The position numbers and the translations under genes were made by a program. A DNA stretch of 64,000 bases from Escherichia phage JLBYU50. The notes below the pieces were generated by a model. The model saw nothing but the letters and a program-made list of their open reading frames with translations. It had not been told where the DNA came from and made no database searches. Each line of letters opens with the position of its first letter. Within the stretch, counting starts at the first letter, position 1. The stretch lies in sequence record OK272470.1. The stretch is one strand, 5' to 3'. Positions 1-64,000 of the stretch are shown here, piece after piece.

Positions 1-492
1 AACATTCTTTATCTTTCTGTTGGCGGTGGTTTTTTGCAAGACAAGGATGGTAATGATTGGTATCAACTTCAAAAAACCTTGATGGCTGAATATCCCGACG
101 CTTATTTTATTACCTTAGATGATAATAATATTGTACGTGGTGCTACTAAAGATGTTACTACCTATTTCCCTGCCGGACAATCTATTTTAGTTACATATAA
201 TGCACCAGATAAAATAGAAGATGAAAGTAATATTGGCTCTTGGCAATATGTTAAAGGTAAATTTGTTCCTCACAATAGTCTTGCTATTGAAGATGCTACT
301 CTTAAGTTAGAAAAGGAGTTAACTTGGGCTACGAATCAAGTGTCTGCGATTCAAGATTTAGAGGAATTACAAGGTTTATCTGAAGAACAAAAAGATTGGT
401 TAGGAAAAGTTAAACTCTATCGTGCAACATTAATTCAAATTAACGTTGAAGATGCACCTAATATAACTTGGCCTACAAGACCTAAGAAATAG
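1..492 (+). CDS. Tail fibre assembly chaperone (lambda Tfa / T4 gp38-like), 5' partial at window edge
   Basis: Frame is open from position 1. C-terminal ...LGKVKLYRATLIQINVEDAPNITWPTRP resembles the conserved Tfa C-terminus (W..YR..L..VD....I.WP..P). Confidence 0.55.
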   Translation, partial: NILYLSVGGGFLQDKDGNDWYQLQKTLMAEYPDAYFITLDDNNIVRGATKDVTTYFPAGQSILVTYNAPDKIEDESNIGSWQYVKGKFVPHNSLAIEDATLKLEKELTWATNQVSAIQDLEELQGLSEEQKDWLGKVKLYRATLIQINVEDAPNITWPTRPKK

Positions 493-501
493 GGGCAATG
501 T

Positions 502-843
502 ATGGAGCTAACAGAAGTATGGGATATCGCTAAAGAGGCGATTATCCCTCTTATTGGCGTAATCTGGGTGGTCTTCAAACAGAAGATAGATGATATGGCA
601 AGTGATTTGGATAAAATGGAAGACAAATACCGCGAACTAGAAAAGAAGTTGGTGTTTGTTGAATCCACTTATGCTACCAAAGCGGAACTTGCTCAAATGC
701 TTAACCAGATCAACTCTACATTAATGGCAAATAACACTGCCTTAGAACAGAAGATTGAAAAAATAATGGATTTAAAAAATGCTCCTGTTCAATTAATGTT
801 AGAGGAGATTACGAAGCGCACACAAAGTAAGGACAAAAATTAA
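502..843 (+). CDS. Hypothetical small protein with N-terminal hydrophobic helix and coiled-coil
   Basis: 113 aa ORF between tail genes, ends immediately before the next start (ATG overlap at 843). Hydrophobic stretch IIPLIGVIWVVF, then charged heptad-like region. Confidence 0.4.
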   Translation: MELTEVWDIAKEAIIPLIGVIWVVFKQKIDDMASDLDKMEDKYRELEKKLVFVESTYATKAELAQMLNQINSTLMANNTALEQKIEKIMDLKNAPVQLMLEEITKRTQSKDKN

Positions 844-3257
844 TGGCGAATTTTCCAACATATCCTGCTACGACACTAGAACAAGGTGTTGATCTGGTTA
901 TATTCTCGTCTAACCAGATGCATGATGTTATTAATGGGGATGCTACAGCAACTGTAGAAACCGAAACAGGTTTAATACCTACACTGCGTAAAGCACTTGT
1001 TGATAACTTCTTCTTTAAGAGTCCTGTTGCTTGGTCAGCAGGATCAACTGAAACTGTATTTAACCAGTTACGTTATTTTGAAAACGGTATCTTGAGTGGG
1101 TACTATTATGCCCCATCTGCCACTACTGCGAACCCTGTACCTATGCAGGGAACACCTGTAGGAGACAGTAACTGGACTCTGTACGCTCTTAAAACTGAAC
1201 AGTTAGCTTCAGATGTGTATCCTTGGTATTTTAAAGGTGCTACAGGATATGAAACAGAAATCAGTCCTCCTTATATCTTTGATAATGCTATTGTCACCAT
1301 TAACGGTGTAATTCAGATTCAAGGTGAAGCATTTACTATCAAAGATAGTAAAATTATTCTGGCAGAACCATTAGGTTTAGATCCGTCTACTGGTCTACCT
1401 AACAAATTGTTTGCTTTTATTGGTAAAACAACAGCCTCTACTTCTTACGTAGAGAAAAACCTTTTGTCATCCACCACTGGTGCAGCAATGGTTGGTCTTC
1501 CATCTGGAGGCAACCTGTTACAAGCTCAATACTTTGTAACGCCTGAGCAGTTTGGTGCAATTGGTGATGGAGTTACCGATGATACTCAAGCAATTTTAAA
1601 AACCATTACTTTCGCTAACACGAATAACATTCAAGTACGTGCAGATAAGAATTATAGATTCACAAGCTCAATTGCTATGTCTGGTATTCGTTGGTATGGT
1701 GGTACATTCACTGGTAACGGTGGAACAATGATTTCTACTGTGTCCTGTTGGATGGAAAACGTTCGCTTTGAAAAATGTTATGTTAAGATGTTAGGTGGTG
1801 ATTGCCGATTCTATCGTAATATCTTCTCCAATGCAACATCTACAGCAGCATTCTTAATGCAAGCAATGACAAGTGAAGGTACGTTGGACTTCAGTTACAA
1901 CGAAATGTATGGTTGTAAATATGCGATCCTGCAACAAGGTACTGGAGAAGTAATGACCTACGGGCGTTACTCTAACAACTATATTCACGATATTAAAGGT
2001 GATGCTATTGAACTTAACGTAGTTCAAAAACACTACACTGAAGGTTTGATTATCGAGAATAACCACATTGCTAACGTAGATGCTTCTGGACAAGGGGCAA
2101 ACTGGGGTATTGGTATTGGTGTAGCAGGTAGTGGCCCATATGGTGTTGATGTTCCTGATTCACAATATGTACGTAATTTCAGTATCGTTGGGAATAGGGT
2201 TTACAATTGCCGTCAATGTTTACACGTTGAAATGGGTAAAAACTTCACAATACGTGATAATGAAGTTTATCCTAACACAGCAGTTTCAACAGGTACAGGT
2301 TTAACTACTTGTGGTGTTGCATTATACGGATGCCAAGATTTTGAAGTTGATGGTTTAACTGGTTATCTGCTTAATGATCCATCTGTTTCAACACGCATGG
2401 TCTTTATTGACTGGGGTGTTAACAGTGGAAGATATGCGGGGCCACCAATTAACTTTACAATTAAGAATTTGGATATTCCAGAATCTTCAATTGAGATTGC
2501 AACATCTGGATCAGATGACTGGGAAAACTCTACAATTGTTAGTAATATCAATTGTAATGTTTTTAAATGGCGTGGGCTACCATCTAGCTCTACCTTTAAT
2601 AATATTCGTTGCCGTAGTATTGACTTTATTGGTCAACACGGAAGCGGAGAAGGAAGTGGTGGCGGTTTCTATACTCGCAGCCAATTCACGTATATGAAGT
2701 GGGTAGGATGTACAGCACTTAGCGGAGATGAAACAACAGTTTCTTTTGCTAAAATCTACACTGATCGTTGCGATCAGGTTGGAAATAACTTTGGTGTTCC
2801 AACTGCTGTTGATGGTACAGGTCATCGTGGGCCAGTTTTAACTACTATTTCTGAACAATATTTTACAGCTTATGATGAATTCCCAGGTGGGCGTGAATTC
2901 CCTACTGGAACAGTTATTCATTGTGCAAGCGGTAAAAAACATGTTGTTACAGTAGGTGGTGCTTTCTTTAGTGCCAACGAGAAAATAAAAGCAACTGTTA
3001 CAGGTCAAACCTATCTACAGTCTAATGCTTTAAACTGGGCTAGTAATGGCTACGCTAAAGCAGCAGGTACTAAGATTGTTATTCCAGGTGCAGGTGCAAA
3101 TGGCGGCGATCTTGTGACAACTATAGCACGTGCTACATATGTGACAAATAGTTTGTACACAATAGATATTGCAGATCCAATTGTAACACCTACAGCAGAG
3201 AATACACAAATTAAAGCTCTGAACCCTGTTACTTTTGTTACTGTCAATAATGCTTAA
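843..3257 (+). CDS. Tailspike / tail fibre with right-handed beta-helix (pectate-lyase fold) depolymerase domain
   Basis: 804 aa. Motif PEQFGAIGDGVTDDTQAI is typical of pectate-lyase-3/beta-helix tailspikes. Gly/Asn-rich repetitive beta-helix-like sequence. Followed by terminator hairpin at 3262-3284. Confidence 0.7.
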   Translation: MANFPTYPATTLEQGVDLVIFSSNQMHDVINGDATATVETETGLIPTLRKALVDNFFFKSPVAWSAGSTETVFNQLRYFENGILSGYYYAPSATTANPVPMQGTPVGDSNWTLYALKTEQLASDVYPWYFKGATGYETEISPPYIFDNAIVTINGVIQIQGEAFTIKDSKIILAEPLGLDPSTGLPNKLFAFIGKTTASTSYVEKNLLSSTTGAAMVGLPSGGNLLQAQYFVTPEQFGAIGDGVTDDTQAILKTITFANTNNIQVRADKNYRFTSSIAMSGIRWYGGTFTGNGGTMISTVSCWMENVRFEKCYVKMLGGDCRFYRNIFSNATSTAAFLMQAMTSEGTLDFSYNEMYGCKYAILQQGTGEVMTYGRYSNNYIHDIKGDAIELNVVQKHYTEGLIIENNHIANVDASGQGANWGIGIGVAGSGPYGVDVPDSQYVRNFSIVGNRVYNCRQCLHVEMGKNFTIRDNEVYPNTAVSTGTGLTTCGVALYGCQDFEVDGLTGYLLNDPSVSTRMVFIDWGVNSGRYAGPPINFTIKNLDIPESSIEIATSGSDDWENSTIVSNINCNVFKWRGLPSSSTFNNIRCRSIDFIGQHGSGEGSGGGFYTRSQFTYMKWVGCTALSGDETTVSFAKIYTDRCDQVGNNFGVPTAVDGTGHRGPVLTTISEQYFTAYDEFPGGREFPTGTVIHCASGKKHVVTVGGAFFSANEKIKATVTGQTYLQSNALNWASNGYAKAAGTKIVIPGAGANGGDLVTTIARATYVTNSLYTIDIADPIVTPTAENTQIKALNPVTFVTVNNA

Positions 3258-3261
3258 TTAA

Positions 3262-3284
3262 AAAGGGGCGAAAGCCCCTTTATA
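3262..3284 (+). terminator. Rho-independent terminator after tailspike gene
   Basis: AGGGGC-GAAA-GCCCCT followed by TTATAAAA. Confidence 0.55.
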
Positions 3285-3298
3285 AAAGGAGTAGTAAA

Positions 3299-5260
3299 GT
3301 GATTTTAACACGTCCAAATAGTGCCATTGCAGACATGGTAGAGTCTCGCTATAGAAAGCGTAGAAGTTTTGCAAGTGGTTTTACCTTAAGAGATGCTCGT
3401 GAAGCATTGCTCTTTGAAGCTGACGGTAACTACTATCAGTGGAAAGGTTCTCTACCTAAAGTTGTACCTGCTAACTCTACTCCTACATCTACTGGAGGGA
3501 TTTCAGATACAGCTTGGAAAAATGTGGGTAATGCAGATGACATTGCTCAAATAGAATCAGAATTAGATGCTATTGAAGCTGAAATTGAAGATCTTAGAGA
3601 ATCCATTCCAGAAGCTGGTAAATCAGCTTACCAGATTGCCGTAGACAATGGTTTCCAAGGTACTGAGACAGACTGGTTGGCTTCTTTAAAAGGTGATCCA
3701 GGTGCTCCATTAAAGCTGCTAGGGACGCTATCTAATACCAACCAATTACCTACAACTGGAAACAATGCAGGAGATGCATGGATTGTAGGCGAGAATATGT
3801 ATGCTTGGGATGGTACTGCTTGGAGAAAAGTAAACTCACAGGGGCCAGAAGGTAAATCAGCTTATCAAGTTTGGCTTGCAGCAGGAAACCAAGGTACAGA
3901 ACTAGATTATCTTGCTTCAATTAAAGGTGATAAAGGGGAACCTGGCCCAGAGGGGCCACAAGGTGTGCCAGGTAACAATGCTAATGGTTTTGATTACCAA
4001 GGTGCAGCTAATTCCGTTTCAGATCTTCCTTCTGCATCTCCTGGAAACACATCTCAAGCATGGAGTATTGGTACATATCTATACGTGTCAAACGGTGTAG
4101 AATGGATCAATATGGGCGCTATAGTGGGGCCAAAAGGAGATAAAGGCGACAAAGGAGATAAGGGTAACACTGGTGATTCTGCTTATCAAGTCTGGTTAAA
4201 TGCTGGTAACGTTGGTACTATTGACGAATATATTGCCTCTCTGAAAGGAGAAAAAGGTGATAAGGGAGACAAGGGTGATCAAGGTGAGCAGGGTATACAA
4301 GGCTTGACGGGGCCAACTGGTGCAGGGTTGACAATTATTGATATTCTGACTGACACTTCTGAACTACCACAAACTGGAGAAGATGGTGATGGTTATCTGA
4401 TCAATAATGAACTTTGGGTTTGGTTGCAAGGAGCCACACAGTGGACAAATGTTGGTCGTTTAGCTGGTACTCCAATCACTGCAAAAGGACACGTTGCGTC
4501 TGCAAGTGCACTTCCTCCTACAGCCAATTACGGTGATGCTTATCTGACGGAAGATACAGGTCATCTTTACATTTACACCTATGATGAACAAACTCAAACT
4601 GCTGAATATGTAGATATGGGTAGTTTGAAAGGTGATAAGGGTGAAAAAGGTGACGCTGGTACTAACGGTACAGACGGTGCAACTTGGATTGTTAAAACAA
4701 CAGATCCAATCTCTAGTGATGGTAAACAAGGTGATTATGCCTTTAATATCTCCACTGGCGAGGTGTTCTTAAAAACATCTGCAACTGCCTGGACTTCTCA
4801 AGGTACACTGCCTAGCATCACAGATGCACCTAGTGACGGTAAAATTTATGCTCGTAAAGATGGAGCATGGGAAGAACTCACTAGTTCTGTAGATGGTCAA
4901 GATATAGTTCCAACAAAAGTAACAGCTAATTTTATAGAGGTTACAGCATACACCAACAACTCTGTTACAGGTGACTGGACACCTCCAGGAACACATAACA
5001 TGAATGTGTTGAATCTTACTGGTAACGCTACTATAAAAGCATGGCCTGGTGTCGAAGATAGCACAAAACCTAAACCATTCTCTGCAATAGTTTATCTTAT
5101 CCAAGATGCCACTGGGGGTCATACTGTTACTTTAGATCCATCTTACAAAGTAATTGGTTCTAGTGATATTAATACAGATCCTAACGGAGTAACAATACTA
5201 CAACTAACATATTGTGGTATTGGCGATTACGTGGATGCTATTGTTGCTAAACGCACATAA
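3299..5260 (+). CDS. Tail fibre protein with collagen-like G-X-Y repeats
   Basis: 653 aa, GTG start after RBS aaaggag. Collagen-like tracts (GDKGEPGPEGPQGVPG; GPKGDKGDKGDKGNTG; GEKGDKGDKGDQGEQGIQGLTGPTG). Module KSAYQ(V/I)..AGNQGTE.DYLAS(L/I)KG repeated 3 times. Terminator at 5264-5288. Confidence 0.7.
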   Translation: MILTRPNSAIADMVESRYRKRRSFASGFTLRDAREALLFEADGNYYQWKGSLPKVVPANSTPTSTGGISDTAWKNVGNADDIAQIESELDAIEAEIEDLRESIPEAGKSAYQIAVDNGFQGTETDWLASLKGDPGAPLKLLGTLSNTNQLPTTGNNAGDAWIVGENMYAWDGTAWRKVNSQGPEGKSAYQVWLAAGNQGTELDYLASIKGDKGEPGPEGPQGVPGNNANGFDYQGAANSVSDLPSASPGNTSQAWSIGTYLYVSNGVEWINMGAIVGPKGDKGDKGDKGNTGDSAYQVWLNAGNVGTIDEYIASLKGEKGDKGDKGDQGEQGIQGLTGPTGAGLTIIDILTDTSELPQTGEDGDGYLINNELWVWLQGATQWTNVGRLAGTPITAKGHVASASALPPTANYGDAYLTEDTGHLYIYTYDEQTQTAEYVDMGSLKGDKGEKGDAGTNGTDGATWIVKTTDPISSDGKQGDYAFNISTGEVFLKTSATAWTSQGTLPSITDAPSDGKIYARKDGAWEELTSSVDGQDIVPTKVTANFIEVTAYTNNSVTGDWTPPGTHNMNVLNLTGNATIKAWPGVEDSTKPKPFSAIVYLIQDATGGHTVTLDPSYKVIGSSDINTDPNGVTILQLTYCGIGDYVDAIVAKRT

Positions 5261-5263
5261 TCA

Positions 5264-5288
5264 AAGCCCCTTCGGGGGCTTATTGTTT
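5264..5288 (+). terminator. Rho-independent terminator after collagen-like fibre gene
   Basis: AGCCCC-TTCG-GGGGCT followed by TATTGTTT. Confidence 0.55.
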
Positions 5289-5299
5289 AAGGAGATTAA

Positions 5300-8119
5300 A
5301 TGTATCCTATTCCTTTATTTATGTCAACAACATCAGCTTCAGTAGTAACAGCTACATCTATAACCACTTCCTCTATTGGTATTGCAATAGTTGGTAGTAA
5401 AAAGCAACTGACATACACAGTTTCACCGGAAGATGGTGCGTTATTTGATATAGCTTTTTCATCTTCAGATAATACCAAAATGGTTATAGATAATAGTGGT
5501 ATGATGGAGTTTGTTGCCGAAGGTGGTTTTGATGCAATAATGACAGCTAAAAATAATTTAGGTGCTGTCTTAACTGATCAATCTGGTGGTTATGCTTCAG
5601 AATTAAGCGTGTACACTGAAAGTCTATCAGCTATGGATGTAGGCACTACTCAACAGTTGGTTGCTACAATCAGTCCAGAAGGTGCTAAAGATCTTCCAGA
5701 CATGGTAATTACGTACACCACAACAGATCCAGAAGTAGCTACTGTAAGCCCTACAGGATTAATAACTGCTCTTAAAGATGGTAATTGCCGTATAGGTTGT
5801 ACTGCAACTTATCAAGGAACAGTGGTGGCCTCTGATAGTTCTTATTTAGGTGTTAATGCTATTCCTGTTATTTCTAATGTAACAGCCGTGGCAAACAGCT
5901 ATGGAGACGTTCGTGTTGCTTGGGATGTAGCTGATCCGCTAGATGGTGATACTTATACTGTAGAAGTATTAGATTTAAGTAATAATAGTGTTCAGTGGAC
6001 TACAACAACCACGAATACTTACGCTTACTTTGATATCTCTGACTCTATTCCTCTTTATGGGTTTGCTCCAACATACCTTAAAATTAGCGTTAAGAGCACC
6101 AAAGCAGCAGCCGTTATCTTTAATAACTCAATAGCTACAGATGATTCGTTCATTAAAGAAGTTATTGTTTTTGCTGGACAAGATAACGTAAATGCACACT
6201 TTACAGAACTATCTGGTGCAAATAAAGCAGCAATGAGTAGCACAACAGCCCGTAATGCATATGCTACGCAACGTGGTTTAGCAAATGCTGAAGTTCTTCC
6301 GTTAAATACAGCTTCTGGATCATCAGCAGCAGATAAATATGCTGACGATAAAGCTGGAACAGGTACACCAGACAACTACTGGTATGATCTGGATAACACA
6401 GCAGATGGGCCATGCTTAACTAACTTTATCACTAAAGTCACACCTTATGCAAGTAAGGTTAAAGCCATTATTTGGGGACAAGGTGAAAATGATGCTGTAT
6501 CATCATCTTCAACTGTTGCAGGTAGATACAGTAACACTACACGTTACCATGATGCTACGATAGCTATCTTTGATAAGATGCGTACAATAGTTCCTGCTTC
6601 TCAAGCAAAAATTGTTTGGCAGATCCTGGGACGTTCTTATTTATATGGTGTAGAAGTTAATGGTGTGGATTGGCAGAAGTACAGAAATGTACAAAGAACC
6701 ATCTCTACAGCACGTGATGATGTTATCATTGGTTCTTGGGTAGATGGTGCTGAACGTTACAGTGGTTATGTTTATGAAGAAGGTATTGATGGTCGTATCC
6801 ATTATATTTCTTCTGTATACCAAACAGCAGCTACAAAACTTGCTAAATCAGCAGCAGACGGTACAGACCTAACATCAACGTCACCTGTTTGGGTTGATAT
6901 GGCTGTTCCAACTGGAGCAACAGCTACTTCCCAATCTAATCAAGATACAATTTTAGTATGGGATGCTCAAGGCTATAGTAAACACTACTTCCGTAATATT
7001 AACGTCTTAACAGCATCTGTATTAACTGAACAAACGCTTAATACGAACAGCTATACGTTTACCTATGCAGATCAAGTAGAACAATATGGTTTTGCAGCAG
7101 GAACTACTATATTTGATGTTGCATATTATGATGAAGCAAATGATGTGTTATCTCCTTTAGTACGTTTTAATGTTAACGTTACAGCAGGAACCGTAGAAGA
7201 TAAACCTGTAGTGATGGATTATGATTTAACACAAGAAACTCTTCCATCAGATGTTAAGGTTAATGGTGGGAACTCTTTTGCTCGTGCTTCTGGAGATACA
7301 CTTGTAGCCACTAACACCTTGGTTGCTCCGTTGGAGTATGTTGGCACTACCCCTGTAGGTAGACGTGTAACAGCTAACACAGCTACACAAATTTTTGTCA
7401 ACAACGCCTTAACAAGCGCAAGCCCGTGGGTAAAGACCAACTTAACTGTTTCAACTTCATCTGATAAATCTCCGGCTGGAACTACTGCCAATGTATTCAA
7501 ATTAACTCCGACTACAACATCTGGTAGTCATATCTTAACTGCAACATATACTAACGCGTACAACATATATGCCGGACGTAACTGGTCTGCCTCTGTTTTC
7601 TTGAAAGCGAACGGGATTACTAAGGCCAAACTAAGATTAAAAGCAGGAACTGAAGTTAATGAGGGTACTTTTGATTTAGCAGCAGGTACATTTACAGGAA
7701 GTGAAGCTAATATTATATCTATGGGTAACGGTTGGTATCGTGCTATTCTGCATAAAACAGGGATAGCCAAACAGTCCTCCATAAGTTTTGAAATAATTGC
7801 CTTGGATGCAACTGGTGCGGAGATTTTCGCTGGGGATGGTACTAGTAACCTTGCAGTTTGGTTGCCACAGCTTGAAGGTGCTCCTACAGGAGAAACATCA
7901 AAAGCTGGAGCGCCTTATGTCTGCACATATCCTGGAAGTTTAGGAGGAGTATCCTTCACTATACCAAGGAACGGACATACTGGTGTGGATGTTTACTATT
8001 CCAACGGGGACGTTGTTCGTGACGTATTCTCTGGTACGGCATCTACTTGGACAATAAACTACTCCAGCTTGTACGATTGGGGATCAGTCTTTATTACAGG
8101 TTTGAAATATTACGACTAA
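5300..8119 (+). CDS. Tail fibre / adhesin with Big_2 (bacterial Ig-like) domain and possible degenerate SASA/SGNH-esterase-like region
   Basis: 939 aa. Big_2-like segment (VITYTTTDPEVATVSPTGLITALKDGNCRIGCTATYQG). Motifs FAGQDNV and IIWGQGENDA resemble GQSN / QGE(S/N)D blocks of sialate-O-acetylesterase-type domains. Terminator at 8124-8151. Confidence 0.6.
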   Translation: MYPIPLFMSTTSASVVTATSITTSSIGIAIVGSKKQLTYTVSPEDGALFDIAFSSSDNTKMVIDNSGMMEFVAEGGFDAIMTAKNNLGAVLTDQSGGYASELSVYTESLSAMDVGTTQQLVATISPEGAKDLPDMVITYTTTDPEVATVSPTGLITALKDGNCRIGCTATYQGTVVASDSSYLGVNAIPVISNVTAVANSYGDVRVAWDVADPLDGDTYTVEVLDLSNNSVQWTTTTTNTYAYFDISDSIPLYGFAPTYLKISVKSTKAAAVIFNNSIATDDSFIKEVIVFAGQDNVNAHFTELSGANKAAMSSTTARNAYATQRGLANAEVLPLNTASGSSAADKYADDKAGTGTPDNYWYDLDNTADGPCLTNFITKVTPYASKVKAIIWGQGENDAVSSSSTVAGRYSNTTRYHDATIAIFDKMRTIVPASQAKIVWQILGRSYLYGVEVNGVDWQKYRNVQRTISTARDDVIIGSWVDGAERYSGYVYEEGIDGRIHYISSVYQTAATKLAKSAADGTDLTSTSPVWVDMAVPTGATATSQSNQDTILVWDAQGYSKHYFRNINVLTASVLTEQTLNTNSYTFTYADQVEQYGFAAGTTIFDVAYYDEANDVLSPLVRFNVNVTAGTVEDKPVVMDYDLTQETLPSDVKVNGGNSFARASGDTLVATNTLVAPLEYVGTTPVGRRVTANTATQIFVNNALTSASPWVKTNLTVSTSSDKSPAGTTANVFKLTPTTTSGSHILTATYTNAYNIYAGRNWSASVFLKANGITKAKLRLKAGTEVNEGTFDLAAGTFTGSEANIISMGNGWYRAILHKTGIAKQSSISFEIIALDATGAEIFAGDGTSNLAVWLPQLEGAPTGETSKAGAPYVCTYPGSLGGVSFTIPRNGHTGVDVYYSNGDVVRDVFSGTASTWTINYSSLYDWGSVFITGLKYYD

Positions 8120-8123
8120 TAAA

Positions 8124-8151
8124 AAAGGAGCCTAATGGCTCCTTTTCTTTT
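8124..8151. terminator. Bidirectional terminator at convergence of + late genes and - strand block
   Basis: AGGAGCC-TAAT-GGCTCCT flanked by A-run upstream and TTTTCTTTT downstream. Confidence 0.6.
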
Positions 8152-8154
8152 ATC

Positions 8155-8586
8155 TTAATCAGTGAAAATTACGCTTACATCTTCTTTAGAAAAGAGTTTA
8201 TGATCTTCACCTTTTGTCTCAAGAGTTTCATACAGGTTAAGAAGTTCTGAAACATCTTTCTCTACCAGTTTCTTCAATGTTGCAATTTTCTGTTTGCGAT
8301 TCTTAATACGTTCAGCTACAACCTTACGTTGGTATCCAGCAGTACGATAACCTGAGAAAGTTACACCAGTGAGACTTGCAGTTACAGGATCGTAATGACG
8401 TTCAATCTGAAATTTATTAAAAGGTACAGCGTCATCACGAATAATCTTCCCGCCATTACTTACTTGACGAAGACCAGTAACTTGTTCTAGTCGTGCCATA
8501 GAAATCTTTGGAGACAGACCAGAGTCTAGGTTCATACCATTGTTAATCAGTGCTTTCAGGGTGATTTTGCTGTTCAGTGTACTCAT
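8155..8586 (-). CDS. Hypothetical protein (start uncertain; overlaps upstream methyltransferase 3' end)
   Basis: 143 aa ORF on the - strand downstream of the MTase. Basic C-terminal region. No motif recognised. Confidence 0.4.
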   Translation of the reverse strand: MSTLNSKITLKALINNGMNLDSGLSPKISMARLEQVTGLRQVSNGGKIIRDDAVPFNKFQIERHYDPVTASLTGVTFSGYRTAGYQRKVVAERIKNRKQKIATLKKLVEKDVSELLNLYETLETKGEDHKLFSKEDVSVIFTD

Positions 8587-9274
8587 TTAGTCGTTCCTCC
8601 GCTTGCTTAAAAATATTTACATCGGCTTCACAGCCTAAGTATTCTCTACCTGTTAAAAGTGCCGCAACTTGTGTTGTTGCACTTCCAGAGAAGAAGTCTA
8701 AGACTACATCTCCTTCGTTGGTGTGTATATTAATAAGGTCACAAAACAAAGTCAAGTGTTTTTGTGTTGGATGAAAACGATCTGCTCCTTGATAGATAGG
8801 ATACTCAAACACACCCTTATGGTAGGAAGCATTGAAGGTTGGCTTAGAACCTTTAACACAAACAATAGCCATTTCTTTAGCGTTACTAAGGTAGTTAACA
8901 CCACTGTTGATGGGTACAGGGTTTGTTTTAATCCATTCAATAGTACGGAACATACGAAAACCAAGCGGTTCAAGGATTTCACGTAGCTCCTGGATCTTCC
9001 AGATATCATACCAAACTATGCAAGTACCACCTTTTCTAAGCACCCTGTAGGCTTCTTTGAATACTTCTTTAAAGTAAGGAATATCTACAACATCCCAATC
9101 ACCAAAGTTGTAAGATACACGGAATCTATCCGTATCTTTTCCAGTAGGCTCTCCAGATTGAAAATTTGTGTCACGAGAAATAGCATATGGTGGGTCAGTA
9201 AGAATCAAATCTACACTATTGCTTTCGAGGGTTTGCAGGTAGTTTAATGCGGTGTTGTTTACAAATTCGCTCAT
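8543..9274 (-). CDS. DNA methyltransferase (amino-MTase: N6-adenine or N4-cytosine), orphan
   Basis: 243 aa. Motif IV DPPY near N-terminus (ILTDPPYAISRD) and motif I FxGSxTT near C-terminus (LDFFSGSATT). No adjacent restriction endonuclease candidate. Confidence 0.8.
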   Translation of the reverse strand: MSEFVNNTALNYLQTLESNSVDLILTDPPYAISRDTNFQSGEPTGKDTDRFRVSYNFGDWDVVDIPYFKEVFKEAYRVLRKGGTCIVWYDIWKIQELREILEPLGFRMFRTIEWIKTNPVPINSGVNYLSNAKEMAIVCVKGSKPTFNASYHKGVFEYPIYQGADRFHPTQKHLTLFCDLINIHTNEGDVVLDFFSGSATTQVAALLTGREYLGCEADVNIFKQAEERLNEYTEQQNHPESTD

Positions 9275-9293
9275 TATATCTCCTTCAAAGAAA

Positions 9294-9311
9294 AGGAGCC
9301 GTTAGGCTCCT
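9294..9311 (-). terminator. Terminator-like hairpin between SSB-like gene and methyltransferase
   Basis: AGGAGCC-GTTA-GGCTCCT; on the - strand it is followed by TTTCTTT. Confidence 0.45.
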
Positions 9312-9334
9312 TATATTCACACAATATTTAACTA

Positions 9335-10282
9335 TTAGAAACAGTGCAGGAAGTTTCGACCATACTGCAAACCAATAGGAGCAAATGGGATATCATCATC
9401 GAAATCTTGAACAACAGGTTCTGGTTCTTTCGGTGCTGGCTCTTTCTTCTCTACTTTTTTAGTTTCTTTCTTAACTTCTTGTACTGGGGTAGACATTCCA
9501 CGGATAGCAGCAGCTACTTTATCAGACAAAGCAAGAACTTCACGAGCAGCTTCAATAATCTCTTCTGCCGTTACAGTTTTACCTGTATGATCACGACAAG
9601 CGTTAAGAATTGCGTGTCCAACTGAAGCACCAAGATCATAATCAGTCACATCAACGCCACGATCTTTAGCAATTTCTGCTTTCAGAGTAACAGTTGCAGA
9701 TTGTACCACACCAGCCAAGTCGAAAGCATCACCTTTCACACCAGCACGTAGAAGCTCCAGAGCGCCGTTTACAGCGTGTCCTGTTTCAATCCCTACGGTA
9801 TCACGTTTTTTGTAGTTAGGCTTGCTACCTTCGTTATTAGATGGCTTATTTCCACCTTTTGAAGAAGATTGTGCTTGCTGAACACCTTCTGTTGAAAGAA
9901 TAGTGATTTTACCTTTAGAGGAATTGTAGTATGTTTTGCCATTCCATTCAGAAGGTTTAACATCCATAGTTAGTTCTACACCTTTTTCGATAGTAACCCA
10001 CTTGTCACCATCTTTAACTTGCAGGTTTTCATGTTCTGGATGCAGTTTAACTTCACCTAGGCTAACCCAAACACCTTTATCATCAGCACTAGCACCTTTC
10101 TCTTTAATAAGCAGAGATGCTTTGTGAGTTGATTCAATTTTCTTATCTGGCTGACCTGCAACCTTAATATAAGAGACTTTCATTTCATCAAACTTATCCA
10201 GTTTGACATATTCAACGATACCTTCAGCCCAGAATGCTTCTTTTTTAGTACGACGGTCGATTTCAGAATTAATTACTGGCAT
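9335..10282 (-). CDS. Putative single-stranded DNA-binding protein with SSB-like acidic DFDDDIPF motif
   Basis: 315 aa in the replication module. Contains the exact SSB tail motif DFDDDIPF, but followed by 15 further residues. N-terminal half is K/W-rich and beta-rich (OB-fold-like). Terminator hairpin downstream at 9294-9311. Confidence 0.5.
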   Translation of the reverse strand: MPVINSEIDRRTKKEAFWAEGIVEYVKLDKFDEMKVSYIKVAGQPDKKIESTHKASLLIKEKGASADDKGVWVSLGEVKLHPEHENLQVKDGDKWVTIEKGVELTMDVKPSEWNGKTYYNSSKGKITILSTEGVQQAQSSSKGGNKPSNNEGSKPNYKKRDTVGIETGHAVNGALELLRAGVKGDAFDLAGVVQSATVTLKAEIAKDRGVDVTDYDLGASVGHAILNACRDHTGKTVTAEEIIEAAREVLALSDKVAAAIRGMSTPVQEVKKETKKVEKKEPAPKEPEPVVQDFDDDIPFAPIGLQYGRNFLHCF

Positions 10283-10298
10283 AAATTCTCCTCTATAA

Positions 10299-10697
10299 TT
10301 ACATTACTTTAACACAAAACTCTCGTAAAAGAGTAGCGTCAGTTTCTTCCAACAGGTATTTACCAAGACCAATACCAAATCCTATTTCACCACTTTCAAA
10401 ATGGAGGATTTGTATCTTTTCTCCACCAAGATTAATTACTTTTGCTTTTCCAGGATTATCCAAAACATCTCGTATTGTATCCTGTAGTAGCATAAGCTCA
10501 CGTTTTGTGATAGTGGTTTCAGATATCTCTTTGTTTTCTACTCTCACTGTTAAACGATTGTATCCACCAAAGAGACATAGTATTTGAATAAAAAAGGTAT
10601 TATCTTGAGGTTCAACATCTTTTTTGGTTAGCTCAAGACGATTAGTTTCTCTACTGTAGAACGTCTCGACTAAGATTTTAGAACGATTATCTGTCAT
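10299..10697 (-). CDS. Hypothetical protein
   Basis: 132 aa ORF in the - strand operon. No motif recognised. Confidence 0.4.
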   Translation of the reverse strand: MTDNRSKILVETFYSRETNRLELTKKDVEPQDNTFFIQILCLFGGYNRLTVRVENKEISETTITKRELMLLQDTIRDVLDNPGKAKVINLGGEKIQILHFESGEIGFGIGLGKYLLEETDATLLREFCVKVM

Positions 10698-10740
10698 TCA
10701 AGTCCTCATAATAACACATAATTATAATGTTTGTCAACAC

Positions 10741-11334
10741 TTAAATCTTAAATTCTTCGTTGTTAAATGAATCTAGTGTACGTACTTCTGGCTCTTTGGG
10801 AATGAAAACGTCTTTTACAAAGCGGAACATAGGGAAACGTTCTGCCATTTTACGGACGTGTGCTTCTTTACCTGTGTATCGGTGATTAATAGTACAAATA
10901 TTAGTTTTCAGTGCAAATTCAAAATCTGGATGATATACATAATTTTGACCATCCCAGTAACACAAGCAAATAGCTACATCAAAGTTCCATACGATTTCAC
11001 TGCGTACACCTTCTTCCATGATCATAAAGTTAAACTTAAGATCTTTATAGTATGCTTCAAATACCCATTTCAAATGTGGTAGTTCGGCATAAGTGTGTTC
11101 TGTTTGCTTAGTAAGTTGTTTAACATTACGTGCACCAACACCCAACATCAAAAATTTCTCTACTAGTACGATTGTATTGTGGTTAGGCATACGCAAGTAA
11201 ATATCAATATCTTGCGCAGGTTTCTCTAATCGCCAATCACGTACAGCGCCGCCAGCTACAATTGCAAACGGATCTACCAGTTGGCACATACGTAACACTT
11301 CTAAAGCTCGTACTTTTTGATCTTCAATATTCAT
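10741..11334 (-). CDS. Pol-beta superfamily nucleotidyltransferase (CCA-adding enzyme / poly(A) polymerase head-domain-like)
   Basis: 197 aa. Motif VAGGAVRDWRLEKPAQDIDIYL matches the GG(A/S)VRD....D.D signature of tRNA nucleotidyltransferase-family head domains. Confidence 0.6.
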   Translation of the reverse strand: MNIEDQKVRALEVLRMCQLVDPFAIVAGGAVRDWRLEKPAQDIDIYLRMPNHNTIVLVEKFLMLGVGARNVKQLTKQTEHTYAELPHLKWVFEAYYKDLKFNFMIMEEGVRSEIVWNFDVAICLCYWDGQNYVYHPDFEFALKTNICTINHRYTGKEAHVRKMAERFPMFRFVKDVFIPKEPEVRTLDSFNNEEFKI

Positions 11335-11471
11335 ATTTTCTCCTATCTCTTATGGTCTTTGCGTTATTCTAGATGTTCAAACATCTAATTATGAAATGGT
11401 TTAAAAGTGTGGAACAACCTTGGCAATAATAGGTTGTCCCACATAAAAACTCCTTTAAAATCAAAGAGATG

Positions 11472-14051
11472 TCAGTGACAACTAGCCCATGAGTTACCAA
11501 CATCGTAACCAGCAGTGAGAGGTACATTAAGATTGTAATACTCACCAGCTTTATTAACAGCAATAGATGCTAATTCTCCAGCACGACTGTAGGCTGTAAA
11601 CCAACCACCTTTCGGAGATTCATGTACGTTAGCCCAAATCTTGCCAGTACGTTTCTCTTCCTCTTCTTTCCAGGTATTAACTTTATCCAAACATTCTTTA
11701 TCAATTTTCTTTTGTTCTTCTGGATCATCAACTTGAGTCCAACCTAAAGATTCTTTAGAGAACCATTTAAAATGCACCAGATCACGAGTTACTTCAAGCT
11801 GTGCTTCATCGTGGTATGCAATCATTTGTTGAACGAATGACTTATTTTTCCAGTCATCAACAAAAAAGTCAACAGCTAATCCTTCTTCTTCGATAAGATC
11901 ATCGTAGATAACCATTGCTCTTTTTGCACAAATAACACCACCACTCTGGAACAGAGAGTTAAGTATTGCGTGTGCAGATCGTGTAGGTACTTTCCTTCCA
12001 TCAATACCAAGAATGTATTTCTTACCTGTTTTAACCCAAAAATCATGCAGACGTTCTTTAAGAAGAGCAAGAGGTTTTGCAGCTTCCCAGAAAGCATCGT
12101 ATACAAGCTGTCCTGTATACATATCACTACCAATGGTTTTTGCTACTTTTGCAGCTTGAGCACCATAAGTAATACCATACTTAACAGATTTAGCAGGGCT
12201 TCGTTCAAACTTACGACCAATAGTATCAGAAATACGTCGAGCCATCATTGTATGAACATCATTAGGTTTTTCCAACAATAGAGCATTACAATATTCGTGT
12301 GGTTCCTGCTCGTACCGCCAACAGTAGTGTGATTCTATTTTTGCCTCAAGAGAATCAAAGTCATAACCAATTTGGAAGTATTTTGGAACTTCTACACCAA
12401 ATAAGTTACGCATTTCATATCCGTACAGAGATGTTACACGTGGGATATTTGCTACTAACCTATGTTTCATACGAGATGTAGCTGCATCACACGTTGCAGC
12501 AGGAGTTGGTATACGACCATCAGCCCTTACTGCTGCCAGATAACCTTTATCGTAATCCTCTTCATCTTCTTCCCAATCAGCACCACCCCCTAAAATAGAG
12601 TTCCTACGGTGTTTATACGTAAGATACTGCACAATCTGCGTAGCATAAGGAAACTTTTCACCTAGTGCTTCCAAGTTAGGACAAATATCTTTCTCTTGCC
12701 CTTTTGTAAAGGAAGGGTTAGTAAGCACTTTAACACCACGACCTTTAGCTTTAGCAATACGATCTCTTAGTTTCCATTCCAAAGTTTCTGGTGTGCACTC
12801 CAGATGATCACATCTGTCCTGGCAGAAGTTAGATGCTAATGTTTGATCAACGTAGTCACGAATAGCTTTCTCCATTTGTGCTTCATCTTTCTTAATCTTA
12901 GTGCCAGATTTAAGAGTGATATCTTTATCTTTATATTCAGATGGACTCCAACCTAAACCAACTAACCAGTTTTTAATATGTGTAGTGTCATCTAAAGTAG
13001 CAGGTACTGTAGGATCACAAATAGGTTCTTCTGCTGGAATAGGGAGTTTAAACTCTTTACCTAATGCAAATAACCACCAACCATCTTCTTTTTGTACAAG
13101 TTCACCAGAATGTTTCTCTGCAAACTTTATCATGTTACTTGAAGGTTCACCATTCTTTTTAAACTGTAGTTTAGGTGGAATGAATGATTTCAAATAACCT
13201 TTAGTAGCAGGTTTGGGAGGTAGTACAGGTTCTGCCTCTAAACGACATGCTTCCATTCGAGCATCCAGATCACGAATATTATCTTCTGCTTGTTTCATAT
13301 TGAAAGCAAAGCCACGGTGCTCTTGACGTGTAATAATATCAGCTACACGTTGTTCTAAGTTAAATGGTTCAGACCACTTATTATAATCACCCCACTCTTC
13401 CATCAAATAACGGAACACTGCGGTGTTAGCTTTGTTATCGTAAATACAGTAATACAGCATATCTGCTGCAAATGTTTTAAATCTTTCAGTTTCAGGAATG
13501 TTTTTTCTAAAATCAATTTTAACATCCCCTCCAGCTTTCTTAGATAACTCTGCCAGACTATGACCACCGAAGCGATCAGGGTTTAGTGTCTTACTTAAGA
13601 TCATAGTATCACAAATTTCAATGTTACTATTACCCCAAGTATTGTACTTAATACTATAGTTGAGTTTAAAAAATAATTTAATTGCCAGTAAGTCGAAGTT
13701 AATGATGTTGTGTCCAACTACTTTGGTAATTTTATAGTTTGAATTACCTTTAAATTTACCTGTTCCATTTACAAAATCAGGAAAATCTTTAAGAGGGAAA
13801 TGGGTATATTCTAAATGCTCATATTCCTCCAGTCGGTATTCATACTTTCCGTCAGTCTCAATATACGGACGACCATCGAAAAGATATTTATCACCATCAT
13901 GGAAAGCAATAATCTCTCCAGTATCATGACTTTCGCACACAATACAGTGCATTGCAAAACTATCTTTTAAACGATATGGACTTGCCAAGTAATCTACACT
14001 TTCGTCATTAAGCAAGTTGTTACTTTCAATGTCGAAAGTAAAAGCTCCCAT
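11472..14051 (-). CDS. DNA polymerase, family A (with 3'-5' exonuclease domain)
   Basis: 859 aa. Exo I motif FDIES at N-terminus. Pol A motif B (KSVKYGITYGAQA) and motif C (YHDEAQLEV). Confidence 0.9.
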   Translation of the reverse strand: MGAFTFDIESNNLLNDESVDYLASPYRLKDSFAMHCIVCESHDTGEIIAFHDGDKYLFDGRPYIETDGKYEYRLEEYEHLEYTHFPLKDFPDFVNGTGKFKGNSNYKITKVVGHNIINFDLLAIKLFFKLNYSIKYNTWGNSNIEICDTMILSKTLNPDRFGGHSLAELSKKAGGDVKIDFRKNIPETERFKTFAADMLYYCIYDNKANTAVFRYLMEEWGDYNKWSEPFNLEQRVADIITRQEHRGFAFNMKQAEDNIRDLDARMEACRLEAEPVLPPKPATKGYLKSFIPPKLQFKKNGEPSSNMIKFAEKHSGELVQKEDGWWLFALGKEFKLPIPAEEPICDPTVPATLDDTTHIKNWLVGLGWSPSEYKDKDITLKSGTKIKKDEAQMEKAIRDYVDQTLASNFCQDRCDHLECTPETLEWKLRDRIAKAKGRGVKVLTNPSFTKGQEKDICPNLEALGEKFPYATQIVQYLTYKHRRNSILGGGADWEEDEEDYDKGYLAAVRADGRIPTPAATCDAATSRMKHRLVANIPRVTSLYGYEMRNLFGVEVPKYFQIGYDFDSLEAKIESHYCWRYEQEPHEYCNALLLEKPNDVHTMMARRISDTIGRKFERSPAKSVKYGITYGAQAAKVAKTIGSDMYTGQLVYDAFWEAAKPLALLKERLHDFWVKTGKKYILGIDGRKVPTRSAHAILNSLFQSGGVICAKRAMVIYDDLIEEEGLAVDFFVDDWKNKSFVQQMIAYHDEAQLEVTRDLVHFKWFSKESLGWTQVDDPEEQKKIDKECLDKVNTWKEEEEKRTGKIWANVHESPKGGWFTAYSRAGELASIAVNKAGEYYNLNVPLTAGYDVGNSWASCH

Positions 14052-14119
14052 TCTCCCTCCTTAAAATATTTCTAAAGTCTTAATTTGTTAATACTGTACC
14101 ATAAATTAATTGTTTTGTA

Positions 14120-14137
14120 AAGGGGCTTTCGCCCCTT
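14120..14137 (-). terminator. Terminator/attenuator-like hairpin upstream of DNA polymerase gene
   Basis: AAGGGGC-TTTC-GCCCCTT, with T-rich tract on the - strand. Confidence 0.45.
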
Positions 14138-14141
14138 CTTG

Positions 14142-14537
14142 TTATTTATTGTCAGCACTTAATTGTACTTTAATAAGGCAATTAGGGACACCATTGGTAT
14201 TTCTCAAGCCTACACGTTCAATTTTAACTGTCCCTGTTAAGCCACTAAAAGTGGAAACAATGTTATTAATGTTTTCATCCTTACTAGCGATATCAAGAAC
14301 AACTTTATCACTAACATTTTTCAACATACGATCTACAAGCTCTCCCACAAAACCACTGGTAGTTTGAATGAGAAGGTATAGACAACCATCCTCAAACCAC
14401 AAATGTTCACCATAAGCATAACCGTATGGTTCTAACTCCGATCCATCTTGAAATTTAAACTTAGCAATAGTTTTCGTATAATCATACCCTAACGCAGAAG
14501 GGGATACCCCATAGAGGATATTTTCGTTGTCTTTCAT
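14142..14537 (-). CDS. Hypothetical protein
   Basis: Start reassigned to internal ATG (MKDNENIL...) preceded by RBS aaggagag. The longer ORF-track version would overlap the primase-helicase 3' end. Confidence 0.4.
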   Translation of the reverse strand: MKDNENILYGVSPSALGYDYTKTIAKFKFQDGSELEPYGYAYGEHLWFEDGCLYLLIQTTSGFVGELVDRMLKNVSDKVVLDIASKDENINNIVSTFSGLTGTVKIERVGLRNTNGVPNCLIKVQLSADNK

Positions 14538-14547
14538 ATTTCTCTCC

Positions 14548-16320
14548 TTAATAAGAACCATCAGGAATATTCTCTGGGTTACTTGTGTATTGATCGTAAT
14601 CGTGAAGTGTAGCTGTTTTAATCTCATAGAAGAAACTACCTGCTGCACCAGTCTCTGAGAACTCACGGTTCTTTAGAATGTAGCAATATGTGCGGTTACG
14701 TTCCATAGGATCTTCAGCTTGTTTATCACGCTCCAGCGCAATTGTGATACCAGCACCTTTAGCAAGGAAGCTACTACCCATTGCATCATCTTCTACAATA
14801 TGTTCATTACTATTGTTAGAAGACTTTTTAACGTGTGAAATTACAACAATGGTAATTGCGTACTCTTTCATAATGCGTTTGAGCCACGTCGCAAGTTCCT
14901 CTTGTTGTGACACGTCCATACCAGAAAGCAAGTCAGAATAAGGGTCGATAACAAGAATGGTTACTCCGAAATAAATAATCATTTCCAGAACCTTCTCTTT
15001 AATCACATCTACGTTAGCTCCACGATCATCACAAACATAGAAACGTGGTGTTCCATCTTCTCGTTCGTAAAAATCACGAATCTTTTCTTCATTATCTTTT
15101 AAAATCTTTTCCTTCTCTTCTTTCGTTTTACGGTGAAGAGGGATATGCAAGAATGAAGACAGTAAGTTACGAGAATACTTCTTATACGTTGCCTCCAAAG
15201 ATAAAATACCAAGAGTATGTTCTGGGTGTGCAAGAATAATGTGCTTCGTAATCTCGTTAACCAACAGTGTTTTACCGATACTTGTTTTTGCAAGTATAAC
15301 AGTAATTTCTTCTTCTACCAAGCCTCCACCTAACATATTAGAAGCAACACGCATGAATGGAGGAAGGGTGATCATTTTAGCTTCCAGGCATTCCAAGGCT
15401 GCTTCATACAGTACGTTAGAAGCGTAAACACCAGCAGGTGTGTACAGTTTAGCTTTGAAAAAGCGATCAATAAAATGATCAATTTTTCCTTCTACTAGTG
15501 CCTGGTTAGGATCTTTAACATCAGTTAGTTCCATCACGTAAACTTTATTACGTGGTAAGATTTTAACACATTTCTCAACTGCTGCACGTCCAGCGTCATC
15601 ATTGTCCATACATAGAACAATCTTTTTAAATTGGTCTAAGAATTTATAACGATGTTGAAGCTGCTTATGCAGAGATGTTTCGCCACAAGTACCAGATACT
15701 ACAGCAGGAACAGGATATTTACCACCCTTGTTATAATCTTTTAGCATCTGTGTTGCAGCCAGCATATCGTGTTCACCACCAACGATTAGAATAGTACCGC
15801 TGTGGTTACGATATTTAAACTCCCCAAAAAGATCACAATCCTTTCCTGTTTCACCGATAGGATGTGAGAAATCTTTTGGATCGATACGTTGTTTATACCC
15901 CGCAATATTGTAATCTTTAGTTGTAGGGTATAGTGTTGAAATTACTTCGCCAGTAGCTTCATCGTACATATAACGTACACCGAAAGGCTTAGAGATATCT
16001 TCACGAATACCGCGATAACCTTTTGGATTAGTTCCAGTGCTGGCTTTTAGTTTATCATGTACTTCTGGATTAAACTCACTACCCAAGATATCCTCCTCTT
16101 CAATTTCTTCGCCGTGTGCATTTAACCATTTTTGATCAGGGATAGTAAAGCCACAAGAAAAACAATGTGCGCCTCGATGGTCTTCATCGGCATCTAAGCC
16201 ATATACCATCAAATTGTTTTGTGATCGATCACGCCCTCCTTTCATACAACGAGGACACCCAGTATGTCCTTCTTGACTTAGATCAATGTTATACCCATAT
16301 TTATTTACAACATAAGACAC
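14548..16320 (-). CDS. Bifunctional DNA primase / replicative helicase (T7 gp4-like)
   Basis: 590 aa. N-terminal Zn-ribbon (CPRC...CFSC), central TOPRIM-like region (MDNDDAG), C-terminal DnaB-like helicase with Walker A (AKTSIGKT) and Walker B-like (LVIDPYSDL). Confidence 0.85.
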   Translation of the reverse strand: MSYVVNKYGYNIDLSQEGHTGCPRCMKGGRDRSQNNLMVYGLDADEDHRGAHCFSCGFTIPDQKWLNAHGEEIEEEDILGSEFNPEVHDKLKASTGTNPKGYRGIREDISKPFGVRYMYDEATGEVISTLYPTTKDYNIAGYKQRIDPKDFSHPIGETGKDCDLFGEFKYRNHSGTILIVGGEHDMLAATQMLKDYNKGGKYPVPAVVSGTCGETSLHKQLQHRYKFLDQFKKIVLCMDNDDAGRAAVEKCVKILPRNKVYVMELTDVKDPNQALVEGKIDHFIDRFFKAKLYTPAGVYASNVLYEAALECLEAKMITLPPFMRVASNMLGGGLVEEEITVILAKTSIGKTLLVNEITKHIILAHPEHTLGILSLEATYKKYSRNLLSSFLHIPLHRKTKEEKEKILKDNEEKIRDFYEREDGTPRFYVCDDRGANVDVIKEKVLEMIIYFGVTILVIDPYSDLLSGMDVSQQEELATWLKRIMKEYAITIVVISHVKKSSNNSNEHIVEDDAMGSSFLAKGAGITIALERDKQAEDPMERNRTYCYILKNREFSETGAAGSFFYEIKTATLHDYDQYTSNPENIPDGSY

Positions 16321-16332
16321 ATGATTCTCCTA

Positions 16333-16602
16333 CTAAAATGATTCGTTTGTCTCCATAATATATTGCATTTCCAAATCTTCCATATGTTTCTTAAATTGGT
16401 AAACAATTTCCGATGGGGAAATATCTATATCAAAAAGTTCTTTTGTACCAGAATAAAATCTAATACCATCAACAATAAGACCACCATAATAATCCCAATC
16501 ACTTTCTCGTGAGAAAGGGTTAGGTTCTTCATAATAGTAATCTACTTCAACAATAATAGGTTCTTTATTATCTTGTTTATACTCAAAATCAAAAGTGTTC
16601 AT
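16333..16602 (-). CDS. Hypothetical protein
   Basis: 89 aa acidic ORF between primase-helicase and glycosyltransferase genes. Confidence 0.4.
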   Translation of the reverse strand: MNTFDFEYKQDNKEPIIVEVDYYYEEPNPFSRESDWDYYGGLIVDGIRFYSGTKELFDIDISPSEIVYQFKKHMEDLEMQYIMETNESF

Positions 16603-17546
16603 TATAAATCCTCGATAAGCAGTCTGCGGGTTTCATTTAAATCATCAATATTGTAGTTATCTCTTACATACTTAGCAAGAGCCAATCCTTTCTCAATACA
16701 AACATCAGGGGATTCGATTAAGTATTCTACAATATCTTTCCACTCTTTAACTGAATCAGCAAAGAAGATTAGATCTTTAAATTCTTCAGTATAGTAGTTC
16801 TCTCGTGGTGAACAAACGAGTGGCAAACCTTTAGCACCAGCTTCAAGAATTTTTAAATTACTTTTGGCATTATTAAAATGATTATTTACTAACGGAGCTA
16901 TGGAGATTTGATGACCATCGTATGCTTCCATATAGCACTCATAAGGACGAATACCTTCATAAACACAATTTGGTTGAATATCTTCTTTAATTTGCAACCA
17001 TTGAGCACTACTTAACTCTTCGTGATCTCTACGAAATCCACATAAAGTTAAATCTTTACCAAAACTAGGAAGAATAGCTAAATCATGTTTATGTGTTTCA
17101 CTTCCCGCCCAAACCAGTGGACTTTTAGAATAACGATCTTTAGTAAGAACAAACTGTCCTTCATCAAAAGGTAGTCCGTTAGGCACAATATGTACATTAT
17201 CATTGTATTGGCTTAATTCAACCTTTAATGCTGGAGTTGTTGTAGTTACAAGATCGCTTCTTTCAAGGAACCATTTTAGGTCATCTCGGATTTGATTTTC
17301 AAATAATCCTTCCAGCATATGCCCTTCAGGAATAATTAAAGAATCATCCAGATCCATTACCAATTTAAACCCAAGTTGTTTAAGAGCCAGGAAACCTGGC
17401 TTTCCACGGGTTGGTACTCCATTGAACACAAAAATATTATGCTTAGGATTAATGGTCAGTTTGCGTTTATATGGCAAAATGATTCTGTGAAAATCACATA
17501 CACTATACTTTTCATTTCCGCGTGTGTCAAGAATAATATTAGGCAT
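16602..17546 (-). CDS. Glycosyltransferase-like protein (paralog 1)
   Basis: 314 aa. Shares long colinear motifs with the next gene (VWAGSETH.HDL; ISIAPLVNNHFNNAKSNLKILEAGAKGLPLVCSP). Pattern resembles GT-B sugar-nucleotide-binding C-terminal domains. Confidence 0.45.
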   Translation of the reverse strand: MPNIILDTRGNEKYSVCDFHRIILPYKRKLTINPKHNIFVFNGVPTRGKPGFLALKQLGFKLVMDLDDSLIIPEGHMLEGLFENQIRDDLKWFLERSDLVTTTTPALKVELSQYNDNVHIVPNGLPFDEGQFVLTKDRYSKSPLVWAGSETHKHDLAILPSFGKDLTLCGFRRDHEELSSAQWLQIKEDIQPNCVYEGIRPYECYMEAYDGHQISIAPLVNNHFNNAKSNLKILEAGAKGLPLVCSPRENYYTEEFKDLIFFADSVKEWKDIVEYLIESPDVCIEKGLALAKYVRDNYNIDDLNETRRLLIEDL

Positions 17547-17557
17547 ATCGCTCCTTA

Positions 17558-18532
17558 TTAAAGACTTTCAATAACTTGACGACGCAGTTCATTGGCATCT
17601 GCAAGATTATAATTAAGACGAACGTGTTCTGCAAGCATCATACCACGATCTTCTGTGTATCTAGGGTTCCTCATTAGCTTGACAACTTCATAATGCCAAG
17701 ATGCTTTAGAGTCTGCATAGATAACAGCCTTTGCATCTACCGGATTGAAGTACGGCAGCACAGGAGAACAGATAATAGGAAGACCCTTTGCACCTGCTTC
17801 CAAAATCTTCAAATTGCTTTTACAGTTGTTGAAGTCATTATCTACCAGAGGAGCAATTGCAATACTGTGACCGTCATACACAGACATATACTCACCTAAA
17901 TTTTTAATAGCTGGTTTATACTGTGCATTTGGAATTTTACGTTTTACTTTAACCCACTCCGCAGTAGTTAGATACTGACTATTATTTCCAACAGGTGCAG
18001 AAGGATACACTTCATACCCTGCAATTGTCAATAGTGTATCATCAAATGTATTAGCTACAAGAGATAAATCAGGCTCATGGCTTGCTCCTCCAGCCCAAAC
18101 AATAGGCGTGTCAGAATAACGGTCTTTTGTTAAAGTAAATTGACCTTCGTCGTAAGGCAGTGCGTTTCTAATAACGACAACATTACGATTTAAATGACGA
18201 ATTTTGTAAGCTAGGTATTCTGTTGTTACTGTAACAACATCTGCTAACTTAACCATCTCTACAATAGTCTTTGAGTGATTAGTAAATACGCCAGCCATAT
18301 AATGTTCAGGATTAAGCGAATAAAAATCATCTAAATCAACAATAATCTTAACACCTTGTGCCTTCAGGCGTTTAACTTCGTCTGATCCACGAGAATACAC
18401 TCTATTAAAAACTAAAACGTCTTTCTTAGGCTTAAACGTATTTCCCGCAAATGGCATTACAATACGATGGTAATCACAACCACTGCCTAACTTATTATCA
18501 CACTTAAGTACAGGAGTATTAGGATTTACCAT
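17558..18532 (-). CDS. Glycosyltransferase-like protein (paralog 2)
   Basis: Start set at internal ATG (MVNPNTPVLKCDN...) to match paralog 1 N-terminus and avoid overlap. Conserved block IAIAPLVDNDFNNCKSNLKILEAGAKGLPIICSP. Confidence 0.45.
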   Translation of the reverse strand: MVNPNTPVLKCDNKLGSGCDYHRIVMPFAGNTFKPKKDVLVFNRVYSRGSDEVKRLKAQGVKIIVDLDDFYSLNPEHYMAGVFTNHSKTIVEMVKLADVVTVTTEYLAYKIRHLNRNVVVIRNALPYDEGQFTLTKDRYSDTPIVWAGGASHEPDLSLVANTFDDTLLTIAGYEVYPSAPVGNNSQYLTTAEWVKVKRKIPNAQYKPAIKNLGEYMSVYDGHSIAIAPLVDNDFNNCKSNLKILEAGAKGLPIICSPVLPYFNPVDAKAVIYADSKASWHYEVVKLMRNPRYTEDRGMMLAEHVRLNYNLADANELRRQVIESL

Positions 18533-19205
18533 ATTTTTGAGCCTCCTCATAAGAGATAAAAGTTTTACCATTGCGAAGATCCTCCAGTGATTGTTTATAT
18601 TGTTCCCAGTTTACACCAATCCCCTGTTCTTTCTCTTCTTTTGACAGATTCGCAAAAGGTAAAGGATTATCTCCAAACACATCGTCAGGATGGATAAACG
18701 CCATAATTCGAATAGGACATGGTACGCCGTGAATACCTCGATTCAAACCTGCCAGTGGAACACGCTGAATCCACTCTGCATCCTCATATCCATAACCGTG
18801 AGTGTATGAGCGGAAATAGCCAGCTTTCTCAATAACTGCACGGGAATACATACCAAACTGGCACATGCCTAGCTCCCAAATAACCACTTCTCCTTCAATA
18901 CCTTTTACTTTATCTTTAAAATATTCAGGCATACCAAAGAAATCCCAACCGTTTTCCTTCGCCTGTTTTACAAAGTATGTTTCCCAACCTGGTACAACCG
19001 GATAGCAATCATCATCAAAAATAAACCAGTAGTCATACCCTTCATCATAAAACTTTTTCATCAGTTCATTACGGGCATATGCAACACCTTTTCGTTCACG
19101 ATCATACTGTACAACAAAAGTAGCATTAGGATCAGTTACAAGATAATCTTTAAGAGGACGCTTACCTACAGTAATAACACCAACACCAATTTTTGTATTT
19201 TCCAA
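18519..19205 (-). CDS. Glycosyltransferase family 2-like protein (GT-A fold)
   Basis: 228 aa. N-terminal GVGVITVGKR nucleotide-binding-like strand and DxD-type motif (WFIFDDDCYP). Confidence 0.5.
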   Translation of the reverse strand: MENTKIGVGVITVGKRPLKDYLVTDPNATFVVQYDRERKGVAYARNELMKKFYDEGYDYWFIFDDDCYPVVPGWETYFVKQAKENGWDFFGMPEYFKDKVKGIEGEVVIWELGMCQFGMYSRAVIEKAGYFRSYTHGYGYEDAEWIQRVPLAGLNRGIHGVPCPIRIMAFIHPDDVFGDNPLPFANLSKEEKEQGIGVNWEQYKQSLEDLRNGKTFISYEEAQKYGKS

Positions 19206-19214
19206 AATAACTCC

Positions 19215-19778
19215 TTAAATAATTTTATTCATGTCTTGACAATGTAAAAGGTGTGAAACAGCTTTTCTAGGATCATCATTACCTAAACGGTATGTGTGAA
19301 ATAAATATAACCCACGTAGTAAACCTAGCCTTTTATTGTTAGCGTGCAATGCTTTAGAGAAAATTATATCAAACTGTATTGATCTTTCCTCAAAAGGAAT
19401 TTCATTCCACAGACTCTTACGAAAGAGAAGAAAGAATCCTGCTAAGATAGCATCTGTAGGTACTTCCTCTATTGAGTTTCCCCATTCTAGATGTGCTCTT
19501 TTTGCAATCTCAATGTGGTGTAATATATTCGGATCTTCACTTCTTTCATTATTAAATAATTGATATGTTGATCCCAATCTGTTACAAGATGCACCAAGAA
19601 CATCAAAATCAGGATTTGAACGGACTATTGATTCCAGCCAAGCAGGTTGTTCTGGAAGAAGAAACATTGTATCAATGTCTCTTAGGCAAATCCAACTATC
19701 TTCTGGTAAGACACTTATTGTGTCATTGATACCTTTTCCAATATCTCCAGAAAGATAGGGAGTTATGTGAAATATCAT
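19215..19778 (-). CDS. Hypothetical protein, possible fourth glycosyltransferase-like gene
   Basis: 187 aa in the same operon as the GT genes. Weak DxD-like motif (CLRDIDTMF). Assignment tentative. Confidence 0.35.
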   Translation of the reverse strand: MIFHITPYLSGDIGKGINDTISVLPEDSWICLRDIDTMFLLPEQPAWLESIVRSNPDFDVLGASCNRLGSTYQLFNNERSEDPNILHHIEIAKRAHLEWGNSIEEVPTDAILAGFFLLFRKSLWNEIPFEERSIQFDIIFSKALHANNKRLGLLRGLYLFHTYRLGNDDPRKAVSHLLHCQDMNKII

Positions 19779-19835
19779 ACTCCCTCCGTATTATTACTTT
19801 AGCATTTTTAGACTAAAAAGTCCAAATGGTTTTAC

Positions 19836-20030
19836 CTATTGATTACGTTTTGCGAGTTCCATTTGGATAGCTAAACTGTGATCTCGTGCTTCCATATACT
19901 CTTTATATGTTTCATTAAGATGATCACGACAAACATCACGCAGTTTAATCAGTTTATCTGTAGGGATACCACTAAGATCATCCCAAGATTTTACAACTTC
20001 ACCAGTATCATTGATCCCAATGGTTTTCAT
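19836..20030 (-). CDS. Hypothetical small protein
   Basis: 64 aa ORF. No motif recognised. Confidence 0.35.
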   Translation of the reverse strand: MKTIGINDTGEVVKSWDDLSGIPTDKLIKLRDVCRDHLNETYKEYMEARDHSLAIQMELAKRNQ

Positions 20031-20238
20031 CTACAACCTCCTTAATTGCTACAGCACAGTTTTTGCAGATACACTGCCCTTTACCTTTAGAAATCTGGAT
20101 GTAAGGTTCATTTTCATTTTCGCCCTTACGTGAGTCATATATTACAGAATTGAAGCACACAACGCAAATATTTTTTAATATTGTATACTTATCAACTTTC
20201 TTTTTTGTTTTAAAGTTAACTTCAATAACATCAGCCAT
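20008..20238 (-). CDS. Small Zn-ribbon protein (start uncertain)
   Basis: Two CxxC pairs (CVVCFN...CICKNC). Start placed at internal ATG forming an ATGA overlap with the upstream stop; the longer form to 20286 is possible. Confidence 0.35.
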   Translation of the reverse strand: MADVIEVNFKTKKKVDKYTILKNICVVCFNSVIYDSRKGENENEPYIQISKGKGQCICKNCAVAIKEVVDENHWDQ

Positions 20239-20516
20239 CAGTGTAACACTCCCAGTATGTTGCTTTGTGACATAACCATAGAACATTCAACATTATCGTG
20301 ACTACGTGAAAAACGTTCCCAAACATCTTCATCGACTCGTAAAGCTATACAAGGATAGACGTTATCATTGATCATTTCAATTGAATAAACATCTACATTG
20401 TCTTCGTCTTCGATGAACATCATTGCAAACTGTTCTAAATGTTTCCTAATGTAATGTACATCCTCTTCTGTAAGACCAATAACAAGATAACTTGCAACGA
20501 TAACGCCCTCTTTCAT
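20238..20516 (-). CDS. Hypothetical protein
   Basis: 92 aa acidic ORF. No motif recognised. Confidence 0.4.
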   Translation of the reverse strand: MKEGVIVASYLVIGLTEEDVHYIRKHLEQFAMMFIEDEDNVDVYSIEMINDNVYPCIALRVDEDVWERFSRSHDNVECSMVMSQSNILGVLH

Positions 20517-20526
20517 CTATATCTCC

Positions 20527-21036
20527 TTAGCGATAGAATTGATGTTCTTTGTAGCGGTACACTAGAACCATATCTTTTTCCCAGTGTGCTCTTATTGTAG
20601 ATTTTTTAAAGTATAATGCTCCTTTTGTAATATCTAATGCAATTCGTAATTCTGGAAAATGCGTATCGAGATAAAGTAGACGTTCTGCTATAGCCTTAGC
20701 TTCCTTCCACTTATCACGTTCCATAACGTTGAATGTCTTTGTGTAAGAGAATTGTCCTTTTTGAAACAAAACTTCTTTTATAGTATCAGGGAAATATGAA
20801 TCTCTAGCCCTATTCAATACTACATTACCAACAGCAGACATACCGCGCTTTCCTTGATTACGACTTTCTGCATAGATTGCACAAGCTAATAGATTTTCTT
20901 TACTATCACGCTTTGTACACTTGTGAACTACTTTAGCAGTTTTTACGTTTGCAGCTTCGGCTTGCGCCACAACAGGTGTAAATGTAAAAGCAGTTAAGGA
21001 TAGTAACGCAATTGCGACAAAGGTTTTTATTGACAA
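20527..21036 (-). CDS. Secreted cell-wall hydrolase, SleB-like (Hydrolase_2 family)
   Basis: 169 aa. N-terminal signal peptide (MSIKTFVAIALLSLTAFTFTPVVAQA). Motif ACAIYAESRNQGKRGMSAVGNVVLNRA resembles the SleB/CwlJ catalytic domain. Confidence 0.6.
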   Translation of the reverse strand: MSIKTFVAIALLSLTAFTFTPVVAQAEAANVKTAKVVHKCTKRDSKENLLACAIYAESRNQGKRGMSAVGNVVLNRARDSYFPDTIKEVLFQKGQFSYTKTFNVMERDKWKEAKAIAERLLYLDTHFPELRIALDITKGALYFKKSTIRAHWEKDMVLVYRYKEHQFYR

Positions 21037-21128
21037 ACTTGCCTCCTATTTTGTTAAACGAACTTTTATTGTAACACAGAAGAGGCTGTTTTGCAAGTGG
21101 AGGGGGATTATCCCCCTCTTAGACTCTG

Positions 21129-21731
21129 TTAGATATTGTAAACCTTTGTATGAGTTACTACACCATCTTCTACAAAATCAACACGTTCTTGATCCGTAAC
21201 TAGTGCAGACAATACTTTAAATTTAATTTTTACACGTTCAAAAGCTGGTTGACCATCTTTAAGATAATTATGTTCAGTTGTCACTGTCTTGTTTACAAAA
21301 TCAACTTTTGCTTTACCGTTTTCGCGTAAATGGAATGTTTTTCCTGCTTTATACACAATTTCAACATTGCCTTCGAGAGTAATTCCTTCAAAAAGTTCAC
21401 CCTCTTCTTCATTTTCTTCACTTTTGAACAGACGACGAAACTCTTCCATATCAAGATAAACAACATCTTCAGAATAACTATCAGTAAGGTATGTCTTACC
21501 ATCCATTAACCCGAAATATTGCCAGATCGCAGAATAAACATCACTGGTTGATCCAAGGGTTTCTCTGAGTTTAGTTCCACGGATTACTTCATAAACTTCA
21601 AAATTGAAACCAGACTGCAAAGCATTAAACAGTACATCACTAACTTCTAAAGCATAATCTTCATTGTTGTCAATATCCACAAGAAAATTACCGCTACGAA
21701 TAAGTTTTTGACCTTCTAAAGTAATACCCAT
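21129..21731 (-). CDS. Hypothetical protein
   Basis: 200 aa ORF upstream of the SleB-like gene in the Ter-like cluster. No motif recognised. Confidence 0.45.
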   Translation of the reverse strand: MGITLEGQKLIRSGNFLVDIDNNEDYALEVSDVLFNALQSGFNFEVYEVIRGTKLRETLGSTSDVYSAIWQYFGLMDGKTYLTDSYSEDVVYLDMEEFRRLFKSEENEEEGELFEGITLEGNVEIVYKAGKTFHLRENGKAKVDFVNKTVTTEHNYLKDGQPAFERVKIKFKVLSALVTDQERVDFVEDGVVTHTKVYNI

Positions 21732-21783
21732 TGTTTTCTCCTCTTTTATTTAAAATATGCGCCCCGAAGGGCGCTATGATTTA

Positions 21784-22380
21784 TTACTCGAACCAATCGT
21801 CGCCAGCGCCAAACGCTTTAACTACATCGTAAATGTCAAGCCCAGCTTTACCTACACCATATGCTTTCAGTTTCCATTCGTTATCTTCTCGCACCAGGGA
21901 GGCAACGTGGCAAATGGTATTACCTGCAAGTTCTGGAGCCAAGAAGTCAAAATCCAGCAGTTCAACGTTACGTTCATCATCGAAGATTTTAAGGAAACCT
22001 TCGGTAGCGTGACCAAGGCGTTTCTTACCCGTTTCGTCATCAATAGTAATTACGAATGCAATTTCCTGTGCTTCAGCAGAGATATTATCCAGTGTAACAT
22101 CAATCTGCTCCATTTGTCCTACACCATCACGAACATCTTCACCTGCAAAAGTAGAACGTTCAGGATCAAATTTCTGCGCGTAGCACACCAGGTGACGAGG
22201 AGACAACAGTTCCGGCAGACCAGATGCATTGTGTCGGCAAATCAGAGCACTAACATCCAGATCCAGTTTTTCGTTAGATTTCCAAGAGAATTCCAGACGA
22301 ATGCGTTTCAGTGCTGGTGCAATCTTTTTCAGAGAAACTTTTTCGCTAGAACCTTTTTTCAGGGAAATTTTCTGAGTCAT
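21784..22380 (-). CDS. terD: TerD-family protein (tellurite-resistance TerD/TerE/TerZ-like)
   Basis: 198 aa. N-terminal duplicated ISLKKG...VSLKK, IRLEFSWKS and LDLDVSALI blocks match the TerD fold signature. Acidic Ca-binding-like patch (TIDDETGKK). Confidence 0.7.
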   Translation of the reverse strand: MTQKISLKKGSSEKVSLKKIAPALKRIRLEFSWKSNEKLDLDVSALICRHNASGLPELLSPRHLVCYAQKFDPERSTFAGEDVRDGVGQMEQIDVTLDNISAEAQEIAFVITIDDETGKKRLGHATEGFLKIFDDERNVELLDFDFLAPELAGNTICHVASLVREDNEWKLKAYGVGKAGLDIYDVVKAFGAGDDWFE

Positions 22381-22452
22381 AATTTATTATCTCCTTTGTT
22401 GTTAATTTACGTTGTCTATTTTACTAATCTTTTCTACAAAGTCAAGCGTTTT

Positions 22453-23247
22453 TTACGCTTTTGCTCCAAATTTTTTAACCCACTCACCAAACTCTTCGGA
22501 TAACAGTTTATCGTAAAGTTCTTCATCAGACAAGGACAAATCTGCAATACCGATAAAATCAACATTATCGTATTCTTTTGCCAAGTCTTTCAGGAATTTA
22601 AAGTTTGCATTACCTACACCAACCATAAACCAGTAAACAGGTGTATTGCGGTGTTTGTTCAGTAAGCTACGTACTGCTGAAGTATCCATGTTCTCCCCGT
22701 CAGTTTGGAAGAAAATCATTGCAGGAGTACGATCAACTTGTGCATCAGTATCTACAACCTGTTCTACAACAGTACGTGTTACTTCTACAAGTTCTTTTTT
22801 ACCAGTTAGTTTAGCAAGGAAACCTTTAGCTGGAACTTCTTCATACTCAACGACTTCGCGTGTAATATTTTTCATAGGTACACTACCGAAGTATGTATCA
22901 TAAATGTCTTGCATTACTGGAGCATAAGCTGTACCACCATTGATGCAAACATTAGACATACAAGAGCCGACATAATCATCATATACATCAGCCGTTGCAG
23001 GAGGCAGTTCAAAAGAAGAACTATTGAAAGCCCACATGTCAATCTGCGCATTATCATCAAACTTCATACCAAACGGCAGCAGCTTACCTACAAAATCACT
23101 AACAGTGCCATCACGATATAGCTCACACATACTACCCGAAATATCTAAGGCGCTACCGACACGAAGAACAACATCGTTAATCTTTTTCTTACGCAGAGAT
23201 ACAGTAAGAGTTTCTTGACGTTTTTTAAGACTGATTTTATTGGACAT
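22453..23247 (-). CDS. von Willebrand factor A (vWA) domain protein, TerY-like
   Basis: 264 aa. N-terminal ISLKK motif then MIDAS-like DxSxS (VGSALDISGSM) and vWA beta-strands (MIFFQTDGEN; VYWFMVGVG). Confidence 0.6.
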   Translation of the reverse strand: MSNKISLKKRQETLTVSLRKKKINDVVLRVGSALDISGSMCELYRDGTVSDFVGKLLPFGMKFDDNAQIDMWAFNSSSFELPPATADVYDDYVGSCMSNVCINGGTAYAPVMQDIYDTYFGSVPMKNITREVVEYEEVPAKGFLAKLTGKKELVEVTRTVVEQVVDTDAQVDRTPAMIFFQTDGENMDTSAVRSLLNKHRNTPVYWFMVGVGNANFKFLKDLAKEYDNVDFIGIADLSLSDEELYDKLLSEEFGEWVKKFGAKA

Positions 23248-23248
23248 A

Positions 23249-23518
23249 TTATTTCTCCTTTCTGACTGTAATGTTAGTAACTTCTAAATCCACTTCTACC
23301 ACTTCTGTATCATATAAAATACAGTTAAGTTGACCTCTTTGTGAACCGTTCAGACACATTGCTTGGTTTGTATTAACCTTAATAAACACTAAGTTTATGA
23401 ACGTATCTAAACCAGAATCTTGATAGGCAACATAATATACAAATGTATCACCTGTGTCAAGTTCTCCAAAACATTTAGGTTCATCTGATTTGTCGTCTTT
23501 GATATTAAATTTAAGCAC
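23249..23518 (-). CDS. Hypothetical protein
   Basis: 89 aa ORF in the Ter-like cluster. Confidence 0.4.
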   Translation of the reverse strand: MLKFNIKDDKSDEPKCFGELDTGDTFVYYVAYQDSGLDTFINLVFIKVNTNQAMCLNGSQRGQLNCILYDTEVVEVDLEVTNITVRKEK

Positions 23519-24074
23519 TGTCTTCTCCTTTACCTGCTCTCAAGCCTAAATAGAAAGCCTCTCTGGTGATTTTTTGCAACTCGTTTAAAGAGATAGTTAC
23601 AACTAAATCATCTTCAATTTCTAGCTTTGAGTCTTCTTCTGTCTCAATGCAAGTATTATGCACTTTGTGGTAAGGATTGTCAACACGTTTAAATTTATTA
23701 TTTTCAGTGCTGAAGAAGCAATCTGGATCTTCTTCTCCATCACCCCAACCCTGGTTAGGGTCTTCTTCAGATCTTTCTGTTGGGATCTCACCTGTAAAGT
23801 GCTCTTCTAATACCAGAGCAATCCCATCTCCAAGATCGGAAGAGAACATCAAATTACAAACTTCTTCCCAAGGCATAGACCACTTAAATCTTTTACGATT
23901 GCCATGTTTATCTTCTTCGTTAGAGAAAACACTACCATAGCTATCATAATTGCCATACATCTCTTCAACAACTTTACCACCTTTCAAAAGAAATAGGTAG
24001 CAAGGAGAGCCATCGAAAGAGGTAGAAAGAGCAGCATTACCAGACTCTTTGCACAAGAAACTAAAACACCCCAT
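23511..24074 (-). CDS. Hypothetical acidic protein
   Basis: 187 aa, Cys/acidic-rich. No motif recognised. Confidence 0.45.
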   Translation of the reverse strand: MGCFSFLCKESGNAALSTSFDGSPCYLFLLKGGKVVEEMYGNYDSYGSVFSNEEDKHGNRKRFKWSMPWEEVCNLMFSSDLGDGIALVLEEHFTGEIPTERSEEDPNQGWGDGEEDPDCFFSTENNKFKRVDNPYHKVHNTCIETEEDSKLEIEDDLVVTISLNELQKITREAFYLGLRAGKGEDSA

Positions 24075-24274
24075 TATACACCAACCTTAAGATCAATTAT
24101 AGCCAAAGTGGTTTCAGAGTGTGTTTGCTCGTCTACAGGTGCAGTCATGTGATAATACAAAAAATCTTCGGCATCATACCAATCTGACTCTTGACCTTGT
24201 TTCCAACCATCAATGAAAGCATCTTCCATAATTGTTTGTAACTCTTCACGAGTTAAGTGAATATCTTTACTCAT
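24074..24274 (-). CDS. Hypothetical small acidic protein
   Basis: 66 aa ORF, ATGA-type coupling to neighbours. Confidence 0.35.
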   Translation of the reverse strand: MSKDIHLTREELQTIMEDAFIDGWKQGQESDWYDAEDFLYYHMTAPVDEQTHSETTLAIIDLKVGV

Positions 24275-24507
24275 TACACATTCTCCTCTTTTACCAATTC
24301 CATCGTTGAACTATCAAAACCATCTTTAGAAGAATAGGTATAGACAGAACGTAGTTCTCGCAGGACAGTGAATACATTGGGATCATCTAACCAAGCATCC
24401 TGGAGGAGAACATAACGATCTTCATTGTCGTACTGGACAGCAATCATAGAACCAGACAGTTTGTAAATTTTAATATTCATAATATATTTCTCCTTAAAGT
24501 AGACCAC
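24274..24507 (-). CDS. Hypothetical small protein (start uncertain)
   Basis: 77 aa ORF overlapping the TelA-like gene 3' end; an internal start is possible. Confidence 0.35.
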   Translation of the reverse strand: MVYFKEKYIMNIKIYKLSGSMIAVQYDNEDRYVLLQDAWLDDPNVFTVLRELRSVYTYSSKDGFDSSTMELVKEENV

Positions 24508-25597
24508 GTTTAACAGTTTGAATCATACCATCTTCAAGAGATTGCACTTCTTGAATGTAATCAATACGCGCAGCACGGGCTTCAGTGTTGATTCGGTTAG
24601 TTTCTTCCAACATTTTAACTAAGTTTTCTTGATCGCGACGTAATGTCTCAATATCCAATACTTGACGATTAGCAAGTTGTGTAGCTTCAATTTGGTTTTG
24701 TGCCGCCAGATCACTACCCATTGCAATAGCAGCATTAAATTCATTCAGCACATTGTTCTGTGTATCGGCTGCTTTCTTCTGGCGTAGACTTTCAATATAC
24801 ATAGAAAAGTTTGCAGAGTAAGCAGGGATAACATTATTCACAATATTACGGGCTGATCGCATCAAACTTGCAGATACTTTCTGCATACTTTGTACACGTG
24901 GCCCCATCTGAACACACAGTAAGCGTAGGGCTTTCAGGTCTGCAATACGAATTTCAAGCAGATCCATAGTATCACGAGTACGTTGACGCTCTTCTACCTC
25001 ATTTTCAGGCAGTGTATTAAGGCGAACTTCTTCTTTTTCATACGTAGCTGTTAGAAGCTCTATATCTCTGTTTAAGCTAAGAGCATATTTGGCAATAGCC
25101 TCTTCTAAACGTTGCAGATATCGTAAAGAATCTTCTTCTTTTTTCAAGTCTGTTTGGAGTGTCTTTACCAAACCTTCAATACGATTATTGATGGTGTCAA
25201 ATTCTCCAAACAAATCTTCTTTCATACCTAATACTTTCTTAACTAGTTTACCTAAGCCTTTAGATTGCTTAATAGAGTTAGGATCAAGTTGCTTTGCTTG
25301 CTTAATAAGTGCAGTTAAACGTTCACTCATTTCATCCCCCTGAGATGAACGCTGGTGTTTAAGCACTTCAGCATTAAGGTTACGAAGAGTAAGTCCTGCA
25401 TCAGCACCAACTTGTTCAATCTCTTCACGAGACATTGGAGGCAGCATTTGTACAGGTCGTGCAACAGCAGGGGCATATACAGGGCTTGCATCCATAGCAC
25501 TTGGAGCAAATAAAGACTTACTTTTTTCTGTTGTTGCCGTGAATACACTCATTTCAGACGGTTTGCTTTTTACGGCACTGATAAAAGGACTGGACAT
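24494..25597 (-). CDS. telA: TelA-like toxic-anion-resistance family protein
   Basis: 367 aa, largely coiled-coil. C-terminal block QVLDIETLRRDQENLVKMLEE...AARIDYIQE resembles the conserved TelA/KlaB region. Confidence 0.55.
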   Translation of the reverse strand: MSSPFISAVKSKPSEMSVFTATTEKSKSLFAPSAMDASPVYAPAVARPVQMLPPMSREEIEQVGADAGLTLRNLNAEVLKHQRSSQGDEMSERLTALIKQAKQLDPNSIKQSKGLGKLVKKVLGMKEDLFGEFDTINNRIEGLVKTLQTDLKKEEDSLRYLQRLEEAIAKYALSLNRDIELLTATYEKEEVRLNTLPENEVEERQRTRDTMDLLEIRIADLKALRLLCVQMGPRVQSMQKVSASLMRSARNIVNNVIPAYSANFSMYIESLRQKKAADTQNNVLNEFNAAIAMGSDLAAQNQIEATQLANRQVLDIETLRRDQENLVKMLEETNRINTEARAARIDYIQEVQSLEDGMIQTVKRGLL

Positions 25598-25665
25598 TCA
25601 ATTTCCTCCATATTCTTTAGTAGATGGTGATACCTCTGTACCACCATCATAACACAAATTAAGTA

Positions 25666-26517
25666 TTAAACAAACATATCTAAATAATTTGTAGTAATAA
25701 ACGCCCCATCTGCTTCCAGATTAACATAACCAGTAGCATTAGTGGTTAAGAAATCCAGATCGAAGGACTCTTTAACACCCCGTACCTCAACACGAGAGAT
25801 ATCGAATACAGGTAGTGTAACAGCCTCTTCGTGCAATACCGTACCTTTGTAGGTTGCCTTAATGATAAACTTGATATTACCCGTTCCAGCATCATACAAA
25901 ACACTTTCAAACCCTTTGAGAGTATATTTATCACCAGAAGTGAAGTGCAAAGTTGCTTTGTTTACAGTACGTTTTTTACGAGGAGTTCCTTTCACACGTT
26001 TATGATCACTACGTTTTTTGTACTTAGGAATGAATACAAACGATACATTCTGAAGAAAGGTATCAACATCAAGGATTTTAATATCCTCTGTTGCAGCAAA
26101 TTTTGAAGTCGTTGCATCAAAATGCTTTTCCCTGCGATCATACATAAAGATATCAAACCGATCTTCTAAATCAAACAAATTATGTATTTTAATTTCAGAA
26201 TGCTTGCGCATTGCAGCAACCTTGAACTCTTCAAAACGTGGGTGTTCTACAAGTTCTTCAAGTTTTACACCAAAGACAGTATATTGCTTCGGAGTTTTTT
26301 CTGGTGTTGGCATTACAGAAGCATAATCCCCGATTGCGCTCTTAAAGCAAAATTGTTCTTGACCTGTATTTTTACCAACGAATTTACAGTATTCATCATT
26401 GTGCATACTTTCCTTAGTAGTACCAACAAACTCAAAACCATCTTTATTCTTCTCAAGAATTTCTTGATTAAAGATCCAACCTTCCAGGCGATACACTTTA
26501 CCAACTTCTAGTTTCAT
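25666..26517 (-). CDS. Hypothetical protein
   Basis: 283 aa with a basic patch (KKRSDHKRVKGTPRKKRT). No motif recognised. Confidence 0.45.
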   Translation of the reverse strand: MKLEVGKVYRLEGWIFNQEILEKNKDGFEFVGTTKESMHNDEYCKFVGKNTGQEQFCFKSAIGDYASVMPTPEKTPKQYTVFGVKLEELVEHPRFEEFKVAAMRKHSEIKIHNLFDLEDRFDIFMYDRREKHFDATTSKFAATEDIKILDVDTFLQNVSFVFIPKYKKRSDHKRVKGTPRKKRTVNKATLHFTSGDKYTLKGFESVLYDAGTGNIKFIIKATYKGTVLHEEAVTLPVFDISRVEVRGVKESFDLDFLTTNATGYVNLEADGAFITTNYLDMFV

Positions 26518-26552
26518 CTGTTTCTCCTTCTTATTTAATCTGTATTAAATTA

Positions 26553-27143
26553 TTAACGACGACGTGAGCTACTAAAACTACGTTTCGACGAAGAATAACT
26601 TTTCGAAGACTTACTATAAGAGCTAATAGGACTTGAGTAAGACTTACGAGCAGAGTAATCACTATTCACTTTTGTTGTTGATGGGCGTGAATACGTTTGT
26701 ACACTTTGCTGCTTAATTGTGTTTTGTTTAGTGGTTGTATATGTATTTCCTTGTTTATCATAAAAACTATGCTTTTGTGTTGTATATGCTTTGCTATTAG
26801 TTGTAGGAGCAGCGTTGTTATTGATAATTGTTGTATTGCTACCGCCATCTCTATAACCACCACCGCCACTATTACCACTCAACATATGACCAAGAAGCAT
26901 ACCTGTAGCAAACTCACCTACACCAGAAGAACCACTGCCGCCTCCTTGCACAACAACTGTTGAAGGTTGTGCAGGTGCTGCTTGAACAACTTGAGGTGCA
27001 GGTTGATTTACATATTGTTCATCTACCATCTGATTTGGTGTTTGTTGGTAACGTTGATTTTGTACATTTTCAGAATCATCACAACCTACCAGCAATACAC
27101 TACCTAAAACAACTGCAACAATAAAAGATTTAATGTTTTTCAT
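26553..27143 (-). CDS. Lipoprotein with Gly-rich and Ser/Tyr-rich low-complexity regions
   Basis: Start at MKNIKSF after RBS gagggt. Signal peptide with lipobox (LLVGC). Gly-zipper-like segment and Ser-rich basic C-terminus. Confidence 0.5.
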   Translation of the reverse strand: MKNIKSFIVAVVLGSVLLVGCDDSENVQNQRYQQTPNQMVDEQYVNQPAPQVVQAAPAQPSTVVVQGGGSGSSGVGEFATGMLLGHMLSGNSGGGGYRDGGSNTTIINNNAAPTTNSKAYTTQKHSFYDKQGNTYTTTKQNTIKQQSVQTYSRPSTTKVNSDYSARKSYSSPISSYSKSSKSYSSSKRSFSSSRRR

Positions 27144-27336
27144 TTGTAACCCTCTCATTTAAAGTCTCAACACAATTTTTAAAATCCCTAGAGAAACAAT
27201 ACATCTGTTCTCCGTTCCTGTTGATAGTAATTGTATGGTTATCAATATATGTTGTCAAGATAAAAATCAAACAAAACAACCCTAGAGCAAAACAAATATT
27301 TTCAAACAGAATCCAAAGAACACGTAAAACCACCAT
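27130..27336 (-). CDS. Small membrane protein
   Basis: 68 aa with one strongly hydrophobic helix (ICFALGLFCLIFILTTYI). Confidence 0.35.
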   Translation of the reverse strand: MVVLRVLWILFENICFALGLFCLIFILTTYIDNHTITINRNGEQMYCFSRDFKNCVETLNERVTNEKH

Positions 27337-27375
27337 CAGATCACCTCAATAAAGCCCCCGAAGGGGCTTAATGAA

Positions 27376-28353
27376 TTAAGCAACAGCCTGGTCTTCTTTT
27401 TCAGGGAAGATTAAACTTGCAATAACACCCAACCCAAGAGTACCTAACACAATATACATACTGATCGTCGGATCAATGTGTGCTGGTAGGAAACTCACTT
27501 TTGCGTGCAGAGTTTCTGCAAACGGGTGATACATCAGTTTTACACCCACAAATACCAGGACTACGATAACTGCTTTCTCCAGATGAACCAAATACTTCAG
27601 TGCAACACTAAGAACAAAGAACAGAGCGCGTAAACCTAAGATTGCACAGAGCATCGAAGAGAACACCAGCAGAGGTTCTTGTGTCACTGCAATTACTGCT
27701 GGAACAGAGTCTACTGCAAAGATTACGTCAACCATTTCCATTACAAACACACAAACCAGAGCCGGAGTTGCTACACGAACACCATTTTTGATTGTGAAGA
27801 ACTTCTCACCATCCATCTGATCAGATACAGGGAACAGCTTACGAACAATGCGAGTAGCCCAGTGTTTAGAGTAATCAACTTCTGCATCATTATCTCCAGC
27901 GAATACCATTTTAGCCGCACAGAAAAGGATGACAGCACCGAAGAAGATATTAACATACCAGCCCAAACTCAACAAGTAAGTACCTACTGCTACAAACACA
28001 CCTCGGAAGACAATCGCACCTGCAATACCCCAAAGTAGAATCTTGTGTTGCAAGTGTGTGCTTTTAATACCAAAACTTGCGAATACTGCCACAAATACTA
28101 CTAAGTTATCTACAGAAAGAGATTTCTCCAACACATACCCACTCAAGAACAAACTCGCAAAATCAGCACCGTGTTGGAAGTATACAAAACCATAGTAGGC
28201 TAATGATACCCCAATCCAGAAAATTGACCAACCAACTGCCGATTTAAATGAAATCTCTTTGTTTTCTCTGTGTCCAAAGAAATCAATACAAATCGACAAC
28301 ACTAAAATACCCACTAAAACAACCACATCAATAATTGGGAAACCCAGTTGCAT
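27376..28353 (-). CDS. terC: TerC-family integral membrane protein
   Basis: 325 aa polytopic membrane protein. Signature motif EKSLSVDN and several further TM helices. Terminator-like hairpin upstream at 28372-28390. Confidence 0.8.
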   Translation of the reverse strand: MQLGFPIIDVVVLVGILVLSICIDFFGHRENKEISFKSAVGWSIFWIGVSLAYYGFVYFQHGADFASLFLSGYVLEKSLSVDNLVVFVAVFASFGIKSTHLQHKILLWGIAGAIVFRGVFVAVGTYLLSLGWYVNIFFGAVILFCAAKMVFAGDNDAEVDYSKHWATRIVRKLFPVSDQMDGEKFFTIKNGVRVATPALVCVFVMEMVDVIFAVDSVPAVIAVTQEPLLVFSSMLCAILGLRALFFVLSVALKYLVHLEKAVIVVLVFVGVKLMYHPFAETLHAKVSFLPAHIDPTISMYIVLGTLGLGVIASLIFPEKEDQAVA

Positions 28354-28430
28354 TCTTTTCTCCTCTTTAATGCGGAGGACAATCCTCCGCTCTATGTCTT
28401 ATACTATAAACTGTTTTTAAAGAAAGTCAA

Positions 28431-28679
28431 CTAGTTCAGTTCTGTAATTTTAAGTTTATCTTCTTTGTTAATGATAGGGAAAGCTACAGCATCACCTACG
28501 TCATCAATAAAGCAAATAGCAAGGCCACCTTCCACTTTGCTAATCTGACCATTAAAGGCGTGATACGGGGCAGGAACTTGATCTCCATCTTCAAGGAGAA
28601 TAGCCTCGTAAACCTTGCCGATAGTACAATCACGAGTGTTTCTAAATTTTTCAAGCACTTCAACATTTACTTTACGCAT
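28431..28679 (-). CDS. Hypothetical protein
   Basis: Start set to internal ATG (MRKVNVEV...) to avoid overlapping the upstream gene stop. Confidence 0.35.
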   Translation of the reverse strand: MRKVNVEVLEKFRNTRDCTIGKVYEAILLEDGDQVPAPYHAFNGQISKVEGGLAICFIDDVGDAVAFPIINKEDKLKITELN

Positions 28680-28692
28680 ATAAAATCCTCTC

Positions 28693-28899
28693 TTATTTGT
28701 TAGATTGAAAGATACCACGGAGTACCGCAAGAATGAACGTCACACAGACTACACTCCAAAACGTTACAGGAACATGATGCCAGTCTAAGCCGATAATGTC
28801 AATCATATAATTGTATGCTAAAAGCAGTAGCCAACTAGGGATTAACACAATCAAGAACACAACAATAAAACAACCTAATACTGCTAAAACACCTGCCAT
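28693..28899 (-). CDS. Small membrane protein (two predicted TM helices)
   Basis: 68 aa with two hydrophobic segments; holin-like topology cannot be excluded. Confidence 0.4.
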   Translation of the reverse strand: MAGVLAVLGCFIVVFLIVLIPSWLLLLAYNYMIDIIGLDWHHVPVTFWSVVCVTFILAVLRGIFQSNK

Positions 28900-28908
28900 A
28901 CTTTCTCC

Positions 28909-29286
28909 TTATTTCAGTTTGTAAACAATTACATTTAAACCTTTGTTTACTAGAGTTTCTTCGATCATAAGTTTTACAATATTCCAAGAACCTCCAGCCA
29001 AACCACAACCAAGCATTGGTAAACCTACAATTTTACCGCCTGAAGATACAACATCGTCTCCCATACTATCTAGCGCATTGTAGATAGCTTCATAATTCAG
29101 GTCACGCTTACCTTCCTCACGACGACTATAACCATATTGTCCATATAAATTATAAATTGTCAAATTGTTTTCTGTATATTTGGTAAACGTACCTAATTTT
29201 TTATAATCACCACGTTTAGTGGCACAATCTGCTTTAAACGCACCAGGCCACTTGCTTTTAATTTTTGGTGCAATACCACTACCCAT
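28909..29286 (-). CDS. Hypothetical protein with weak macro-domain-like Gly-rich motifs
   Basis: 125 aa. MGSGIAPKI and GCGLAGGSW loosely resemble the phosphate-binding loops of macro (ADP-ribose-binding) domains. Shorter than a canonical macro domain; tentative. Confidence 0.3.
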   Translation of the reverse strand: MGSGIAPKIKSKWPGAFKADCATKRGDYKKLGTFTKYTENNLTIYNLYGQYGYSRREEGKRDLNYEAIYNALDSMGDDVVSSGGKIVGLPMLGCGLAGGSWNIVKLMIEETLVNKGLNVIVYKLK

Positions 29287-30232
29287 AGTGCAAAAACAGT
29301 TGAAGATGCTCTTCTCCTGACTTATGGTCTACAGCTACAACATAACGATTACCGCTAAACAAACCTTGTGCTGTCATACCGTCAATATCGGTATCTGCCG
29401 AAACATCTCCTGTACGATCTACACCGTTAACTTTCAGGAGTTTAACTTCTTTTGCAGCATAGCGGTGTTCAGTAATACTGATACCCATTAATGCAAGTGC
29501 ATCAGAGAATTTGTCATTAGGGTAACGGTTAAGTTCTTCTACTAGTGACTGAACAATATCAAAGTTCAAGTCCACGGAAAGATTATAAAGCGTTTCAAAA
29601 TCTGGTAAAAAGGCTTTGTTCTCCAGATTTTTAGCCAGATAGTCATCCATAGTAGCTTTAGGTAGTTTCTTATAGCTAAAGCTGTAGAAAATACGGCTAG
29701 GACGATTACGCAAAAATTCTGATACATAACCATCATTTTTAGTCAATACAAACAGCTTGTCATAGCCACCAACACCATCCAGCAGGGTAAGCAAACCATC
29801 CTGTGCATCTTTTTCAGCATACAGTTTATCAAATTCATCGATCATAATCATCACAGGTTGTGTGATTTTAGACATAAAATTGATAAAGCCTTCACCATTA
29901 AAAGCACTACCGATAGAAATAGTAGGAATACCCATTTCACGAAGAGCAGAAGATAGCATTTTAGCTTGCAAAGTTTTACCGCTACCCTTCGTACCCTCAA
30001 GGAGAACACCTGTGTTTTTACCTTTGCGGCTAAGGAACGTCTTGATAATACGTTCTGATTTATCATCAGTATCACCGTATGTTACTGAAGGGACTTCCAT
30101 ATCGTTTTTAGGATACAGGAAGAACTCACCACTTTGAGTAACACCTACACCAAAAGTTCCTGCTGGAATTTCTTCAATATCTGTACCAGACTTCTGACGC
30201 AGGAAGATTTGATTGCCGAATACTGTAAACAT
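29279..30232 (-). CDS. AAA-family ATPase (paralog A)
   Basis: 317 aa. Walker A GTKGSGKT, Walker B MIMIDEFDK, classical-AAA second region LLTLLDG and NRPSR. About 45% identical by eye to 44210-45337. Confidence 0.7.
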   Translation of the reverse strand: MFTVFGNQIFLRQKSGTDIEEIPAGTFGVGVTQSGEFFLYPKNDMEVPSVTYGDTDDKSERIIKTFLSRKGKNTGVLLEGTKGSGKTLQAKMLSSALREMGIPTISIGSAFNGEGFINFMSKITQPVMIMIDEFDKLYAEKDAQDGLLTLLDGVGGYDKLFVLTKNDGYVSEFLRNRPSRIFYSFSYKKLPKATMDDYLAKNLENKAFLPDFETLYNLSVDLNFDIVQSLVEELNRYPNDKFSDALALMGISITEHRYAAKEVKLLKVNGVDRTGDVSADTDIDGMTAQGLFSGNRYVVAVDHKSGEEHLQLFLHYG

Positions 30233-30252
30233 AGTTTTCTCCTCTATTTAAT

Positions 30253-30723
30253 TTAGTCAGATTCCCAAATGTTGTCTTTCTTAACCCACATTCGTTGATT
30301 ATCTGAACCTCTATAACGTTTCGTTGTTGGTTGATTCATATCATACTTACCATCTATCACTATGTCAACCAGTTTTTTAATTTTTTCTGGAATTTCTTCA
30401 AAAAGATATCCTGTATATAAGACAATATCTTTTTTGTTTCCAAAACAATCTCTTACCTTTTCAAGAACATACTCTACAGTATCAATGTTCTCTTTGTCAA
30501 GAGGTTCACCACCTAAAACTGTTAATCCTTTAATGAAAGGTCGAGATAAATCTTTCAAGATAAGATCTAATGTTTCAGTAGTGAACTCTTGTCCGTAGTT
30601 ATACGACCAGGCTTTCTGGTTAAAGCAGCCACGGCAACCGTGGCTACAACCGCTCACCCACAAAGAGCATCTTACACCGTCACCGTTGAGCATGTCAACA
30701 GGTTCATATCCGGCGTAATTCAA
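30253..30723 (-). CDS. nrdG: Anaerobic ribonucleotide reductase activating protein (radical SAM)
   Basis: 156 aa. Radical-SAM CxxxCxxC cluster (CSHGCRGC). Directly downstream of the NrdD-like gene with a 4-nt overlap. Confidence 0.85.
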   Translation of the reverse strand: MNYAGYEPVDMLNGDGVRCSLWVSGCSHGCRGCFNQKAWSYNYGQEFTTETLDLILKDLSRPFIKGLTVLGGEPLDKENIDTVEYVLEKVRDCFGNKKDIVLYTGYLFEEIPEKIKKLVDIVIDGKYDMNQPTTKRYRGSDNQRMWVKKDNIWESD

Positions 30724-32519
30724 AAATGTTTCTCCCTTTCTAATACTTCTTGCATTTTACCTTTATTATAAGGGCGAGAGTTAGGGGCAGAAAGGTATCC
30801 TGACACTCTTCTGATCACAGATATGGATTCTTCTTCATGATTACCGCAACTTGGACACTCGAAGCCTTTAGCCGTTGCTTTAAATTCACCATGAAAACCA
30901 CATTTGAAACACTGATCTACAGGTTGGTTCACGCCAAAATAAGGAATTTTATTGTAGGCATAATCTACAAGAGTTTCCAGTGCTTGCAAGTTATTTTTAA
31001 GGTTTGGTGTTTCTACATAACCTATGTTCCCACCATTACTAATTTGTGCAAAACCTTCCTCATAATCCCACTTTTGGAACGGGGTAGTGTGCATCCACAC
31101 AGGTTGATGGAAAGAGTTTGTCAAGTAGTCACGATCAATAGAACCAGGATAGCGATCATTTAATGCTTTGGCAAATTTATAGCACAAGGATTCTGCTGGT
31201 GTTCCATACAAACTAAAAGCTAAACCAGAACGTTCTTTAAATGTGCCACAGATATCCTTCATATATTGAAGGATGTTTTTACCCATTGCTTTTGGATTGG
31301 TGTTACCTGGGTATAAAATCTCCATAGCTTCTGCTAAACCTACGTAACCGATACTAATAGAGGCATAACCACCTTCGAATAGTTTACCAATCTCTTCATT
31401 AGCTTCTAGTCGAGCTAAAGCCCCTTCCATAAACAATGTAGGGTTTTGAGATGCTTTGGTATGTCTAATACGGTTAACACGTAGCATATGTGCCTTATAC
31501 GCCATCTCCATATGTTGTTCCAACAGTTCAGTAAATAAGATGCCCTTTTCACGGGACTCTGCTGCAATGATAGGTAAGTTTAAAGAAACTACGCCTAAGT
31601 TGAAACGACCATCATATTTTTCACCTTGCTCTGTTGCATAGTATGACAAGAAGCTACGGCAACCCATGCTTGTGACGCGACCATCTGAAGATCCTGTAAC
31701 CTCTTTGTTTAAAGGTACAGAGATAAAATCAGGATAAATGCGTTCAGCACAACACTCCATTGCCAGTTGCTTCAAATCATAGTTTGGATCGCCAGCTTTC
31801 ATGTTAACACCATCTTCCAAGAAGAAGATAACTTTAGGAAACACAGGAGTTACTCTATCTTTTCCCAACCCTTGTTTGTGCACCATTAGGTAGTTTTTAG
31901 TGATCATTCTACCAAAAGCAGAGGTATCCAAGCCTAAACTAATTGTTATAAAAGGTGACTGACCATTTACACTCATTAGAGTGTTCACCTGGTAGATTAA
32001 AGTTTGCATTGCATCATAGACCTGTTTATCTACCATACGCATAGCAATATCATAATCACCAACATCAGCATATATTTTATTAAAACTTGCTTTAACGTAT
32101 TGACTAAGCCCAGTATCAACATGTGCACAAGTTTGTCCACCATATTGGCTAGAAGCTACTGCTTGAATAATTTGAGTTAGGACAGTAGTCGCTACACCGA
32201 TAGATTTTGGTTTTTCAATATGTGCATTACCAATACGGAAACCGTTCTCAAGCATATCTTGGTAATTTACCAGGCAACAATTAGTTAAAGGTGAGAGTAA
32301 ATAATCTAAATCGTGGATGTGACCATACCCACTTTTATGCCATTCTGCTAAATCTTCAGGTAAAATATGGGTCATTGCCATGTGCTTGCTTAGGATACCT
32401 GCTAGTAAATCTCGGTGAGTATTAACAATCATTGCAGGTTTGTTTGCATTTTCACGAGTAAATTCTTCGGATGTTTGTTCGAGGAATCCGATTACATCCT
32501 CATATAGTTTTTGGGTCAT
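30720..32519 (-). CDS. nrdD: Anaerobic ribonucleoside-triphosphate reductase (class III RNR)
   Basis: 599 aa. C-terminal Zn-ribbon (CFKC...CPSC) followed by the glycyl-radical motif RRVSGY. Confidence 0.9.
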   Translation of the reverse strand: MTQKLYEDVIGFLEQTSEEFTRENANKPAMIVNTHRDLLAGILSKHMAMTHILPEDLAEWHKSGYGHIHDLDYLLSPLTNCCLVNYQDMLENGFRIGNAHIEKPKSIGVATTVLTQIIQAVASSQYGGQTCAHVDTGLSQYVKASFNKIYADVGDYDIAMRMVDKQVYDAMQTLIYQVNTLMSVNGQSPFITISLGLDTSAFGRMITKNYLMVHKQGLGKDRVTPVFPKVIFFLEDGVNMKAGDPNYDLKQLAMECCAERIYPDFISVPLNKEVTGSSDGRVTSMGCRSFLSYYATEQGEKYDGRFNLGVVSLNLPIIAAESREKGILFTELLEQHMEMAYKAHMLRVNRIRHTKASQNPTLFMEGALARLEANEEIGKLFEGGYASISIGYVGLAEAMEILYPGNTNPKAMGKNILQYMKDICGTFKERSGLAFSLYGTPAESLCYKFAKALNDRYPGSIDRDYLTNSFHQPVWMHTTPFQKWDYEEGFAQISNGGNIGYVETPNLKNNLQALETLVDYAYNKIPYFGVNQPVDQCFKCGFHGEFKATAKGFECPSCGNHEEESISVIRRVSGYLSAPNSRPYNKGKMQEVLEREKHF

Positions 32520-32608
32520 TAATCCTCCGTGGAAAATAAAAGCCAGCTTAATGCTGGCTTTAGGGTGGATCTTTATTTTAAATCTTTTTCGTAAGATTGT
32601 CCTTGATC

Positions 32609-33559
32609 TTAGTCAAGGTTTTTGGTAATACGTGTACAACCGTCAGAAGTCAAACCGTCAACTTGAGTTTCCCAAGTACCATGAATATTTCGGAACAATG
32701 TTGTTACACCTTTTGGTTCATTAATAATGATTGCCATAACAAGTTTAGGATCGATAACAGACATAATCTTTTCCTCAATACCCTCTGTAATAACATTATT
32801 GCGCACAATATTAATTGCATCTTCTTGTACAGTAAGAGCACTTACGTTCTTAAGAGTATATACCTGCTGCGTAGTGTAAATGATACGAACATAGCTTACA
32901 GAACGAGTAGGCACAGGTTTACGCGGTCGGCGAAAACGTGGTTTTGGTGAAGATTCAGTCTTACTTTCATTTTTTGAATAATACTCCTCAAACAGTTTAG
33001 TAAATGTTTTTACATCAACTACAAATCGATCTTTCCTATATGGAGAATTCTTATGTGCACCATTAATACCACTGTTTTCATCGAAGAAAGTAATGTTTTC
33101 TTCAGTTGAATACATTAGATAATGATCTGCATTTTTCCAATGTGGTTGTGGACAATGAGGATTACAAACGGAAAGCAAGTAATTAATATTTTCTTCCGTG
33201 GCCTCAGTATCCAGGAAACACGTATTATGCACAGTCAGTTGTACTTTTTCAGCCATATCTTTTTCTTTATCCTCTTTAGCAAGATATTCAGTACGAATAA
33301 TCTCCAGAAAACCTTCAGGTGTTACTTCCATAAATTTATATTCAGGATGAAGCTCCATATATTCAAATCCACAACCATCTAATTGCTGTAGAAAGTTAGG
33401 GTAGAAGAACAAGTCATTAACACTATGAATCAGATCATTGATTTCTGCTTCAGATGTGTAACCAAAACTTTTGTGAATTGCTTCGTTAAGAATATGCAGG
33501 ATACCCATCTCTTCTGCTGCTTTTTTAACTTCCAGTTTATTAGCGTAAAATGCAATCAT
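32609..33559 (-). CDS. Hypothetical protein
   Basis: 316 aa ORF. No motif recognised. Confidence 0.45.
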   Translation of the reverse strand: MIAFYANKLEVKKAAEEMGILHILNEAIHKSFGYTSEAEINDLIHSVNDLFFYPNFLQQLDGCGFEYMELHPEYKFMEVTPEGFLEIIRTEYLAKEDKEKDMAEKVQLTVHNTCFLDTEATEENINYLLSVCNPHCPQPHWKNADHYLMYSTEENITFFDENSGINGAHKNSPYRKDRFVVDVKTFTKLFEEYYSKNESKTESSPKPRFRRPRKPVPTRSVSYVRIIYTTQQVYTLKNVSALTVQEDAINIVRNNVITEGIEEKIMSVIDPKLVMAIIINEPKGVTTLFRNIHGTWETQVDGLTSDGCTRITKNLD

Positions 33560-33576
33560 TATGTTCTCCTTCTAAA

Positions 33577-34011
33577 TTAGTTTAAAATTTCTTTTGCAAT
33601 GGTAGAAGCAAGTTTTCCATCATATTGATTCGGATACTCTGCTTTAAGGTGTTTCATCATATCTGGCATTTTCTTGCCTGTCAAGGCAAATTCTTCAGCA
33701 ATAGCTCGAAGATCATCTTCAGATAGCATTTCTGGCAAATATTTTTCCAGAGTGGTGATATCACGCATAGCTCGCTCACATTTGCTAATGGAGGCATTAA
33801 CTTTCTTAAGCGAGTCTAGTTCCTCTTTAGCGTGTGCAATACCAATCTTAACAATGTTAATCATAATATCGTCTTCTGATTTATTCAGATTTACCTTTTG
33901 AGTACGAGCAAGGTCAAACTCACCAATAATATTAGTTAACAAAGCAAAAGCACCCTTATCGGTTGTACGTGCTAAGATACGATCTGCTTTCATTTGTGTC
34001 ACAATAGACAT
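33577..34011 (-). CDS. GatB/YqeY-domain protein
   Basis: 144 aa. C-terminal LEKYLPEMLSEDDLRAIAEEFA...GKLASTIAKEILN matches the YqeY pattern (EEYLP..LSE.E...V..A... G.....K). Confidence 0.55.
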   Translation of the reverse strand: MSIVTQMKADRILARTTDKGAFALLTNIIGEFDLARTQKVNLNKSEDDIMINIVKIGIAHAKEELDSLKKVNASISKCERAMRDITTLEKYLPEMLSEDDLRAIAEEFALTGKKMPDMMKHLKAEYPNQYDGKLASTIAKEILN

Positions 34012-34023
34012 TCTATTCTCCTC

Positions 34024-34596
34024 TTATTCGCTAATGCTTTGAATCTTATTTACAACACGGTTTATTGCCAGTGAAGCCCTAGGCTCCGCAATACCTGTTG
34101 CATAGATATAAGGATGACCTTTTGGAGACTCCCTCATACCGAATGAACCTAATTCTAAACCATATTCATCCTCTACGTCAACCCCCATATTAGTGGGTAC
34201 TAAATATGTTTTAACTCCATAATAAGTAGAGAAGAAACAGCGCATAGCGTTAGCATACTCTTCAATTGTAGCATCAGGGTAGAACTCAATCAACTCCAAT
34301 TTCAAGAAAATATTAAAATGAGTATCATCTAAATTTTCTTCTGTGCGGTAACATGGTGTTAGTGCCATATACGGATTACCTACTGCAAATTCAAAACCAT
34401 CCTTCTCCATTTGCAGGAAAGATTGTTCTGCACTAGCTACATAGTATTTACCGTTAGGATGCCCTAATGGGCGATCCTCTTTATTTTCTGGTAGTGTATA
34501 CGCCAGTATATCAGCATCCACGAGATATGGAACTTCTAACATTTGTGCAAATCGACCATAGTAATCAATAGCTTGAGCTATTACTGCAACATTCAT
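34024..34596 (-). CDS. Hypothetical protein
   Basis: 190 aa. Operonic with the YqeY-like gene. No motif recognised. Confidence 0.45.
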   Translation of the reverse strand: MNVAVIAQAIDYYGRFAQMLEVPYLVDADILAYTLPENKEDRPLGHPNGKYYVASAEQSFLQMEKDGFEFAVGNPYMALTPCYRTEENLDDTHFNIFLKLELIEFYPDATIEEYANAMRCFFSTYYGVKTYLVPTNMGVDVEDEYGLELGSFGMRESPKGHPYIYATGIAEPRASLAINRVVNKIQSISE

Positions 34597-34844
34597 GATC
34601 GACCTCCATTGCGGAATGCACGTTTAGTAATGTTTGACATAGTGATCAAATCTTGAAGCGTCATACCAGGAAAATGCTGTTCAAGAACACCTTCAACAGC
34701 GCCTACAATATCTGACAACTCAATAAGTTGCATCAGCTTGCAATCTTGATCAATAGCATCTTGAAGTTCATAAAGCTCTTCTTGAATCTTAGCAACAGAA
34801 CCATACTCCTCTTTGCTAATCTCCTTCAAATGATACCCTGCCAC
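34593..34844 (-). CDS. Putative MazG-like all-alpha NTP pyrophosphohydrolase
   Basis: 83 aa. EE/acidic helix pattern (IQEELYELQDAIDQD...LIELSDIVGAV) resembles the MazG/HisE-type metal-binding helices. Tentative. Confidence 0.4.
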   Translation of the reverse strand: MAGYHLKEISKEEYGSVAKIQEELYELQDAIDQDCKLMQLIELSDIVGAVEGVLEQHFPGMTLQDLITMSNITKRAFRNGGRS

Positions 34845-34854
34845 TTTAACCCCC

Positions 34855-36591
34855 TTAGTTTACCAGTTTATTTATGTCTGGTAAAAGATTTATTTCACCT
34901 AAGAAATCACCTTCACCTTCCTCTAGCCAACTCTCATATGCTTGTGCATGATTATAGTTACCATCAAAAGAATCTGCAACAAATTTTTCTACAGTTTTTC
35001 GAGATGTGCCAGCGCCAAATACACCAAGTTTAATACCATTGATCGGTAAAGTGGTGCTTGTTGGTACTTTCTCTGTTGCAACACGGTTGATATCTATAAT
35101 CTCCTGTACGGTTGTGTTCCATTGTAAGCATTTAACACAACGGGTATGCGCTACATACAGTAGGTTTCGCTCTGCCTCTTCCAGTCCTACCCATTCACCA
35201 GTCTTTTTATCATAGTTGGAAGGAAAATCATTAGCAACAATAACCTGATCCCACTCCAAACCTTTAGACTTGTGTGCTGTAGTCAGTGTGACTTTTGCTG
35301 TAGGAGAATTTCTATGCGTTCTAAGTGTATGTGCTATGGTGTTCGCCTTACCAGAAACTACGATGTTTAACAAGCGTTTAGCATCTGGATCAGCCTCTGC
35401 ACACTCAACAAATTCATCCCAGTCTGCGTAAGGTAATACAGTTTCATGTTTTACTTTCTCAATATCTCCTCTACGAAGAGCATTAACACTATCTACCATA
35501 GAGATAAAATCCCTGGTATCTACGTTAATAATAATTTCTTCCCCATCTGCAATACGATCCATTGCCTCCATAAGCAAGGTTAAATTCTTGCGAAAGATGA
35601 TAGTGTAAGGTTTTGTATAGTCTACAACATCTGATTTGTAGCTACCTACTACAGTATCAAAGCCTTTACCAACCAAAGGATGACGCAAAGGTTCTTTATC
35701 GCTTAAAATCATATTGGCAATGTTTGCCACTTTGGGGCCAAAACGGAAGCAAGCAGTTAATGGAAGCTCTGCCCCATATGTAGATGTTTCCTTCATCATA
35801 TTTTGGCTTCCACGGAACTGGTAGATGCTCTGATATTCGTCACCCACCACTACTACTTGTTTTGCAGATTTAGCATTTCGCAGAATAGACAAGAATGCAG
35901 GGTTAACATCCTGGAATTCATCACCAAAAATAATATCATAACCAAGATCAGCACCAGACAATTCAAACAATTTTACATAGGTGTCATGCGTCATCAAAGT
36001 ATCTGTGTTAGGATCGATGCGCTCTCGCCACAATTGTTTTGCATACTTAACTACTTCTGTAATTAGTTTGTGTTCGTTAATACCTTTTCTTTTAATATCT
36101 GCAAGATGTACACCAGGAAAATGTTTACGGCTAATAAAAGGATCATCCGAAAATTCAAACTTACCTACGGTTTGCTTGATCATTAAACCAATCATAGCAC
36201 GAGTTAAAAGTGTTTTCCCTCGTTTATCAATAAGATTATTAATCTTAAATTTCTTTGCTATCTCGCTACCTGTACCTGCAACGTTAACATACTGTCCTTC
36301 TGGTCGTGACAGTTTTGCACGTAAACGATGATCCAGGAATTGATAGCAAATAGAATGCAATGTACGGCATTCTACATTTAGTGGCATCTTACGTCGTGCT
36401 TCTTCTGCCATGCTTTTATTGAAAGCTAAGTAAAGAATGCGATCTTCTGTACTGTTAGCCAGCAAATAAAGTGTTGACGTTTTGCCTGATCCAGATTTAG
36501 CTTGGATAGTTAAAAAACGATGGTCTGGAAAAGCCTCCTTAATAGCTGTTTGCTCTTCTGTTGGAGTAAAACTCAACTCTTTCTTAGCCAT
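34855..36591 (-). CDS. UvrD/PcrA-like superfamily-1 DNA helicase
   Basis: Start at MAKKELSF after RBS GAGG. Walker A AKSGSGKT, motif II GDEFQD, motif III VVVGDEYQSIYQFRG. Confidence 0.85.
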   Translation of the reverse strand: MAKKELSFTPTEEQTAIKEAFPDHRFLTIQAKSGSGKTSTLYLLANSTEDRILYLAFNKSMAEEARRKMPLNVECRTLHSICYQFLDHRLRAKLSRPEGQYVNVAGTGSEIAKKFKINNLIDKRGKTLLTRAMIGLMIKQTVGKFEFSDDPFISRKHFPGVHLADIKRKGINEHKLITEVVKYAKQLWRERIDPNTDTLMTHDTYVKLFELSGADLGYDIIFGDEFQDVNPAFLSILRNAKSAKQVVVVGDEYQSIYQFRGSQNMMKETSTYGAELPLTACFRFGPKVANIANMILSDKEPLRHPLVGKGFDTVVGSYKSDVVDYTKPYTIIFRKNLTLLMEAMDRIADGEEIIINVDTRDFISMVDSVNALRRGDIEKVKHETVLPYADWDEFVECAEADPDAKRLLNIVVSGKANTIAHTLRTHRNSPTAKVTLTTAHKSKGLEWDQVIVANDFPSNYDKKTGEWVGLEEAERNLLYVAHTRCVKCLQWNTTVQEIIDINRVATEKVPTSTTLPINGIKLGVFGAGTSRKTVEKFVADSFDGNYNHAQAYESWLEEGEGDFLGEINLLPDINKLVN

Positions 36592-36592
36592 T

Positions 36593-37069
36593 TCAACCTC
36601 TCTTAATTTGTTTAACAAGCATAGGAACAAAATCTCGTTTTAAAATTTGTTCAATAATATGATCAGGTAGCTGTTGGAAATTATAATTAAAAGCTACTGT
36701 CTCACCTTTAGGTGTTTCTACCCGCACATATAACATGTTACGAAGTTTATCCACTTGTGCTGTGTATTCTAAACCATGTAATTGATGTAATGCAAACATC
36801 AAATCATCAGTTTCAGTTTGGAATCTATCCCTTCCCTGCATCAAGGACAAGGAAAAAGGTAGATTTTCCCTAAGAGCCACCTTCTTAGGCACTAGTGAAG
36901 GGAAATACTCCCCAATAACTTCCTGTGTAAGCTGAATACACTCTTTTTCAAGCTGGTTTTGTTCCTTGAGTTCACAAACACTCTTTTGTAAAGTATTAAC
37001 CTCTTTTTGCAAAGCTGCTAGTTGAGCACTTAACTTTCTTTTTTGATTACGACCAAAACGTTTAGACAT
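36593..37069 (-). CDS. Hypothetical protein
   Basis: 158 aa. Basic N-terminus and coiled-coil. Confidence 0.45.
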   Translation of the reverse strand: MSKRFGRNQKRKLSAQLAALQKEVNTLQKSVCELKEQNQLEKECIQLTQEVIGEYFPSLVPKKVALRENLPFSLSLMQGRDRFQTETDDLMFALHQLHGLEYTAQVDKLRNMLYVRVETPKGETVAFNYNFQQLPDHIIEQILKRDFVPMLVKQIKRG

Positions 37070-37183
37070 ATTTCCCCCTAGTAAAACCCCTTAACAATTT
37101 GTATTAACTCGGCACAACGGTTGACCAACTTTTCCTCACACAGTACACGTTGTGGCATATGTTGTATAATATACTCCATTTGC

Positions 37184-37594
37184 TCATGCCATGTCCACTT
37201 TTCTTTTTTTGTCCGGGATAACATCACTAGCACGAGAATTATCTTTTAATGTTTGTATAATCCAATTGCTTGGAAAGTGCTCTCCACCTTTCTTAAATGG
37301 TTTATAGTGGCCTAGAGTGAATTGAGAATCCCCTGTTAGAGCACCCAATTTATTTAGATGGATAATCAAACTACGAAACACATAGTATTCATAGATGTTA
37401 TCCACCGTATAGCAAGCATAATATTTCAAGATGCCCTTATCTCGCGGATACTTACCAACATCCAGATTGCACCAGTTGACATTTTCTGGATCATAGTGGT
37501 GTTCCTTAAGCCATATTTCTCTTTCATCAAAGTCTGGATATATTACCGCTCTGCTTACAGAGTCAACAAGTGGAGATTGAGCATCAAAAAACAT
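37184..37594 (-). CDS. Hypothetical protein
   Basis: 136 aa ORF. Confidence 0.45.
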   Translation of the reverse strand: MFFDAQSPLVDSVSRAVIYPDFDEREIWLKEHHYDPENVNWCNLDVGKYPRDKGILKYYACYTVDNIYEYYVFRSLIIHLNKLGALTGDSQFTLGHYKPFKKGGEHFPSNWIIQTLKDNSRASDVIPDKKRKVDMA

Positions 37595-37615
37595 TATATT
37601 TTCCTTATTGGTTTG

Positions 37616-37981
37616 TTAAACGTTTTCTAAATCTTTTAAGGCATTACCCAACGTTAGAACAATAACATCGTTTGCTGCCTCTTCCCCATTGATATTGGTG
37701 AAATTTGGTGTTACAAAAGTAACCATATAAAACTCGTCCACCTGGAAGATAGCAATAACACCATCCATCTTAACATCTTGACGAAAGGAAAAACCAATCA
37801 TCTTCTCTTGCAAAGGCATATCCCCTTCCTTCATTACCGCTAGGGAGTTTTCAGGAATGTTATATTTATCTGCTCCAATGTAGATGTACGTAATGTTATC
37901 TTTATCGTGATGATACAGGGTTGCTTTTTCCATATCTAAACCTGACAGATCAAATACGTTAATTTCTTGTGTAGTCTTCAT
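37616..37981 (-). CDS. Hypothetical protein
   Basis: Start set at internal ATG (MKTTQEINVF) after RBS GGAGG. Confidence 0.4.
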   Translation of the reverse strand: MKTTQEINVFDLSGLDMEKATLYHHDKDNITYIYIGADKYNIPENSLAVMKEGDMPLQEKMIGFSFRQDVKMDGVIAIFQVDEFYMVTFVTPNFTNINGEEAANDVIVLTLGNALKDLENV

Positions 37982-38369
37982 AAATATCCTCCCAAATCCA
38001 ATAATCATCTGTGTAAGTAGGATGCCTTTTATCCCACTCTGTTCTAGCCCAAGCAACCGCTGCTACCAACACATCACCATGACAAGGTTGAGGTGAGCAG
38101 AAGCAAACTAAGTCTTTCCCTTCTAATTCTAACAAATCCTCAAGAGTGATTTTACCACAACGAATTTGTTCCCACAACCACTCTTTATATCTTTGTATAG
38201 TTGACCCTCGTGGTTCATCATCCTTTAACTTAAAAGGATTTGCAAACTTTGAGGCTTTTAACCCCATATGAGGCATAGCTCTGCCAATGTAAACTGCACC
38301 TTCAGGTATTACTTTACCTAAGTGGTAGAAATTCAATACTCTCATATTAACCCAAACACATTTGTGCAA
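37959..38369 (-). CDS. DUF4326-like protein
   Basis: 136 aa. Motif YIGRAMPHMGLKASKFANPF resembles the DUF4326 signature (YIGR...S.WGNPF). Start may be the internal Met at 38345. Confidence 0.45.
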   Translation of the reverse strand: MHKCVWVNMRVLNFYHLGKVIPEGAVYIGRAMPHMGLKASKFANPFKLKDDEPRGSTIQRYKEWLWEQIRCGKITLEDLLELEGKDLVCFCSPQPCHGDVLVAAVAWARTEWDKRHPTYTDDYWIWEDIYEDYTRN

Positions 38370-38697
38370 TCAAGCCCTGTATAAATTTATTAGCTTCTTT
38401 ACTGTCGTAGTCAGTTTCTTCTGGATATCCATCTTCATCGTACACAACTGTACCTTCAATATACCCTGCCTCAATTAAGGCGCGGATCATATCAAATTGC
38501 CAGCATGAGTTACCAAATGGACGTTTACCATTAAAACACTCTTCTTCTTTCCATAACGTAGAGAGTAGTTGTCGGAAATATTCCCGTACAGTGACAGTAC
38601 CAAGATCTGAATCCTCAAACATAACATCCAGGGCATCAGGATTGCTTTTCTCTACATAAGGGATATATTTAACACCATTAATAGTTACATCAAGCAC
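38347..38697 (-). CDS. Hypothetical acidic protein
   Basis: 116 aa ORF. Confidence 0.4.
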   Translation of the reverse strand: MLDVTINGVKYIPYVEKSNPDALDVMFEDSDLGTVTVREYFRQLLSTLWKEEECFNGKRPFGNSCWQFDMIRALIEAGYIEGTVVYDEDGYPEETDYDSKEANKFIQGLIAQMCLG

Positions 38698-39060
38698 TTA
38701 TTTCTCCTTATCATCATATTCTAGGAACATATCTGCACGATATGCTTTACGCTCTTCAAACTTAGCAGGATCTACAACAATAAGCAATACAAGGTTAACA
38801 TCTAAATACTTCTTAACAAATAGAAATAAATCTTTTCCACAGTTAAAACCTATACCAGTATAGGCATCCCCATATTGATCTACTGATTTGATCTTCTTAC
38901 TAACCGTACACTCTATGCTATTCTTTTCTTCTTGGTATAAGGCTTTCCCACCCCAATATGTAAAGAATTTAGTACCGTCAGCACCAAGTTTAAAACCCTC
39001 TGTTGCATGTCCCGCAAATGAAAGTAAGCATAACCAAGTGATCATCAGGTACTTTAGCAT
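38698..39060 (-). CDS. Secreted hypothetical protein
   Basis: Start at MLKYLMITWLCLLSFAGHA (signal peptide) after RBS GGTGG. Confidence 0.4.
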   Translation of the reverse strand: MLKYLMITWLCLLSFAGHATEGFKLGADGTKFFTYWGGKALYQEEKNSIECTVSKKIKSVDQYGDAYTGIGFNCGKDLFLFVKKYLDVNLVLLIVVDPAKFEERKAYRADMFLEYDDKEK

Positions 39061-39061
39061 T

Positions 39062-39544
39062 TTAACCACCCAATTGCAAATGTTTAGAAAGAACAATATC
39101 CCACTGATCACCACAACCGTTATCTATGCGGAACATAATGTACGTATCATCTTCTTCTACGACATATAATACTTCATAGGAATTACAACAGCCTTCCCAA
39201 TTTTTAACAGCCTCTGGTGTATCATGTGTAAAAATTTCATTACCATCATATGACCAAAACAAAGGGGTAAGGTTTTCGAAGGTCAGTGAAGTAGGGTTTA
39301 CTTCATCTTTAACTGCTTCCTCATATTCTTTATGCGTTTGTACTGCTTTAGTTAGTGTACTCATGTCTATCTCCTTTTCTCCTTCTTGACTATGGAGGAT
39401 AGCAAACTCTCTAAACTCCACTTCACGCCACGTTTTTAGGTAGTGCTTTATAATTTTATCAACATCTGCCTGTTCAACATTACTTTTCAAGCAATAGTAA
39501 TCATGGTCTTCGCCCATTCTACCCCATATGCTATACATTGTCAT
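39062..39544 (-). CDS. Hypothetical protein
   Basis: 160 aa ORF. Confidence 0.45.
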   Translation of the reverse strand: MTMYSIWGRMGEDHDYYCLKSNVEQADVDKIIKHYLKTWREVEFREFAILHSQEGEKEIDMSTLTKAVQTHKEYEEAVKDEVNPTSLTFENLTPLFWSYDGNEIFTHDTPEAVKNWEGCCNSYEVLYVVEEDDTYIMFRIDNGCGDQWDIVLSKHLQLGG

Positions 39545-39812
39545 CTGATTGATCCTTTACATTGTTCTTGGCATACACAGGAATAACATCATTATGATCT
39601 TTATTACTTTCATCTGTTAAAGCCCAAAACAACTTACCTGCTGGATGTTTAAAGATGTAAGCAATAGGTTCCTCTTCCTGGGCTTCTTTGCTACGGATAC
39701 CATCCCGCCAGGCAAGCCAAGTGTAGATCATCACTTCTTGACGTTCTTCTTCGTTAGGCCACATATGTGATGGAAAGTTTTTATCAAACCATTGCTTAAA
39801 TTCTTCAGTCAT
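39531..39812 (-). CDS. Hypothetical protein
   Basis: 93 aa ORF. Confidence 0.4.
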   Translation of the reverse strand: MTEEFKQWFDKNFPSHMWPNEEERQEVMIYTWLAWRDGIRSKEAQEEEPIAYIFKHPAGKLFWALTDESNKDHNDVIPVYAKNNVKDQSDDNV

Positions 39813-40047
39813 AGTCTACTCCTTAGCGTACAAAGTTAACTTCTGCTTCTTTCAGCTTTGACACTTCTACATAACCACCATGATCATCTTTAATCCATTC
39901 TTTTCCTTTACGGATGATAACAGGATATGTAGAGTGAGTAAGTTTAGGTACAGATCTTTTTGTTTTAGTGATAGAAATGTTTTGCATAGTAGTCTCCTTA
40001 GTAAATTTTACATAGAGTCTAGATTATTTAGTAGATAGAGTCAATAA

Positions 40048-40314
40048 CTAATTACTGTTAGATCTGTATTCTGTCTTCCATTCACAATGGTAAACTTCAA
40101 CAGGTTCTAACTTCCAATGTTCAGGAACTAATTCAGGGCAATATCTACAAAAGAGAAATAGATAGATAACTAAGACAGGTATTAAATAGTAAAATGGTAT
40201 ACGATCATAACCATACTTACGAGATAACATGTAGACATATAGATAGGGTATAACAATTAATCCTATAACTATAAGTAAGAAGAGAAGTATAAACCTTAGT
40301 GTAGTAACATCCAT
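40048..40314 (-). CDS. Small membrane protein
   Basis: 88 aa with two hydrophobic helices. Confidence 0.4.
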   Translation of the reverse strand: MDVTTLRFILLFLLIVIGLIVIPYLYVYMLSRKYGYDRIPFYYLIPVLVIYLFLFCRYCPELVPEHWKLEPVEVYHCEWKTEYRSNSN

Positions 40315-40477
40315 AGTATTCTCCTATACAGTAATATACTCTGTTCCTGCCCCTCCATGAGTGACAGGAACAATATCTATAGAGAATACTAACTCGCTTC
40401 GCTCGTCACCTTTCAGGTTTAGGGTAGCATGTTTTTCTGAAAAAGTCAATACTCTCCACAAAACTTTACAAAATACT

Positions 40478-40750
40478 TTACATAGGTACAACAGAGTCTG
40501 TTTTGAAGTCGTACATATGATTTACACCTGTGATTTTTGACATAGAGATTGCACGTTTAGCACCTGCAATTACCTGGTCTGTCTTCTTAATCTCTTCACG
40601 GAACTTACGTACAGTTAAAGAGAAGAAACGATGATCCATCCATTGACGATTCACACGATCACGCTTGAAGTGACGGAAATCTTCAATCTGTTTATTGCGC
40701 AATCGGCGCAGTACATGCAATAGTTGATAGTAAGGGTGTTTATTTTTCAT
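40478..40750 (-). CDS. Hypothetical basic protein
   Basis: 90 aa, Arg/Lys-rich. Confidence 0.4.
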   Translation of the reverse strand: MKNKHPYYQLLHVLRRLRNKQIEDFRHFKRDRVNRQWMDHRFFSLTVRKFREEIKKTDQVIAGAKRAISMSKITGVNHMYDFKTDSVVPM

Positions 40751-40753
40751 AAA

Positions 40754-41182
40754 TTATTCTCCAAATCGAAAATCGTCAATATCATCAAACCATACACAAT
40801 GGCGAGTCCTTTCTTTTTCTGTTGCAGACATTGTTTCAACAGCTTTAGGACTAAGCACAACAGGAATGTAACGAACAGGTCGTTCATAATAGTAGCCATA
40901 CTTTTCTGTATTAGCTGCCTCAAAGACTTTACGGCGTTCTTCAAGATCTTCTATGGTGAATCCTACCATATAACCATCATGTTTGCTACCCCATCCTTCC
41001 TCACTTTCAACAATCGGGATATAAAAGCCGTTACGCGTCCCTGACACTGGTTTTTCTTGAGCCTGAAGGCAAGCCTCCCATCCTGCTTTAAAGACGTTAT
41101 AGAGCGATTTACGCACGTTATGAGTGCCGCTTTCGCTTGCTGGATAGAGTTCATTAAATTTGTCTTGAATTTGTTGTGTCAT
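40754..41182 (-). CDS. Hypothetical protein
   Basis: 142 aa ORF. Confidence 0.45.
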   Translation of the reverse strand: MTQQIQDKFNELYPASESGTHNVRKSLYNVFKAGWEACLQAQEKPVSGTRNGFYIPIVESEEGWGSKHDGYMVGFTIEDLEERRKVFEAANTEKYGYYYERPVRYIPVVLSPKAVETMSATEKERTRHCVWFDDIDDFRFGE

Positions 41183-41689
41183 ACTCGCCCCTTAGTGATT
41201 ATTTGACCAGCTAAACAAATAGCTTGTAGTACAATAAAGAAGTAGCCTAATTTTACACTACCCGATACCCAGAATGCAATGTTTGCAAACAAACAAAAAG
41301 CAATATTAAGTCTAAAGAATAACATTTAATCCCCTTCATATTTAGGTAAAGGCATATATGCCACAATAGGAGGGTAATCAAAGTGAAAATGATGGTTCAC
41401 CACGATAATCTTACCCGACATACTTTTATGCACTTCACAATACCCTTTTCACCATCTTCCATTACCACCACATACTCACCTAGTGGAATATCGTATGGAT
41501 CTTCTACTTTTACCCATTCTGTCATTTTGTAAACTCCTCATAGTAAGGTAAAGCCTTGATCAGTTGTTCTGAAGTGCCATTTTGTACCCACGTAACACCA
41601 TTGTCAACAGAAACATACCCTTTTTTGTCAATAAATTTACGCAGACAGCCCGTGAACTTATTTTTGTAGATAACCATGTTTACTCCTTG

Positions 41690-42046
41690 TTACATCCACA
41701 GGTTATGAAAATACTTAGCAAACAAAATGCGACCTTCTAAACGATCTTGCCGCTGTTTTTCATTAACTTCTTCTGGTGGAGTTGAGTCCTTAAAAGAAGA
41801 CTCCATTTTTTCAAGAATTTCTAACCAGTGTTCTGCTGCTCGTTCTTCCATATAAGGTAGATAGTCACCTTTAGCGTGTGGGTACATCCGACGAAGTAAC
41901 CCGCTAGGAATTTTAACATTGTTTGTGGCTATCACTTTTGCACGATATGCAGAAAGTGCATTGTAGATCAGTTTACTTAGTGTCACATCTAGATCAAGAA
42001 GATCACTCTCTTCAAATTGAATTTCATCGTGTACAATTTTCATCAT
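41690..42046 (-). CDS. Hypothetical protein
   Basis: 118 aa ORF. Confidence 0.45.
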   Translation of the reverse strand: MMKIVHDEIQFEESDLLDLDVTLSKLIYNALSAYRAKVIATNNVKIPSGLLRRMYPHAKGDYLPYMEERAAEHWLEILEKMESSFKDSTPPEEVNEKQRQDRLEGRILFAKYFHNLWM

Positions 42047-42327
42047 GCTTTCTCCCGATCTGCCTCTAATTTCAATAAGAAAGCTGTATACTCTTCCGAG
42101 CCTTGGTGTAAAAACATGCGATAAGAGCTTACTAGTTTCTTCGTTGTCGTATAACGTTCCATTTCCCCAACAACACCTCCACCCAAGGTGTAGAGCACAA
42201 CACCCTCAAACCCAACATGAGTTACTACTTCAATCAAATCTGTGTTATCCCAATGGTAGTTAGGTGACACAATAAGATCGCCAACTGCCAATTTAATGTT
42301 TGCTGCTTCGTTTTGTGAATAATACAT
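42043..42327 (-). CDS. Hypothetical protein
   Basis: 94 aa ORF with 4-nt overlap to the downstream gene. Confidence 0.4.
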   Translation of the reverse strand: MYYSQNEAANIKLAVGDLIVSPNYHWDNTDLIEVVTHVGFEGVVLYTLGGGVVGEMERYTTTKKLVSSYRMFLHQGSEEYTAFLLKLEADREKA

Positions 42328-42339
42328 TTGGTTCTCCTC

Positions 42340-42630
42340 TCACATTAAAACACGTTTTGCATTGCTTGGTGCATTGTCGAACATGTTTATCACTTTGTCA
42401 AGTTTGTGTATTAACTCGTTCGTAATGTTCCACTCTTTGTATGATCTCCATTGTTTCTTATTCTCACCTACCTGGTGTAAAACTTTGATGGGTGCATTCA
42501 AACGTACATTGCGTTCTTTGTCCTCTTCAAAAGAGGCTAACCATTTTTCGTTATGTCCATGAACAGCAATAATAATGCCAAAACCATCAAAAGTTTCTGT
42601 AATATTCTTAGTTGCTAGTGTGATGTTCAT
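42340..42630 (-). CDS. Hypothetical protein (first gene of - strand block)
   Basis: 96 aa ORF immediately downstream of the divergent promoter region. Confidence 0.4.
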   Translation of the reverse strand: MNITLATKNITETFDGFGIIIAVHGHNEKWLASFEEDKERNVRLNAPIKVLHQVGENKKQWRSYKEWNITNELIHKLDKVINMFDNAPSNAKRVLM

Positions 42631-42689
42631 ATCTAACCTCTTTTGTTACGATACACACAGAGTACCAGAAATTAATTTCAGATCAAGTA

Positions 42690-42717
42690 TTGACATACTG
42701 TTTTATTGTGCTAATCT
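42690..42717 (+). promoter_or_regulatory. Sigma70-type promoter (TTGACA-16-TAATCT) in divergent intergenic region
   Basis: TTGACA at 42690-42695, 16-nt spacer, TAATCT at 42712-42717. Upstream of the 42750 ORF (RBS gagaggag). Confidence 0.45.
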
Positions 42718-42749
42718 TAATGCATACACAAATGAGAGGAGATAAACGA

Positions 42750-43301
42750 ATGCAAAACATCGATCTTACTTGGATAGAAGCCAAAGAAGCAATGTTAAAA
42801 GGCAAACGCGTTAAACATAAATACTTTTGCGAAGGAGAATGGTTTGAAATGCGTAACCGATCCATTGTAGATGAAAAAGGGAATGACATGCAACAATGGT
42901 TCAAAAATGAAATTTGGCAGGGAACAGGTTGGTCTGTAGTTGAAGAGCAGCCTAGCTCAATCGCACTGTTTAGCCCTATTATGTATCGCGTTATCGGTGC
43001 TTTAGTTGTTGATCACGGGATTGCAGTGGAAAAAGAATACTGGGAAGAGGTATCTTTTTTCAACCTGGCTTCTTATGCAAAAAGCCATATGCACTTGTTT
43101 GAAGAAGGGGATGAATTTGTTCTTCGTATGCGATATGGCAAAGAATTCAGATTACCACTTGATAACGATGTAGACACTGTTGTAAAATGGTTAGCAGAGC
43201 ATTATGCTTACGATGCAATTTGTGGTCGCAGCTTCGGCAACGAACGCTGGGACATGATTTGTGAAAAATATGATTTTGAGCCGGAATACGGAGTTTTATA
43301 A
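42750..43301 (+). CDS. Hypothetical protein (first gene of + strand block)
   Basis: Start at MQNIDLTW after RBS gagaggag. Confidence 0.45.
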   Translation: MQNIDLTWIEAKEAMLKGKRVKHKYFCEGEWFEMRNRSIVDEKGNDMQQWFKNEIWQGTGWSVVEEQPSSIALFSPIMYRVIGALVVDHGIAVEKEYWEEVSFFNLASYAKSHMHLFEEGDEFVLRMRYGKEFRLPLDNDVDTVVKWLAEHYAYDAICGRSFGNERWDMICEKYDFEPEYGVL

Positions 43302-43552
43302 TGTTAAGTATCAAACCTAAAATGATAACAGCAGATGAAGCAGACTTTATTTTCAAATGTGGACATGTATGGAGAGAATTCACAAAAGGGAATGAAGTGG
43401 TGGTTGTTGTCGAACACAAGATATCTATCCAGGATCTGTTTGGACAATATGTTGATGTTATTAAATTAGGTATTGACAAGGGTTTAGTTGAGGTGTTAAC
43501 ATTAGATCAAGTTGAAGCAGAGCACCTCGATAAAGTAGTGGTTGAATTTTAA
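43301..43552 (+). CDS. Hypothetical protein
   Basis: 83 aa, ATG overlaps upstream stop. Confidence 0.4.
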   Translation: MLSIKPKMITADEADFIFKCGHVWREFTKGNEVVVVVEHKISIQDLFGQYVDVIKLGIDKGLVEVLTLDQVEAEHLDKVVVEF

Positions 43553-43760
43553 AATACAGACGGGAGAAAGGTATGAGTTTCTTTGTTACAGTATTTATGG
43601 CTATCTGGATTGTAGTCTCACTCGTTCTTTTCCTGGTGGGTTGTCTGGAAGAGATTAAGAAAGCGGTTATTTGCGGTTTCTTTGGCTTTATTATCTCTCC
43701 TGCCTGGATGTGGTTCTTCATTATGATTGGTTTCCTTAAAAGGTAAGTGAGGAATAAAGA

Positions 43761-44198
43761 ATGAGTAAAACAAACGCAATCGCAGATAAAGCAACTGATG
43801 TACTTCTGAACATGGTTAACGTCACTATTCAAACAATGAGTGATGTTGTGGAGTTTGGAAAACAACAAATTCCAGAAGTAATCCATCAATTATTAGTGTG
43901 GAAAGCAGTATCCGCAGGTTTATGGCAACTTTTTGGTATTTGCTTTATGTTTATTACTTTTATTGCTGTGCGGAACCTCGTAAAAGCAATTAAAGATAAA
44001 GAATGCCTGTGGTCACGAGATCGCTATGGTGAAGTATCTGCTTTACCTATTGTTGGTCTTGTTGTCTGTGCTTTCTTTTTCTTTTTAGGATTTGTTATTT
44101 TCTTTTCGAATTTTGATTGGCTAAAAATCATTATTGCACCAAAAGTGTATCTGATTGAATTTGCTGCTGATTTAATTCGTTCATCTCAACAAAAATAA
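43761..44198 (+). CDS. Membrane protein
   Basis: 145 aa with several hydrophobic helices. Confidence 0.45.
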   Translation: MSKTNAIADKATDVLLNMVNVTIQTMSDVVEFGKQQIPEVIHQLLVWKAVSAGLWQLFGICFMFITFIAVRNLVKAIKDKECLWSRDRYGEVSALPIVGLVVCAFFFFLGFVIFFSNFDWLKIIIAPKVYLIEFAADLIRSSQQK

Positions 44199-44209
44199 AA
44201 GGGGTTAAA

Positions 44210-45337
44210 ATGAAATACACGATTTATGGTGATATTGTAAGTGTAAATAAAGATATGGGCGTGGAATCTAACTATCTTCCACCTGGATTCTATACTGTTA
44301 GTCGTGATCCCCTTGGCAATTATTTTTTAAGCCGTGGTAATCTGACAGGTGTACCGGATGTTTTGTATGGTGAAACAGAAAAACGAGCAAATCACGTTAT
44401 CCGTACATTCCATCGCCGGAGTGCACAAGGTAAAAACACAGGCTTGCTTCTGACAGGAACTAAGGGCAGTGGTAAAACTATGTTAGCCAAACTCATTAGT
44501 CGTGACCTTGTAGAAGAAGGTATTCCAACTATTATGGTTACTCAAGCCTACAGTGATGCTAATTTCATTGAACTTATTAGCAAGATCACCGACAAAGCAG
44601 TGATTATTTTTGACGAGTTTGATAAAGTGTATGAGAAGAAACAAGATCAAGAAGCACTTCTCACTTTGTTAGATGGTACTGGCAGTGGTAATAAACTGTT
44701 TATTCTGACTAAAAACAGTGGTTTTATTTCTGAATTCTTTTTAAATCGTCCTAGTCGTGTGTTTTATAATTTTAATTATGATAAAATCTCACTAGAAACT
44801 ATGATTGACTATTTAGATAAAAACCTAGATAACAAAGCACACTTTGATAATTTCCAAAGACTTTGGGATGTAAGTTTAGAGTTGTCCTTTGATGTGATCC
44901 AAGGTATAGTAGAAGAACTTAATTTCTACCCTGATTTATCCTTTAAAGAATGCATCTCTATGATGGGCGTTTCTTTAGGTGGTGGTAATAAATGGGATAT
45001 CAGCAGTGTTGTTATTAATGGGAAACTTCAGAAAGTTAGCTGGGTATCTAGTTGGCATAACTTTACACCTGCAATCTTTTTAGGTGGCTCGTGCACACTA
45101 GACGTGTACTTGTCATCTCCAAGTGATGCAGACTCTAAAGAAGCCCTTGCTAATAGCTCTTACGTGGTTTTTGATGATGAAGGAGATGCTCGAATTCCAT
45201 TGAATGCGACAAAAATGAAAGCAGATCTTATTACAGGCGGTAAAATCGTTGTGTTTAGTGATGATCCAGAAGATTCTTTCCGTATTGTTCTGGAGCCAAC
45301 TATCACCAATGGTGCAACTTTGGCAAGTGTGTTTTAA
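44210..45337 (+). CDS. AAA-family ATPase (paralog B)
   Basis: 375 aa. Walker A GTKGSGKT, Walker B IIFDEFDK, LLTLLDG, NRPSR; colinear with the - strand paralog at 29279-30232. Terminator at 45353-45378. Confidence 0.7.
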   Translation: MKYTIYGDIVSVNKDMGVESNYLPPGFYTVSRDPLGNYFLSRGNLTGVPDVLYGETEKRANHVIRTFHRRSAQGKNTGLLLTGTKGSGKTMLAKLISRDLVEEGIPTIMVTQAYSDANFIELISKITDKAVIIFDEFDKVYEKKQDQEALLTLLDGTGSGNKLFILTKNSGFISEFFLNRPSRVFYNFNYDKISLETMIDYLDKNLDNKAHFDNFQRLWDVSLELSFDVIQGIVEELNFYPDLSFKECISMMGVSLGGGNKWDISSVVINGKLQKVSWVSSWHNFTPAIFLGGSCTLDVYLSSPSDADSKEALANSSYVVFDDEGDARIPLNATKMKADLITGGKIVVFSDDPEDSFRIVLEPTITNGATLASVF

Positions 45338-45352
45338 GTAAGCCAGCAAATA

Positions 45353-45378
45353 AAAACCCGCTTCGGCGGGTTTTCTTG
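45353..45378 (+). terminator. Rho-independent terminator after AAA ATPase paralog B
   Basis: AACCCGC-TTCG-GCGGGTT followed by TTCTTG. Confidence 0.55.
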
Positions 45379-45411
45379 TATTAATACCAGATTTAATAAA
45401 AGGAGTAGTAG

Positions 45412-46404
45412 ATGGGAACACCAAAATCATGGGAACAATATAAAGAAGAATTAACACCTCTTGCTAAAAATCGCAATATTCAAATCCTGGGTTATGTTGG
45501 TGAATGGAAAGGGAATAAAACAAAACTTGATTTGTTGTGTCATTGTGGGTATAGATGGCAAAGTACAGCTATTACGGACTTTAAACGTGGTGGTGGTTGC
45601 CCCAGTTGTAATTTAGATAGCTTACGCAAACGTATAATCATCCCTGACGATCAACACATACAAGATTTCATGAATACTGGCGCTTTCCAACCAGGAACCA
45701 TCTTCATCAATACAGGGGAACGTACTGGAAATAGTGACAGTATTTGGTGTATAAAATGTCCTATTTGCTCATACGACGAATATGTACAAGCTGGAGTATG
45801 TGATGGTAAGTTTTATTCTACAAAGAGTAGTCTTAAAAACGGGAGTCTCGCTTGTCGTTGTTCTACACGTTATGTGTTTAGCGATCAGCAGTTAACATAC
45901 CGCATGAGAAAGGAGTTGCAGAAAAAAGATTTGATTTTTATTGAATGGGTAGGCAAACCTTCTGTAAGATTAGGTAAGTTTAAATATCTTTGTCTTGTAC
46001 ATGGGGAGCAGATAGGGAGTGCTAGTAACTTATTAAGCCACGGTCGAGGTTGTCCTATGTGTGCTGGTCATAGTCAGCAGCAGTTATATATTAATATTGT
46101 TAAGGATGATAATATTATAGTTGCTCTTAAGTTTGGTATAGCTAAAGATAGTGATAGGCGATTAAACATTCAAAATAGCCGTAATCTGTTTTTTATGGAA
46201 CGTATTTGTTTATATGATTTTAGCACAGTGAAACAGTGTAAGGCTGCTGAAAGAGCTATAAAGAAAAAATTAAAAACTGGTATTTTAACAGCAAGAGAGT
46301 TGAAAGACGGTCATACAGAAACAGTAAGTGTTTCTGATTTGGAAAATCTTCAAAAAATTATTACACAATATGGTGGCAAATTAGTATATAGTAAGGAGGT
46401 GTAA
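45412..46404 (+). CDS. Zn-ribbon repeat protein with C-terminal T5orf172/GIY-YIG-like domain
   Basis: 330 aa. Three Cys clusters (CHCGYRW...CPSC; CIKCPIC; GRGCPMC). C-terminal FGIAKDSDRRLNIQNSRNL resembles the T5orf172 motif (IGRT.N...RL...). Tentative. Confidence 0.45.
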   Translation: MGTPKSWEQYKEELTPLAKNRNIQILGYVGEWKGNKTKLDLLCHCGYRWQSTAITDFKRGGGCPSCNLDSLRKRIIIPDDQHIQDFMNTGAFQPGTIFINTGERTGNSDSIWCIKCPICSYDEYVQAGVCDGKFYSTKSSLKNGSLACRCSTRYVFSDQQLTYRMRKELQKKDLIFIEWVGKPSVRLGKFKYLCLVHGEQIGSASNLLSHGRGCPMCAGHSQQQLYINIVKDDNIIVALKFGIAKDSDRRLNIQNSRNLFFMERICLYDFSTVKQCKAAERAIKKKLKTGILTARELKDGHTETVSVSDLENLQKIITQYGGKLVYSKEV

Positions 46405-46956
46405 ATGCGGATTACTGATAAGTATGTGTTCTTCTTTTCAGCAAAAGATGAATTTAGCAACTGGTATCTATCATCTTTTATTGAACCTTTAGCTCCCAAG
46501 TATAATAATTCTATTACAAGTTCTGTTGAATTTACTTGTGTGGAACAATATATGATGTGGAGAAAAGCATGTTTATTTTATGATTACAACATTGCATCTT
46601 CTATTTTAACCGGAGATCTAAGATATACAGGAGAAAAAGAACAAGCATATTATAAGCGACTAGGCAGATTAGTTAAAGATTATGATGAAGATACCTGGAC
46701 TTCTTTACGGGAGAAGATTGTCAAACGTGGTTTGTATCTTAAATACACACAAAATGAAGATCTCAAAAATAAACTTATAGCCTACGCAGATAAGGAGTTC
46801 GTAGAGGCAAGCCCTTATGATTCTATTTATGGTATCAAAATGGGGATGTGGGATCGGGACGTGGAAAATAAGGATTGTTGGAAAGGACAAAATCTTTTAG
46901 GAAAATGGCATACAGACCTTGCTGTTTATCTAAAAGCACAATCTGATATTTCCTGA
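46405..46956 (+). CDS. NADAR-family protein (YbiA-like)
   Basis: 183 aa. Blocks YVFFFSAKDEFSNWY, CVEQYMMWRKACLF, EASPYDSIYGI match NADAR/DUF1768 (F..FSNFY ... EQ.YM..KA ... EASP.D.IWGIG). Confidence 0.7.
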   Translation: MRITDKYVFFFSAKDEFSNWYLSSFIEPLAPKYNNSITSSVEFTCVEQYMMWRKACLFYDYNIASSILTGDLRYTGEKEQAYYKRLGRLVKDYDEDTWTSLREKIVKRGLYLKYTQNEDLKNKLIAYADKEFVEASPYDSIYGIKMGMWDRDVENKDCWKGQNLLGKWHTDLAVYLKAQSDIS

Positions 46957-47174
46957 TATTTTGAAAATTTTTATTTTTATAAAAAGGGGTGTGGGTTTCA
47001 TGTACGGAAATTCACCCTCTGCACAGTATATCCAGAGTAAGTAGTATTCTATACCCTGTTAATAAAGTATTTAATTTGTTTGTTGGACTATGGTATCTGA
47101 TCTTTAAAAGGCATACTATCTCTTAACTACTACTTATAACAGAACAGTAAAATCATTTTTATAAAAAGTACAAA

Positions 47175-47372
47175 ATTATTTAAAGTTTTTACAGATTTTT
47201 GGGTACAAATTTTGAAAATGAAAAGTTCAAGTTTGGTCAAAATTATTTAAAGTTTTTGTACGTATTTCTATTCAGATTTTGAAAATGAAAACTTCAATTT
47301 TTTAAAAATTCCCCAGTTTATTTAAAGTTTTTTTGCCTTTTTCCGTAGAAAAATCAAAAATGAAAAGTTCAA
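47175..47372. repeat. Three tandem ~65-bp direct repeats (iteron-like)
   Basis: Unit = ATTTAAAGTTTTT + ~20 nt + TTTGAAAATGAAAAGTTCAA, at 47175-47230, 47241-47297 and 47318-47372. Confidence 0.6.
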
Positions 47373-47395
47373 TTTCGTGTTTTTATAGGTGTGTT

Positions 47396-47455
47396 AATGA
47401 GAATCATTTTCGTTTGTAAATGAGAATCATTAGCAAATGAGAATTTTCTCATTTA
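47396..47455. promoter_or_regulatory. Three tandem Fur-box-like sites (AATGAGAATCATT)
   Basis: AATGAGAATCATT at 47396-47408 and 47419-47431, and palindromic AAATGAGAATTTTCTCATTT at 47436-47455. One mismatch from the GATAATCATT core of the enterobacterial Fur box. Confidence 0.4.
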
Positions 47456-47715
47456 GAGAATAACGCGCAGGGGTGGTGTTTGTCTCGCGCTCCCGTGTCC
47501 CCTCGCCATACAATAAGAATAGCATAACCAACAACAAAAGCAAGCGATTATTTTTATCTTTACATTTCTTTACAAATTTATTTTGGACGAGCTACCGGCG
47601 ATCAACCTTCCAACCAGTGCCCCCTGGTATGTTAGCCCCGCCTTTACGCCGTGGGGGTGGCGTTTCCTCTTCTGTATGTAAAACAGTATAAGCCCGATCC
47701 CTGGGCTTGTCAATA

Positions 47716-47982
47716 TTATTTTTTGTTTTCTTGCCAGGATAGGACACCTAACCAAAAATACATGTCGCCCCGCGCCCCTGGCGGGATCTTGCTTTCCCCG
47801 CCGCCACTGCAAGCCCATAGATAACCATTTACGAACGTATCAAAGTGATCTATCTCTTCCACCTTATGATCGCCCAGGTTGAGAACGGTTTCAACCTTTA
47901 AGCCCGTTGCGCTTGCTACCTGGTGCACCGTGCCGCCTTGCCAGCCCAATGAGTGCATGAGATGTAAAGGAGTATTTGTCAT
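47716..47982 (-). CDS. Hypothetical small protein in GC-rich segment (possible HTH regulator)
   Basis: 88 aa ORF, only candidate on the - strand in the early region. Segment GWQGGTVHQVASATGLKVETV is HTH-like. Could instead be non-coding. Confidence 0.25.
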   Translation of the reverse strand: MTNTPLHLMHSLGWQGGTVHQVASATGLKVETVLNLGDHKVEEIDHFDTFVNGYLWACSGGGESKIPPGARGDMYFWLGVLSWQENKK

Positions 47983-48093
47983 GGTATCGCCCTTTCTTTG
48001 ATGTGCGCCCTGGTTGGCGCGGTAGAAAGATAATAGCCGTTTCCTTTATAGATAGCAAGCAAAAAAGAAATGAAAAAAAGATTAAAAAAAATG

Positions 48094-48152
48094 GTTGACG
48101 TTCCTCACCTGGTAGCGTAGTATTCATCTTGTCGAGGGGGCAATAGTGCCGC
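48094..48152 (+). promoter_or_regulatory. Early promoter cassette 1 (TTGACG-17-TAGTAT) with imperfect GC hairpin
   Basis: -35 at 48094-48099, -10 at 48117-48122, imperfect palindrome GGGGCAATAGTGCCGC at about 48136-48152, then RBS and ATG 48177. Confidence 0.5.
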
Positions 48153-48176
48153 TCATAACAGAAGAGAGAAATAATC

Positions 48177-48449
48177 ATGGCATCATATAGCGCATCAATG
48201 ATCGTAACGGGTATCACTGGTAAACCTATGCGCGGTGGCGGATCTTTCGCTAACATCAACATTGACGGGCGTTTATCCCTGGACGCAGCGATCACAGTGG
48301 CACGGGAAACATTTAAAAAAGAATGTAATTTCAATAAACAAGATTATCTCGGTTTCGCTATTGAAAAAACCGCGCGCTTTGTGGATTATAAAAGCCCGAA
48401 AATGATCGACACTACACTAAAAGCGCAAGATGTAGCGTTTTTGCTTTAA
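48177..48449 (+). CDS. Hypothetical early protein
   Basis: 90 aa, preceded by cassette 1 and RBS agagag. Confidence 0.45.
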   Translation: MASYSASMIVTGITGKPMRGGGSFANINIDGRLSLDAAITVARETFKKECNFNKQDYLGFAIEKTARFVDYKSPKMIDTTLKAQDVAFLL

Positions 48450-48452
48450 GGT

Positions 48453-48513
48453 TTGACACTGAAAAATAATTGGGTAATATATACGACATAAGGCGGGGAA
48501 ATGGTTTCCCGCC
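48453..48513 (+). promoter_or_regulatory. Early promoter cassette 2 with palindrome GGCGGGGAAATGGTTTCCCGCC
   Basis: TTGACA 48453-48458, -10 TAATAT 48475-48480, palindrome 48492-48513, then RBS aaagggtaa and ATG 48536. Confidence 0.6.
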
Positions 48514-48535
48514 AAATCAAAGAAAGGGTAATGCA

Positions 48536-48898
48536 ATGAGCAAGCAAATCAATACTATCATGTTTAATCTGGTATCTTTCCGCGATGACGTGAAAAACCT
48601 TTCGCGTGATGCAGTGGATGCACGGATCGAAAGCTATCGCACACAGATCGCAACGTTACCGCTGAAACGTGATCAACATGCCGCTAATATGATGCTGGAT
48701 GCTATGATTAAAAAGATGATTCAGTGTGATATTACCCTGGCTTATGAATATGCTGGCGATCTCTTTGTAACATATAGCAAGCCCGTTCCAGGTATGAGCA
48801 CCACGGAAGAATTGCATGCCTTAAATCTGCGACAAGATGCATGGGATAACATGCGCCGTGTTATGGTATGGGTAGAAAGCGGTAAAATTTACGAATAA
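48536..48898 (+). CDS. Hypothetical early protein
   Basis: Start at MSKQINTIMF, chosen downstream of the promoter and palindrome. Confidence 0.45.
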   Translation: MSKQINTIMFNLVSFRDDVKNLSRDAVDARIESYRTQIATLPLKRDQHAANMMLDAMIKKMIQCDITLAYEYAGDLFVTYSKPVPGMSTTEELHALNLRQDAWDNMRRVMVWVESGKIYE

Positions 48899-48904
48899 AA
48901 ACGG

Positions 48905-48957
48905 TTGACATTGCACTAAAACCTGATAAGCTATCTTAAAGCGGGAACTATTCCCGC
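48905..48957 (+). promoter_or_regulatory. Early promoter cassette 3 with palindrome GCGGGAACTATTCCCGC
   Basis: TTGACA 48905-48910, -10 AAGCTA 48928-48933, palindrome 48941-48957. Confidence 0.55.
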
Positions 48958-48976
48958 TTACATAGGATAAAACTTT

Positions 48977-49123
48977 ATGAAACAATATGTAATGAGTATT
49001 CATACCAAAAACGGCGCTACTGTTACGACTCCGGCACGGTTTGCACTTGTAAACCGTTGCAAGAGACTAAAACGAGAGCTAAAAAATAACCGTGCAACGG
49101 GCTTTAAACGCTGGGGAGGATAA
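48977..49123 (+). CDS. Hypothetical small basic protein (48 aa)
   Basis: ATG 19 nt after the cassette 3 palindrome. Arg/Lys-rich. Not in the ORF track (under 60 aa). Confidence 0.35.
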   Translation: MKQYVMSIHTKNGATVTTPARFALVNRCKRLKRELKNNRATGFKRWGG

Positions 49124-49125
49124 TC

Positions 49126-49386
49126 TTGTTTTTTCTAAAAGTTTTTGATAATGTGATCGCTTTTGAACATGCTACAACGTTCGACCTGGCGAGATACGCT
49201 ATCAGGTTTAAAGATAATGTTTATCCCCGTGCTGGCGGCGGTTACACTATTTTTAATCATCGCAACGCGCAACTGACTGATGTAACTAATCCAGATCCTG
49301 GAGTGTATCGCATAGGCTGGCTACCGTCAAAAGACGCTGCAAGCATGTTTAAGGTGTGTAAACTACTAACAGAAGAGGCGAACTAG
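49126..49386 (+). CDS. Hypothetical early protein (TTG start)
   Basis: TTG start 5 nt after RBS GGAGGA. 86 aa. Confidence 0.35.
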   Translation: MFFLKVFDNVIAFEHATTFDLARYAIRFKDNVYPRAGGGYTIFNHRNAQLTDVTNPDPGVYRIGWLPSKDAASMFKVCKLLTEEAN

Positions 49387-49387
49387 C

Positions 49388-49942
49388 ATGGGGCGTGAAT
49401 ATGTGATCCAGTCCTGGGTAAAGCATGATGCTAATGATCCGCGCATAATACCAGATGACATGATCGATCACATGGTAGGGTATAGCGGGGAGCAGATAGG
49501 AAATCGAGCGGCAAAGAGCAACGGCAACACCAGGACGCGATCCGTTCGTCCTGGATGGCTGGCGAATGGTAACGCTGACATTGCAAGCGCCGCAGATCCA
49601 AGCGATGACGCTAAAAATAATCCCTTGTACAGCATTGATCCGGCTTTTAAGGTGTTGGAAGAGTATCCCGCTAAATTAGCCGCACTAGATAAGGCATACG
49701 AAGAAAAGCGCATGGCCTGGACTGTATACAACACCGCTAAAATGGTGCTAGATGCAAAACTAATTAAAGCCCAGGAGAAGATCAATAAACTTGTTACCAT
49801 AGCGCAAGAGGAAGACCAGGGCGACCAGGAGGAAGAGGAAGAAATCATGCCTACCCTGGAAGAGGAAGAGATCCAGCCATACATGCCGACGGAAGAGGAA
49901 AAAAGACAAGCCTTAAAAAATTATGAAAATTGCATTGTGTAA
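49388..49942 (+). CDS. Hypothetical protein with highly acidic C-terminal region
   Basis: 184 aa. C-terminal EEDQGDQEEEEEIMPTLEEEEIQPYMPTEEEK. Confidence 0.45.
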   Translation: MGREYVIQSWVKHDANDPRIIPDDMIDHMVGYSGEQIGNRAAKSNGNTRTRSVRPGWLANGNADIASAADPSDDAKNNPLYSIDPAFKVLEEYPAKLAALDKAYEEKRMAWTVYNTAKMVLDAKLIKAQEKINKLVTIAQEEDQGDQEEEEEIMPTLEEEEIQPYMPTEEEKRQALKNYENCIV

Positions 49943-49944
49943 GG

Positions 49945-50050
49945 GTTGACATATGCAAACAAGCCCCGTAATATGTACCACATAGAGCGGGGCAACTTCT
50001 CAAAGGTGAAATAAAAAATCAGTTGACACCTGAAATCAGTAAGCTATAAT
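49945..50050 (+). promoter_or_regulatory. Tandem early promoters 4a/4b
   Basis: TTGACA 49945-49950 with TAATAT 49969-49974; TTGACA 50023-50028 with TATAAT 50045-50050. GCCCCG/CGGGGC inverted repeat flanks the first -10. Confidence 0.5.
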
Positions 50051-50087
50051 GCTTATATAGATTGAAACATTACTAAGGAATAAAAGC

Positions 50088-50267
50088 ATGGCTATTATTG
50101 CGAAGACTGAGATCGTAGGTTTAAATTCTATCCTCCTGGCATATGAGGAAGCTATAGAAATGTATGTGGTTTCCTATGGTGATTATATCCGTGAATATAA
50201 TTCTATTGATCTAGCTTTTGAATGCTATATTCGCCAGGTAAATAAAGCATACGATGATTATCGTTAA
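50088..50267 (+). CDS. Hypothetical small early protein (59 aa)
   Basis: ATG after RBS aaggaataaaagc. Not in the ORF track (under 60 aa). Confidence 0.4.
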   Translation: MAIIAKTEIVGLNSILLAYEEAIEMYVVSYGDYIREYNSIDLAFECYIRQVNKAYDDYR

Positions 50268-50286
50268 AAGTTTTAGTCTTGTGCTA

Positions 50287-50315
50287 TTGACAACGAACGA
50301 TAGTACAAGCATAAT
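50287..50315 (+). promoter_or_regulatory. Early promoter 5 (TTGACA-17-CATAAT)
   Basis: TTGACA 50287-50292, -10 50310-50315; no palindrome. Confidence 0.45.
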
Positions 50316-50362
50316 AACTTTTATCGGGAACACTCCTAACTAATCAAAAGAGATTAAAGATT

Positions 50363-50728
50363 ATGGCTAAAAATATTAATGTTTCTGCTTATGCTACCCT
50401 GGCTAACGTTGCTAAAATTGAACTGTCCAGCATTGAAGCGGTACATATTAGCGCCCGTCGCTGGTTTCAAAAGTCTTATGGTAATACTTATTTCTCTTTG
50501 ATGGTTGACGTTGAGATCGGCGGTAAACTGATTGAAGTCGTTAACGTTCCGTTTCAATATGGTTATGGTGATCATTTCGATACCGTTGCCCTGGAAGAGT
50601 TTAGCAAGGTTATCAACCTGGAAGGTAAAGAGTTTTCAAATTATGCTTATCTTTCCCGTTTTTGCCGTGACAATGGGATCGCTGTATACAGTCATGCAAG
50701 CGATGTTAAACGTAAAAAAGATTTATAA
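50363..50728 (+). CDS. Hypothetical early protein
   Basis: 121 aa after RBS aaagagattaaag. Confidence 0.45.
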   Translation: MAKNINVSAYATLANVAKIELSSIEAVHISARRWFQKSYGNTYFSLMVDVEIGGKLIEVVNVPFQYGYGDHFDTVALEEFSKVINLEGKEFSNYAYLSRFCRDNGIAVYSHASDVKRKKDL

Positions 50729-50734
50729 AAAGCA

Positions 50735-50796
50735 TTGACAGCACGAATAAAAAGCGTAAAATGTTTCATATCAGGACGGGGGAATGGTTCCCCCGC
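50735..50796 (+). promoter_or_regulatory. Early promoter cassette 6 with palindrome CGGGGGAATGGTTCCCCCG
   Basis: TTGACA 50735-50740, -10 TAAAAT 50757-50762, palindrome about 50777-50796. Confidence 0.55.
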
Positions 50797-50816
50797 CTAT
50801 AACTAGGTATAATAAA

Positions 50817-51047
50817 ATGGCTAATATGTATATGACCGAAGTTAAAACCGTAAAAGATACTACTACCAATAAAACTACTTACTTACAGCGGATCTGCGGT
50901 GTATGGCAACGTATTAGTAAAGCAAAGTATTATAAATTAACATCATATGCTAATCGTTCGGATTCATTCAGTACTGAAATAAAAGGTAATAAAGTACACC
51001 AATACGGCACTTATTATTATTATAGCCTAGACGCGATTGCAATCTAA
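50817..51047 (+). CDS. Hypothetical early protein
   Basis: Start at MANMYMTE downstream of the palindrome. Tyr-rich C-terminus. Confidence 0.4.
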   Translation: MANMYMTEVKTVKDTTTNKTTYLQRICGVWQRISKAKYYKLTSYANRSDSFSTEIKGNKVHQYGTYYYYSLDAIAI

Positions 51048-51066
51048 GCATATTTTTAAAAAGTAC

Positions 51067-51125
51067 TTGCAAACTAGGTTTAAAGGCGTATAATGTTTTG
51101 CATAGAGAGCGGGAATAGTTCCCGC
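51067..51125 (+). promoter_or_regulatory. Early promoter cassette 7 with palindrome GCGGGAATAGTTCCCGC
   Basis: TTGCAA 51067-51072, TATAAT 51089-51094, palindrome 51109-51125. Confidence 0.6.
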
Positions 51126-51149
51126 CTCACTGAAAAAGAGATTAACATC

Positions 51150-51389
51150 ATGGCTAAATCTAAAATGTACAACGGTCACAAAAACAAAACTCATTGGAAT
51201 GTAAGCCTTTGGATTAATAACGATGAATCGTTATACTTATACGCTGTAGGTTTAATAAATGAGTGTGGCAATAAAGATAAAGCGGCGGATCTAATGTGCT
51301 ACAGATTAAAACAGGATGGGATCACTCATACACCTGATGGTTTCAAGTATAGTAAAACTGCAATCCGTGCCGCTATGGTTGGAATGTAA
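51150..51389 (+). CDS. Hypothetical early protein
   Basis: Start at MAKSKMYNGHK downstream of the palindrome. Confidence 0.45.
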   Translation: MAKSKMYNGHKNKTHWNVSLWINNDESLYLYAVGLINECGNKDKAADLMCYRLKQDGITHTPDGFKYSKTAIRAAMVGM

Positions 51390-51398
51390 TAAAAACAG

Positions 51399-51458
51399 TT
51401 GACAACGTTTTTTAATCTGATAAGATGTATCACATAGGGCGGGAAATGGTTTCCCGCC
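51399..51458 (+). promoter_or_regulatory. Early promoter cassette 8 with palindrome GGCGGGAAATGGTTTCCCGCC
   Basis: TTGACA 51399-51404, TAAGAT 51421-51426, perfect 9-3-9 palindrome 51438-51458. Confidence 0.6.
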
Positions 51459-51480
51459 AAATCAAAGAAAGGTTAACATT

Positions 51481-51708
51481 ATGGCTATCGTTATTGTTCG
51501 CGTATCCGGCACGGTTGGGATCTCCCAGGTAGTAGCAGTTATCACCGAGAAGAAAGGGGATGATCTTCACTCCTCCTTGAATAGCTGGGCGGTCGCTAAC
51601 TTTGGGCAATGGTCGAGCGTTGAGTACATCGAATCCTACCAGGTGCCAACGATTAGCCTAACCGATCTAAATGTTGATCGCTTGTTGTGCCTGGATCAAT
51701 TAAACTAA
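51481..51708 (+). CDS. Hypothetical early protein
   Basis: 75 aa after RBS aaagaaaggt. Confidence 0.45.
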   Translation: MAIVIVRVSGTVGISQVVAVITEKKGDDLHSSLNSWAVANFGQWSSVEYIESYQVPTISLTDLNVDRLLCLDQLN

Positions 51709-51726
51709 AAATAATATTGACAAGAT

Positions 51727-51783
51727 AACTAAAATCAGTAAAATGTAATGCATAGGGCGGCACTATTGCCGCCCCCTAGTGAG
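51727..51783 (+). promoter_or_regulatory. Early promoter cassette 9 with palindrome GGCGGCACTATTGCCGCC
   Basis: TTGACA 51727-51732, TAAAAT 51749-51754, palindrome 51766-51783. Confidence 0.6.
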
Positions 51784-51796
51784 AGAGATTATCAAA

Positions 51797-52012
51797 ATGG
51801 CTAATATCCGCACACTGTTAAAAAATGCAAGTCAAGTTTTATTTTCAGATGACGAGTATTTCAACAAAGACATTACAGGCGTGAAAAATTTAAAAGACGT
51901 GAAGGATGTTATCGGTATCCGTGGATCTTTACGTAAAGGTGACATATACGGTAACAAGGTGCAATATAAATTGTCAAAAGATTATGATTTTACTTTGACA
52001 ATTATTTCATAA
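51797..52012 (+). CDS. Hypothetical early protein
   Basis: Start at MANIRTLLKN after RBS gagagag. Confidence 0.45.
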   Translation: MANIRTLLKNASQVLFSDDEYFNKDITGVKNLKDVKDVIGIRGSLRKGDIYGNKVQYKLSKDYDFTLTIIS

Positions 52013-52018
52013 AACCGC

Positions 52019-52079
52019 TTGCAATACTGCAAAAATAAAGTAAACTGTATTCATTAAGGCGGTGGAATAGCCCACCGCC
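52019..52079 (+). promoter_or_regulatory. Early promoter cassette 10 with palindrome GGCGGTGGAATAGCCCACCGCC
   Basis: TTGCAA 52019-52024, TAAACT 52041-52046, palindrome 52058-52079. Confidence 0.55.
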
Positions 52080-52102
52080 TAACAAAGAGAAGAGGAAACA
52101 TC

Positions 52103-52273
52103 ATGATCACTTTCGCCACCCGTGAAGCCGCTCGCAACGTTGCACGTAAAGTTAACGCCGCCAACCTGGGCGCTACGCTTAAAGCCCCGGTGAAAGATGA
52201 ATCAGGAAAATGGATCTTTCCTGGTCTGCGTCACGCTGATAAGCTGGGAACATTAACGTTAAAAAACAAATAA
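52103..52273 (+). CDS. Hypothetical small early protein (56 aa)
   Basis: ATG after RBS agaggaaaca. Not in the ORF track (under 60 aa). Confidence 0.4.
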   Translation: MITFATREAARNVARKVNAANLGATLKAPVKDESGKWIFPGLRHADKLGTLTLKNK

Positions 52274-52280
52274 TATCCGT

Positions 52281-52339
52281 TTGACAGTAGCATCATTTAT
52301 AAGTAAAGTAACAACAACGGCGGGAAATGGTTTCCCGCC
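52281..52339 (+). promoter_or_regulatory. Early promoter cassette 11 with palindrome GGCGGGAAATGGTTTCCCGCC
   Basis: TTGACA 52281-52286, TAAAGT 52304-52309, palindrome 52319-52339 (identical to cassettes 2 and 8). Confidence 0.6.
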
Positions 52340-52359
52340 ATCAATAAAGAGATAAGATT

Positions 52360-52719
52360 ATGAAATCAGTAAAAGCAATTAAAACTTACATTGTGTCGGC
52401 TATTTCTTTTGATGGTACTACAACCGAAAAAGAAAAGATCACCGAACTGATGCGCCGTTTTAACTCTGAATACTGGTATCCCGATAATCAAAAACGTTAC
52501 AATTATAACGTGATCAAGGCAATAGCCTCATGGTTACAAGGTTTACCGTCAGAAGTCAATATTGCTTTTGATTATAACGAGATCGATCACTTGTTAATTG
52601 AATGGAAGTACATAAAAGAAACAAGCAAAGAAACAACCGTTACCCGTGAGCGGGAAAATTATTGGTTATATATTGCAAGCATGATCGTAACCCTGGCAAA
52701 ACAGCATAACGTGGCGTAA
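52360..52719 (+). CDS. Hypothetical early protein
   Basis: 119 aa after RBS aaagagataag. Confidence 0.45.
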   Translation: MKSVKAIKTYIVSAISFDGTTTEKEKITELMRRFNSEYWYPDNQKRYNYNVIKAIASWLQGLPSEVNIAFDYNEIDHLLIEWKYIKETSKETTVTRERENYWLYIASMIVTLAKQHNVA

Positions 52720-52734
52720 TTAAGAGGAAAAAAC

Positions 52735-52872
52735 ATGAACGCATCACAGCAGATCGAAAAATTCAACCGCAACAAAGCGCGTAAAAATTGGAATGAAGAG
52801 ATCACCAAGAAAGGCGATAAGCGGAACAAAACAAAAAGAGATCGCAGCACAAAAAGACACTGGAACGAATAA
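52735..52872 (+). CDS. Hypothetical small highly basic protein (45 aa)
   Basis: ATG after RBS aagaggaaaaaac. Lys/Arg-rich. Followed by terminator 52877-52900. Confidence 0.3.
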   Translation: MNASQQIEKFNRNKARKNWNEEITKKGDKRNKTKRDRSTKRHWNE

Positions 52873-52876
52873 CAAA

Positions 52877-52900
52877 AAGGGCGCAATAAGCGCCCTTTTA
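52877..52900 (+). terminator. Rho-independent terminator-like hairpin
   Basis: AAGGGCGC-AATAA-GCGCCCTT followed by TTTA. Confidence 0.5.
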
Positions 52901-52990
52901 GCTTATATAGAGGCTTGTTACCCATAGGCAATGGTAACGCCAGGGCAAGCCTATAAATCAACGTTAGACAGCTTTACAGGAGCTTTAAAA

Positions 52991-53173
52991 ATGAAATTAG
53001 ACGAAATAAGCAAGGCACTAGCCCAGGGGCAAAGGTTATGCGCCCGATATCGTGATCAATATGGCTTCATAACTAGCGGCGTGATCCTGGGGATTGAAGG
53101 TAATAAAATTTTTATTGACACGTTGAAAAACGTTGTATATAGTGACAATATAATCTCAATAAAACATATATGA
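52991..53173 (+). CDS. Hypothetical small protein
   Basis: Start at MKLDEISKAL after RBS acaggag. Confidence 0.35.
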   Translation: MKLDEISKALAQGQRLCARYRDQYGFITSGVILGIEGNKIFIDTLKNVVYSDNIISIKHI

Positions 53174-53181
53174 GGCAAGAA

Positions 53182-53583
53182 ATGAAAAAATTATTGATCG
53201 CTGGTTTAATCTCTTTTGGCATGGTTGGAACATCTAGCGCGGCGATATCCTCCACAGTAGCAGAATTAAGCGCCGTTGATGCAATGGAAAACGTCATGAT
53301 CATTAATAACGCGATCCCCGATGAAATCATGGAGGATTCACACATGATCGCTTATGGTGCTGTTACACAATTAACGGCAAAAATAGATAAATCTATTGTT
53401 AATGGCTTAAATGAAGATGTACCATGTGAAATTATTACCAGTGTGCTAACGACTCAAAATTTTACGCCGTGGTTAAAAAGTATTCAAAAGGTACACAGCA
53501 CCGCCGCAGATCGTAGCAATGAAAAACTAGTGTCAGCACTTGCAACGTATACCCTAGCAAAATGCACCGAAATAAAAGATTGA
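53182..53583 (+). CDS. Secreted hypothetical protein
   Basis: Start at MKKLLIAGLISFGMVGTSSAA (signal peptide). Confidence 0.45.
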   Translation: MKKLLIAGLISFGMVGTSSAAISSTVAELSAVDAMENVMIINNAIPDEIMEDSHMIAYGAVTQLTAKIDKSIVNGLNEDVPCEIITSVLTTQNFTPWLKSIQKVHSTAADRSNEKLVSALATYTLAKCTEIKD

Positions 53584-53607
53584 CAATATAGAAAGCACGT
53601 TATAAGA
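53580..53607 (+). promoter_or_regulatory. Promoter 12 (TTGACA-16-TATAAG)
   Basis: TTGACA 53580-53585 overlapping the upstream stop, -10 at 53602-53607. Confidence 0.4.
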
Positions 53608-53630
53608 TACACACAACAAAGGAGAACTAC

Positions 53631-53933
53631 ATGAACGGCATAGCTAAAACGTTTTTTCTTTTTTCTGGTGTAAATGATCCATCAATAAAAGTCGATAGTG
53701 TAAAAGAAAACAATACTATCACCGCTAAATTGTTTCAAGATGAAACAAATAACGTGCTAATCATTAATCTTAAAGAAATAACGAAAGGTTATTATACTAT
53801 TGCTTACCATGCGATCTATCATGCTGGTACTAGCGAGGAAGTGCAAACAAGCAACAACGAAAGCGCGGCGCTACCTGGTGATCTGGTGTTGGGCGTTATC
53901 AGTTTAATTGTCAATGATTTTTTTAAGGAGTAA
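53631..53933 (+). CDS. Hypothetical protein
   Basis: 100 aa after RBS aaaggagaac. Confidence 0.4.
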   Translation: MNGIAKTFFLFSGVNDPSIKVDSVKENNTITAKLFQDETNNVLIINLKEITKGYYTIAYHAIYHAGTSEEVQTSNNESAALPGDLVLGVISLIVNDFFKE

Positions 53934-54116
53934 AACCATGCCCTATTTACATTTATTTTTCGGTATCTTATTGACAGGATCTTTTTTCTTCTGTATGCTT
54001 GTTTCTATTGTAAACCACGTTTTAAGACATTAAGGAAACAGCATGAAAATTATTCCCGTACAGTATAGCGTAATAAATCCAGCATATGAGGAAGGAAGGA
54101 AAACAAGCATGGCTTT

Positions 54117-54461
54117 ATGTTGTATTACTACTATAGCCATGTTATTATACATTGTGTTTTAATAGGTTTTATAGTTGTACGCTTTACAGGCTTTACAATT
54201 TTTTTGTTATGCTTTAAAATATATCTTGAAAACGGCAAAGGCCGCAAACAAAAGGGTAAAACTTATGCGCTGAATCATGCGTTTATCGGCAAGGTTGAAT
54301 ATAGAGAAATGATCGACGAGGAAACAGGGCAAGATTTTAGCGATTATGTTTATATTCGTTCAGAAACATTAGCCGAACGTTTGATCGAGAAAATGAAAGC
54401 AAAAAATAAAATTAATTTAGCTCATTGGATTGATATAACAAACGATTCTGCTTATCAGTAA
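54117..54461 (+). CDS. Hypothetical protein with N-terminal hydrophobic segment (start uncertain)
   Basis: 114 aa ORF ending just before terminator 54478-54504. Overlaps an alternative-frame 39-aa ORF (54043-54162) that has a better RBS. Confidence 0.35.
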   Translation: MLYYYYSHVIIHCVLIGFIVVRFTGFTIFLLCFKIYLENGKGRKQKGKTYALNHAFIGKVEYREMIDEETGQDFSDYVYIRSETLAERLIEKMKAKNKINLAHWIDITNDSAYQ

Positions 54462-54477
54462 ATAACATTTCATACCA

Positions 54478-54504
54478 GGGCGCACAAAGCGCCCTTTCTT
54501 TTTA
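54478..54504 (+). terminator. Rho-independent terminator
   Basis: AGGGCGC-ACAAA-GCGCCCT followed by TTCTTTTT. Confidence 0.6.
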
Positions 54505-54707
54505 CCTAAATAAAGATGATAGCTTTTACCTATCAAAAACGTTCACCGAAAAAAGTGAATAGATCGCGGTATCGAGCTAATCAAGGAGCAGATGAACAAC
54601 CATACCATGAAGATCATAAGGCGCTTACAGCGTGTTTTAGACCGCTTATTTTTAATTTCTTCATGCAACTATCTGGCAAAAACAGCCTTTTTCTCATCTT
54701 TCCTCTT

Positions 54708-54780
54708 AAATGATAATCATTCTTATTTATAGCTGATTATTTATGCAATAAACTGCATAATGCAATAATGATAATCATTC
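54708..54780. promoter_or_regulatory. Two Fur-box-like sites
   Basis: AAATGATAATCATTC at 54708-54722 and AATAATGATAATCATTC at 54764-54780. Each contains the 13-nt core AATGATAATCATT of the GATAATGATAATCATTATC consensus. Confidence 0.45.
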
Positions 54781-55154
54781 TTAACTTATGACCATCTAAC
54801 CTATAAAATAATAAGTTATCTAACTAAATTAAAGCTAACTATTTCACCTTTATTTATAACTTACTGTTACTATCTCATTGATAACCTTATATTAAACAAC
54901 AATAACTAATATAAATCATTATTAAGCTAACTATAATCTATCTAACCTTTAAAACTATAACTATAATCTATCTAATTGTTGCACAAAGTAACTATTAAAT
55001 TGTTAGTAACATTACTAAATAATTAATATCCTATTTATTTATGATCTAATCTTTACCTTCCTATTTATCACCTAACTAATCATTTCATACAATAATTATA
55101 ACAAGAAATATAATTCGCAAGCGTATCATTAGCAGCCTATGCCGGACACATAGG

Positions 55155-55303
55155 CGGCTAATAATAACGCAACTACACACCCCACATAATAACCATCACC
55201 GATAGTTATTATTTGTGCTTATGTAGCTTGCAACAATTGCAAGCGCAACAATATACATGGTATATTGTATCCCTTACATTGTTGCGGTGCGTTATTATTA
55301 GCT
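55155..55303. repeat. Nested inverted repeats in AT-rich non-coding region
   Basis: GCTAATAATAACGC (about 55156-55169) pairs with GCGTTATTATTAGC (about 55285-55298). Inner CGCAACAAT...ATTGTTGCG and CAATATAC-ATG-GTATATTG palindromes. Confidence 0.5.
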
Positions 55304-55602
55304 AATGTTTGGAACATTGGCTATAATATAAGCTATCCAATAATAAACATAGTGGATAATGACACTGATGATCATAATGCGCCACCTTCCAGGGGGCGCT
55401 ATGTGAACACAAAAAATCTTTCTTGTCAAGAAAAATATTACCATTATTGCGCAAAATTATTTATATATGAATAGATGGTTTTTCATACTATTATTGTTAT
55501 TTGTCGGGCATAACTATCCCTATTTGTTGAGCCTACTTTCTTAAAAGCGCAATAAATCAGAATTATCTTGATTTTTAGTGAGTTTTATAGTATAGAAAAT
55601 AT

Positions 55603-55621
55603 GCAAATGATAATCATTATC
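55603..55621. promoter_or_regulatory. Near-consensus Fur box
   Basis: GCAAATGATAATCATTATC matches GATAATGATAATCATTATC at 17 of 19 positions. Confidence 0.5.
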
Positions 55622-55788
55622 AGCTATCTTCCACGGGTGGCACTATTTCACGCCAGATCATTTCATTTGGCAAGGTGTATATAGATGTTTAGACTTGCCA
55701 AGCCATTGATTTACTTAGAATTTATCTGTTTTGTTGTGAGTAGTACCTTTCTTGCTCAGAAAATAATCAAAAGTCTTATAAGTCATTG

Positions 55789-55820
55789 AATGATAATGCA
55801 AATGATAATTATTCTCATTG
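55789..55820. promoter_or_regulatory. Overlapping Fur-box-like repeats
   Basis: GAATGATAATGCAAATGATAATTATTCTCATTG: two AATGATAAT half-sites followed by TCTCATT, the partner of the 47.4 kb boxes. Confidence 0.4.
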
Positions 55821-56111
55821 ATATTTGAGGGGGACGGTCGGCAGAAATCGGGGGCGCTGAAAATCGCGTTAAGCACCTCTCGCAAGCGAGCAGTATTTTG
55901 CGGCAAGTTATTGATATTATTGACTTTACGCTTATGAAAAGGGGGCGTGTCGAAATAAATCGGGTATACCGGAAAATTTTTGTGGCATAGATATTTATTT
56001 GTCTATATTATGTACAAAGGGGTGTGTTAAAAATAATAGGTATATATAGAATAATTGATAGGGAAATCCTATACTAAATCCTTCATTAATGATGTTCCTA
56101 TGTTGCTGTTC

Positions 56112-56140
56112 TTGTAACAGATGAAAAGATGCTATATGAT
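56112..56140 (+). promoter_or_regulatory. Candidate promoter (TTGTAA-17-TATGAT)
   Basis: -35 56112-56117, -10 56135-56140, upstream of RBS aaggag and ATG 56178. Confidence 0.35.
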
Positions 56141-56177
56141 GTGTGGCATGAAACGTAAATTTATAAAGGAGTCTGAT

Positions 56178-56543
56178 ATGTGTGTTCCTCTTAGCAGTCC
56201 ACTGCTGTTAGAATTTTACAAAGCATGGATGGAAGATCATTCCTCAATGCATCGTGAGAATGTTGGTTTGTGTATTTGCCTTATGGATTATCTGGCAACC
56301 ACTATGTCAAAGAAAAAGCCTACGCAAGAAGATATAGAACATTTCAAAATGGTTCGTAGCAAAACGCTGGAAGAGATGAAATGGCAATTCACGTGTGCTG
56401 GGTTATCCTCCTTCCTGCCCTTTAATGATGATCTTCTGTGTTATGAAGATGAAGGTAAGAAACATTCTTGCCATACTAACCAAGGAAGATTGCAGTGGGT
56501 GAAAGACAGAATCGAAGATGCAAATAATGCTTGCATTGAATAG
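56178..56543 (+). CDS. Hypothetical protein, paralog family A (member 1)
   Basis: Start at MCVPLSS after RBS aaggag. Shares LL.FY..W......GLC.CL.D.L ... PFN ... RL.WV.DRI with 58467 and 59459 ORFs. Confidence 0.45.
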   Translation: MCVPLSSPLLLEFYKAWMEDHSSMHRENVGLCICLMDYLATTMSKKKPTQEDIEHFKMVRSKTLEEMKWQFTCAGLSSFLPFNDDLLCYEDEGKKHSCHTNQGRLQWVKDRIEDANNACIE

Positions 56544-56613
56544 AAATGTCTGTACACTGTGTTCCATAAGATATGCAATATCGCGCATAACAAACTACTA
56601 ATGAGAGGTGTAA

Positions 56614-57072
56614 ATGAAAACTGTATCTTTGTATCTTGCTAACACGGAGCGTGTACATAATCTTGTAAAAGAATGCGGTGTGAGTGTTCAATTTAACATA
56701 GGAAAGCCTTCCGTGGTGACAGGCAGTGAGATGTGTGTTATTGATTTCCTCAATGAATATTTTCGTGGAAAACCTATTGCTCGTCACTTCATTCAAGAAA
56801 TGCGAGATGTACTACAGGCTTATGAATTCTACCCAGAAATTTGTGAACGCTATGAAACTATTCTTAGTTCTGTAGAAGATCCAGATACTAGTGAAACAGG
56901 TGTTTCCCACTTACTGTGGATGTTGAATGAAATTCAGGATGGGTGTAATGGTATGTCTGAAACCAAACGCCATCGTTGGCTAGGCTATATTCAGGGTGTT
57001 ATGGTTATGAAAAACCTTATTACCGTTGATGATGAACGTAATGCTACACGCCCCGTCTTTAATGGAGCATAA
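56614..57072 (+). CDS. Hypothetical protein
   Basis: 152 aa after RBS gagagg. Confidence 0.45.
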   Translation: MKTVSLYLANTERVHNLVKECGVSVQFNIGKPSVVTGSEMCVIDFLNEYFRGKPIARHFIQEMRDVLQAYEFYPEICERYETILSSVEDPDTSETGVSHLLWMLNEIQDGCNGMSETKRHRWLGYIQGVMVMKNLITVDDERNATRPVFNGA

Positions 57073-57073
57073 C

Positions 57074-57289
57074 ATGAAAAGCATTCAGGTGTGTATTGAA
57101 AATAATTGTGGTTATCTGGGGTTGACACATGTTGCTTTCCCTCTTATGTTAGATGCTGATATCGCTTACAGCGGAGTTGCTTATGTGTCATTCAAGACAA
57201 TGAGCCAAGTACCTGGCTGGAAGTGGGAAGTAGTTGATGTTGTTGAAGGAGAAGATTATGTTTTCCTTCCACACGAATATACTGTTTAA
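57074..57289 (+). CDS. Hypothetical small protein
   Basis: Start at MKSIQVCIEN after RBS ggag. Confidence 0.4.
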   Translation: MKSIQVCIENNCGYLGLTHVAFPLMLDADIAYSGVAYVSFKTMSQVPGWKWEVVDVVEGEDYVFLPHEYTV

Positions 57290-57304
57290 AGAGAGGAAAA
57301 GAAG

Positions 57305-57481
57305 ATGGATAAACAAACTACTGTGTACTTAGTAACAAAGAATACCCCAGGCTGGAGCCAATGCAGCACTGTACCTTACAAGATCTGTGCAACATTAGAA
57401 CTAGCACAACGCGCAGAAGCAGAAGTGGATGCCATGCAACACAGCTATGGTGAGATCATTCCTTTTACTCTTGAACAATAA
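57305..57481 (+). CDS. Hypothetical small protein (58 aa)
   Basis: ATG after RBS agagaggaaaag. Not in the ORF track (under 60 aa). Confidence 0.35.
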   Translation: MDKQTTVYLVTKNTPGWSQCSTVPYKICATLELAQRAEAEVDAMQHSYGEIIPFTLEQ

Positions 57482-57492
57482 GGAGTTGTGTA

Positions 57493-57945
57493 ATGTTTGA
57501 AATTGGTAAAGTGTATCGTTTTAAAAACCCATCCTATATCCGTAAGTTTGCTAACATGTCTGAGTGCAATAGCAGGATTGCTTCTTTCTTAGGTGATTCC
57601 TATTTCCGTGTATTAGATGTGGATGATTGGTATGGTGTCACTGCTTTGCAATCCTTAGCAGGAGAACAAGAAATTATCGCTCAAAATGAAGGAGACTTTC
57701 TTCAGTGTTACACGTTGCTTGCAAAAAGTGAATTTGAGTATTTTGTAGAAGTCTTAGAGGAAGCACCAAAAAGTAAACACGAAGAGAAATACCTGCTTGT
57801 AGTGGATGGAGTTCCGATCATGGAAACTATCTCCCGTGAGGAAGTTGAAAAAGAGGCGAAACGTTACAAGCTGGATCGTACACAGAGTGTAGTTGAAGTC
57901 TATTCTCTTGTTGGTGTTGCAGATATTAGTGTGAACATCGTATAA
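57493..57945 (+). CDS. Hypothetical protein
   Basis: 150 aa after RBS aaggag. Confidence 0.45.
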   Translation: MFEIGKVYRFKNPSYIRKFANMSECNSRIASFLGDSYFRVLDVDDWYGVTALQSLAGEQEIIAQNEGDFLQCYTLLAKSEFEYFVEVLEEAPKSKHEEKYLLVVDGVPIMETISREEVEKEAKRYKLDRTQSVVEVYSLVGVADISVNIV

Positions 57946-57948
57946 TAT

Positions 57949-58161
57949 ATGTGTAATGACAGATACATTCTTCGTGTATCTGATAAGTCTCCTATGTTTG
58001 ACTGGCGGGGCTGGTGGCTACTAGCTCCGATGCAAGGTCTGACAGACGTGGAAAAGGAGGCTTATGTGTATACAAAAGAAGAGATAGAAGATAGTCTTTA
58101 TTTGACAGATAACATTAAGAATGGTATCTTTGAGTGTAAATTGAAAGGAGAGGAAGAATGA
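57949..58161 (+). CDS. Hypothetical small protein
   Basis: 70 aa, tightly packed. Confidence 0.4.
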   Translation: MCNDRYILRVSDKSPMFDWRGWWLLAPMQGLTDVEKEAYVYTKEEIEDSLYLTDNIKNGIFECKLKGEEE

Positions 58162-58457
58162 CTGTTACAGAAAAACTGCGTTGTATTGCAAAGCAAAGTG
58201 GAGAAGGTTTATGGTTTCCTATTGATGAAGTTATTCAGGACTGTTATGACCAGGCTAAGACTGGCAAATACTCCAAAGCATTTAAACCATCTGTTTTCGG
58301 TTTGGATGACTATCCGACAAATGAACAAGCAAAGAAACGCCAAGTTGATTTGATTGATCTTGCTATGGAAGCACTACGAGAGCGTGGGCTTAGTAAGGTG
58401 TATGCTTTAAACACCAAAGAGGGTTTTGTAGATTCAGTGATCGTAGATTGGCATTAA
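58158..58457 (+). CDS. Hypothetical protein
   Basis: 99 aa, ATGA overlap with upstream gene, RBS aaggagagg. Confidence 0.45.
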   Translation: MTVTEKLRCIAKQSGEGLWFPIDEVIQDCYDQAKTGKYSKAFKPSVFGLDDYPTNEQAKKRQVDLIDLAMEALRERGLSKVYALNTKEGFVDSVIVDWH

Positions 58458-58466
58458 GGAGAAGCC

Positions 58467-58835
58467 ATGCAAGAGAATAATAAAGTGTGTAACATGAAAA
58501 GCAGCCCCTATTTGCTACAATTTTATGAATGGTGGTTAGAACAAGAAGATACAAACTTTAGCAAAAAGCATTATGGTCTTTGCACGTGTCTTGTAGACTT
58601 CTTGTACAATATTGCTTGGATAAAAGATGTTGAGAATGTAGCAAAGCTCCAATCCTCTGTACGAGAGGAAATGAAGGAACAGTTTAAGAAAGCAGGTTTG
58701 AACCATTTACACCCATTTAATACAGATTTCTCACATTACTTTACGGAAACAGAGCTAGGCATTGCACACCTTAATAAAGAACGTGTACAATGGGTGATTG
58801 ATCGTATTCGTGATATGGAGGAATATAATGGTTAA
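58467..58835 (+). CDS. Hypothetical protein, paralog family A (member 2)
   Basis: 122 aa after RBS aaggagaag. Motifs LLQFYEWW, GLCTCLVDFL, HPFN, RVQWVIDRI. Confidence 0.45.
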   Translation: MQENNKVCNMKSSPYLLQFYEWWLEQEDTNFSKKHYGLCTCLVDFLYNIAWIKDVENVAKLQSSVREEMKEQFKKAGLNHLHPFNTDFSHYFTETELGIAHLNKERVQWVIDRIRDMEEYNG

Positions 58836-59046
58836 GTTTAAAACTTTCTGTGCAATCACTGTTTGTCTTATTCTTGCATACGTGTTATTCTCTGGTATCG
58901 TTCGTTTAGGTGAGTATATGGCAAGAGAAGCTCGTGAAAGCGAAGCTAAAAAAGAACAGTGTATTGTGTTAAAGCATCAAAGGGATGCTGAAAAGTTTCT
59001 CGCACTTGATTGCAATCGTTATGTATCTTATCAAATGTATGAGTAA
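58828..59046 (+). CDS. Small membrane-anchored protein, paralog family B (member 1)
   Basis: Start at MVKFKTF after RBS ggagg. TM helix then EQCIVLKHQRDAEKFL, paralogous to 63540-63764. Confidence 0.4.
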   Translation: MVKFKTFCAITVCLILAYVLFSGIVRLGEYMAREARESEAKKEQCIVLKHQRDAEKFLALDCNRYVSYQMYE

Positions 59047-59055
59047 GGAGGATTT

Positions 59056-59280
59056 ATGGTAAAACGTCTGGAATGGGATGCGTGTACTGCTCACGCTTGT
59101 CACTGTGATATTGTGGAAGATCCTAATGGAGAAATGGTGTATTATGAGGATTACGAAGCATTGCATAATGCTGTGATCGCTTTACTGGATGATATTAGCT
59201 CACGCTATCCAGGACAACAGTTTACGTGTCCACATATCCAACTATTAGCCAAACTTACGGAGTATCCAAGTGTTTCATAA
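59056..59280 (+). CDS. Hypothetical small protein
   Basis: 74 aa after RBS aaggagg. Confidence 0.4.
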   Translation: MVKRLEWDACTAHACHCDIVEDPNGEMVYYEDYEALHNAVIALLDDISSRYPGQQFTCPHIQLLAKLTEYPSVS

Positions 59281-59458
59281 TATGGGTGTCCCTGAACAAC
59301 TCCTCTTTATCGTAGGATTAGTAGGCTTACTGGCGGCTGGCGCTAAAGCCGCTTCTCACACGCATCACATAATGTTAAGATTTCTATTCCTACTCCCTTC
59401 TATCCTCGTACTATTAGTCATACTGATCGATAACATTTTGCACAATTAAGGAGAGGTT

Positions 59459-60043
59459 ATGAGTAAAATTATACCAAGCAGTTATGAATTATTGCAGTTT
59501 TATGTATATTATATAGACTGGGTTAATAGATCGAATGTTAAAGACAATGCGATGTTTAGTAAAAACATATGTTTAACAGAAAGTATCTTCCGTTACTGGC
59601 ACACAGGTAGAAAGTGTACACACAGTGAAGCTATGCGCATTGTAGGAGAATATCTGGAGCAATTGCAAAAAGCAGAGCTACCTGTCCTTCACCCATTCAA
59701 CGAATCTAAAGAAGAATTAGAACAAGAATGTAGGGAAGGTAAGTGCCATTTGAATGAAAAACGTATAGAATGGGTGAGGCAACGTTTAGCCGATGCAGGG
59801 AATCCTCCTAGTGACTCTGACTATACGTGGTATGATGTAGAGGGTTTAGTTCAAGGTTTTGAGGCTTGTGCTATAGATAATACCAACTTTGCCAAAGTTT
59901 TATGCGAGGCTTATGACCTGGCAGATAAAATCCGAAATCACGGATGGAAACAAGAGCATAAAGAATCATATGAACGCCTTGACAAGATTTTCAAACAGAT
60001 CTATTCTAACCACAAGAAGATGTTCCAAATGGAGGATGTGTAA
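59459..60043 (+). CDS. Hypothetical protein, paralog family A (member 3, extended)
   Basis: 194 aa after RBS aaggagagg. Motifs LLQFYVYYIDW, HPFN, RIEWVRQRL. Confidence 0.45.
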   Translation: MSKIIPSSYELLQFYVYYIDWVNRSNVKDNAMFSKNICLTESIFRYWHTGRKCTHSEAMRIVGEYLEQLQKAELPVLHPFNESKEELEQECREGKCHLNEKRIEWVRQRLADAGNPPSDSDYTWYDVEGLVQGFEACAIDNTNFAKVLCEAYDLADKIRNHGWKQEHKESYERLDKIFKQIYSNHKKMFQMEDV

Positions 60044-60729
60044 TGAAAGAGATTATGTTTGAAGGTCATCGTTACGAAGTTCCAGATAATGCGAACTTCA
60101 TGGCTCGTGATATCACTGGAGATGTGTTCTGGTTTGAAGATGAACCTGTATTTTCTTCGAACAAACACTGGTTTTCACAACAATCTTCTTCGGAAAATAT
60201 GACTTTTGGTTATGTAGAACCTAAAGTCCGTTGCAGAGCAGCTTCTTCTTTGGTAAAAATTGCGCAGGATGATCAAGAAAATACTCCAGATGTTGTTAGT
60301 GCACTACTGAAGTACATTGCAGAACTTGAAAATAAAATTAAAGAAGCAGAAACTAAGGTGAAAGCACGATCAGCAATCATTGAATCTATGTCTGAACGTA
60401 TTTTAGAACTAGAAGATTTGTGTGGAGAGGCTTATCAAGTGGTTGGTGCACTGGCTTGTGAAGCAGAAATGTTTGAAACTTCAGAACAAGTTTCACATAT
60501 GTTAGATAATTTGAGTGAATGTAAAATGATTCATGATGATGTATTGCCATTTTGTTGCAATGTTAACAAAACAGAGCAAACAGAAGATTCAGAAACAGTT
60601 TATGTTCCGCTAATGTGTGTTCCAGATCATCTAAAAGGTGTATTCTCTTATAAATGGTCACTGTTGAGCGTTAATAATTGTGGTGAAAACTATTCTGCTA
60701 ACATTGAATTGCTAAAACACGTTAAATAA
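60043..60729 (+). CDS. Hypothetical protein
   Basis: 228 aa, ATG overlapping upstream stop. Confidence 0.45.
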   Translation: MKEIMFEGHRYEVPDNANFMARDITGDVFWFEDEPVFSSNKHWFSQQSSSENMTFGYVEPKVRCRAASSLVKIAQDDQENTPDVVSALLKYIAELENKIKEAETKVKARSAIIESMSERILELEDLCGEAYQVVGALACEAEMFETSEQVSHMLDNLSECKMIHDDVLPFCCNVNKTEQTEDSETVYVPLMCVPDHLKGVFSYKWSLLSVNNCGENYSANIELLKHVK

Positions 60730-60739
60730 GGAGAGTAAG

Positions 60740-61144
60740 ATGTGGTCTGTTAAAATCAAATATAATGCGCAGTATTATGGTGGAAAACCTTACGAAGTTG
60801 TTATTTGTGATTGTATCTCTAAAGAAGTTGCACAGCTTTGTGGCGCTGGTGTTAGTGAAGCTATGAACAAAATGCATAATTCTACTGTGCGTTTCCTGGA
60901 TCGGGATATTCCAGAAGATGTAAATGACTATGGTTACGAAGTTATTTACAGTGAAGGTAAGAAGCTCTCTATTGAAGATGCACTTAAAGCACTACCTGCT
61001 ATGTGCAACCCGACACCAGAAGCAGTTAAAGAGATTTTACCAGAATCCAACCCCGATGAATATGCTTCTATGGTTGCTTCAGATATGTGGAATCTCTGTC
61101 GAGAAACTATGATTAAAAATCTTGTGGAAATGGCACATGAGTAA
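60740..61144 (+). CDS. Hypothetical protein
   Basis: 134 aa after RBS aaggagag. Confidence 0.45.
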   Translation: MWSVKIKYNAQYYGGKPYEVVICDCISKEVAQLCGAGVSEAMNKMHNSTVRFLDRDIPEDVNDYGYEVIYSEGKKLSIEDALKALPAMCNPTPEAVKEILPESNPDEYASMVASDMWNLCRETMIKNLVEMAHE

Positions 61145-61355
61145 AACGCACTTTATACATCCGTTTGATCCAAAGAACAAGGCGGTTATACACCGCCGTT
61201 GGACTGAAACGCGCATTACAAAATGTCCTGTGCCAGCAGCACAGGAATATAACAAAACATATAAAGCAGAATTTGTGGAGTATACCTTTGTGAATAACAA
61301 AGGGAAGGAGGTTTATGTTCCAGAATACTGCCTTTGGATAAAATGGGAGGAATAA
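61122..61355 (+). CDS. Hypothetical protein
   Basis: 77 aa ORF overlapping upstream 3' end. Confidence 0.4.
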   Translation: MWKWHMSKTHFIHPFDPKNKAVIHRRWTETRITKCPVPAAQEYNKTYKAEFVEYTFVNNKGKEVYVPEYCLWIKWEE

Positions 61356-61522
61356 TGCAAGCATTTTTTATCGACAAGTTCAACAAAAATATGAACACGT
61401 GGATGGCAACATTCACTATGCAATTTGCGTCGTTTAAAGAAGCTCAAGAATGGTGCGATCAACACAAGGATTTTGATTTTTACTATCAAGTAAATCTAAA
61501 TCTCTCTTCAGAGGAGAAATAA
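61355..61522 (+). CDS. Hypothetical small protein
   Basis: Start at MQAFFIDKF (TAATG overlap) after RBS gggagg. Confidence 0.35.
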   Translation: MQAFFIDKFNKNMNTWMATFTMQFASFKEAQEWCDQHKDFDFYYQVNLNLSSEEK

Positions 61523-61523
61523 T

Positions 61524-61868
61524 ATGTTGGCTGATATTGAAATCCTTATGTACCGACAAGGTATGATCAAAATGTGGCTAGATTCTTTTAGTAACATATA
61601 CTCCACAGTACGATCAGCAGATGAGCGTAAAACGCTTATTTTATCTGCTATTGTTGATAAACAACGTTTCTTCAAGGAAATTTTACAAACAGGCTTCTCC
61701 GATGCAGGAGTAGAGATTGCAACTCTTAGTCTTGGGGTGCTGTCTTACTTGGAATCCGTTGTTTTATATGTCTTCTCTTTAGAAGAACACTTGCAATTTG
61801 AAGCATTAAAACTTATCTTAGATGCTGCAATTGATATAGAACAAAATCGAATTGATTCTTTTGAATAA
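61524..61868 (+). CDS. Hypothetical protein
   Basis: 114 aa after RBS gaggag. Confidence 0.4.
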   Translation: MLADIEILMYRQGMIKMWLDSFSNIYSTVRSADERKTLILSAIVDKQRFFKEILQTGFSDAGVEIATLSLGVLSYLESVVLYVFSLEEHLQFEALKLILDAAIDIEQNRIDSFE

Positions 61869-61884
61869 AGATAAGGAGAAAACT

Positions 61885-62343
61885 ATGCAAGAGGTTAAAC
61901 ATTATCCACATGGTCGTAGTTTTGTAGCTGTATGGCATGTTCCTGCTCGTAATGAACTGTTTTGCGCATCTTTTCATTACAAAGATGGACAATATTTCAC
62001 CTATGACGAGACGATGGATGATTTTATCCCAGAGTGCGATCATGGGTATACACCAATGTTCTTTAAACGTATGAAAGCTCGTTTCTTCGTTACAGATGTT
62101 GATGGTGAACCTACTTGGCATATCGAAGAAGATTGGCAAGATTCTGTGGATATTAAAGAAGCCCCAGAATGGGCTACATTACTGGTACACGTCAAAACCC
62201 CTACTCTTGACGTTATGGCGTGGGTTAATCATGATGATACCCATTACCAATACATAAATGGTAGCACAGAGATTTCTGGTGAGATTATTGGTCGTTGGAA
62301 GCCTACGAATCAGGTTGCTATTGTCGGGTATAAGACAGTATAA
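61885..62343 (+). CDS. Hypothetical protein
   Basis: Start at MQEVKHY after RBS aaggag. Confidence 0.45.
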   Translation: MQEVKHYPHGRSFVAVWHVPARNELFCASFHYKDGQYFTYDETMDDFIPECDHGYTPMFFKRMKARFFVTDVDGEPTWHIEEDWQDSVDIKEAPEWATLLVHVKTPTLDVMAWVNHDDTHYQYINGSTEISGEIIGRWKPTNQVAIVGYKTV

Positions 62344-62344
62344 T

Positions 62345-62539
62345 ATGAAAAATAGTGTAGATTGGGATGATTTATCCGATTTTGAAAAATGGTTCTTAGG
62401 TAGTGGTTGTTATGCAGATGGGGATCTCGAAAGAGATCCCTCTGGAAACTACACTATGCCATTAACCCAAGGTTTTTATGAGTGCTGGTGCGCAGCACAA
62501 AACAACGTACTGAATAAGGAGACAACACAATGCAATTAA
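62345..62539 (+). CDS. Hypothetical small protein
   Basis: Start at MKNSVDWDD (TAATATG junction). Confidence 0.35.
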   Translation: MKNSVDWDDLSDFEKWFLGSGCYADGDLERDPSGNYTMPLTQGFYECWCAAQNNVLNKETTQCN

Positions 62540-62769
62540 ACATCGGACAACCAATTTTTGATGCAGATACTGGTCAATATGCAGTGATTGTTGCTCGTAT
62601 GAGCGGTGATGACCTTATTGTTTCAGAACTACTCGGATCAGATCCGCAACTCCGCGTAGTATGTGACCTATATCTTCGAGACGAAAGTGATCGCATTGCA
62701 CTGAAAGAAGATGGTATGCTCTACTACACCTGGACTAGAGATCCTGGGGTAACGGAGGTAGAGGTATAA
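62530..62769 (+). CDS. Hypothetical small protein
   Basis: 79 aa after RBS aaggag. Confidence 0.4.
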   Translation: MQLNIGQPIFDADTGQYAVIVARMSGDDLIVSELLGSDPQLRVVCDLYLRDESDRIALKEDGMLYYTWTRDPGVTEVEV

Positions 62770-63056
62770 TGGTAAGGAATAGGGGTTTACATAAAAGAAG
62801 ACACCTTACTTACTGGCATCGTAAAGTACATGAACCTGTATCAAAGAAAGAATGGCAATATCTGCCTTATGGGAAGGAGCGAAGAAAGTATCTGTTAGCT
62901 CACTTAAGGGTACATGGTTCTCTTCCTGTTAACAGTAAGTGGCAATTGCAAACAGCTTATGACGAAGATATGAAATATCTGTTAAAGAGAGGCATTATTT
63001 GCCTTGTTAAGATAGGACGATGGAAATCTCGTCAATCTTATATCGTACTTAAATAG
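62769..63056 (+). CDS. Hypothetical basic protein
   Basis: 95 aa, Lys/Arg-rich (HKRRHLTYWHRKVH). Confidence 0.4.
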   Translation: MVRNRGLHKRRHLTYWHRKVHEPVSKKEWQYLPYGKERRKYLLAHLRVHGSLPVNSKWQLQTAYDEDMKYLLKRGIICLVKIGRWKSRQSYIVLK

Positions 63057-63064
63057 GAGAAACC

Positions 63065-63316
63065 ATGAATATCAAAGATGTTGTAGCATACGTAGAAGAT
63101 GAAGTTAAAAAACATACAAGTTTATTGAAAGTAATGGTTGTGGTTAAAGATGGTATTGGACAAGTAAACGTACAACATGTCTTATCTGACACTGTATATA
63201 ATGTGTTTGAATGTAAAGAAACACCTCATGGAGTACGTGTGGTTTATATTGATAACAATTTCAAAGAATGTGTGAGACATACCTTAAAAAATGAACTAAG
63301 GATCACAATCTTATGA
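63065..63316 (+). CDS. Hypothetical protein
   Basis: 83 aa after RBS aggag. Confidence 0.4.
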   Translation: MNIKDVVAYVEDEVKKHTSLLKVMVVVKDGIGQVNVQHVLSDTVYNVFECKETPHGVRVVYIDNNFKECVRHTLKNELRITIL

Positions 63317-63539
63317 GTTATTATGTTGTACCTTATGCCAATAAGTGGAGAGTAAGAGAAACTTGTTTTCTATTCTCCTGGTGGGCTACGTTCGGAGATG
63401 GTTGTGGAAATGATACAGGAAAGCCTGTAGAGTACGACACAAAAGAAGAATGTGAACAGTGGATAAAATTAACACAAAGATGTTGACACGATCTTAACTT
63501 CTTGTTAGTATCAATGTGTACTAACGATAAGGAGGGTTT

Positions 63540-63764
63540 ATGAAGTCTGTAAACAAGTTGCAACAATTTTTGTTATCAACAGCAATCTTTTTGCTTTTGT
63601 TAATTGGTATTCTGTATGGTGCATCTAACTTATACAATCTACATAATGATGTAGAACAGAATAAAGAGAAGTGCATCATTCTAAAACACAAGAAACAAGC
63701 AGAAGATTTCTTAAAGAATAAGTGTTACAACTACATTGATTATGAGGAGACAAACAATGATTAA
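63540..63764 (+). CDS. Small membrane-anchored protein, paralog family B (member 2)
   Basis: 74 aa after RBS aaggagg. TM helix then EKCIILKHKKQAEDFL. Confidence 0.4.
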   Translation: MKSVNKLQQFLLSTAIFLLLLIGILYGASNLYNLHNDVEQNKEKCIILKHKKQAEDFLKNKCYNYIDYEETNND

Positions 63765-63999
63765 AGAATTAGGTATGCGAGTATACAGTGAGTGGACTCC
63801 AAGCAATGGCCCAGGAGTTGTTGCAGCTAAATGTATCAATGGTCGTATTGAGTACCTGGAAGGGTATGAAGATAATGAAGAGTTAGTAGATTATGCTAAA
63901 TCTTTTATTGAAGATGATACAGACTTTATTGTATTATATGACACAGGAGAGTTAGAGTATGGATATGATGGAGATGGGGATATCTTTGAACTTCAGTAA
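63757..63999 (+). CDS. Hypothetical acidic protein
   Basis: Start at MIKELGMRVY after RBS gaggag. Confidence 0.4.
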   Translation: MIKELGMRVYSEWTPSNGPGVVAAKCINGRIEYLEGYEDNEELVDYAKSFIEDDTDFIVLYDTGELEYGYDGDGDIFELQ

Positions 64000-64000
64000 G

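Follow-up and report, generated by a model that had tools for sequence, protein, structure and literature searches.

Layout of the locus

The window, that is, the whole 64-kb stretch analyzed here, derives from Escherichia phage JLBYU50 (OK272470.1), a phi92/alia-like E. coli myovirus of the Stephanstirmvirinae. Between a NADAR-domain gene and ORF88, a gene for a small conserved protein, lies a stretch without any credible gene (Table 1). A preliminary description of this DNA had rightly named the NADAR gene and recognized the gap, although the size given, 500 bp, was too small: the stretch measures ~760 bp (46957-47715). The feature singled out there, a set of direct repeats followed by tandem Fur-box-like sites, is the left half of a single-copy, ~0.75-kb non-coding control module. 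The right half, which consists of two leftward promoters and a near-invariant core, had been overlooked, and its presence means that the repeats must be read differently.

The module is common to the Stephanstirmvirinae and Vequintavirinae and was found once per genome in ~245 virulent enterobacterial phages (246 places in 245 records), the groups that carry it including phi92, phAPEC8, rV5, PVP-SE1, CR3/CR8, and Mydovirus. Comparisons were made over 29 distinct homologous loci from phages of E. coli, Klebsiella, Salmonella, Cronobacter, Proteus, Pectobacterium, Serratia, and Erwinia. All 29 share one layout: three repeats spaced 63-78 bp apart are followed, at a fixed position, by one to five Fur-type 7-1-7 palindromes, and these in turn by a weak leftward promoter, a near-invariant 95-nt core, and a strong leftward sigma-70 promoter. 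The genes around the module in the window encode an AAA ATPase, a CapR/T5orf172 endonuclease, the NADAR protein, and ORF88; those in the Vequintavirinae are different. ORF88 is also present in W70, Kashira, and the locus designated L022, and its predicted structure (pLDDT 93) has no structural neighbor and no match to a DNA-binding fold. Among 185,579 species genomes, the core pattern was detected in a single one, on a 4-kb MAG contig of phage-like appearance. The GC-rich segment reported on the far side of the gap showed no similarity to 5,426 E. coli genomes, so that a host origin is not supported. Our search of the open literature found no published description of the module and no binding, transcript, or replication data on the locus.

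Table 1. Features of the module and of the second non-coding region (positions in the 64-kb window).
Feature	Position	Strand	Sequence and basis
NADAR-domain gene, left edge of module	46405..46956	+	Pfam NADAR E = 2.5e-36; phrog_1017
Repeat unit 1	47176..47230	none	box A 47176-47190, variable spacer, box B 47211-47230 with dyad TTGAA-N9-TTCAA
Repeat unit 2	47243..47297	none	box A 47243-47257, box B 47278-47297 (1 mismatch)
Repeat unit 3	47318..47372	none	box A 47318-47332, box B 47353-47372 (3 mismatches; dyad degenerate)
Fur-like site 1	47393..47411		GTTAATGAGAATCATTTTC; 16/19 to Fur consensus; 22.3 bits (phage-site matrix)
Fur-like site 2	47416..47434		GTAAATGAGAATCATTAGC; 15/19 to Fur consensus; 23.6 bits (phage-site matrix)
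Fur-like site 3	47436..47455		palindrome AAATGAGAATTTTCTCATTT; counterpart of the fixed-position last site in all relatives
P2, weak leftward sigma-70-like promoter	47516..47543	-	TTGCTT-N16-TATTCT; start near 47509
TCTTTACA, two copies 10 bp apart	47557..47574	none	alignments; kept in nearly all relatives
Near-invariant 95-nt core	47583..47678	-	CCGGCGATCnACCTTCC ... GTTAGCCCCGCCTTTnCGCCGTGGGGTGGCG; just downstream of P1
P1, strong leftward sigma-70 promoter match	47685..47713	-	TTGACA-N17-TATACT, A-tract UP element; start near 47678
ORF88, small conserved protein gene, upstream of P1	47716..47982	-	21 homologue clusters
Two further Fur-like sites	54706-54724 and 54764-54782		14/19 and 16/19; 29.9 and 19.3 bits
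Counterpart of phi92 343-bp direct terminal repeat	55530..55872		phi92 record annotation and alignment

The triple repeat array

Three composite repeat copies occupy 47176-47372. In each unit, two conserved boxes flank a spacer of variable sequence. All three copies of box A (TTATTTAAAGTTTTT), at 47176, 47243, and 47318, are exact; those of box B (TTTGAAAATGAAAAGTTCAA), at 47211, 47278, and 47353, have zero, one, and three mismatches. The copies are 71-72% identical over 79 nt, and they start 67 and 75 bp apart rather than recurring at the ~65 bp originally proposed. All copies have the same orientation and stand at one locus, both boxes being unique within the 64-kb window; for box B, no match was found elsewhere in the window (0.05 expected). 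Three units were retained in every lineage examined, and in 15 of 16 Vequintavirinae-type loci the corresponding motif, CTCGATC-N14-24-CGTAWT, is present in exactly three copies, in the module only. Unit 1 of the window and unit 1 of Klebsiella phage KP2025 have the spacer ACAGATTT in common, which indicates that the units are orthologous, and the flank AAATTCCCCA of unit 3 is likewise found beside unit 3 of KP2025. Base composition is more variable: the Vequintavirinae units are rich in GATC and those of the window contain none, and the repeats are very AT-rich in the window lineage only, where just one 250-bp stretch of the window is less stable than 47059-47308. With 34-50% G+C in the Vequintavirinae repeats, easy unwinding is not a conserved property.

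The term "iteron-like" thus applies in part. The single locus, the fixed copy number, and the conservation over two subfamilies agree with it, whereas the units are composites spaced 63-78 bp apart, not iterons of 17-22 bp. Among the three functions that had been put forward for the array, a partition site is without support in this strictly virulent phage, a replication origin would be plausible, and a dense regulator-binding array fits best. A role as general promoters was rejected because the boxes occur nowhere else, and a role as sigma-70 promoters because the spacing is unsuited; as terminators the repeats would be weak, their stems being AU-rich. A leftward terminator past the repeats is weakly predicted (-7.7 kcal/mol, z = -0.66).

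A few public records carry open frames over the repeats (Mydo_054, PVP-SE1 gp202, and short CDSs in Eryne and VivaForever), as though the array encoded protein. These frames vary in strand and extent and are absent in CR8, CB7, pEa56, and Kashira; moreover, most of the spacings between units are not divisible by three (67/75, 74/67, 74/71), and the window has no ORF of at least 40 aa over 47155-47375. A coding function was rejected as next to inconceivable.

Fur-like sites

Immediately behind the repeats stand three tandem sites, AATGAGAATCATT being exact at 47396 and 47419 and followed by a palindromic variant, AAATGAGAA-TT-TTCTCATTT at 47436-47455. Their resemblance to Fur boxes, already pointed out in the preliminary description, is strongly supported by consensus matches, by enrichment, and by the recovery of host operator regions. 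The E. coli Fur 19-mer consensus GATAATGATAATCATTATC was used as the reference, with a cut-off of at least 15/19 in the window and an expectation taken from shuffles. Six matches at this level were found in the 64 kb, compared with 0.6 in shuffled sequence, and two non-coding regions, at 47.39-47.43 kb and at 54.76-55.82 kb, account for all of them. Over the 29 loci, at a level of at least 14/19, the 180-bp module interval held 86 matches and the other 191 kb held 22, a ~144-fold enrichment. The 7-1-7 inverted heptamer TGATAATnATTATCA is matched at 12-13 of 15 positions in the window and at 13-14 of 15 in relatives. Some lineages have a single Fur-like site in the module. The offset of the last site from the core anchor is fixed in 29 of 29 loci (-144 to -158; -199 in one divergent locus). 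In the window, this site is one T shorter than its phi92 counterpart; thus, its half-site spacing is off by one and non-canonical.

Alignment of 43 distinct phage sites yielded the consensus AAATGAGAATCATTCTCATTT, and the phage-site core, TGAGAAT-C-ATTCTCA, differs from the Fur 7-1-7 motif TGATAAT-n-ATTATCA by one symmetric substitution. A matrix built from the phage sites, when applied to 24 kb of sequence from E. coli K-12, matched nothing but the intergenic regions of fepA-fes and fepB-entC, both of which are Fur-regulated operator regions. Many phage sites have unmatched half-sites (TGATAAT-C-ATTCTCA), which favors recognition by a protein over an RNA hairpin. The most likely role of the AATGAGAATCATT-type palindromes is that of operators to which Fe2+-loaded Fur, the iron regulator of the host, would bind. 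A tblastn search of this phage group for a Fur homologue found none.

In most sites, G replaces the T of the Fur consensus (frequency 0.66), as might be expected if the palindromes bound a phage-encoded dimeric regulator and their likeness to Fur boxes were convergent or coincidental. We consider this unlikely, as individual sites mix the T and G variants freely, and agreement with the host consensus rises to 16-17/19 in several of them. It is true that perfect 21-bp palindromes are typical of phage repressor operators and that the phi92 record lists several predicted small transcription regulators; however, in the 24 kb scanned the phage motif picks out nothing but genuine Fur operator regions of the host, and it is unchanged over phages of at least eight host genera, all of them Enterobacterales, though the phage proteins have diverged. 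ORF88, a conserved protein encoded inside the module, would be a candidate, but it has no DNA-binding fold match.

Promoters and the near-invariant core

P1 matches the promoter consensus at 11 of 12 positions and is kept in all 12 scored loci (11-17 bits), where the spacer varies and an UP element is present. Its form agrees with the published Certrevirus early promoter, AAAA(N4)TGTTGAC(N17)TATAAT (PMC7344957). Among the counter-oriented promoter matches of the rightward gene block, only three are strong (score of at least 12.5); P1 has the highest score of the three and alone possesses an A-tract UP element. P2 scores 6.8 bits in the window and is much stronger in relatives (TTGCAA-N17-TATATT); a promoter-like site occupies its relative position in 12 of 12 scored loci. 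As consensus matches, both promoters are directed into the non-coding repeats with no credible ORF downstream, and the leftward transcript would be G-rich just past each of them in most lineages. An additional, rightward promoter match encloses a Fur box in PVP-SE1, CR8, Kashira, and L022. In the Vequintavirinae and L022, it reads TTGAAT-N18-CAGAAT or TAGAAT, the spacer holding the Fur box, and in the Vequintavirinae it faces P2, with start sites ~35 bp apart. Its -35 element has been lost in the window, where no convincing promoter overlaps the Fur-like sites.

The core is 80-85% identical even in distant genera and contains many invariant alignment columns. A structured RNA was considered and rejected, the consensus folds being weak on both strands (-14.6 and -11.8 kcal/mol). 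Single-sequence folds were no more stable than shuffles (z = +0.25 and +0.67), and covariation is weak (three pairs with compensatory changes, 96% of cells paired, most columns invariant). Rfam gave no match in the 64-kb window at gathering thresholds and, at a permissive E-value, only sub-threshold eukaryotic miRNA/snoRNA noise in both non-coding regions; a tRNA/tmRNA search likewise found none.

Because P1 and P2 point into the repeats with no credible gene beyond, the repeats might instead be transcribed early and leftward into a non-coding RNA of ~0.5-0.7 kb with a sponge or decoy function; they would then form its domains, and the DNA copies would only mirror repeated RNA modules. Each unit does contain a dyad, and its sequence differs between units, but the dyads consist of T-runs and A-runs that are self-complementary by composition, and the unit hairpin has no advantage in stability over shuffles (-2.8 kcal/mol, z = 0.07). 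What is conserved in the units is the sequence of the boxes, as would be anticipated for sites bound by protein. A relative, phiTE, has a repetitive non-coding RNA, pseudo-ToxI, at another locus (PMC3475682); the units described here, however, are ~70% alike and anciently fixed, unlike ToxI-type arrays. Such an RNA is in our view improbable.

A candidate replication origin

T4 oriF/oriG, the T7 primary origin, ColE1 RNA II, and lambda ori are transcription-activated origins. By analogy, the module may tentatively be read as a transcription-activated phage replication origin, in which the repeats would both bind an initiator and unwind. RNA made leftward from P1 and P2 would open this DNA or serve as its primer, as is the case for T4 oriF/oriG, the T7 primary origin, and ColE1, and Fur would be a host factor with an accessory or gating role. 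Like those origins, the module is single-copy and has predicted promoters directed into non-coding, repeat-bearing DNA, which in the window lineage would be easily unwound; unlike them, it has no adjacent initiator gene, and its AT-richness is not kept between lineages. Its repeat units are also far longer than the iterons of lambda ori.

In keeping with an origin, a fixed three-unit array in single copy is conserved over two subfamilies, strong early promoter matches point at it without a credible gene downstream, and the leftward transcript is predicted to be G-rich just past both promoters in most lineages. The low stability of 47059-47308 and the GATC-rich units of the Vequintavirinae speak in the same direction; conversely, the 34-50% G+C of the Vequintavirinae repeats and the lack of GATC in the window units detract from it, as do composite units in place of 17-22 bp iterons. 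None of the adjoining genes in the window (AAA ATPase, endonuclease, NADAR protein, ORF88) is Rep-like or encodes an initiator; the upstream AAA ATPase has weak DnaC-like/clamp-loader similarity and is absent from that position in the Vequintavirinae. A search of the module for DnaA boxes (TTWTNCACA) found none conserved and none in the window, the sole recurrent one overlapping the P2 -10 element in some Vequintavirinae. The skew analysis tried by the rV5 authors did not define an origin for these phages, as it showed only changes that follow the direction of transcription (PMC3606486).

The second non-coding region and the terminal repeat

The TCTCATT motif had been noted again at 55810-55820, and a link between the two non-coding regions proposed. 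The recurrence is real, falling within a Fur-like site at 55798-55820, and the link is strongly supported. The second region holds the direct terminal repeat of the genome. Window position 55530 aligns to nucleotide 1 of phi92, and six records begin exactly there. A second Fur-like site inside the terminal repeat lies at 55603-55621 (17/19), and two more stand outside it (Table 1).

With ~8 Fur-like sites in this part of the genome, two of them within the terminal repeat, the Fur boxes could be decoys: as replication raised their number, they would titrate Fur, and the iron uptake of the host would be released from repression. This might serve, for instance, phage ribonucleotide reductase, class I subunits of which are encoded in the phi92 record. 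Titration of Fur by multicopy Fur boxes is indeed the basis of the FURTA assay. We regard this as very unlikely here, since the last site is fixed relative to the promoters and core, which argues for a local role, and some lineages have one module site only; derepression late in a short lytic cycle may, moreover, come too late.

In phi92-type genomes, ~8 kb separates the module from the right terminal repeat. In the window, the module lies ~8.4 kb from the end of the terminal repeat, and the interval is full of small rightward genes with strong sigma-70 promoters, with a terminator at 54477. This arrangement recalls T5, in that an injection-stop signal could mark the inner boundary of a terminal block of pre-early genes. 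The phiTE genome, however, is circularly permuted (PMC3475682), yet the module is present in it (locus L027); its function thus cannot rest on a fixed distance from the terminus, and we reject an injection stop as scarcely credible.

A proposed model for Fur-gated transcription

The sequence features, with their statistics and conservation, are observations, as is the agreement of the promoters with consensus and of the phage sites with the Fur operators of the host. We infer from them that Fur binds, that the promoters are active, in which direction regulation runs, and what the repeats do, as follows. Host Fur operators would gate transcription across a unique cis-acting repeat array, an explanation to which we assign about an even chance. 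Early after infection, host RNA polymerase would fire leftward from P1 and P2 through the core toward the repeats, and Fur on the operator array, which stands between the two promoters and the repeats, would set the amount of transcription crossing the module according to the iron state of the cell. In the Vequintavirinae, Fur would repress the rightward early-type promoter TTGAAT-N18-CAGAAT, the spacer of which is the last Fur box. In the window phage this promoter is degenerate; the role of the multi-site array would thus be chiefly that of a roadblock or an architectural complex. Leftward transcription would have its cis-acting DNA target in the three repeats, which are probably bound by a phage protein and possibly form a transcription-activated origin.

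Classical Fur repression acts at the promoter. Some features of the window run counter to the Fur model, namely the lack of a convincing promoter over the sites, the non-canonical spacing of site 3, the weakness of P2, and the weak prediction of a leftward terminator past the repeats. The near-invariance of the core is unaccounted for by the Fur-operator model.

The origin reading and the Fur-gating explanation are compatible, not exclusive. In combination, the module would be a Fur-gated, transcription-activated origin at which the iron state of the host times or scales the start of replication and is read again at the terminal repeats, a proposal that we hold to be rather improbable as a whole.

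Relation to known systems

Enterobacterales Fur operators have been described as a 19-bp Fur box, as a 7-1-7 inverted repeat of heptamers, and by a hexamer-array model. The sites of the module resemble them in their 15-17/19 agreement with the 19-bp consensus and in their arrangement in arrays, and they resemble 7-1-7 operators in all but the one symmetric change described above. Among host operators, that of the aerobactin gene iucA includes GATAATGAGAATCATTATT. As in classical Fur-repressed genes, the last site of the Vequintavirinae fills the spacer of a sigma-70 promoter. In contrast to host Fur operators, the candidate sites are carried by a phage that is strictly virulent, and no iron-related gene is under their control; in the window they have no good promoter overlap, and more copies lie inside the terminal repeat. 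The Fur-regulated stx1 promoter of Shiga-toxin prophages offers a parallel in that a host Fur box, here a predicted one, stands in phage DNA and ties a phage-borne function to iron. There, one box serves one toxin operon in a temperate phage, whereas here an array is found in two virulent subfamilies, within a non-coding module and at the genome ends.

The pR/pL pair of coliphage 186 is a face-to-face promoter switch. The rightward Fur-box promoter of the Vequintavirinae and the leftward P2 converge in the same manner, their starts ~35 bp apart; unlike in 186, neither arm reaches a lysis/lysogeny gene, and the rightward promoter is degenerate in the window. Host CtrA boxes have been described in phages of Alphaproteobacteria and represent the same concept, sites for a host global regulator kept to time the phage program, although the regulator, hosts, and site layout differ (PMC9437464). 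Finally, phiTE, which belongs to the same subfamily group, has a repetitive non-coding locus in pseudo-ToxI, but the units there are near-identical 36-nt tandem copies, whereas those of the module span 63-78 bp and are ~70% alike (PMC3475682). Pseudo-ToxI was rejected as a counterpart of the repeats because it lies at a different locus (PMC3475682).

Implications

The analysis brings to light a near-invariant 95-nt element together with a small conserved protein, and flags spurious ORF calls over the repeats in public records. The module also provides a concrete, testable origin candidate for phages whose origin the rV5 authors could not locate. If the notion of a Fur-gated origin were true, there would be an iron checkpoint on lytic development in two subfamilies with many candidates for phage therapy. 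If host Fur binds the sites, strictly virulent enterobacterial phages carry a conserved iron-sensing input to their early program. Many of these phage groups are under development for therapy or biocontrol, and infected tissues and plant hosts are iron-limited; phage performance there could thus differ from that in rich medium.

Organization of a Conserved Module with Predicted Leftward Promoters

The repeats and Fur-like sites belong to a larger conserved module, of which they are one half. To their right, the GC-rich DNA (47456-47720) was found in 245 phage records, one copy per record, including Stephanstirmvirinae and Vequintavirinae phages of E. coli, Klebsiella, Salmonella, Cronobacter, Pectobacterium, Erwinia, Serratia, Proteus, and Enterobacter; its centre retains 80-85% identity even in distant genera. 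Comparison of GenBank and IMG/VR loci yielded a shared layout, given in the table as parts (a)-(g), ordered left to right on the window + strand. In the best-supported reading, which we hold with moderate confidence, host Fur operators act as a gate on early transcription through a unique array of cis-acting repeats. No description of Fur boxes or of this module in these phages was found in the open-access literature searched. An injection-stop signal is disfavoured because phiTE, which is circularly permuted, carries the module.

Features of the module, its surroundings, and the second non-coding region (window coordinates)
Feature	Position	Description
AAA ATPase gene	44210-45337	Upstream of module; paralogue on opposite strand, 29474-30229 (42% identity)
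CapR + T5orf172 gene (homing-endonuclease-like)	45412-46404	993 bp here vs 1194 bp in Eryne and 1398 bp in alia
Possible leftward terminator past the repeats	46981-47017 (- strand)	GGGTG...CACCC, then T-run; weak, -7.7 kcal/mol, at the level of shuffles
(a) Three direct repeats	47155-47375	Start-to-start spacing 67 and 75 bp; 63-78 bp across relatives
(b) Fur-type palindromes	47396 and 47419 (AATGAGAATCATT); 47436-47455 (AAATGAGAATTTTCTCATTT)	1-5 across loci, often 29 bp apart; last at fixed offset from core
(c) GC-rich stretch		Lineage-variable
(d) P2, predicted leftward sigma-70-like promoter	47543-47516	Weak TTGCTT-N16-TATTCT; TTGCAA-N17-TATATT in Certrevirus and Mydovirus
(e) Two TCTTTACA motifs		Between P2 and core
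(f) 95-nt core	47583-47678	Near-invariant across the two phage subfamilies
(g) P1, predicted strong leftward promoter	47713-47685	TTGACA-N17-TATACT with A-tract UP element
ORF88	47716-47982	Real conserved gene, same strand as P1 and upstream of it
Fur-like sites	54706, 54764, 55355	Last one weaker
Least stable 250 bp of window	54801-55050	81% A+T
Exact 18-bp direct repeat TAACTATAATCTATCTAA	54928, 54958	Inside 54801-55050
37-nt unit, three copies	55359-55832	242 and 195 bp apart
Terminal-repeat counterpart	55530-55872	Fur-like sites at 55603 (17/19) and 55798

P1 keeps its hexamers and spacing across loci with a variable spacer sequence, and its form is that of the published Certrevirus early-promoter consensus (PMC7344957). 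Strong promoter matches in the window are otherwise aligned with the direction of the genes; among the only three strong ones that run against the rightward block, P1 scores highest, and it alone carries an A-tract UP element. The adjacent core does not code for protein: its conserved hairpin changes length in steps that are not multiples of three, and its sole ATG reads ACG in half the sequences. Most of its columns are invariant, and in 10 of 24 sequences a single helix carries compensatory A-U to G-C changes; the predicted stability of the fold equals that of shuffles, and the core has no Rfam match. Among 185,579 bacterial and archaeal species genomes it occurred in one, on a phage-like 4-kb MAG contig.

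The surrounding segment (46400-48200) is 94-98% identical to phi92/alia-type E. coli myoviruses (Stephanstirmvirinae, Justusliebigvirus; genomes of ~146 kb), and some relatives carry ~260 bp extra within it. None of the public records assigns a function here; one of them, alia, tags the two noted places simply as 'repeat_region'. Four records titled 'Campylobacter phage' (MG065639, MG065645, MG065656, and MG065689) share ~95% identity with this E. coli phage region, and their host label is probably wrong. The gene upstream of the repeats does encode a NADAR protein, as first noticed; the gene-free stretch, put at 500 bp in the preliminary description, is indeed non-coding but longer, with no credible gene over 46957-47715. 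In PHROG, the upstream AAA ATPase shows weak similarity to DnaC-like loaders and to clamp loaders, and its Klebsiella phage orthologue is labelled 'replicative helicase'.

Putative Fur-Type Operators

The two exact AATGAGAATCATT sites match the E. coli Fur consensus GATAATGATAATCATTATC at 16/19 and 15/19 positions. Matches of at least 15/19 number six in the window, against 0.6 in dinucleotide shuffles, and all six lie within the two non-coding regions. Applied to 29 distinct homologous loci, this consensus, which is independent of the phage sites, gave 86 matches (≥14/19) in the 180-bp module interval versus 22 in the other 191 kb. The 43 distinct phage sites yield the consensus AAATGAGAATCATTCTCATTT, whose core TGAGAAT-C-ATTCTCA is the Fur 7-1-7 motif with a single symmetric T-to-G change; T and G variants are freely combined within sites. 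Half-sites are unmatched in many of them, indicating constraint on sequence rather than on hairpin formation.

A matrix built from phage sites only, run on 24 kb of E. coli K-12 covering the enterobactin genes, gave hits in the fepA-fes and fepB-entC intergenic regions and nowhere else; both are classical Fur-controlled promoters. The initial label 'Fur-box-like' thus withstood consensus scoring, comparison with shuffles, and the host matches. A tblastn search with E. coli Fur found no homologue in this phage group. Given the consensus enrichment, the host-operator matches, and this negative search, the likeliest ligand would be host Fur, as judged from sequence. One rival explanation is that a phage regulator, not Fur, binds the palindromes; in another, the sites titrate Fur. 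Their number differs among close relatives, with five in phi92 and VivaForever versus three in the window; a 53-bp insertion accounts for the two extra sites (1820-1880 of the VivaForever locus L006; 1797-1890 of the phi92 locus L003).

The last Fur box of Vequintavirinae, and of the divergent phage L022 from IMG/VR, occupies the whole 18-nt spacer of a predicted rightward promoter of the same early class, AAAAATTTTTG-TTGAAT-[box]-(C/T)AGAAT, which opposes P2, with start sites ~35 bp apart. The window has lost the -35 element, and its site 3 lacks one T that phi92 has, so classical promoter occlusion is not apparent there; the array may instead act on leftward transcripts, or architecturally. 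Comparison with the Eryne and phi92 loci (L002 and L003) places a T4/T5 length polymorphism at the centre of this palindrome: the run is one T shorter in the window, alia, and VivaForever than it is in phi92 and Eryne, shifting half-site spacing by 1 bp.

The Triple Repeat

The three direct repeats reported initially were confirmed. Each unit comprises a 15-nt box A (TTATTTAAAGTTTTT, exact in each), a variable spacer, and a 20-nt box B (TTTGAAAATGAAAAGTTCAA; 0, 1, and 3 mismatches in units 1, 2, and 3), and the 64 kb hold no further copy of either box. Absence or non-conservation in relatives had been named as refuting; three units are present in every lineage examined, with lineage-specific sequence. 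Vequintavirinae units are GATC-rich and run GGTnCTCGATCG, T-run/A-run dyad, CGTATTT, GAAAAAATTTTT; within the flanks scanned (≤14 kb), CTCGATC-N14-24-CGTAWT occurs in exactly three copies, in the module only, in 15 of 16 Vequintavirinae-type loci. The window phage and Klebsiella phage KP2025 have unit 1 and unit 3 spacers in common. The units are thus orthologous across genera, and the triplet is an ancient, fixed feature rather than the product of recent duplication.

A protein-coding role was rejected: the ORFs annotated over the repeats in a few records disagree in strand and extent, and most unit spacings are not divisible by three. Short ORFs called over repeats and Fur sites, namely Mydo_054 (L010, 1972-2325), PVP-SE1 gp202 (L008, 2149-2433), and Eryne CDS0108-0110 (L002, 4731-5316), are probably spurious. 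Another rival holds that the repeats are a repeated non-coding RNA.

The array could also be a transcription-activated origin, a reading that is attractive, compatible with Fur gating, and, in our estimate, rather unlikely. The array is a single locus, the predicted promoters point into non-coding DNA, the window repeats (20% G+C) are the second least stable 250 bp in 64 kb, and the replication origin of this phage group is undefined (PMC3606486). However, no initiator-like gene was found among the neighbours adjoining the module, no DnaA boxes are conserved in it, and AT-richness is not conserved, Vequintavirinae repeats having 34-50% G+C.

The Second Non-Coding Region and the Genome End

The phi92 genome carries an annotated direct terminal repeat of 343 bp. 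Window position 55530 aligns with phi92 nucleotide 1, and six public records start exactly there; 55530-55872 is thus the terminal-repeat counterpart. The least stable segment lies between the 54.71/54.77 kb Fur-like pair and the terminal repeat; it could belong to the packaging region or provide an alternative unwinding element. Each 37-nt unit consists of a Fur-like site followed by ...CC.GGG(G), and the last leads into GC-rich DNA (55822-55960), echoing the arrangement at 47436-47520. The proposed link between the two non-coding regions holds; each contains Fur-like sites. With two strong sites in the terminal repeat, Fur boxes would sit on each virion DNA end.

Follow-up and report, generated by a model that had tools for sequence, protein, structure and literature searches.

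Phages of the rV5/phi92-like group are among the commonest large coliphages and are widely used as therapy candidates. Among the replication origins with which the present locus can be compared, the T7 primary origin has an AT-rich region placed behind its tandem promoters, and T4 oriF/oriG are R-loops. For the rV5-like phages themselves no origin has been mapped, and the rV5 paper saw only transcription-linked skew changes (PMC3606486). In our search of the literature on the rV5/phi92-like group, we encountered neither transcriptome data nor a mapped origin nor any account of an ncRNA. This group has no known regulatory RNAs. The element described here would provide a handle on its early regulation or replication control.

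The window analysed here, a stretch of 64,000 nucleotides, belongs to a phi92-like coliphage (Justusliebigvirus), and the region of interest shares 96-98% identity with phi92 and PHB05. Segment 47460-47990, singled out in a first-pass annotation as a GC-rich island, indeed displayed a GC content of 0.490, versus 0.377 for the whole window. It ranked at the 99.9th percentile among all 531-nt windows, the maximum being 0.493 in that starting at 47462. GC content was uneven within the island, with 0.56 at 47460-47520, 0.28 at 47521-47589, 0.55 at 47590-47715 and 0.50 at 47716-47982. The left flank (47100-47459) had a GC content of 0.23 and contrasted sharply with the island; on the right the step was slight, since the early block contains stretches (49218-49913) just as rich in GC. 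The island sits in a 1.2-kb control region separating two rightward gene blocks. As read from its sequence, it is composed of a small uncharacterised phage gene and, beside it, a predicted, as yet unannotated promoter-driven pseudoknot ncRNA. Gene and structured RNA had previously been offered as alternatives; this proposal is partly supported, as both appear to be present side by side and neither replaces the other.

The minus-strand ORF reported earlier at 47716-47982 was recovered as a frame of 88 aa with an ATG start, antiparallel to the flanking gene blocks. By annotation it is Phi92_gp224, and the PHROG 19316 profile (phrog_19316) matched residues 1-88 of 88 with E = 5.4e-58. In phi92, the CDS PHI92_224 is encoded by the minus strand and flanked by gp223 (NADAR-like) and gp225/226, a position and strand shared by the window gene. 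It is thus the identical gene, without difference, from a family of hypothetical proteins of Stephanstirmvirinae and Vequintavirinae to which no function has been assigned. A lack of conservation in relatives had been named in advance as a reason to discard this ORF; it proved to be conserved, with 21 homologs of about 88-92 aa whose identity extended down to 40%, the closest relatives being 97-99% identical. Values of dN/dS were 0.1-0.28 (dS up to about 1.3), as expected under purifying selection, and gp224 is almost certainly a real gene; the divergence pS of its synonymous sites was 0.48-0.82 (48-82%). No other reading frame of the island was conserved. The overlapping ORFs of 72, 82, 57 and 147 aa were all without support, in agreement with the earlier view that such frames are driven by composition, and annotation thereby gains a real small gene told apart from them.

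The AlphaFold2 model of gp224 displayed a confident five-helix fold (pLDDT 94). The HTH-like segment noticed earlier is real as a motif: it lies in the N-terminal part (LGWQGGTVHQVASATGL, GWQGGTVHQVA) and comprises helices 19-26 and 30-38. The GWQGGTVHQVA domain forms a family of its own, composed of stand-alone proteins of 31-76 aa. Like Cro/CI (XRE) regulators, gp224 is small and helical, carries an HTH-like segment, is divergent from the early genes and lies near dyad-symmetric sites; it differs from them in having no sequence or significant fold similarity. No match was obtained with gp224 in Pfam (including its HTH families), NCBIfam, PADLOC, the PDB or characterised BFVD entries. The best XRE-type structure in a PDB profile search reached E = 1.2, and Foldseek comparisons with Cro, P2 C and XRE structures gave E values of at least 0.5 (TM 0.28-0.36 for the five named structures). 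The palindromes at 47393-47455, discussed below, overlap neither the gp224 promoter nor the early promoter. The divergent Cro/repressor-like regulator suggested initially stands as regards a real gene, purifying selection and an HTH-like motif; nothing ties the protein to Cro, CI or XRE, for which reason its role as a DNA-binding regulator is putative.

A candidate sigma-70 promoter of gp224 (48030-48058, minus strand; TTGCTA-17-TATTAT, 9/12, a consensus scan match only) was located back-to-back with the rightward early promoter (48095-48123). At the other end of the gene, the GC hairpin AAGCCC-AGGGATC-GGGCTT (47690-47708) resembles a gp224 intrinsic terminator, gave terminator-like matches on both strands and lies within the spacer of the next promoter, P1. 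At the same place, relatives hold a GC-rich and often hairpin-forming P1 spacer of different sequence.

The structured ncRNA envisaged in the first-pass annotation has a counterpart, which adjoins the ORF rather than coinciding with it. Directly after the gp224 terminator and P1, a conserved GC-rich core of ~100 nt was found at 47577-47679 (minus strand). It includes a purine-rich, SD-like leader (47665-47675, minus strand) and a near-invariant 16-nt tail (47588-47603, minus strand; GATCGCCGGTAGCTCG, or AUCGCCGGUAGCUCG in RNA form). A covariance model recognised it as the sole copy in the window (111 bits, E = 2e-28) and yielded 45 matches in relatives, plus five more in later-added loci. Relatives of the ncRNA are present in at least 245 phage records distributed among Stephanstirmvirinae, Vequintavirinae and Plateaulakevirus, and only two MAG contigs matched among the bacterial genomes searched, one of them bearing the phage element itself. 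Divergence of the ncRNA from its relatives amounted to 7-23%, versus the much higher pS of gp224. In every relative compared it was more conserved than the surrounding genes, and it is far more widespread than gp224, being kept in genera devoid of that gene (e.g. Mydo, P8734) as well as in L008, where gp224 is inverted. Two sequence types could be distinguished, both of which are carried in tandem by phage Ro1. Outside the pseudoknot and hairpin H2, the tail and the stretches CUAAC and GGAAGGU were invariant.

Indels of 1, 2 and 4-6 nt break the frame in relatives and place shared nucleotides in different frames, which excludes a coding function of the element. A short peptide gene was rejected, no start codon following the SD-like leader, and so was an ACG-to-UAG frame, which is shifted in relatives by 1-nt and loop indels, with homopolymers varying by 1-2 nt. 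Covariance-model scans for tRNAs and Rfam families, recommended by the first-pass annotation, matched no known family. Three scans with Rfam 15, which extended to relatives and of which one was run permissively over 281 nt, gave at best ohsC (15.8 bits, gathering 50) and SQ2397 (12.1 bits, gathering 100), and ARAGORN detected no tRNA or tmRNA over the whole window. In public records the locus was either unannotated or covered by spurious 'hypothetical protein' CDSs, and the ncRNA is described neither by an Rfam 15 family nor in any of the public records encountered. On the sequence evidence, we consider it likely that the element is a transcribed, structured, non-coding minus-strand RNA.

Its predicted structure begins with a pseudoknot. 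Helix S1 pairs 47659-47662 with 47647-47650 (minus strand, CGCC/GGCG), and helix S2 pairs 47653-47657 with 47636-47639 (minus strand), being formed by the loop of S1 (CCCC:GGGG) and spanning an A-rich linker; the bulged hairpin H2 (47611-47631, minus strand) has a variable tip. The loops of the pseudoknot were 1-2, 1-2 and 6-7 nt long. Each of the 47 real copies (47/47) displayed 4/4 complementarity in S2, in the versions CCCC:GGGG, CCAA:UUGG, CCAG:CUGG and CCAU:AUGG along with U-G variants, and in Aeromonas phage 2L372D S1 had changed from CGCC/GGCG to GGAC/GUCU. A loop was thus found to pair 3' of its hairpin with compensatory changes, as expected of an H-type pseudoknot. In H2, pair 50-72 occurred as A-U (17 sequences) or G-C (13 sequences); L010 and the Aeromonas phages form the same bulged hairpin from other stems, with loops of the GNRA type. 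The structure was 86-92% paired, versus 17-46% in slid controls. This covariation supports the predicted H-type pseudoknot and bulged hairpin, and it rests on few divergent lineages because most copies are near-identical in the paired regions. Among the proposed pairs, 54 G-U cells were counted versus 4 A-C cells, an excess that favours the minus strand and is partly a product of the helices having been predicted on that strand first. Thermodynamic stability was dropped as evidence for an ncRNA: the 225-nt minus-strand fold did not differ significantly from shuffles (z-score +0.6), and RNAalifold consensus energies were weak on both strands (-9.0 vs -6.8 kcal/mol). A particular fold is supported only at the pseudoknot and H2, because several CGCC/GGCG segments permit competing pairings.

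In topology alone, the pseudoknot resembles preQ1-I riboswitch aptamers, and it shares with these and with viral regulatory pseudoknots a short helix whose loop pairs 3' across an A-rich linker. As it occupies the 5' end of a predicted transcript lacking a downstream ORF, a role as riboswitch leader or frameshift signal would be excluded. Type I-E CRISPR-repeat mimicry, an HDV-like ribozyme, an SRP-like GGAA hairpin and a tRNA 5'-half were considered as well and rejected, the required strands or motifs being absent and covariance models giving no support. Like the present element, pseudo-ToxI of PhiTE is a phage ncRNA in an rV5-like phage. It sits at 106,714-106,772 (PMC3475682), and the element described here lies at 39,680-39,845 in the same phage; the two occupy different loci, and pseudo-ToxI bears no relation to the element in sequence or in its 36-nt repeat architecture.

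The predicted promoter P1 (47685-47713, minus strand; TTGACA-17-TATACT), of the host sigma-70 type, matched the consensus at 11/12 positions and has a predicted start at about 47677-47679. Cross-genus sequence conservation (78-85% identity) begins at this predicted start. Among 44 distinct copies examined, 42 had a best -35/-10 pair of at least 9/12 upstream of the RNA, despite differing spacers; in the other two, the anchor used was not found. The distance from the end of the -10 hexamer to the first helix was 16-23 nt in these 42 copies and 19-23 nt in 41 of them. Following the RNA core, a direct repeat (TTTGTAAAGAAATGTAAAG, with two copies of GTAAAG at a distance of 10 nt; 47557-47576, minus strand) is nearly invariant across genera, and Aeromonas phages display a related sequence, GTAAAAGCGCTTGC, ahead of the ncRNA promoter. 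Located just upstream of a second promoter, P2, this repeat may belong to the RNA as its 3' part, or else act as an upstream element of that promoter.

P2 (47516-47543, minus strand; TTGCTT-16-TATTCT) is weak in the window (7/12), where it was read by eye and was absent from the consensus scan listing. Other genera display TTGCAA-17-TATATT (9/12) at its position, together with a conserved CGCTTGC, and Klebsiella and Seunavirus types possess an additional P3. Further downstream, a second GC-rich hairpin (GGCGAGGGG ... CCCCTGCGC; 47463-47509, minus strand) displays the conserved motif GAGACAAACACC, then ATTCT. It aligns across genera with a varying outer stem (AGCGGG/CCCGCT, with G-U variants) and is present in a predicted form in the MFE fold. 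It is trailed by GUUAUUCUCU, a weak U-tract not kept as such in relatives, and may act as a weak terminator or represent a second structured element. The scan of the window revealed no intrinsic terminator directly after the RNA core, so that transcription should continue past P2 and this GC hairpin.

Just outside the island, an array of Fur-box-like palindromes was found at 47393-47455, comprising GTTAATGAGAATCATTTTC (16/19), GTAAATGAGAATCATTAGC (15/19) and AAATGAGAATTTTCTCATTT. The 19-bp Fur consensus was also matched at 16-17/19 at 54.7-55.6 kb, the window holding four matches versus 0.03 expected. In 31 of 33 relatives, a box was encountered 60-400 nt downstream of the RNA, mostly at about 110-120 nt, and many of these 31 displayed overlapping matches offset by 6 nt. 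Box density in relatives was 6.4 per kb near the RNA versus 0.18 per kb elsewhere. These boxes resemble those of Enterobacterales (consensus GATAATGATAATCATTATC) in their 14-17/19 matches, their 6-nt-offset overlaps, their arrangement in arrays and their conserved position. They differ in belonging to a virulent phage and in not overlapping a clear promoter in the window, no convincing sigma-70 promoter across 47393-47455 having been seen by hand and none in the scan. Binding of Fur to the boxes is putative, and a phage protein could be their true ligand.

Beyond the boxes lies a tandem array of three AT-rich units, each about 67-75 bp long (47155-47375; core TTTTGAAAATGAAAAGTTCAA), formerly termed an iteron region. 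Homologous repeats of the AAAATGAAAA type follow the boxes in L008 and W70, in reversed orientation to the RNA. The repeats, toward which P1 and P2 are directed as they are toward the boxes, had 21.5-24% GC. In all cases the RNA module was directed at the palindromic boxes and AT-rich tandem repeats, and it always ran against the genes on either side, including in L008 with its inverted gp224. No conserved ORF was found downstream on the RNA strand in the window or in relatives. A 'CDS' annotated downstream of the RNA (W70_22/A73_40) was discarded, having a TTG start and being a translation of the tandem repeats.

With its tandem promoters P1 and P2, both directed into an AT-rich, repeat-bearing and ORF-free region, the locus resembles the T7 primary origin, the T4 oriF/oriG R-loops and ColE1 RNA II. 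As for ColE1 RNA II, the ncRNA here is also structured and conserved. No sequence similarity connects the ncRNA locus with any of these systems, and no initiator gene was identified. Our preferred reading, to which we attach slightly less than even confidence, is that of a leftward-transcribed module composed of gp224 and a locus-linked ncRNA of an origin or control region. In this module, gp224 would possess a plausible promoter of its own, a ribosome-binding site and a terminator hairpin; the hairpin would double as spacer of P1, from which the ncRNA would start at about 47679. The RNA would present in order the SD-like leader, the H-type pseudoknot, the bulged hairpin and the tail AUCGCCGGUAGCUCG, and its transcription would run past P2 and the GC hairpin toward the Fur-box-like palindromes and AT-rich repeats. 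Host RNA polymerase would make this RNA early in infection. The ncRNA may then serve its own locus as the RNA component of a replication origin or control region, by transcriptional activation, priming or regulation in analogy with T7 primary-origin transcripts or ColE1 RNA II. Taken for itself, this origin or control role is proposed tentatively, and doubt outweighs belief. A conserved partner, either protein or RNA, would recognise the pseudoknot and the invariant tail. In this view, gp224 would be an exchangeable neighbouring small putative DNA-binding protein and not an obligatory partner of the RNA. Promoter, predicted 5' end, pseudoknot with natural compensatory variants and invariant 16-mer together make the element a testable handle.

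The position beside the repeats could instead be incidental, the ncRNA being a free trans-acting early small RNA or a protein decoy. This we regard as somewhat unlikely, and likewise that its tail or SD-like leader binds a partner conserved across Enterobacterales and Aeromonas (mRNA, rRNA, tRNA, CsrA, Hfq, an RNase or RNA polymerase). Such a role would agree with the possession of its own promoter (at least 9/12 in 42/44 copies scored), with a compact core having invariant stretches outside pseudoknot and H2, with the presence of a sole copy in the window scan, with conservation among phages of different host genera and with the GGA and SD-like motifs at the 5' end. However, no U-tail terminator typical of Hfq-type sRNAs was seen directly after the RNA core, the GGA motifs are absent from some members (e.g. 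L010), and a BLAST search with the invariant tail as query gave no match in 5,426 E. coli genomes, short pairings being invisible to this search; linkage and orientation to boxes and repeats across genera would be left unexplained. A conservation that extends well beyond the needs of helices (e.g. the invariant 16-mer) might suit 100 bp working as DNA, namely as a cruciform or a GC-rich docking site for a protein of replication, packaging or regulation, with incidental promoter hexamers. Weak thermodynamic folding support, the vicinity of boxes and repeats that are clearly DNA-level sites, and the headful packaging of these phages from an unmapped pac site (PMC3475682) point in the same direction. 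This is nevertheless scarcely probable: pairing of a loop with a downstream segment in four compensated versions is an RNA feature without counterpart in duplex DNA, the promoter hexamers are held at a nearly fixed distance while their spacer changes, conservation sets in exactly at the predicted transcription start, and G-U pairs outnumber A-C pairs 54 to 4.

The functional centre might also be gp224 itself, as a Cro/repressor-like binder of the nearby palindromes, the non-coding DNA then merely supplying a terminator and 3' flank. The HTH-like motif and small helical fold, the divergence of the gene from the early promoter and the dyad-symmetric boxes about 260 bp away are compatible with this, as is the presence in P8734, in the same slot, of another small protein that reads as winged-helix-like. 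It is unlikely nonetheless, since no Pfam HTH, XRE, Cro family or significant fold was matched, the boxes fit the host Fur consensus rather than having a phage-specific look, and the non-coding element is kept where gp224 is missing (Mydo, P8734) or inverted (L008). Returning to the module in which the ncRNA serves its own locus, a further extension can be formulated: the element would represent an undescribed phage ncRNA family (promoter-proximal pseudoknot, bulged hairpin, invariant tail; two interchangeable types) acting as the RNA part of an rV5/phi92-like replication/control hub, which would recruit host Fur via the Fur-box arrays and tie virulent development to iron status. This extension is speculative and, in our estimation, clearly unlikely. 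Should Fur bind the arrays, a virulent phage would here be wired to a host metal regulator, an arrangement of an unusual kind.

Elsewhere in the window, a larger AT-rich non-coding region was observed at 54733-56120, which looks at least as origin-like and speaks against the preferred reading.

The GC-rich island with a minus-strand ORF that the first-pass annotation had singled out was real. Segment 47460-47990 displayed a GC content of 0.490 against 0.377 for the whole window, a value at the 99.9th percentile among windows of 531 nt; the global maximum for this length began at 47462. GC content was 0.23 in the left flank, and stretches of the right-hand early block were as GC-rich as the island. 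Internally, two GC-rich non-coding blocks, 47460-47520 (0.56) and 47590-47715 (0.55), were separated by an AT-rich spacer (0.28) and adjoined the ORF, 47716-47982 (-) (0.50). The island is composed of a known hypothetical gene and an adjoining candidate new phage RNA family. A 1.5-kb query around it matched 141 phage records; the closest, 96-98% identical over the full length, were Escherichia phages PHB05, phi92, alia, Paula and others (Justusliebigvirus, Stephanstirmvirinae). In phi92 the ORF is Phi92_gp224, a 'hypothetical protein' with gp223 on one side and two small early genes, gp225 and gp226, on the other. It is likewise annotated in Paula and alia, the latter also marking two repeat regions to its left. 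The ORF half thus holds nothing unusual: the gene is conserved, hypothetical and annotated already.

The gp224 product (88 aa) matched PHROG 19316 over its full length (5e-58) and no Pfam, NCBIfam or PADLOC family. Among 5.8 billion proteins, 21 relatives were gathered down to 40% identity, nearly all of 86-93 aa. They share an N-terminus that hardly varies (TLHLMHSLGWQGGTVHQVASATGLKVETILNL) and, C-terminally, the motif FW.GV. Orthologs displayed dN/dS values of 0.10-0.28 (Nei-Gojobori), with dS up to ~1.3. The AlphaFold2 model obtained with the relatives' alignment (pLDDT 94, pTM 0.87) consisted of five helices, the second and third of which (residues 19-26 and 30-38) formed an HTH-like element. 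From the full-length family match, the dN/dS values and this confident helical model, gp224 is a genuine small protein, possibly DNA-binding. Ahead of the gene are a candidate promoter (TTGCTA-17-TATTAT, 9/12) and a Shine-Dalgarno sequence, AGGG; directly 3' of its stop codon lies a terminator-like hairpin. The label of Cro/repressor-like regulator suggested earlier was not supported beyond the HTH-like motif. Foldseek found no significant match for the model in the PDB and, in BFVD, solely proteins of its own family, all uncharacterised; XRE and Cro proteins scored E 0.5 or worse. Searching PDB sequences with a profile yielded only hits at E = 0.5-1.7, to the N-terminus of HU and to a prophage protein of XRE type. 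The N-terminal domain alone retrieved 60 further proteins, mostly metagenomic stand-alone proteins of 44-76 aa, none of the 60 with a Pfam domain, and it was fused to other sequence in two relatives (loci L014 and L016).

The non-coding half was far more widespread. In distant phages encoding gp224 relatives, gp224 DNA was barely alignable, yet 47557-47723 aligned at 78-82% (BLAST). A distant-mode search with 47540-47720 found 245 records, of phages of Escherichia, Klebsiella, Salmonella, Cronobacter, Pectobacterium, Enterobacter, Erwinia, Proteus, Serratia, Aeromonas and other genera. In distant genera the aligned part was query 39-164 (window 47682-47557), at 76-85% identity and mostly unannotated. 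An exact core 20-mer occurred on only two contigs, both from MAGs, in 185,579 bacterial and archaeal genomes, and the phage element itself was present on one of the two. Metagenomic occurrences lay mostly on phage-size contigs, many of ~145-152 kb.

The conserved stretch began exactly at the start predicted from a near-consensus minus-strand promoter, P1 (TTGACA 47713-47708, 17-nt spacer, TATACT 47690-47685; 11/12). Promoters were scored in 44 distinct copies, using the first helix of the RNA as anchor, which was located in 42. Within the 75 nt searched upstream, the best -35/-10 pair reached at least 9/12 in all 42 anchored copies (12/12 in four, 11/12 in 16 and 10/12 in 10). Spacing was 17-18 nt, and the -10 element ended 16-23 nt ahead of the helix (19-23 nt in 41 copies). 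Spacer sequence varied among clades. In the window, the terminator hairpin of gp224 (47690-47708) forms the 17-nt spacer of P1, within 47685-47713, so that terminator and next promoter are interleaved. The same promoter in relatives had GC-rich, often hairpin-forming spacers of other sequence. We infer that host RNA polymerase synthesizes the RNA (47679-47577, minus strand) early on.

The core is non-coding and strongly constrained. Indels among relatives were of 1 nt (CCCCC versus CCCC), of 1-2 nt in homopolymers and of 4-6 nt at a hairpin tip. The sole long frame across it has no start codon, and shared nucleotides fall in differing frames in different phages. Divergence of the core from the window copy was 7-8% in Av-05-like phages, 23% in W70 and 22% in 05F01, with proportions of synonymous differences in the adjacent gp224 of 0.61-0.63, 0.61 and 0.82 (saturated), respectively.

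A structured ncRNA, the other product envisaged by the first-pass annotation, now has a well-supported candidate in this half, which matched no Rfam family and no tRNA. Folding energetics were unimpressive (single-sequence z-score +0.6; RNAalifold consensus -9 versus -6.8 kcal/mol on the opposite strand), and the case for structure consequently rests on comparative evidence. Helix S1 is a 4-bp stem, CGCC/GGCG, with a loop of 7-8 nt. Four nucleotides of this loop are complementary to four located just before a conserved CUAA(C/G), 6-7 A-rich nt downstream. In each of the 47 real copies examined, this pairing, S2, was complementary throughout (4/4), in several sequence versions: CCCC:GGGG in the main type, CCAA:UUGG in P8734, A5-4, Ro1 and Aeromonas phage PAc, CCAG:CUGG in locus L010, CCAU:AUGG in Aeromonas 2L372D, and U-G variants in 4MG and the Av-05 type. 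S1 itself became GGAC/GUCU in 2L372D. On these covariations, S1 and S2 are predicted to form an H-type pseudoknot.

The bulged hairpin H2 (47611-47631) covaried as well: 17 sequences had A-U and 13 had G-C at pair 50-72, pair 53-70 was C-G, G-C or G-U, and the tip varied in length and sequence. H2 was 86-92% paired versus 17-46% with partners slid by 1-3 columns, and none of 500 shuffles equalled its covariation score. L010 and the Aeromonas phages kept the architecture with other stems and GNRA tetraloops (CAU-A-GC[GAAA]GC-AUG and GAU-A-CUU[GCAA]AAG-AUC, respectively). The 3' tail (47588-47603), (G/A)AUCGCCGGUAGCUCG, was essentially invariant even where its proposed partners had changed, pointing to sequence-specific recognition over and above pairing. 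Proposed pairs included 54 G-U cells versus 4 A-C, in agreement with the promoter strand, in a test biased by two helices having been predicted on that same strand.

A covariance model built from 32 sequences detected a single window copy, at 47679-47577 (111 bits), and 45 in relatives, including Aeromonas phage 4L372XY (31 bits); later searches added KP13-16, Kashira, A5-4, PAc and 2L372D. Two sequence types could be distinguished: besides the main type there is a P8734 type, whose pseudoknot differs and whose H2 is longer. Both were scattered over genera (loci L088, L120, L133 and L010), in a manner reminiscent of exchangeable specificity alleles. Raoultella phage Ro1 (L088) harbored both on the same strand, ~640 nt apart (7025-7130 and 6287-6386), its main-type copy having a degenerate 3' end.

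The core is followed by a nearly invariant TTTGTAAAGAA(A/T)(T/C)GTAAAGA, then CGCTTGC, and by a second minus-strand promoter, P2 (47516-47543), which reads TTGCAA-17-TATATT in most genera and TTGCTT-16-TATTCT (7/12) in the window. A GC-rich hairpin at 47463-47509, with a conserved GAGACAAACACC motif and then ATTC(T/A)G, may be a weak terminator. No conserved same-strand ORF was found 3' of the RNA; the downstream 'CDS' of W70 and A73 was rejected as a TTG-initiated translation of tandem repeats.

Fur-box-like palindromes (47393-47455) adjoin the left edge of the island, GTTAATGAGAATCATTTTC and GTAAATGAGAATCATTAGC matching the E. coli Fur consensus at 16/19 and 15/19. At three mismatches or fewer, four such sites were found in the window versus 0.03 expected. 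The remainder of these flank a second large non-coding region (54.7-55.8 kb), where boxes lie at 54709-54721, 54764-54782, 55603-55621 and 55801-55819. The arrays (core AATGA[T/G]AATCATT, 15-17/19 throughout) were confined to the edges of the window's two large non-coding regions. Of 33 relatives, drawn from several genera, 31 had sites of at least 14/19 at a distance of 60-400 nt downstream of the RNA, most commonly at ~110-120 nt and often overlapping with a 6-nt offset; their density there was 6.4 per kb versus 0.18 per kb elsewhere in the loci. Either host Fur or a phage protein could bind these boxes. Beyond the boxes lie AT-rich tandem repeats, three copies of 67-75 bp (47155-47375). Homologous AAAATGAAAA-type repeats, with a AAAATGAAAA(G)...TTCAA core, were found past the boxes in other genera too, in L008 and W70 (L008 3360-3540; L121 2340-2540). 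Those of L008 and W70 are oriented oppositely to the phi92 group with respect to the RNA, which suggests protein-binding, iteron-like DNA sites rather than transcribed repeats. In Klebsiella-type and Seunavirus-type phages, a third same-strand promoter was read from the alignment past the boxes.

In every case the RNA module ran opposite to the genes flanking it. L008 has gp224 inverted, as part of the rightward block, with the RNA module keeping its orientation, and in Mydo and P8734 unrelated small proteins occupy the slot upstream; the RNA is thus the constant feature and gp224 an exchangeable neighbour. Transcription from up to three tandem promoters would cross the protein-binding palindromes and enter a repeat array that is AT-rich and devoid of ORFs. 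Together with the conserved opposed orientation, the lack of a clean terminator and the two exchangeable types, this argues for a role tied to the locus. Tentatively, the RNA might serve an origin or a control region of the kind established for the T7 primary origin, the T4 R-loop origins or ColE1 RNA II. Nearly as likely, though doubtful in itself, is a free RNA acting in trans as an sRNA or as a protein decoy. That the 100-bp core acts purely as DNA is unlikely because the pseudoknot covaries and the promoter is conserved. In rV5-group phages, which are terminally redundant and circularly permuted, the origin is not mapped (PMC3475682, PMC3606486), and no transcriptome or ncRNA report was found in the literature on this group.

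The second ORF-free region (54733-56120, ~1.4 kb) is very AT-rich, with many short direct repeats (e.g. CTAACTATAATCTATCTAA) and Fur-like boxes at its flanks. It also contains AGTGGATAA (55351-55359), presumably DnaA-box-like, and appeared at least as origin-like as 47.1-47.5 kb.

At 48130-48176, the first rightward early gene has a leader (CATAACAGAAGAGAGAAATAATCATG, after TGTCGAGGGGGCA) that resembles both the RNA 5' end, 47660-47679 (CATACAGAAGAGGAAAC), and the start of the GC-rich downstream hairpin, 47496-47508 (TGGCGAGGGGACA), possibly because an early promoter-leader unit was once duplicated. The left-hand gene pair 45412-46404 / 46405-46956 encodes a putative homing endonuclease of CapR/T5orf172 type (PHROG 681) and a protein with a NADAR domain (Pfam E = 2.5e-36), both labelled just conserved hypothetical proteins in phi92. 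In PHB05, EC.P2, VivaForever, Antha, Eryne and others, up to eight 'hypothetical protein' CDSs in 1.5 kb cover the ncRNA and repeat region, probably an over-annotation of composition-driven ORFs; other GenBank records leave it blank. 'Campylobacter phage' records A145, A110a and A150 were ~96% identical to the coliphage locus and C3 carried the same element (MG065645, MG065689, MG065639, MG065656), and their host attribution looks doubtful.

Follow-up and report, generated by a model that had tools for sequence, protein, structure and literature searches.

The question raised by the early region of this phage is why a series of strong promoters, each in front of small genes, should be followed almost immediately by GC-rich palindromes, and what those palindromes do. 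The window, a 64,000-nt stretch of DNA, comes from a phi92/phAPEC8-like coliphage of the Stephanstirmvirinae. Between 48095 and 53608 we counted 14 sigma70-type promoters, all on the plus strand, confirming the initial annotation's observation of at least 12 in tandem (Table 1). Scored out of 12 for match to TTGACA-N16-18-TATAAT, 11 of the 14 reach at least 10, far above the 1.3±1.1 (maximum 5) found in 300 dinucleotide shuffles; at this threshold the minus strand of the interval holds none, and the window elsewhere about 1.6 per 5.7 kb. We corrected the -35 elements of cassettes 3 and 11 to 48905 and 52019. Other parts of the original description needed revision. Not all cassettes drive a single gene: the promoter at 48905 serves three coupled ORFs (beginning at 48977, 49126 and 49388), that at 52281 two and that at 49946 none. 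Nor are cassettes confined to the interval, given a minus-strand cassette at 28430 and a cassette or deletion scar at 54192-54267, and the reported GC enrichment holds for 48-50 kb (43.6% versus ~37%) and not for 50-54 kb. The genes behind the cassettes are small, mutually unrelated and of unknown function. Cassette 1 is the first plus-strand promoter past the divergent junction.

Table 1. Cassettes, hairpins and terminator located in the window.
Feature	Position	Strand	Details
Cassette 1	48095..48179	+	-35 TTGACG 48095-48100; -10 TAGTAT 48118-48123; degenerate hairpin 48134-48154; ATG 48177
Cassette 2	48453..48538	+	-35 48453-48458; -10 TAATAT 48475-48480; hairpin; ATG 48536
Cassette 3	48905..48979	+	-35 48905-48910; extended -10 TGaTAAGCT 48924-48932; hairpin; ATG 48977
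Half cassette 4	49946..49996	+	-35 49946; -10 TAATAT 49969-49974; initial transcribed sequence GTACCACATAG; left arm GAGCGGGGCAAC only (49985-49996); no gene, cassette 5 adjoins directly
Cassette 5	50023..50090	+	perfect TTGACA-16-TATAAT; no hairpin (present in Phapecoctavirus orthologues); ATG 50088
Cassette 6	50287..50365	+	TTGACA-17-CATAAT; decayed hairpin CGGGAACACTCC 50325-50336 (GGGAA-TAC-TTCCC in relatives); ATG 50363
Cassette 7	50735..50819	+	TTGACA-16-TAAAAT; hairpin; ATG 50817
Cassette 8	51067..51152	+	TTGCAA-16-TATAAT; hairpin; ATG 51150
Cassette 9	51399..51483	+	TTGACA-16-TAAGAT, TG-extended; hairpin; ATG 51481
Cassette 10	51717..51799	+	TTGACA-16-TAAAAT; hairpin; ATG 51797
Cassette 11	52019..52105	+	TTGCAA 52019-52024; weaker -10 TAAACT 52041-52046 (8/12); hairpin; ATG 52103
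Cassette 12	52281..52362	+	TTGACA-17-TAAAGT; hairpin; ATG 52360; drives 52360-52719 and 52735-52872
Cassette 13	53115..53184	+	TTGACA-17-TATAGT within end of ORF 52931-53173; no hairpin; ATG 53182
Cassette 14	53580..53633	+	TTGACA-17-TAAGAT; no hairpin; ATG 53631
Cassette 15 / deletion scar	54192..54267	+	TTTACA-17-TAAAAT; small hairpin CGGCAAAGGCCG 54233-54244
Minus-strand cassette of same type	28351..28430	-	-35 TTGACT 28430-28425; -10 TATAGT 28408-28403; initial transcribed sequence ATAAGACATAGA; ATG 28353
Its hairpin	28390-28372	-	GCGGAGGA-TTG-TCCTCCGC
Stable hairpin	48492..48513	+	GGCGGGGAA-ATGG-TTTCCCGCC; 9 bp with one G.U; -15.6 kcal/mol
Stable hairpin	48939..48959	+	AAGCGGGAA-CTA-TTCCCGCTT; exact inversion of orthologue in Paula and L040 (loop TAG)
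Stable hairpin	50774..50797	+	GGA-CGGGGGAA-TGG-TTCCCCCG-CC; -18.3 kcal/mol
Stable hairpin	51105..51128	+	GAG-A-GCGGGAA-TAG-TTCCCGC-CTC; -15.9 kcal/mol
Stable hairpin	51438..51458	+	GGCGGGAAA-TGG-TTTCCCGCC; -15.4 kcal/mol
Stable hairpin	51755..51774	+	GGGCGGCA-CTAT-TGCCGCCC; exact inversion of orthologue (loop ATAG) in all relatives examined
Stable hairpin	52057..52080	+	AGGCGGTGG-AATAGC-CCACCGCCT; -18.7 kcal/mol; flipped in contig L041; T-A pair is C.A in Phapecoctavirus
Stable hairpin	52319..52339	+	GGCGGGAAA-TGG-TTTCCCGCC; same sequence as 51438-51458
Canonical bidirectional intrinsic terminator	52875..52899		AAAAGGGCGC-AATAA-GCGCCCTTTT; A-run and T-run flanks; closes block

The units share one order of parts: a stop codon and A-tract, -35, -10, a conserved GTATCACATAG, a hairpin of 17-26 nt, an A-rich leader of 17-23 nt with a Shine-Dalgarno sequence, and ATG. 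The A-rich, UP-like tract overlaps the stop codon of the upstream gene, the initial transcribed sequence is GTATCAC-A/G-TAG, and the leader is unstructured and 54% A. The eight stable hairpins here sit 6-14 nt past the -10. Among 44 unique hairpins behind strong promoters, the stem begins 10-12 nt past the -10 in 28 and 8-15 nt past it in 39, and 52 of 58 unique cassettes have 17-23 nt between the end of the hairpin and ATG. Hairpins outside the 8-15-nt range mostly do not belong to cassettes. The spacing to the -10 thus bears out the earlier claim that the palindromes have a fixed place directly past the predicted start, and they are therefore expected in the 5' leader RNA. Our literature search found no transcript data for Stephanstirmvirinae, so the start itself is a predicted one. 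The same layout is common to Phapecoctavirus, Vequintavirus and two jumbo phages, 121Q and RaK2; stem sequences are in some cases unrelated, as in RaK2 (GGGATACA/TGTATCCC, GGGAATGAA/TTCATTCCC and GGAGATTCCA/TGGAATCTCC).

Folding energies of the eight hairpins lie between -15 and -19 kcal/mol and their z-scores between -2.7 and -5, an advantage over shuffled controls whose absence the initial annotation had named as a refutation. Half of the 40-mers that follow a -10 (7 of 14) fold at or below -14 kcal/mol, against 0.84% of background 40-mers (P ~1e-11). A ninth reported palindrome, at 48134-48154, is imperfect (z -1.1) and contains a deletion junction; in relatives the hairpin at this place is perfect. 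Three cassettes were said to carry an identical palindrome, which is true of 51438 and 52319; the 48492 copy differs because of an extra G (GGCGGGGAAA...). GCGGGAA-CTA-TTCCCGC and GCGGGAA-TAG-TTCCCGC, listed as changed sequences, are rather one palindrome, inverted.

The proposal that the palindromes are kept as structure and not as sequence, through compensatory changes, is upheld by a covariance-model alignment of 47 distinct cassettes: 95.5% of cells are paired, 8 of 9 pairs have changed on both sides, and the covariation score is 0.52 versus 0.17±0.02 in shuffles (none of 500 as high; slid partners give at most 0.09), values computed on paralogues that possibly exchange by gene conversion and in an alignment fitted to the model. 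A single orthologous gene has three different self-complementary stems among phages, and at the 48492 hairpin comparison with Paula and A150 yields an A-U / G.U / G-C series. The constraint on the hairpin is one of structure only; arm, loop and even orientation can change. These data also bear on the suggestion that the palindromes are operator DNA through which a dimeric repressor blocks the early promoters. Dyad symmetry, overlap with +4 to +27 and the GCGGGAA arms common to several copies would fit. However, one genome holds at least five different arms, the same gene has different palindromes in different phages, RaK2 arms are unrelated, compensatory changes preserve pairing and not sequence, and half-site spacing is not fixed since palindrome length varies from 17 to 24 nt; we regard an operator as extremely improbable. 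Recognition of the hairpin on all early mRNAs by a phage or host RNA-binding protein or nuclease, for example in a T4 RegA/RegB-like shut-off, would account for an element common to many early leaders, for its fixed distance to the ribosome site and for the recurrent G-rich 5' arm and (A)UGG / (A)UAG loops. Loops and arms nevertheless vary and invert without loss, RaK2 uses unrelated stems, no candidate protein was identified and Rfam holds no family matching the cassette hairpins, so we find this idea very improbable. As a whole, the initial interpretation is partly supported.

The cassettes closely resemble the promoter-early stem-loop (PeSL) units of T4-like phages, described in RB49/phi1, T4/PST and KVP40/nt-1 (Arbiol et al. 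2010, PMC2839356; Comeau et al. 2014, PMC4122927). Both are ~85-100 bp long and combine an AT-rich tract that takes in the upstream stop codon, a sigma70 early promoter close to consensus, a GC stem-loop, a Shine-Dalgarno sequence and ATG. Both occur in clusters, in a variable region whose small genes have no known function, show degraded 'half' copies near indels, and differ between close relatives by gene-plus-cassette indels, with crossovers inside the motif, hairpin included. The first reading mentioned neither this likeness nor the hairpin flips, nor that genes are gained, lost and swapped with the cassettes as boundaries. There are also differences: this phage belongs to the Stephanstirmvirinae and is not T4-like, and the cassettes here have no U-rich 3' flank. 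In RB49, whose sequence we checked, the hairpin usually occupies the spacer between -35 and -10 or extends across the -10, upstream of the start, whereas here it always lies inside the predicted transcript, 6-14 nt past the -10, an arrangement rare in RB49 (ORF207). A function common to both could not be a 5'-leader function, because RB49 hairpins lie mostly upstream of the start.

As has been proposed for PeSLs, the hairpin could instead act as an attenuator, terminator or 3'-end barrier for transcripts from upstream promoters. Read-through would be stopped or trimmed, leaving each gene expressed mainly from its own promoter, and a hairpin left after processing would shield the upstream mRNA from exonucleases at its 3' end. 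A PeSL stem-loop of RB49/phi1 reduced lacZ expression like rrnB T1 (PMC2839356), and RB49 hairpins, lying upstream of the start, are present in read-through RNA only. In the array itself, 12 tandem units have no separate terminators, the sole canonical one being at 52875; the promoters after it (53115 and 53580) and Paula's first array promoter have no hairpins, and the Schickermooser annotation names some of the hairpins ARNold terminators. With Rho-independent terminators they share a GC-rich stem of 7-10 bp and a short loop, but they stand after a promoter and not at the end of a unit. They also lack a U-tract: 0 of 59 cassettes have four or more T in the 8 nt after the hairpin, a flank that is 61% A and 12% T, which rules out a canonical intrinsic terminator. 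True terminators of this genome are distinct from them: they have A- and T-runs, and their loops are GNRA or UUCG. An efficient terminator would, moreover, abort the cassette's own transcript, since the hairpin is downstream of its own predicted start, and would have no need of fixed spacing to -10 and ATG. We therefore consider such a role unlikely.

On balance, we read 48095-53633 as probably the main early 'hyperplastic' region, built of PeSL-type self-contained expression cassettes that carry a protecting or insulating leader RNA element and double as recombination patches. Host RNA polymerase would start ~7-8 nt past the -10, placing the hairpin at about +4 to +27 of its own promoter's mRNA; in read-through RNA it would stand behind the upstream gene. 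There it would most likely protect or insulate the short leader by hindering nuclease entry at RNA ends, and would keep the ribosome site independent of context, so that any small gene placed behind a cassette would be expressed. Stabilising stem-loops at the 5' ends of E. coli mRNAs, of the ompA and papA type, were reportedly described by Emory, Bouvet and Belasco in 1992 (cited via PMC3997798). There too a stable hairpin close to the 5' end precedes an unstructured leader and ribosome site, but protection needs the hairpin essentially at the 5' end. A start at the A of CATAG would leave 3-5 nt unpaired, and for RppH and RNase E at least 2 unpaired 5' nt suffice and at least 3 are preferred (PMC8833179). 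Simple shielding of the 5' end is thus doubtful, because these nucleotides would still admit both enzymes. Five of the 14 promoters have no hairpin or only a remnant, and for one orthologous gene the presence of a hairpin varies from phage to phage; the hairpin can therefore be dispensed with.

Whether the hairpin acts as RNA is also addressed by its orientation. Sense and antisense folding energies are alike, which counts against an RNA-level reading, and among ~95% identical genomes three hairpins are exactly inverted relative to their orthologues. Loop orientation (UGG, AUGG, UAG, AUAG) is nonetheless constant across genera despite these recent flips, suggesting strand-specific selection, and covariance-model matches score ~20 bits higher on the sense strand. 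G.U cells outnumber A.C cells (19 versus 8), an asymmetry that is weak if events are counted, and one widespread stem family has a C.A mismatch. The inversions and the equal folding energies would suit a palindrome with no regulatory role, that is, recombinogenic or selfish DNA riding with the promoter module as a hotspot for cassette exchange only, its perfection kept by intrastrand template switching or gene conversion. So would the deletion junction in a hairpin arm, the orthologues that do without a hairpin and an RB49 crossover mapped to the hairpin loop (PMC2839356). We judge this improbable: position relative to -10 and ATG is kept across four phage groups with unrelated stems, loop orientation stays strongly biased in spite of frequent flips, and stems remain GC-rich and at least 7 bp long through sequence turnover.

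Genome comparisons show the cassettes to be sites of gene gain, loss and exchange among related phages. Of the 27 distinct similarity breakpoints with 9 relative sequences, drawn from at least 7 phages, 19 fall inside cassettes, which make up 20% of the sequence (P ~2e-8). The cassettes can be seen as homology patches, because a near-identical cassette of ~85 nt precedes unrelated genes; recombination there, partly within the palindrome, would delete, insert and swap gene-plus-cassette units between related phages. Integron gene cassettes with attC hairpins are likewise small promoter-proximal units between imperfect palindromes, gained and lost there. The parallel is an analogy only: the phage cassettes have no integrase or defined att site, each has its own promoter, and they appear to be exchanged by homologous or microhomology recombination. 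Gene-plus-cassette indels occur at 50793-51051 and 50095-50351, and gene 50817-51047 is missing with one cassette in Paula and L035. A deletion junction lies within the 5' arm of the cassette 1 hairpin (48134-48154), and a 4.1-kb segment with six more cassettes, present in phage A150, has its junction at the leader GGGTAAAACTTATG (54254-54267); the frame downstream of this leader corresponds to the 3' portion of a gene in A150.

The tandem sigma70 promoter array of JLBYU50 is real and non-random, and it consists of cassettes of the PeSL type (promoter-early stem-loop, of T4-like phages such as RB49 and phi1) here found in another phage subfamily and with a hairpin that, by the predicted start, has moved into the transcript. 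As the initial annotation had proposed, the promoters stand in series; we counted 14 on the plus strand between 48095 and 53608. Eleven match the consensus at 10 or more of 12 positions, vs 1.3±1.1 in dinucleotide shuffles, 0 on the minus strand of the array and ~1.6 per equal length in the remaining window. Near-consensus -35 and -10 elements with a 16-18-nt spacer are shared with PeSLs, as is the position of the upstream gene's stop codon, 3-19 nt 5' of the -35 and inside an A-rich tract; the intergenic spaces of the array are the cassette alone. The -10 is followed by a conserved stretch, GT(A/T)T(C/T)AC(A/G)TAG, and in most cassettes the stem begins 10-12 nt past the -10. The hairpin is 17-26 nt long, and the leader from hairpin to ATG, which includes the Shine-Dalgarno (SD) sequence and is 54% A, measures 17-23 nt in 52 of 58 unique cassettes. 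The 8 nt 3' of the hairpin are 61% A and 12% T across 59 unique cassettes, none of which has a U-tract (at least 4 T in those 8 nt). Some promoters drive one small gene, as first described, but others precede a coupled pair or trio of ORFs, and one precedes none. The -35 coordinates originally assigned were off for two cassettes, and the higher GC content ascribed to the whole segment applies to 48-50 kb, not to the remainder of the array.

Stable hairpins follow eight promoters (-15 to -19 kcal/mol; z -2.7 to -5), folding better than the shuffled controls that had been set beforehand as a test. Seven of the 14 40-mers after the -10 reach -14 kcal/mol or lower, vs 0.84% of background 40-mers (P about 1e-11); the order of stable stem-loop, SD and start codon is again that of PeSLs. 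Nine palindromes had been claimed: eight are stable, and the ninth, at 48134, is imperfect and a scar. The hairpin at 48492, once called identical to two other copies, carries an extra G, and the supposed sequence change between 'CTA' and 'TAG' centres is a single palindrome in two orientations. A scan of 47000-55000 against Rfam 15 returned no family and only two sub-threshold chance matches.

Compensatory change in the stems, also proposed at the outset, was borne out. MAFFT alignments of the cassettes (A2-A4) had 3' arms out of register and were unfit to carry structure, so we used a covariance model instead, built from ten cassettes with a single-register seed. This model gave 65 strong matches in 263 kb, all on the coding strand except two antisense matches, which fall on the flipped hairpin 48939 and its orthologue in phage A150; sense matches scored ~20 bits above antisense. 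In 47 distinct sequences, 95.5% of cells are paired and both-side changes occur in 8 of 9 pairs. The covariation score of 0.52, obtained on an alignment fitted to the model and on sequences that are related paralogues, compares with 0.17±0.02 for column shuffles, was reached by 0 of 500 of these, and drops to at most 0.09 with slid partners. Independently of the model alignment, the stems in front of orthologous genes differ while each remains self-complementary, and the flanks on both sides are conserved. Gene 48177 is preceded, depending on the phage, by one of three stems (GGGCGGCA-ATAG-TGCCGCTC, GGGCGGCGGA-ATGG-TCCACCGCTC or GGGCGGGAA-GTGG-TTTCCCGCTC), and hairpin 48492 shows a series of A-U in the related phage Paula, G.U in the window and G-C in A150.

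These palindromes had also been considered as operators of a dimeric repressor. That reading is unlikely: one genome holds at least five arm sequences in palindromes of 17-24 nt, stems are swapped at orthologous sites, stems in RaK2 are unrelated, and a conserved half-site at fixed spacing is not seen. Hairpins 48939 and 51755 match their orthologues in relatives exactly once reverse-complemented, and hairpin 52057 is flipped in a relative's contig (L041); no particular loop sequence is thus required. Yet loop orientation is almost uniform across genera (UGG, AUGG, UAG, AUAG), which, given the frequency of flips, hints at strand-specific selection on the hairpins. Counts of G.U vs A.C mismatches were 5 vs 6 under symmetric scoring, which missed outer G.U pairs and drew 5 of those 6 C.A/A.C counts from a few related Phapecoctavirus hairpins, and 19 vs 8 on the model alignment, where 5 A.C cells are really a bulge. 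As a strand test, these counts are suggestive only.

What the cassettes conserve is the presence of a stable stem, set at constant spacing from the -10 on one side and the ATG on the other. Because the hairpin lies downstream of the predicted start, it would be present in the cassette's own 5' leader and in read-through RNA from upstream. From the sequence, we infer an RNA structural element that would stabilise or insulate the short leader, and a leader so protected would make a portable, context-independent expression unit. Several observations weaken this reading: a 5'-terminal stabilising stem-loop calls for a hairpin at the very 5' end, with fewer than about 2 unpaired nt, and a start predicted 7-8 nt after the -10 would leave 3-5 unpaired 5' nt, enough for RppH and RNase E (PMC8833179); sense and antisense folding energies are equal in the strand test; and the hairpin is absent from some cassettes and some orthologues. 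A serious rival is a partial attenuator or 3'-end barrier acting on transcripts from upstream; in Paula, a further promoter and small ORF lie upstream of the first hairpin, and the 'first promoter' is not a clean test of termination. Canonical intrinsic termination is excluded, since an efficient terminator would abort the cassette's own transcript and the U-tract is missing. In existing GenBank entries, some of these hairpins appear as terminators of one strand or the other. We rejected the minus-strand terminator annotation in Paula because no minus-strand genes enter the array and the tails are only weakly T-rich. The genome's true terminators form a separate hairpin class with A-run and T-run flanks and GNRA or UUCG loops.

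Cassettes and terminators located in the window outside the regular series of the array, or degraded within it
Feature	Coordinates	Strand	Description
Same-type cassette	28430-28351	minus	
Canonical bidirectional terminator	52875-52899		A-run, GC stem, 4-5-nt loop, T-run
Canonical bidirectional terminator	54477-54495		A-run, GC stem, 4-5-nt loop, T-run
Canonical bidirectional terminator	45353-45375		A-run, GC stem, 4-5-nt loop, T-run
Canonical bidirectional terminator	8123-8148		A-run, GC stem, 4-5-nt loop, T-run
Half or degraded cassette	49946		
Half or degraded cassette	48134		
Half or degraded cassette	50325		

The closest known system is the PeSL of T4-like phages. Checked directly, the RB49 hyperplastic region has the same succession of stop codon and A-tract, sigma70 promoter, hairpin, conserved leader, SD and ATG. 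The RB49 hairpin sits in the -35/-10 spacer (TTGACA-GGGGATCGGTGATCCCC-TATAAT) or across the -10, and downstream in ORF207 only, whereas all cassette hairpins of the window come after the -10, at 6-14 nt from it, and so match only the rare 'downstream of -10' PeSL subclass described in PMC2839356. PeSLs are further characterized by a transcription-terminating stem-loop and by mini-circles formed through PeSL-PeSL recombination; the window hairpins lack a U-tract. Host range differs as well, PeSLs having been described from T4-like myoviruses and the window being 95% identical to Justusliebigvirus of the Stephanstirmvirinae. The literature we searched held no PeSLs outside T4-like phages.

Cassettes also mark the boundaries along which these genomes differ. 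Comparing nine relative sequences from at least 7 phages, we found 19 of 27 distinct similarity breakpoints inside cassettes, which make up 20% of the sequence (P about 2e-8). As with PeSLs, indels and replacements are bounded by cassettes and accompanied by degraded half-motifs. About 250 bp of Paula, L040 (a relative's contig) and Phapecoctavirus sequences are missing from the window; in Paula, a small membrane ORF can be read in this segment, along with a second promoter. The junction of the loss falls within the 5' arm of the hairpin at 48134, explaining its weak palindrome. Gene 50817-51047 and one cassette are not present in Paula and contig L035, where a single chimeric cassette combines the two flanking ones of the window. 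Contig L036 lacks 50095-50351 and has the same gene start as 48536 behind a different promoter and hairpin. Six further cassettes occupy a 4.1-kb segment of A150 at window position 54254-54267; its joint is the 14-nt leader motif GGGTAAAACTTATG, and what the window retains is a truncated, fused ORF (54117-54461). The C-terminal ~67 residues of this ORF correspond to the last part of a 127-aa gene of A150, and the N-terminal ~47 are read from cassette and non-coding DNA; relative to A150, the ORF is a deletion scar. A role of the cassettes in recombination is well supported by these comparisons, and we infer a homologous or microhomology mechanism.

Similar arrays occur in other large phages. 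An IMG/VR scan with a promoter/initial-transcribed-sequence pattern that left out the hairpin returned 65 loci, most of them chance matches; the informative loci came from just three phi92-like contigs and from those of 121Q and RaK2. The putative jumbo phages 121Q (348,532 bp; L006/L007) and RaK2 (345,809 bp; L008), both retrieved by this hairpin-free pattern, have hairpins at the same place, 10-14 nt past the -10, behind a perfect TTGACA-16-TATAAT and the same initial transcribed sequence. Putative RaK2 has ~7 such promoters in 11 kb; its genome paper makes no mention of promoters or these promoter-hairpin arrays. Vequintavirus NHEP1 likewise has hairpin cassettes. In the searched literature, papers on phi92-, rV5- or RaK2-like phages held no description of these cassettes, and start-site or transcriptome data for the Stephanstirmvirinae were not found. 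Outside the array, A150 has strong promoters at its coordinates 26899 and 128117 (L003, L005) followed 11-15 nt on by other hairpins (AAAGCCCC-AAACA-GGGGCTTT with a T-run; TCTACCCC-TTCAAT-GGGGTAGA), a pattern of terminator-like hairpin immediately after promoter.

About 40 coliphage genomes (145-150 kb) of the subfamily Stephanstirmvirinae, among them Justusliebigvirus (phi92, Paula, alia) and the more distant Phapecoctavirus, match region 48000-53700 at 95-97% identity. The array genes correspond to gp226-gp240 in phi92 numbering, and every one is annotated hypothetical there and in relatives, a hyperplastic setting like that of PeSLs. Ten small array proteins fall into 10 different PHROGs, all of unknown function, and DUF7249 was the only Pfam match.

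Most unknown, fast-evolving genes of large lytic phages sit in early regions, and many are likely to act in host takeover or anti-defence. With the design common to phi92-, rV5- and RaK2/121Q-like phages, and PeSL-type cassettes earlier described in T4-like phages only, a general means of small-gene expression and exchange is suggested. We consider it possible, though rather doubtful, that this is an integrase-free 'plug-and-play' gene-cassette system shared horizontally, with a palindrome doing two jobs. Its users would span several mutually unrelated lineages of large myoviruses of enterobacteria: Stephanstirmvirinae, Vequintavirinae, 121Q/RaK2-like jumbo phages and Krischvirus. At the RNA level the palindrome would give the leader stability or insulation, and at the DNA level it would act as a recombinogenic element (flip-flop inversion, junctions in arms) driving turnover of early host-takeover or anti-defence genes. 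The hairpin's predicted place inside the transcript, unlike the usual PeSL, makes its role a testable question. Recognizing the cassettes would correct the terminator annotations, and they may serve phage engineering as compact, strong, naturally insulated expression units.

Four unannotated GenBank records flagged UNVERIFIED (MG065639, MG065645, MG065656, MG065689), named 'Campylobacter phage' A150/A145/C3/A110a, are Justusliebigvirus by classification and 95.5% identical to the array region; their host attribution looks doubtful. Within ORF 49388-49942, a tandem duplication of 27 nt (GGAAGAGGAAGA...) at 49831-49884 codes for an acidic Glu-rich repeat.

Next to the array, a minus-strand promoter at 47713-47590 (TTGACA-AGCCCAGGGATCGGGCT-TATACT) has a 17-nt spacer that is itself a hairpin, the RB49-type layout. 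Over 28 nt its -35/UP part repeats the promoter at 51697-51724 in inverted orientation (89%), and the GC-rich, structured stretch 3' of it, which has no obvious SD or ATG, is possibly a non-coding RNA. The surrounding ~1 kb (46900-47980) is ORF-poor and AT-rich, lies between divergent gene blocks, and may be an origin or regulatory region. It contains three tandem direct repeats of 67-75 nt at 47155-47375, and three short iteron-like repeats, (A)ATGAGAATCATT, including the palindrome ATGAGAAAATTCTCAT, lie at 47389-47443.
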